Origin: Octopus sinensis
Taxonomy: Eukaryota
Assembly (NCBI RefSeq): GCF_006345805.1
Contig: NW_021826175.1
Coordinates: forward strand, 1-13,223
DNA: 13,223 nucleotides
Direction of reading: 5' to 3'
Shown: piece after piece, positions 1-13,223 of the stretch
How the letters are laid out: every line of letters begins with the position of its first letter
How positions within the stretch are numbered: position 1 is the stretch's first letter
Translations under genes and position numbers: made by a program
The notes under the pieces: model-generated
Told to the model about the DNA's origin: nothing
What the model saw: only the letters and a program-made list of their open reading frames with translations
The model's database searches: none

Positions 1-58
1 ATGTGTATGTGTATGTGTGTGTGTGTGCGTGTGTGTGTGTATGTTTGTGTATGTGTGT
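1..58. repeat. (TG)n/(TATG)n microsatellite
   Basis: Direct reading of the sequence; truncated by the window start. Confidence 0.95.
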
Positions 59-371
59 GAGGGCGCGTGGTGTAGTGCTTAGGGGTATTCACTCACAATC
101 ATAAGGTCGCCACTTCGATTCCCGGCGGCGCGTTGTGTCCTTGAGCAAGACACTTTATTTCACGTTGCACCAGTCCATCGGCTGGCAAAGATAGGTGGTA
201 CTTATATTTCAAAGGGCCGGCCTTGTCATATTCTGTGTCACGCTGAATCGCCCTACGTTAAGGGTACACGTGTTTGTGGATTACTAGCCACTTGCATGTT
301 AATTTCATGAGCAGTCTGTTCCGTTGATCGGATTTACTGGAACCCTCGTCGTTGTAAGCGACGGAGTGCCA
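59..371 (+). mobile_element. tRNA-derived SINE (family 1)
   Basis: Pol III A-box-like TGGTGTAGTGC (68-78) and B-box-like CTTCGATTCC (113-122). These are followed by TGTGTCCTTGAGCAAGACACTTTA, which resembles the conserved CORE-type SINE central motif. The copy is bounded by microsatellites on both sides. Confidence 0.8.
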
Positions 372-570
372 TATGTGCGCGCGCGCCCGTGTGTGTAAGC
401 ATGTATGTATGTATGTATGTATGTATGTATGTATGTATGTATGTATGCATGTATGTATGTGCATATATATATATATAGAGCAGAGAGAGAGAGAGAGAGA
501 CAGAGAGAAAGAGAGAGTGAGTGAGTGAGAGGTGGAGGGAGAGAAAGACAGAGAGAAAGGGGAGAGAGAG

Positions 571-649
<79 letters not shown>

Positions 650-659
650 AAGAGAGAGA
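372..659. repeat. Compound microsatellite: (GC)n/(TG)n, (TATG)n, (TA)n, (GA)n, (GAAA)n
   Basis: Direct reading. It accounts for the low-complexity ORFs 258..464, 334..858 and 532..726. Confidence 0.95.
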
Positions 660-669
660 TTATGATGTA

Positions 670-1265
670 ATGTATATTGAGTGCCACTTTCATTTGTTTA
701 TCTGTTCGGAGCAGCAGCACCAGTAAAGGCCTCAGCTTTGGGTTAATTGGCACATACAGTGACACTCCATGTAAAAGTAGAGACGAGGAAATGCTCTTGG
801 TTGATGTCAGGACGTACAATAAAACCAGTGAGAGTAAAAGAACCTTAGCTGTTGTCACAGCATCCTTCTGGGAATGGGCACGGTTTCACGTGCTTACTGG
901 TCACCTCGCTTCGGTCTGTCAGTAGTTACTAATCGCAGAGATTCGGAGAGTAGTACTCTCACGTTGTACAAACACTTATCACTAGAACCCAATGACAAAC
1001 AGATGTTTCTTGATGGTGACCTGATTTGTCATGCCATGCACTGAAAGTCCTAAGGCGATAGAAGAGTGGCGATGTGTGCAGGCTAAACCAGCTGGAAGTG
1101 CACAGTAAGTTAGAACTTTCGTCTGTTACCAATGCTTCAGACCATGCAGATTTGTAGCAGGAGTGAATAGTCATTGGAGAGGTCATGGACAGAAAGTCCG
1201 AAATGTTGTTGACAACGTGGGGGCACAAGGAGACCACAATCATCTGCGAAGATGGGGGCAGTCTG
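670..1265 (-). pseudogene. Heavily decayed non-LTR retrotransposon (RTE-like) reverse transcriptase fragment
   Basis: The minus strand encodes IFADDCGLL (FADDC at 1236-1250), the RT YADD-type motif. Downstream, across several frameshifts and in the expected order, are remnants resembling GL.I..KTKVL (HGLK..TKVL), R.DI...TK (RPDIN), S.LLYG (SLLLHG) and LR....I.W (KWHS). Stops and indels are frequent. Confidence 0.5.
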
Positions 1266-1271
1266 CATGTA

Positions 1272-1308
1272 CGTATATACATACATACATACATACATAC
1301 ATGCATAT
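1272..1308. repeat. (TACA)n microsatellite
   Basis: Direct reading; abuts the SINE head at 1310. Confidence 0.9.
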
Positions 1309-1309
1309 A

Positions 1310-1725
1310 GGCGTATGAGTGACTGTGTCGTAAGTAGCTTGCTTACCAACCACATAGTTCCGGGTTCAGTCCCACTGCGTGGCACCTTGGGCAAATATCT
1401 TCTACTATAGCCTCGGGCCGACCAAAACCTTGTGAGTGGATTTGGTAGAGGGAAACTGAAAGAATCCCGTCGTATATATGTACATATATGTGTGTGTGTG
1501 TGTGTGTGTGTGTATGTTTGTGTGCCTGTGTTTGTCCCCCCAACATCGCTTGACAACCGATGGTGGTGTGTTTACGTCCCCGTAACTTAGCGGTTCGGCA
1601 AAAGAACCGATAGACTAAGTACTAGGCTTACAAAGAATAAATCCTGGGGTCGATTTGCTCGACTAAAGGTGGTGATTCAGCATGGCCACAGTCAAATGAC
1701 TGAAACAAGTAAATGAGTAAAAGAG
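1310..1725 (+). mobile_element. Full-length composite tRNA-derived SINE (family 2) with internal (TA)n(TG)n microsatellite
   Basis: A-box-like TGACTGTGTCG (1320-1330), B-box-like GTTCAGTCC (1364-1372) and CORE-like GGCACCTTGGGCAA. Internal microsatellite ~1472-1525, a 3' module, and a tail GAAACAAGTAAATGAGTAAAAGAG. It aligns end to end with the reverse complement of 11641-12109. Confidence 0.9.
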
Positions 1726-1771
1726 TATACATACAAACATACATACATACATACATACATACATACATACA

Positions 1772-1807
<36 letters not shown>

Positions 1808-1810
1808 CAT
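1726..1810. repeat. (TACA)n microsatellite
   Basis: Direct reading. Confidence 0.95.
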
Positions 1811-2302
1811 TATTTCTACGTCTCTCTAAAGGGGACTACGTCAGCGGTACTGGATATTAATAATTATTGCCAAGCTAACATGACGATAACCGGATGGGAA
1901 AGCCTACATTTTTTCTGTCGAGGGCTTAATATACCTCATTATTAGACTATTTTCCTTTGTCATTACATGGTGATAGATATAAGCTTTAAGCTTATATAAA
2001 TACCATTATTATCATTTACAGGATTGTAAAACCCGGTGCCGTATAACAAAACCATTCGCACCGAAAGCATATGTATATATATATAATTGCTAGCCAAGTG
2101 TGGCGTTCTATACAGGACAGTGCTACTGAAGTGGCAACTATATGTTACGATTCCGTATTGCTACTGTTTATATCTCGCTCAGAGATTTACTTTGGCTTCT
2201 CGCAGTGCTATTTTCTGGAATCTACTGTGGAGACAGAAAGAGCGGCAGAAGTGTTATGCAAACTTTTTGTCCTTTAAATTCAATGACGTTCAGTCATCTC
2301 AC

Positions 2303-2438
2303 ATGTATGTATGTATGTTATGTATGTATGTATGTATGTATGTATGTATGTATGTATGTATGTTATGTATGCATGCCTGTATATATGTATGTATGTATGT
2401 ATTATGTATGTATGTATGTATGTATGCATGCATGCATG

Positions 2439-2472
<34 letters not shown>

Positions 2473-2519
2473 TGTATGTATGTATGTATGTGTATGTATG
2501 GATGTGTGTGTATGTATGT
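2303..2519. repeat. Long interrupted (TATG)n microsatellite
   Basis: Direct reading; source of the MYVC/HTYI ORFs at 2087-2787. Confidence 0.95.
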
Positions 2520-2627
2520 CATTATTCTGTTTATTTCAAGACCTCCTGCATTGGTAGGAGAAAGAACCGGTCTCCAACCTAGATCCAAGGCTCCTTCATT
2601 AGAATTTCAGCATCAACAGGATATTTT

Positions 2628-2718
2628 TGTATATATGTATGCATGCATGCATGCATGTATGCATACATGTATGTATGTTTGTATGTATGAATGTATGTAT
2701 GTATGTATGTATGTTTTA
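2628..2718. repeat. (TATG)n/(TGCA)n microsatellite
   Basis: Direct reading. Confidence 0.9.
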
Positions 2719-2766
2719 TATATTTATCCTTATGCATATAGTTGCATATCTAGACATGCTCATACG

Positions 2767-2873
2767 AAATCAACTCACAAGCCATAGTAGAAAACACTTG
2801 CCCAAAGTTCCTGAGTGACTGAAACCGAAACCATGTGGTTGGGAAGCAAGTTTCTTAACACACAGCCACACCT
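2767..2873 (-). mobile_element. Truncated, diverged family-2 SINE head
   Basis: The reverse complement AGGTGTGGCTGTGTGTTAAGAAACTTGCTTCCCAACCACATGGTTTCGG...TTGGGCAAGTGTTTTCTACTATGG matches the head at ~1316-1440, with a ~20-bp internal deletion. Confidence 0.85.
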
Positions 2874-2905
2874 ACACTTATATATAAATGAAACACGATA
2901 AGTAG

Positions 2906-2906
<1 letters not shown>

Positions 2907-2952
<46 letters not shown>

Positions 2953-2964
2953 CATATATATATA
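2907..2964. repeat. (TA)n microsatellite
   Basis: Direct reading; left boundary of the palindromic insert. Confidence 0.95.
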
Positions 2965-3290
2965 ACAAAATTAGAAAATGGAGAAACATACTTAAATCAA
3001 TAAAGCATCAACTATCAGATGATACCCAATCAATACTTTATTACACCATTACATATCAGTAAAGGCATTATACAAAATATACAGTAAATGTAAATAGACA
3101 AAGAGATATAAGTATAAAATTTCAAATATTTGAAATTTTATACTTATATCTCTTTGTCTATTTACATTTACTGTATATTTTGTATAATGCCTTTACTGAT
3201 ATGTAATGGTGTAATAAAGTATTGATTGGGTATCATCTGATAGTTGATGCTTTATTGATTTAAGTATGTTTCTCCACTTTCTAATTTTGT
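2965..3290. repeat. Long spacerless inverted repeat (palindrome) with 163-bp arms
   Basis: Checked base by base: 2965-3127 is the reverse complement of 3128-3290 at 162/163 positions. The only mismatch is A2978 versus C3277. The centre is TTCAAAT|ATTTGAA with no loop, and the arms are about 76% AT. Confidence 0.97.
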
Positions 3291-3467
3291 AGTATTAATT
3301 TACGGTAATATTATTACCTTTACCCATATAATACAATAGATGAACTGATTGTTTGGCAATTCTTAACATCTATGTATTAGTCTTGTTGGGTACCTATCTA
3401 GCAGTATATTGGATATATGTTATCCCATGGTGCGTTGAATTTTCAACCCATATCTCATTTTATAACC

Positions 3468-3481
3468 TATATATATATATC

Positions 3482-3512
<31 letters not shown>

Positions 3513-3562
3513 TATATATAATATATATATATATACATATACATATATACATATAGATATAT
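3468..3562. repeat. (TA)n-type microsatellite
   Basis: Direct reading. Confidence 0.95.
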
Positions 3563-3566
3563 GATA

Positions 3567-3852
3567 ACGTGACCGACCAGACCATCAGATGTTGCTACAC
3601 ATCGCTGGTCACAATGCATTGTTTTAGCCTTCGAATGACGCCACCCTGCTGGCTAAGCGAGCAGGCCAACAGAAGAAAGAGTGAGAGAAAGAGTGGTGAA
3701 AGAGTTCAGCAGGGATCGCCACCCCCTGCCGGAGCCTCGTGGAGCTTTTAGGTGCTTTTGTCCAATAAACACTCACAACGCCCTGTCTGGGAATTGAAAC
3801 CGCGATCCTACGACCGCGAGTCCGCTGCTCTAACCACTGGGCCATTGCGCCT

Positions 3853-3856
<4 letters not shown>
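3567..3856 (-). mobile_element. tRNA-derived SINE (family 3, 3' module type a)
   Basis: The reverse complement starts GGAGGCGCAATGGCCCAGTGGTTAGAGCAGCGGACTCGCGGTCGTAGGATCGCGGTTTCAATTCCC, with A and B boxes and a tRNA-like head. Its first ~190 nt align with 10995-11187. Confidence 0.9.
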
Positions 3857-3901
<45 letters not shown>

Positions 3902-3907
3902 CACACA
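3857..3907. repeat. (CA)n/(TA)n microsatellite
   Basis: Direct reading. Confidence 0.95.
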
Positions 3908-3911
3908 TTTA

Positions 3912-4040
3912 TATGTGTGTGTGTCTGTCCCCCACCATCACTTGACAACCAATATTAGTGTGTTTACGTCCTCGTAAAATTAGCGGTTCGACAAAAGAGA
4001 ACGATAGAATAAGTATTAGGCTTACAAAGAATAAGCCTGG
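3912..4040 (+). mobile_element. 3'-module fragment of the family-2 SINE
   Basis: TGTCCCCCACCATCACTTGACAACC...TTAGCGGTTCGACAAAAGAG...GGCTTACAAAGAATAAG matches ~1533-1640. Confidence 0.85.
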
Positions 4041-4528
4041 CGGCCATAGCGACAGACCTTGTATGGTGGACGAGACTAAAAGGGCTGAGGACAAACACTT
4101 TTCTCTTAGGCCAGTCCCTGATCAACTTCAAGTTTTACTTGAAGAGGAAAGTAAGGGCAAATAGGGAAGTGCTGCCCTCTAGCCAGTTTACTGAAAGATG
4201 AATGAAAGTGGCGAGAATGATGCGAGTGAACGGCCTGCCCTGAGCATGCGTCAGTAATCGGAGAAATGGAAATGAGAAAAGGCGCGTGCTTCAGAGGTCA
4301 AAGTACCCATGGTTTATGGGGGTTTTCTATGATCAGCTCTCGAACGTCTCCTCCCCATGGAGGATTATAGATTGTTAAAATTGTTTTCTTCTTCCCCCTT
4401 GTTAAACTTGTTCACACGCAAAACCTCACAACAACTCACACTCAAGCACACACACACACATTCTTTGTTTTGTCCTGTACTCTCCATAATATATTTCCTA
4501 ATGTTAACCCTTTGCTGTCAATAAAGAA

Positions 4529-4562
4529 ATCATCATCATTATTATTATTATTATTATTATTA

Positions 4563-4595
<33 letters not shown>

Positions 4596-4611
4596 CATTA
4601 TTATTATTATT
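4529..4611. repeat. (ATC)n(ATT)n microsatellite
   Basis: Direct reading. Confidence 0.95.
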
Positions 4612-5144
4612 AAGTGAGAGACCAGTGCATGCCAAAATATACGAAGCCCAATATACCCATCATGACAACCTGTCTGATAAGAGTACACCAGGCACATGCA
4701 TCACAACCATATGTGCGCGACATGGTGATCTCATATCAAGATAAACAGCGCATGACCTTGCAGGTGGGGCCCAGTTAGAATTTTCTTCTTGTTGAGTAGC
4801 CCATCCCGCTCAAAAGGTCCCTGAATAAGGATTGCTTAAGGATGTTGAACAAACCATTCATGTTTCCAAAGGTGAATTATCCAAACCTCTAAGAATTCCT
4901 TTCAACACACGGCTATGATGCCCCACCACTACTTCTGCTCCTGGTCAGAGATGCACATATCGTCAGTCACTAAGGGACATGCTCAACTGGTTAAGGTCAA
5001 ACAACTGACAAGCAAATCTGTGGTATTGAGCAGAATATTTGCTGTAGCCTATCTTTTATACCAAGACAAAACAATGTACATGATAACACTTCCAATCAGT
5101 TAAGATCAGAAGCCATGAGAGCCACTGTCAGGTACTGCATCAGG

Positions 5145-5145
<1 letters not shown>
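4612..5145. mobile_element. ~535-bp unclassified interspersed element embedded in a (TAA)n/(ATT)n tract
   Basis: Complex sequence with sharp boundaries and (ATT)n directly on both sides (4529-4611 and 5146-5193). I see no tRNA A/B boxes, TIRs or meaningful ORF. From memory it resembles an abundant octopus repeat, which is unverified. Confidence 0.6.

Positions 5146-5193
<48 letters not shown>
5146..5193. repeat. (ATT)n microsatellite
   Basis: Direct reading. Confidence 0.95.
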
Positions 5194-5194
<1 letters not shown>

Positions 5195-5554
5195 ACCTCG
5201 ACACTATGGGAAAGGAGTAGTATTAGTAGAACCAGAAGGTGACAGCGTGATACAGTCTCACCATTCATTAATGCATCAACGGATACAACTTACATGATAC
5301 TGGAATGTTATACAATCTGGGACATATTAGATGAATACACCGGTTTTGAGCACGTCACCAGAGTATTATTATATCAATAATTGAGTGATTTATCTCTTTC
5401 TTAATTAGCTTGTTAAACCTAGATCACAACGATTATAACTGGCGGGTGTTGTAATGGGAATTAATAAAAGTATCTTAATTAACTAAGACACCGTCACAGT
5501 GTGTTAATGGGTAAGTTTTGTCAATATATTTCCATATTATGCATTAAATAAGCA

Positions 5555-5622
5555 TATGTATATACATACATACATACATAGATACATAGATACATACATA
5601 CATACATACATACATACATACA

Positions 5623-5653
<31 letters not shown>

Positions 5654-5781
5654 CACATTTGCACATCAATTGCTAACTGCATGTTTATTCAAACTATTTG
5701 CATCATATCCGCAAGTGCATATGCACGCACACTCACACGCACACACACAAATACATACATACATATATAATAATATATATA

Positions 5782-5825
<44 letters not shown>
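5555..5825. repeat. (TACA)n (5555-5653) and (CA)n/(TA)n (~5730-5825) microsatellites
   Basis: Direct reading; source of ORF 5556..5834. Confidence 0.9.
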
Positions 5826-5828
<3 letters not shown>

Positions 5829-6211
5829 CATTAAGGTCACAATGCACGTATTAAATAAATAATATTTATCTCACCAGATGGAGTACTTCTTTTGTTGAAT
5901 TTTCTTCATAGATCATATATATATAATTTTATATTATATGTATAACATATTTATGGAATTGGCAAAGCCGTGATGGTATTCCAGTGAGTGTTTACTATTT
6001 GGTGCTCGAATACCAAAAGCTAACACACAGGGAACTGGCTTTTTAATATTGTAGTTCTACCAACAGTTCTCCATGAAAGTGGCCATGGAAATCACCGTGA
6101 AAATCAACGGAAGGCTTGATGTATTCTACGAAAGATGCTTGAAAAAAAATTCTGACAATGCACAGGCAAGACCATGTAACCCATGAAGACGTTCTAAAGA
6201 GTGTCATTTTA

Positions 6212-6319
6212 ATCATCATTTGGTCAGGCTTGCTCAGACATTTTAACCCGCCCACAACAGCCATCTCGGTCCTGCGAAGTCTTCGGCAATGCTTCCAGTT
6301 TCTCTGGTGAGTTGATCTA
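6212..6319 (-). mobile_element. 3' end of an RTE-type LINE (left piece, split by the mariner)
   Basis: The minus strand reads DQLTRETGSIAED, then after a frameshift DRDGCCGRVKM. This resembles the RTE ORF C-terminus YIDQL..DTG...DR..W..RV. It is followed by a short TGATGAT tail. Confidence 0.7.
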
Positions 6320-7206
6320 TGAGGGAGTATCCAAAAGTAACCGGAAACATTCTCTGTGGGACAAGCCTGTTGTAGTTCAGGCTTCCGCCGCTAGAATCCA
6401 CTTGATGCGGCCCTCAATCATCAGTCTGCCGACCGGCGTCTTTGGGTGGTGTCGTACTGCCACGTGGTGCGTCTTTGTTTTGCAGTGCTTTTTCCCTGTT
6501 CGCCGAAGTCTGAAGCAAAAGAATAGCGTGCTTCGGTGAAATTCTGTTTTCTGCTGGAGCAAACAGCGGCCGGAATAGCTGTCATGCTTCAGAAGCTGCT
6601 ACCATGAACAAAACACAAGCTTACGAGTGGTTTCCACGCTTTAGGGATGGTCACTTGTCGCTTAAAAACCGCCCTCGTCCAGGACGACCATTGACCTCCT
6701 GATCGAACGAAAACCTCATGAAAATTCATGAACTGATCCTGGAGGATCGTCACCGAACAATTGGCGAACTTGTTGATATTACTGGTATGTCCTGAAGCTG
6801 CTGCCAACGAATTTTCAGCGAGGAATTGCGAATGAAAAGAGTCGCAGCCAAATTTGTGTCTCGCTTGCTCACGGAAAATCCAAAGCGGTCACGATTGAAT
6901 GAGTGTCACGAACTGAAAAAACAGTTGGAAATTGATCCAGACTCTTTTCCGAAGGTCATCACTGGCGACAAAAGCAGGTGTTACGGAATTTGCAGATGTG
7001 GAAGAGGTGAAGAAAAAAAGAAAACAACGGAGGCATTAGAAGGAATCACTTCGCATGAGTTCCAACACTACTTCGAATAGAGGAAAACGCGTCTGAACCG
7101 ATGCATTGCTTCAAATGGAGATTACTTTGAAAGCGATAAAAGTGTAAACATATAAAAGTGAATAAATAATATTGCAAAATTCCGGTTTCTTTTGGGTACC
7201 CCTCCC
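6318..7206 (+). mobile_element. Internally deleted mariner DNA transposon A
   Basis: Left end TA-TGAGGGAGTATCCAAAAGTAACCGGAA (6318-6346). The right end 7180-7204 reverse-complements to GAGGGGTACCCAAAAGAAACCGGAA, giving a ~26-bp TIR pair. Transposase remnants lie between them. Confidence 0.92.
6510..7140 (+). pseudogene. Mariner transposase pseudogene A
   Basis: Translates as VKFCFLL...YEWFPRFRDG...RPRPGRP...ILEDRHRTIGEL...ELRMKRVAAKFVSRLL...VITGDKSRCYG. At ~6987 it jumps to FADVEEVK...RCIASNGDYFESD. It has in-frame stops, and the second and third catalytic-D regions (HDNA, YSPDLAP-D) are deleted. Includes track ORF 6826..7080. Confidence 0.9.
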
Positions 7207-7232
7207 CAATACATTGGTAGTGTTCAGACGAT

Positions 7233-7475
7233 ATGCTTGAGTGTCTCTGATGAGTTGATCTACATAAATTGTAATCAGACGACCTGCTCTAGTACAGTCA
7301 TGCTTTAGCATCCATGGCTGTAGCTCCTCTTGTTAGCTCTTGTTTAACTCTCCAGCAATGATCTGCAAAGGGTAAGTGCCATTCCCTTGTAATAGTAGAA
7401 ATGGGCAGGAGATCTCCACACAGCTGTTTCTTGGTAGAAAAAGAGGAGCGATCAAGCATTCAGCTCAAAGAACTT
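7233..7475 (-). mobile_element. RTE-type LINE RT C-terminal fragment (right piece, 5'-truncated)
   Basis: The minus strand reads KKQLCGDLLPISTITREWHLPFADHCWRVKQEL, then after a frameshift WMLKHDCTRAGRLITIYVDQL. This resembles the RTE consensus LYG.LP.IS..IR.RRL.FAGHC.R...LLW.P.HG.R..GRP..TY.DQL and continues into 6212-6319. Confidence 0.8.
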
Positions 7476-7848
7476 GCTCTCTTACAATATTTCGTTTTCT
7501 CTTTTGTATATATTATCAACAATCCTGATAAGGTATCGAAATAACGATATATATATATATATATATATCTCCCACCCTGTTGTCACCCTCTTTAGATAAA
7601 TATATCAAAACTGAAAACGTCCCTGAAGCTAGTGATGAATTTACTAGCCTACCGCTTCAGCTAAGTCTCCCACAAATACATCCAAATCTCTTAAAGGCGG
7701 CAATTGAATAATAGAGTTCCTGATACGTAATTAATTTGAATGAGATGAGTAAACTGTTTCATCAGGAAATTAAATTGAAATCTGAAAATCAGAACGCCTT
7801 TGGTGTTCTACATATGGCGCTGACAAATATATATGTGTGTGTGTGTGT

Positions 7849-7879
<31 letters not shown>

Positions 7880-8204
7880 AGTGTAAATTTAGTGAACACG
7901 GGAGTTATACTTGAGCCTGTGCATGAAACTTAAAGTAGCTCGTGTATTCATTAAATTACATCTGTTTCTCACTGGGAAAATATACTTTTCCTGATCCCAT
8001 CACTACTCGAACGGTTTTTGCAAAAGTTTTATAGTCACAATATTTAATGGCAGATTTATTTTTTAAATAAAAGTTATTAATTATATTCAAATCTTTAAAA
8101 TAATCTTAAAAATTAAAATGATACAAGGGAAGGAAATTTGCGTTTTGCGTATAATTGCTTTCGCTGTTGAGTTTTTCAAATACACATGTTATAGAGTAAT
8201 TCGT

Positions 8205-8320
8205 AAACACACACACACACACACACGTATTACATGCATATGTATGTGTGTATACACACACAAACAAAGGAAGAAAGAAAGAAAAAAGAAAGAAAGAAGA
8301 AAGAAAGCAGGAAAGAGAGA
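8205..8320. repeat. (CA)n, (TG)n and (GAAA)n microsatellites
   Basis: Direct reading. Confidence 0.85.
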
Positions 8321-8742
8321 GGGCTCGCATTTATTAATATGTTGTACAAATAACAACGACCAGCAACAACGAGAACAGCTACATAAACAAGAATGCAACA
8401 AATGATTTAAGCGGATAATCATTTCTTCATTACAGTCATAAGGAGGACTGAAGCCAATAACAACAGCAGAATAAGAGAATAAAGAGAATAAATGTGGGTG
8501 GTGAAGCAATAATAGAATGAAAGAATTGAAGAATGAAAACAAAATGCAAGCAGGTGATTGAGGTTTAATAAGAGTCTGTCAAATTTCTTCCTTATCGCAT
8601 TTCGTCCTCCCTTCCGCCTTTCTTCCTTTCCACCTTCCTCCTCTTCTCTATATCATCTTAGCATTTTCTTTCTTTTTTTTCTTTTTCCCTCTTTCTTCTT
8701 GCTATTAATATAGTGTTGTTAATATTGTTGTTGATGTCCTTG

Positions 8743-8745
<3 letters not shown>

Positions 8746-8807
<62 letters not shown>

Positions 8808-8957
8808 ATCATCATTATCATCATCATCATTATTGTTGTTGTTGCTGTTGCTGCTGTTATCATTAATTATAAAGTTATTACCTTTCATTCCTGTTAATAA
8901 CGCCATCATCATCGTCATCGCAATCATCACTGTCTTCGCCGTATATTATTATTATTA

Positions 8958-9004
<47 letters not shown>
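8746..9004. repeat. Compound trinucleotide tracts (ATT)n(ATC)n(GTT)n(GCT)n and a second (ATT)n at 8943-9004
   Basis: Direct reading; source of the poly-N, poly-L and poly-I ORFs 8658..8930 and 8713..9042. Confidence 0.95.
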
Positions 9005-9006
<2 letters not shown>

Positions 9007-9151
9007 ATCGTTTGGAGACATCTGCCTGAAAAGATGTGCTGATGTGTATAAAAGAGACGAAAACCTCTTCTATAACAAAAGAACAGTTTATTCAATACCT
9101 GTCATGTCCATGTTGATTAGGTTTGCAAATTTATTTCACACTGCTCTTGGC

Positions 9152-9346
9152 GATACATGGATATGTGAGGAGGTGTGAGGAGATGTATAGAAGAGATGCT
9201 TTTATAATATGCTGTGTGGCGATGTATGAAGTTGTTGGGAGCAGCCTGACGATGTACCGAACTGTAATGTCTTGGCCATGTGTGGAAAGGTGAGGCAATG
9301 TTTGAAGATGTGTGACGATGTATAGAGATGCAAGGTGATGTGTCAC
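9152..9346. repeat. Degenerate ~10-bp minisatellite (GATGTGTGRC-like units)
   Basis: GATGT recurs at 10-bp or multiple-of-10 spacing, for example GATGTGTGAC GATGTATAGA GATGCAAGGT GATGTGTCAC at 9307-9346. Confidence 0.55.
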
Positions 9347-9575
9347 AAAATGTGGAGTTTTTTGGTTGCTTTTTTTTTACTTGGTGAGTCTAGAAGGTTC
9401 AGTGGTGGTCGTAGGTCTTCCTAGATGAAGGATCGGCAAACTTCTTATGTCATTGATCCCCACATGGAAACTTTGATAACTTATCAATCCCCATCATGTT
9501 TTGAAAAAAAAAGATGAAAACAAAAGTTGAATTTGTTTTAAAATCCTTTCTTTCGGTGCCTTGAAAAATTTAAGA

Positions 9576-9810
9576 TCTATCTATATATATATATAATGAA
9601 AGCTGTTTCTGTGTGTCTGTGTGTGTAGTACGTGTGTATTTCTACAGTTTTCAACCGATTTTCACCAAACTTTATACACACATTACTTATGTGCCAAGGA
9701 TGGTCATGCACTATAACATTTTGCACAGAGCTCCCGCGTAAAGCGATAAACCGGGGAAAAACGGCGTTTTACACGGATTCTTCTCTAAAAACTTCTGTAG
9801 CTTTCAAATG
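9576..9810 (+). mobile_element. Probable 5' end of a non-autonomous Helitron-like element
   Basis: Begins A^TCTATCTATATATATATATAATG: a 5'-TC after an A, then a TA run and a (TG)n-rich segment, then CAACCGATTTTCACCAAACTTT. This layout is typical of animal non-autonomous Helitron-like repeats. No clear 3' hairpin plus CTRR was found. Confidence 0.45.
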
Positions 9811-9939
9811 ATTCTCTCCCTTTTCTCTCTCTGTTTATTTCTATCTTCTCTCTCTTTTTCTCATTCTCTGTTTTTCTTGCTTACACATATTCTTTCTCAC
9901 CCTCTGTAATACTTCCTCTCTTTTAGTCTATGTCTGTTT

Positions 9940-10027
9940 CTTTCACTCTCTCACTCACTCACTCACTCACTCACTCTCTCAGTCACTCTCTCTCTCCCTC
10001 CTTCTCTCTCCCTCTCCCTCTCTCTCG

Positions 10028-10064
<37 letters not shown>

Positions 10065-10078
10065 ACTCACTCACTCAT
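9940..10078. repeat. (CT)n/(CACT)n microsatellite
   Basis: Direct reading. Confidence 0.95.
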
Positions 10079-10639
10079 TTACCAACTTGTGTCTACAAAT
10101 TGGCTTCCGTGTATTTCAATTAGTAGTACGTAAAAATCTCTGTTGTTACGGTTTTTGTACGTTCTCCTTGAAAAATAATTTAATTTTAATTTTTGTTCAC
10201 CCAGTGAGTTTAAATTCAGTTTTGCCACATCTACTTAAAACTTGACTTCAGTATATTTTAATTTTGTCGTGCGTAAATATCTTCGTCTTTACTGTATTTG
10301 TGCGTTCTCCCTACAAAATTAATTTGCTTATTTTCAATTTTTTTGCACTCTGTCTATTTAAATACATTAGTTCTCTTACGAAAAACGTTGTGCGCGCGGC
10401 CGTGTATACGTACGTATGACTGCTATGAACCACATGGAGCCGATAAGCCTTTATTACTAACCAATGAGATTGCAACCACGCCACTGAGCGGTTCGCGTTT
10501 TTTCAATCCAGCTATTTTCTTCTAGAGATTTATACGCACAAACGGGTTTGTAAGTTCTGCTACAAATTGACTTCCACTTACTTCACACTGTTCTTCTAAG
10601 GATGCACATCTTAGAAGAAGAGAATGGAGTAAGTGTAGC

Positions 10640-10892
10640 AAGAACACATACGAAAACTAAAAGTGTTACTGAAGAGATCAGCGGGAAAGATATGATCAGA
10701 TATGAGCTTACTGAAGCCCGGTGTTCAGGGAAAAACTGACATTAATCTTTGGTGCTGGGCCTGGAAGTGGATTGGGGCACAACAAAGGTGGAGAGAAGAG
10801 GAGAGGTGAGTAGGGAAATGCCTAACTTAGAGGTAGCATGAGCCCAGTCGCCTTGGTAAGCAACAGTCAGTGTAGTAGCAGTAGAAAAACTA
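10640..10892 (-). mobile_element. CR1-type LINE ORF2 C-terminus (left piece, split by mariner B)
   Basis: The minus strand reads FYCYYTDCC...THLSSLH...SVFP*T...IFP. This resembles the CR1/Zenon-type C-terminus FYRYY.G.CS..L...TR.S...H...SFFP.T..LWN.LP..VFP and follows directly from HKRTMSS at ~12582-12603. Confidence 0.65.
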
Positions 10893-10994
10893 CGAGATGC
10901 ATTCAAGAAATTTTGAGACTTTTTTATGAGAAGCGGTTGTAACTGTACTAAATTATTGTAATCATAGTATTTTATTATTGTATATGTCATAAGC

Positions 10995-11316
10995 GTAGAG
11001 GTGCAATGGCCCAGTGGTTAGGGCAGCGGACTCGCGGTCGGAGGATCGCGGTTTCGATTCCCTGACTGGGCGTGTGTTGTGTTTATTGACCGAAAACACC
11101 TTAAACTCCACGAGGCTCCGGCAGGGGGTGGTGGCGACCCCTGTTGTACTCTTTAGCCCGAACTTTCTATGACTCTTTCTTCCTGTTTCTTGAGTAACGC
11201 TGCGATGGACTGGCGTCCCATCCAGCTGAGGGGAACACATACGCCATAGAAACCGGGAAACCAGGCCCATAAGCCTGGCTAGGCTTAAAAAGTGCACATG
11301 AATAAATAAATAAATA
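10995..11316 (+). mobile_element. Full-length tRNA-derived SINE (family 3, 3' module type b) with 13-bp TSD
   Basis: A box TGGCCCAGTGG (11007-11017), B box GTTTCGATTCC (11051-11061) and an (AATA)n tail. Perfect TSD ATATGTCATAAGC at 10982-10994 and 11317-11329. Confidence 0.95.
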
Positions 11317-11432
11317 ATATGTCATAAGCAGACCTGCTGACTTTAGTTATTCCAGATTGAAGGAGACAGCTGTGACAGCACTTTGAGCACTCCTTACTAA
11401 ACACGGCTTGTCGCAGGTGACTAGTCAGCGGA

Positions 11433-11894
11433 ATGCAGTCGGGACGTTTCGAAGCTCGCTTTGCAATACGCTCGTGTTGAACTAGACAAAATTGCTACAG
11501 AAACTTATGAAATGCTCCAGACTACATATGGATAAATTGTTTCGTTGGTACAAGAAGTTCAAGGACGGTAGAGAGGAGGTGAGAGACGATGAGAAGTGTC
11601 GGCGTGAAGAAGGATGGATGTCAAAGCATCAGAGCTGATTCTCTTTTACTATTTTACTTGTTTCAGTTACTTGACTACGGCCATGCTGGAGCAACGCCTT
11701 TAGTCGAGCAAATCGACCGCAGGATTTATTCTTTGTAAGCCTAGTACTTATTCTATCGGTCTCTTTTGCCGAACCGCTTATTTACGGGGACGTAAACACA
11801 CCAGCATCGTTTGTCAAGCGATGTTGGTGGGGACAAACACAGACACACAAACACACACACACACACAACACACACAAACACACACACACCACAC

Positions 11895-11950
<56 letters not shown>

Positions 11951-12506
11951 TACGACGGGCTTCTTTCATTTTCCGCCTATCAAATCCACTCACAAGGCTT
12001 TGGTCGGCCCGAGGCTATAGTAGAAGACTCTTGCCCAAGGTGCCACGTTGTGAACTGAACCCGGGACCATGTGGTTGGTAAGCAAGCTACTTACCACACT
12101 GCCACTCCTTGGATGTAGATCGTCGTGTCTGTAAAGACAATAAGCATACAGTTTGGAATTGGTGTGGCAACTGTACAGAAAATTACTCATGGAGATTAGA
12201 ACATTTGCAAAATTTGATTGTTCTCAGAGTGTTTAGTAACGAGCATCCTGATAACAAACCACTTGACAGAGATCGGTATCAATACTGCCCCTCACCCATC
12301 CTACATTCCATGTCTTGCTCCCTGTGACTTTTGGATGTTCCCCAAACTTAAGGAGAACGTCGGGAGCAATAGGTTTGAAGTGAAGGAGGCTGTGACAAGA
12401 ATCTTGGACACCTTCACTTTGGAGGGCTTCGATGGTGCCTCAGCAGTATCTGGAGCGCTACAACAATTGTATTGAAGTCAGAGAATCCTACTTTGAAGGA
12501 GATTAG
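11433..12506 (+). pseudogene. Mariner transposase pseudogene B (interrupted by a SINE)
   Basis: N-terminal part: MQSGRFEARFAI...ATETYEMLQTTYG...FRWYKKFKDGREEVRDDEKC (11433-11640). After the SINE: DRRV-SVKTISIQFGIGVATVQKI, then a deletion at ~12237, then SILITNHLTEIGINTAPHPSYIPCLAPCDFWMFPKLK (YSPDLAPCD motif) and YNNCIEVRESYFEGD*. Confidence 0.9.
11641..12109 (-). mobile_element. Near full-length family-2 composite SINE with internal (TA)n(TG)n microsatellite
   Basis: The reverse complement aligns with 1310-1725 over head, internal microsatellite (~11835-11950), 3' module and GTAAAAGAG tail. The first few head bases are missing and no TSD is visible. Confidence 0.92.
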
Positions 12507-12577
12507 AGTTTTGGACTTCTTTAAAATCAGTAAATGTCTCTCCTGAAAAAGTCTAAAAACTTCTGGAACGCACCATG

Positions 12578-12960
12578 TAGAGGACATGGTTCGCTTGTGA
12601 ACCAGAAAGTGACGCGTGTCTATTAGTGACTTCATGCCAGTCAGTCGGGTGGCTCTTTTCTGCATACTGTCAAGGATGTCTCTGTGTACAGCAACAGTAG
12701 CATCGTACCATCCCTGGTATGAGAGCAATACTTCATTATGGAACTCATTTGAGCTTGATAGATTAACCACAGATGAAGTATCTTCTAACCTTAAGGAGAG
12801 CGGTTAGAAGCCGGGATGATATCTTAACTACGTTTAAGATGTGCTTTTGCCAGCAGAGATCGTATGTGATAGCAAGGTTCAACAATTGGAGGTTTTTTTG
12901 CGGGGGGGGAGTCTTTAAATGAGTGTTGCTCATGATTAAGAAGTGTGATACTATCATGTT
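12578..12960 (-). mobile_element. CR1-type LINE RT C-terminal fragment (right piece, 5'-truncated)
   Basis: The minus strand reads LQLLNLAITYDLCWQKHILNVVKISSRLLTALLKVRRYF, then MKYCSH, then DILDSMQKRATRLTG...LVHKR. These resemble CR1-clade motifs L.ILG..I..DL.W..HI, MEYCS..W and LD.VQKRA.RLIG...L.HRR. Part of track ORFs 12414..12770 and 12763..13083. Confidence 0.85.
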
Positions 12961-12967
12961 TACATGC

Positions 12968-13035
12968 TGTATGTATGTATGTACGTACGTATGTATGTAT
13001 ATACACACACAAACATACACACACAAACGCACACA
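12968..13035. repeat. (TATG)n/(CA)n microsatellite
   Basis: Direct reading. Confidence 0.9.
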
Positions 13036-13184
13036 CACACATACACACACACACAATTTATTTGTGGGTGAATAAGGCTTCACAATGCTGAGAATTTACT
13101 GCATGAAACCAATGGTAGCCCCGTTAATAACTCACAAATAGAGAACATTTATCCACCGATTTCAGCACTCATTCTCACTGTTCG

Positions 13185-13186
13185 AT

Positions 13187-13221
<35 letters not shown>

Positions 13222-13223
13222 TA
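13185..13223. repeat. (TA)n microsatellite
   Basis: Direct reading; truncated by the window end. Confidence 0.9.

What the first reader, a model, noticed from the sequence alone, without database searches (positions are those of the whole stretch)
2965..3467. 326-bp spacerless palindrome in an asymmetric fold-back insert between (TA)n tracts
Seen in sequence: the layout is (TA)n, then a 163-bp arm, its inverse with no loop (162/163 identical), 177 bp of further unique sequence (3291-3467), then (TA)n. This looks like a ~340-bp unit whose first 163 bp are mirrored head-on. The near-perfect arms contrast with the visibly decayed transposon fossils nearby, implying recent formation or ongoing arm homogenisation. 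Established knowledge: long loopless AT-rich palindromes extrude cruciforms and are fragile (human PATRRs). Penelope-like retroelements are known for inverted, asymmetric partial terminal repeats. Long hairpin transcripts are substrates for Dicer and ADAR, and A-to-I editing is extensive in coleoids. Inference: this could be the remnant or terminus of an unclassified (TA)n-targeting element that makes fold-back inversions (PLE-like), or a hairpin-RNA source.
Basis: partly seen in the sequence, partly recalled or inferred. Interest (0 to 1): 0.72.

Follow-up and report, generated by a model that had tools for sequence, protein, structure and literature searches.

The report
Young fold-back insertion in octopus (TA)n tract
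A real, almost perfect 326-bp AT-rich DNA palindrome sits inside a ~556-bp insertion in a (TA)n tract of an octopus genome; it looks like a single, fairly recent insertion whose copying enzyme turned back on itself, not a demonstrable new genetic system.

Summary
Arms 2965-3127 and 3128-3290 are 163 nt, match at 162 of 163 positions and have no spacer. They are followed by 177 bp of unique sequence, and (TA)n lies on both sides.

New here: the block is bracketed by a 41-bp direct repeat, 2924-2964 = 3521-3561 (40/41). Both copies carry the same rare interruption pattern, so this looks like a target-site duplication. A 53-bp TA-rich stretch lies between the unique part and the right copy.

The host is an Octopus or a close relative. 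The target (TA)n is probably the tail of a SINE.

Best reading (about 0.45): one target-primed, reverse-transcription-type insertion of a ~340-nt non-coding AT-rich template. At the template's end the polymerase folded back and re-copied the first 163 nt. Self-priming of this kind has been proposed for Penelope-like elements, and twin priming is known for LINEs.

No RT/EN ORF, hammerhead ribozyme, pLTR or second copy was found. Copy number could not be tested, because no cephalopod genome was reachable apart from one 25-kb locus.

Rivals: a later DNA template switch, an assembly artefact, a MITE, a hairpin-RNA gene, captured DNA.

Interest is modest: a PATRR-like, cruciform-prone site of known kind.

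The parts
2781..2881 (-). Context: 5' (head) fragment of a tRNA-derived octopus SINE ('SINE-A'). It bounds the locus on the left. 2882-2906 is unique spacer.
   Evidence: BLAST to the other SINE-A copies in the window and to O. bimaculoides copies in L001 at 80-83 % identity.
2907..2964 (+). Left (TA)n tract. Its last 41 bp (2924-2964) are the left copy of the flanking direct repeat and end exactly at the left edge of the insert.
   Evidence: TRF. Exact 35-bp match 2924-2958 = 3521-3555. 40/41 identity 2924-2964 versus 3521-3561. The 21-mer ACATATACATATATACATATA occurs exactly only at these two places, with 0.00 expected in shuffles.
2965..3127 (+). Left palindrome arm (B'), the reverse complement of 3128-3290. 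In the best explanation this is the fold-back copy made during insertion.
   Evidence: There is no microhomology at its outer junction: 2964 A faces 3291 A.
3128..3290 (+). Right palindrome arm (B). In the best explanation this is the first 163 nt of the inserted ~340-nt unit.
   Evidence: The single arm difference is at 3277 (C) versus 2978 (A).
3291..3467 (+). Unique part (C) of the inserted unit. It is non-coding and 30.5 % G+C. As RNA it is modestly more structured than shuffles, including a small stem-loop GTTGA-ATTT-TCAAC about 20 nt before its end.
   Evidence: No similarity to B, to its complement or to the rest of the window. RNA fold z = -2.5, with 0 of 200 shuffles folding as well. 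No stop-free stretch longer than 44 codons within the non-microsatellite sequence; the frame continues into the TA tract.
3468..3520 (+). TA-rich 53-bp stretch between the unit and the right copy of the direct repeat. It is either a microsatellite 3' tail of the inserted template or expanded target (TA)n; the two cannot be told apart.
   Evidence: Sequence read directly and alignment of the two flanks.
3521..3561 (+). Right copy of the 41-bp flanking direct repeat (putative target-site duplication).
3563..3856 (-). Context: tRNA-derived SINE ('SINE-B') on the minus strand. Its 3' end abuts the (TA)n tract, so the target (TA)n is probably this SINE's tail.
   Evidence: 84 % match of 3668-3856 to the SINE-B copy at about 10995-11187. 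That second copy has a 13-bp TSD at 10982-10994 / 11317-11329. Translations of the SINEs hit only Octopus bimaculoides proteins.

Best explanation
The locus is one fairly recent insertion into a (TA)n microsatellite, probably the tail of an older SINE, in an Octopus genome.

Proposed mechanism: a non-coding, AT-rich template of about 340 nt (3128-3467), possibly with a (UA)n-like tail, was copied into a staggered break whose two nicks lay about 41 bp apart. That stagger gives the flanking duplication 2924-2964 / 3521-3561. Copying started at the right-hand nick and ran to the end of the template, which is now the palindrome centre at 3127|3128. There the polymerase did not join the upstream target directly. 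Either the new strand snapped back and primed on itself, or the second target end primed internally and both products met by an end-to-end template jump. Either way the first 163 nt were copied again in inverse orientation (2965-3127), and the product was then joined to the upstream target without microhomology.

This is target-primed reverse transcription with a 5' fold-back. Related behaviours are proposed for Penelope-like elements (self-priming) and described for LINEs (twin priming, template jumping).

Shown: the palindrome, the asymmetry, the flanking repeat and the lack of junction microhomology. Inferred: that the repeat is a target-site duplication, that an RNA template and a reverse transcriptase were involved, and that everything happened in one event.

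Today the sequence most likely has no function. Physically it is a PATRR-like, cruciform- and hairpin-prone site, and it would yield a long dsRNA hairpin only if it happens to be transcribed.
For: (1) The palindrome is real and spacerless, 162/163.
(2) The whole block 2965-3520 is bracketed by a 41-bp direct repeat, 40/41 identical with a 35-bp exact core. Both copies carry the same three C interruptions. The left copy ends exactly at the insert edge.
(3) A TA-rich 53-bp stretch lies only on the side expected for a 3' tail.
(4) The palindrome centre coincides with one end of the unit, as expected if a polymerase ran off a template end.
(5) There is no microhomology at the outer junction. This fits template jumping or end joining better than microhomology-mediated DNA template switching.
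(6) The arm divergence (1/163) and the repeat divergence (1/41) are compatible with one age.
(7) The same layout, a segment flanked on both sides by the same microsatellite, recurs in the window for a bona fide SINE with (ATAC)n and for two segments with (ATT)n.
(8) The host is Octopus or a close relative. In O. vulgaris, Dong-R4, CR1, RTE, Penelope and thousands of unclassified SINE insertions are reported as recently active (PMC13282606).
(9) Microsatellite targeting is known for non-LTR elements that encode a restriction-like endonuclease (PMC4640811) and for Naiad PLEs, which prefer (TA)n (PMC8557442).
(10) PLE junction palindromes have been attributed to RT self-priming (PMC3846280). A PLE protein cleaves and extends both target strands and prefers AT-rich DNA (PMC11167929). 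Twin priming is established for L1 (PMC11702581).
Against: No reverse transcriptase, endonuclease, hammerhead ribozyme, pLTR or poly(A) is present.

No second copy of the unit was found: not in the window, not in a 25-kb O. bimaculoides locus, and not as a 21/25-mer in the metagenome, prokaryote-genome or viral collections. No related protein was found with a six-frame translation. None of these searches covers a cephalopod genome, so they are uninformative rather than negative.

A 41-bp TSD is long. The SINE-B copy in the window has 13 bp, and PLEs are reported with 8-10 bp.

L1 twin-priming junctions overlap by 1-10 bp, not 163.

The two copies of the interrupted TA motif could predate the insertion, as an internal duplication within the microsatellite. 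In that case the TSD argument falls.

The 'tail' cannot be separated from the target (TA)n.
Confidence: 0.45

Rival explanations
1. Two-step origin. The 340-bp unit was already present between the (TA)n tracts. Later a DNA replication or repair error made the left arm: a fork moving leftwards stalled at the hairpin-prone (TA)n, the nascent strand made a U-turn (intra- or inter-strand template switch, or fold-back priming), copied 163 nt of the opposite strand and returned.
For: Template switching is an established one-step source of perfect inverted repeats and hairpins (PMC5453318; PMC10766183 and PMC8794818, listed). The palindrome centre lies exactly at the border of a (TA)n tract, a plausible replication barrier. 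Nothing in the sequence proves an RNA intermediate.
Against: It needs two events, plus the coincidence that the U-turn point equals the end of the earlier insertion. The return junction has no microhomology, although such switches usually use a few bases. [quoted passage not shown] The flanking 41-bp repeat still requires an insertion event to explain the unit itself.
Confidence: 0.2
2. Assembly or sequencing artefact, such as a fold-back chimeric long read, a missed hairpin adapter, or a polymerase strand switch in a (TA)n region.
For: Spacerless perfect palindromes are the signature of strand-switch chimeras. (TA)n tracts are difficult for all sequencing platforms (own knowledge). PLE-type inverted structures are reported to cause problems in whole-genome shotgun assemblies (PMC8557442). 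No reads were available to check.
Against: The inversion is only 163 bp and is embedded in a collinear sequence that continues into unique DNA on both sides, whereas read-level fold-backs invert everything up to the end of the read (own knowledge). The arms differ at one base. The block is bracketed by a 41-bp duplication of the target, which an artefact would not create. Long microsatellites elsewhere in the window are spanned cleanly.
Confidence: 0.08
3. DNA transposon. Either a foldback-type element or palindromic MITE (2965-3290) inserted at a TA site in (TA)n, or a 503-bp TIR element.
For: Tc1/mariner elements use TA targets (own knowledge), and two mariner fossils lie in the window. (TA)n offers many TA sites. 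The outer ends of the 503-bp block share a weak 9/11 inverted match, read from the sequence (arms listed, I3).
Against: The palindrome is followed by AG, not TA, so there is no TA TSD. The asymmetry (177 bp on one side only) does not fit a foldback element. The arms are not built of subrepeats. The arm ends do not resemble the TIRs of the mariner fossil at about 6319-6344 / 7182-7212. The weak 9/11 match is not terminal on the right. A 41-bp flanking repeat fits no DNA transposon superfamily (own knowledge of TSD lengths).
Confidence: 0.05
4. Captured foreign DNA at a double-strand break in a fragile (TA)n tract, for example a mitochondrial fragment (NUMT) or extrachromosomal DNA with a hairpin-capped end opened 163 nt from its tip. 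No transposition machinery is involved.
For: The insert is AT-rich and non-coding. Replication or off-centre opening of a hairpin-capped end gives exactly symmetric palindromes (own knowledge; review PMC7999016). There is no microhomology at the outer junction.
Against: End joining at a break does not usually duplicate 41 bp of target. No tRNA or other RNA gene and no coding signal was found. The mitochondrial genome could not be compared here.
Confidence: 0.05
5. A functional hairpin-RNA locus: a source of endo-siRNA or miRNA-like RNAs, or an ADAR substrate maintained by selection.
For: The transcript, if made, would contain a 163-bp perfect stem. Long-hairpin miRNA models give sub-threshold hits because of that shape (MIR841 at 90 bits against a gathering score of 200).
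Against: All Rfam hits are far below their gathering scores and belong to unrelated plant or animal families. The arms match no gene or protein that could be a target. There is no evidence of transcription or conservation. The structure is fully explained as a by-product of insertion.
Confidence: 0.03

Closest known systems
Penelope-like element (PLE) insertions with an inverted copy at the 5' end (Penelope/Poseidon, Naiad)
   Same: The target is an AT-rich or (TA)n microsatellite. An inverted segment abuts the 5' end of the direct copy with a palindromic junction, which has been interpreted as RT self-priming. The insertion is truncated and non-coding (PMC8557442, PMC3846280, PMC11167929).
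   Different: There is no RT/GIY-YIG ORF, no hammerhead ribozyme, no direct pLTR and no 30-40-bp 'tail' motif. The inverted piece is a copy of the unit's first 163 nt and lacks the unit's 3' end. The putative TSD is 41 bp rather than 8-10 bp. Naiads are reported as old remnants in cephalopods, whereas this insertion looks young.
LINE-mediated 5'-inverted insertions (L1 twin priming) and RT template jumping
   Same: The layout is TSD, inverted 5' segment, direct 3' segment, tail, TSD. The second target end is used as a primer, and the junction forms without long homology (PMC11702581; PMC2837659 and PMC2912911, listed).
   Different: In L1 the inverted and direct segments are neighbouring parts of the RNA and overlap or lack 1-10 bp. 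Here the overlap is the whole 163-nt inverted segment, giving a true palindrome. There is no poly(A) and no known LINE or SINE sequence.
Human palindromic AT-rich repeats (PATRR11, PATRR17, PATRR22)
   Same: Size class: 326 bp here, against about 190, 450 and 600 bp. Other shared features are high A+T (76 %), near-perfect symmetry with no spacer, a non-coding location and expected cruciform or hairpin propensity (PMC1851657; PMC7999016; fold).
   Different: No sequence relationship is claimed. No instability, polymorphism or translocation is known for this locus. Here the origin is readable from a flanking duplication and an asymmetric unique segment.
Short template-switch mutations (four-point model) that create perfect inverted repeats
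   Same: A single polymerase turn-around creates a perfect inverted copy directly next to its source (PMC5453318).
   Different: [quoted passage not shown] Here the inverted copy is 163 bp, the return junction lacks microhomology, and the source is itself an insertion.
Microsatellite-targeting non-LTR retrotransposons (R4/Dong, Hero, Togen) and their non-autonomous partners
   Same: Insertion into a microsatellite, with the same repeat on both sides of the element (PMC4640811). Dong-R4 has the most recently active LINE insertions reported in O. vulgaris. The same both-sides layout is seen for a SINE and for two (ATT)n-flanked segments in this window.
   Different: No sequence link to any such element could be tested. 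A (TA)n specificity is documented here only for Naiad PLEs, not for these LINEs.

Membership tests
Penelope-like elements (EN+ PLE, including Naiad) | ORF with a telomerase-like RT and a GIY-YIG endonuclease, or a clear remnant of one | tested here: not met
   No stop-free stretch longer than 44 codons lies within the non-microsatellite part of 2960-3475. The six-frame translation finds no protein at E <= 10. A non-autonomous derivative would not need an ORF.
Penelope-like elements (EN+ PLE, including Naiad) | Pseudo-LTRs: a direct repeat of the 3' region formed by partial tandem insertion | tested here: not met
   B versus C and C versus itself give local alignment scores within the shuffle range. 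BLAST finds no direct repeat inside the insert.
Penelope-like elements (EN+ PLE, including Naiad) | Hammerhead ribozyme motif in the pLTR (canonical clades; absent in Naiads) | tested here: not met
   No hammerhead family appears among the Rfam matches up to E = 10 in 2850-3650, and there is none at gathering score in the window.
Penelope-like elements (EN+ PLE, including Naiad) | Inverted copy abutting the 5' end with a palindromic junction; AT-rich or (TA)n target | tested here: met
   The head-to-head junction is at 3127|3128 and (TA)n lies on both sides. However, the outer end of the inverted copy is an internal point of the unit, not its 3' end.
Penelope-like elements (EN+ PLE, including Naiad) | Sequence similarity of the unit to the 3' end of an autonomous PLE in the same genome | not testable with these tools
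   No cephalopod genome or repeat library is reachable. The only octopus DNA obtained was 25 kb (L001), and it holds no match.
LINE/SINE retroposon inserted by TPRT (with twin priming) | Flanking target-site duplication of variable length | tested here: met
   41-bp direct repeat, 40/41, with its left copy ending at the insert edge. Caveat: it lies in a microsatellite and is unusually long.
LINE/SINE retroposon inserted by TPRT (with twin priming) | 3' tail (poly(A) or microsatellite) next to the downstream TSD copy | tested here: inconclusive
   A 53-bp TA-rich stretch at 3468-3520 is in the right place but cannot be distinguished from target (TA)n.
LINE/SINE retroposon inserted by TPRT (with twin priming) | Multiple dispersed copies sharing the 3' end, with variable 5' truncation | not testable with these tools
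   There is no other copy in the window or in L001. The collections scanned hold no cephalopod genome.
Foldback elements / palindromic MITEs (DNA transposons) | Symmetric element bounded by terminal inverted repeats and a short TSD of fixed length (TA for Tc1/mariner) | tested here: not met
   The palindrome is flanked by TA on the left but AG on the right. The insert is asymmetric. The arms contain no subrepeats.
PATRR-type cruciform-prone palindromes (a structural class, not a homology family) | Near-perfect spacerless palindrome of a few hundred bp, AT-rich, with an AT-rich centre | tested here: met
   326 bp, 75.8 % A+T, centre TTTCAAAT|ATTTGAAA, hairpin at -191 kcal/mol. The PATRR size range is from PMC1851657.
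PATRR-type cruciform-prone palindromes (a structural class, not a homology family) | Demonstrated cruciform extrusion, polymorphism or breakage | not testable with these tools
   This needs plasmid extrusion assays and population or long-read data.
Hairpin-RNA / miRNA gene | Match to a curated RNA family, or evidence of transcription and processing | tested here: not met
   The best Rfam hit is MIR841 at 90 bits against a gathering score of 200, and the other hits are lower. Expression is not testable here.

The most novel reading that the evidence does not exclude
The 340-nt unit is a member of an unclassified, non-autonomous, (TA)n-targeting retroelement family in octopods. Its partner enzyme (a PLE or a microsatellite-specific LINE) regularly folds back at the template's 5' end. 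The family would then seed many young, spacerless AT-rich palindromes across the genome. These would be PATRR-like fragile sites and ready-made long dsRNA hairpins in an animal lineage with very heavy A-to-I editing.
Probability: 0.12. Interest if true: 0.6.

Novelty: new member of a known kind. Interest (0 to 1): 0.3.

Why it matters
If the reading is right, this locus is a clean natural record of a polymerase fold-back during insertion. Target duplication, tail, template end and inverted re-copy are all still legible because the event is young. Such records help to explain how long perfect palindromes, which are rare and unstable, are born in animal genomes. They also show how microsatellites act as landing pads. 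The practical value is smaller. The site is a candidate fragile or polymorphic site and a difficult spot for assembly and PCR in octopus genomes. On its own it does not reveal a new mechanism or system.

Tried and rejected
(1) Exact look-ups of three ORFs in or next to the insert, to find the same locus in other assemblies: none is on record.

(2) Exact 21- and 25-mers from the arm and from the unique part, scanned in the metagenome, prokaryote-genome and viral contig collections: 0 hits in all six scans. These collections are not expected to hold cephalopod DNA, so the result says little.

(3) A concatenated six-frame translation of the insert against the 5.8-billion-protein set: no hit at E <= 10. 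Translations of the window's abundant SINEs found only three proteins, all from curated protein databases. Raw octopus genomic ORFs therefore appear not to be in that set, and I ran no further search on the insert.

(4) Rfam at gathering score over the window and permissively over 2850-3650: no family reaches its threshold and there is no hammerhead. No tRNA was found.

(5) Pfam on neighbouring ORFs and stitched frames: only weak hits, such as HTH_48 at E = 0.026. The mariner nature of the fossil was instead shown by homology search.

(6) Helitron reading (insertion between A and T, 5'-TC, 3'-CTRR with a hairpin): the ends do not fit (read).

(7) Mariner-derived MITE: the arm ends do not resemble the TIRs of the mariner fossil.

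(8) Tandem duplication of a ~597-bp block: rejected, because only 41 bp recur.

(9) The NUMT idea could not be tested, as no cephalopod mitochondrial DNA was reachable.

(10) One 25-kb O. bimaculoides locus (L001) was fetched as a sample of host DNA. It confirms the SINE family and so the host, but it is far too small to measure the copy number of the unit.

Full report
OBSERVATION

The symmetry centre lies between 3127 and 3128. The arms are 2965-3127 and 3128-3290, 163 nt each. They have a single mismatch (2978 A versus 3277 C) and no spacer.

BLAST of the insert against the window returns the inverted self-match at 99.4 % over 326 bp, E = 1.5e-168. As single-stranded DNA the 503-nt block folds at -191 kcal/mol, against -36.7 +/- 4.2 for dinucleotide shuffles (z = -36.8).

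The 177 bp that follow (3291-3467) resemble neither arm, nor their complement, nor anything else in the window. TRF places (TA)n at 2907-2964 and 3468-3562. The palindrome is 75.8 % A+T.

It is the only non-microsatellite close inverted repeat in the window and in a 25-kb sample of octopus DNA.

HOST AND SURROUNDINGS

Translations of the window's two tRNA-derived SINE families hit only Octopus bimaculoides proteins. One of those proteins maps to O. bimaculoides chromosome CM046609.1, and 25 kb around it were fetched as L001. L001 holds several copies of 'SINE-A' that are up to 90 % identical to the window's copies. The window therefore comes from an Octopus or a close relative.

The palindromic block lies between two SINE pieces:
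- On the left is the 5' fragment of a minus-strand SINE-A (2781-2881).
- On the right is a minus-strand SINE-B (3563-3856). Its 3' end abuts the right (TA)n tract, so the (TA)n is probably that SINE's tail.

The neighbours are old. SINE copies within the window are 78-86 % identical to each other. The two mariner fossils (about 6319-7212, and about 11380-12500 split by a SINE) carry stops, frameshifts and deletions. The stitched translation of the first fossil has relatives that carry mariner transposase domains (PF17906, PF01359), the best 63 % identical.

NEW ANATOMY

The two (TA)n tracts are not just two halves of one microsatellite.
- The last 41 bp before the insert (2924-2964) recur at 3521-3561 with 40/41 identity and a 35-bp exact core.
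- Both copies contain the interrupted motif ACATATACATATATACATATA. It occurs exactly at these two places only, with 0.00 expected in shuffles.
- The left copy ends exactly at the left edge of the insert. The right copy is followed within two bases by the SINE-B 3' region.
- Between the unique segment and the right copy lies a 53-bp TA-rich stretch (3468-3520).

The locus therefore reads: direct repeat, inverted arm B', arm B, unique C, TA-rich stretch, direct repeat. That is the layout of an insertion with a target-site duplication and a tail on one side.

One caveat remains. Because the repeat lies in a microsatellite, an older internal duplication of the motif cannot be excluded.

At the outer junction of B' there is no microhomology: 2964 A faces 3291 A. 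Only a non-contiguous 3-nt match lies further out.

WHAT IT IS NOT
- No ORF of note. No stop-free stretch longer than 44 codons lies within the non-microsatellite sequence, and no protein relative appears for any frame.
- No tRNA.
- No Rfam family reaches its threshold, and no hammerhead ribozyme appears even at E <= 10. The sub-threshold hits are long-hairpin miRNA models that merely recognise a long stem.
- No direct repeat inside the unit that could be a pseudo-LTR.
- No TA target duplication around the palindrome alone, since AG follows it.
- No resemblance of the arm ends to the mariner TIRs.
- No Helitron termini.

MECHANISM

Whatever the enzyme, the palindrome centre coincides with one end of the 340-nt unit.

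The most economical account is a single insertion event. Staggered nicks about 41 bp apart in the (TA)n tract were followed by priming at the right-hand nick and copying of an AT-rich template to its end. A fold-back then re-copied the first 163 nt, either by self-priming of the new strand or by a second primer from the other target end plus an end-to-end jump. The product was joined to the upstream end without homology.

Each step has a precedent in retroelement biology:
- PLE junction palindromes have been attributed to RT self-priming (PMC3846280).
- A purified PLE protein cleaves and extends both strands and prefers AT-rich DNA (PMC11167929).
- Naiad PLEs prefer (TA)n (PMC8557442).
- Non-LTR elements that encode a restriction-like endonuclease often target microsatellites (PMC4640811).
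- L1 twin priming yields the layout TSD, inverted 5' segment, direct segment, tail, TSD (PMC11702581).

Retroelement machinery has been recently active in Octopus: Dong-R4, CR1, RTE, Penelope and thousands of unclassified SINE insertions (PMC13282606).

The window itself shows the same both-sides-microsatellite layout for a genuine SINE with (ATAC)n and for two segments with (ATT)n.

I put this reading at about 0.45. The RNA intermediate, the one-step timing and the TSD status are inferences.

RIVALS
- A later DNA template switch or fold-back priming at the (TA)n barrier could have added the left arm to a pre-existing insertion (about 0.2). It is mechanistically established (PMC5453318). Here, however, it needs two events, an exact return without microhomology, and a much longer inverted tract than the short-range events in that paper.
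- An assembly artefact (about 0.08) fits poorly. The inversion is short and embedded, the arms differ at one base and the target is duplicated. Without reads it cannot be excluded.
- A foldback or MITE transposon (0.05), captured DNA such as a NUMT (0.05) and a selected hairpin-RNA gene (0.03) each fail or lack at least one expected feature.

COMPARISON AND MEMBERSHIP

The locus works like a PLE or LINE 5'-inverted insertion. It looks like a human PATRR in size, A+T content and symmetry: PATRR17, PATRR11 and PATRR22 are about 190, 450 and 600 bp (PMC1851657). A catalogue cited in PMC7999016 counts only 718 near-perfect spacerless palindromes longer than 200 bp in the human genome.

Membership in the PLE family is not established.
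- RT/EN, pLTR and hammerhead were tested and not met.
- The inverted piece lacks the unit's 3' end.
- The putative TSD is four to five times longer than those reported for PLEs.
- The (TA)n-preferring Naiads are described as long inactive in cephalopods.

The defining test for any retroelement family is dispersed copies that share a 3' end. That test could not be run.

LIMITS

The reachable DNA collections (metagenomes, prokaryotic genomes, viral contigs, phages, plasmids, E. coli) contain no cephalopod genome. The six pattern scans, the protein search and the ORF look-ups are therefore uninformative about copy number. L001 is too small to be informative. Whether the unit is single-copy or a family, whether the site is polymorphic and whether it is transcribed all remain open.

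VERDICT

This is a real and striking, but probably ordinary, product of a known class of events: a young insertion with a 5' fold-back in a (TA)n tract, leaving a PATRR-like palindrome. I rate it as a new member of a known kind, with interest about 0.3. The more novel reading is a (TA)n-targeting, palindrome-seeding retroelement family in octopods. It is not excluded (about 0.12) and can be tested with one BLAST against an octopus assembly.

Noticed in passing
window 1277-1805; 4538-5193; 8745-9008: The layout 'segment flanked on both sides by the same microsatellite' recurs. (ATAC)n 1277-1307, SINE-A 1304-1727, (ATAC)n 1727-1805. (ATT)n 4538-4612, a 533-bp non-repeat segment, (ATT)n 5146-5193. 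(ATT)n 8745-8834, about 110 bp, (ATT)n 8944-9008. This suggests that microsatellite-tailed retroposons land in matching microsatellites. (ATT)n is the complement of the (TAA)n that I recall as the target of Dong in Bombyx.
   Followed up: partly
window 10995-11316, with flanks 10982-10994 and 11317-11329: A well-preserved plus-strand tRNA-derived SINE ('SINE-B'). It has an (AATA)n-like tail and a clean 13-bp target-site duplication, ATATGTCATAAGC. It serves as a yardstick for ordinary TSD length at this locus.
   Followed up: yes
window ~6319-7212: An internally deleted mariner fossil with recognisable inverted termini (TGAGGGAGTATCCAAAAGTAACCGG at about 6320-6344, and its imperfect inverse at about 7182-7212). 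The stitched translation hits mariner transposases (PF17906 + PF01359) at up to 63 % identity. Pfam alone barely detects it.
   Followed up: partly
window ~11380-12500: A second mariner fossil: an HTH_48-like N-terminus at about 11470-11620 and a C-terminal part at about 12250-12500. It is split by a minus-strand SINE-A insertion at 11638-12109. The motif GGATGT occurs on both sides and is a possible short TSD.
   Followed up: partly
window 3856-4035: The head of SINE-B (minus strand) runs directly into (CA)n/(TA)n/(TG)n and then into the 3' half of a plus-strand SINE-A (3914-4034). This looks like nested or microsatellite-mediated juxtaposition of two SINEs. The SINE-A family has an internal microsatellite that varies between copies: (TG)n, (AC)n(AT)n, (TGTA)n.
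   Followed up: no
window 2978 / 3277: The only difference between the palindrome arms is a transition: A in the left arm where the right arm implies G. It is a single site, so nothing can be concluded. It is the kind of change A-to-I editing of an RNA template would leave, but it is equally an ordinary mutation or a consensus error.
   Followed up: no
window 477-659 and 9939-10076: Long purine/pyrimidine tracts, (AGAG/AAAG)n of 183 bp and (CTCT/CTCA)n of about 138 bp. They are potential triplex-forming sequences of opposite strand polarity about 9.3 kb apart.
   Followed up: no
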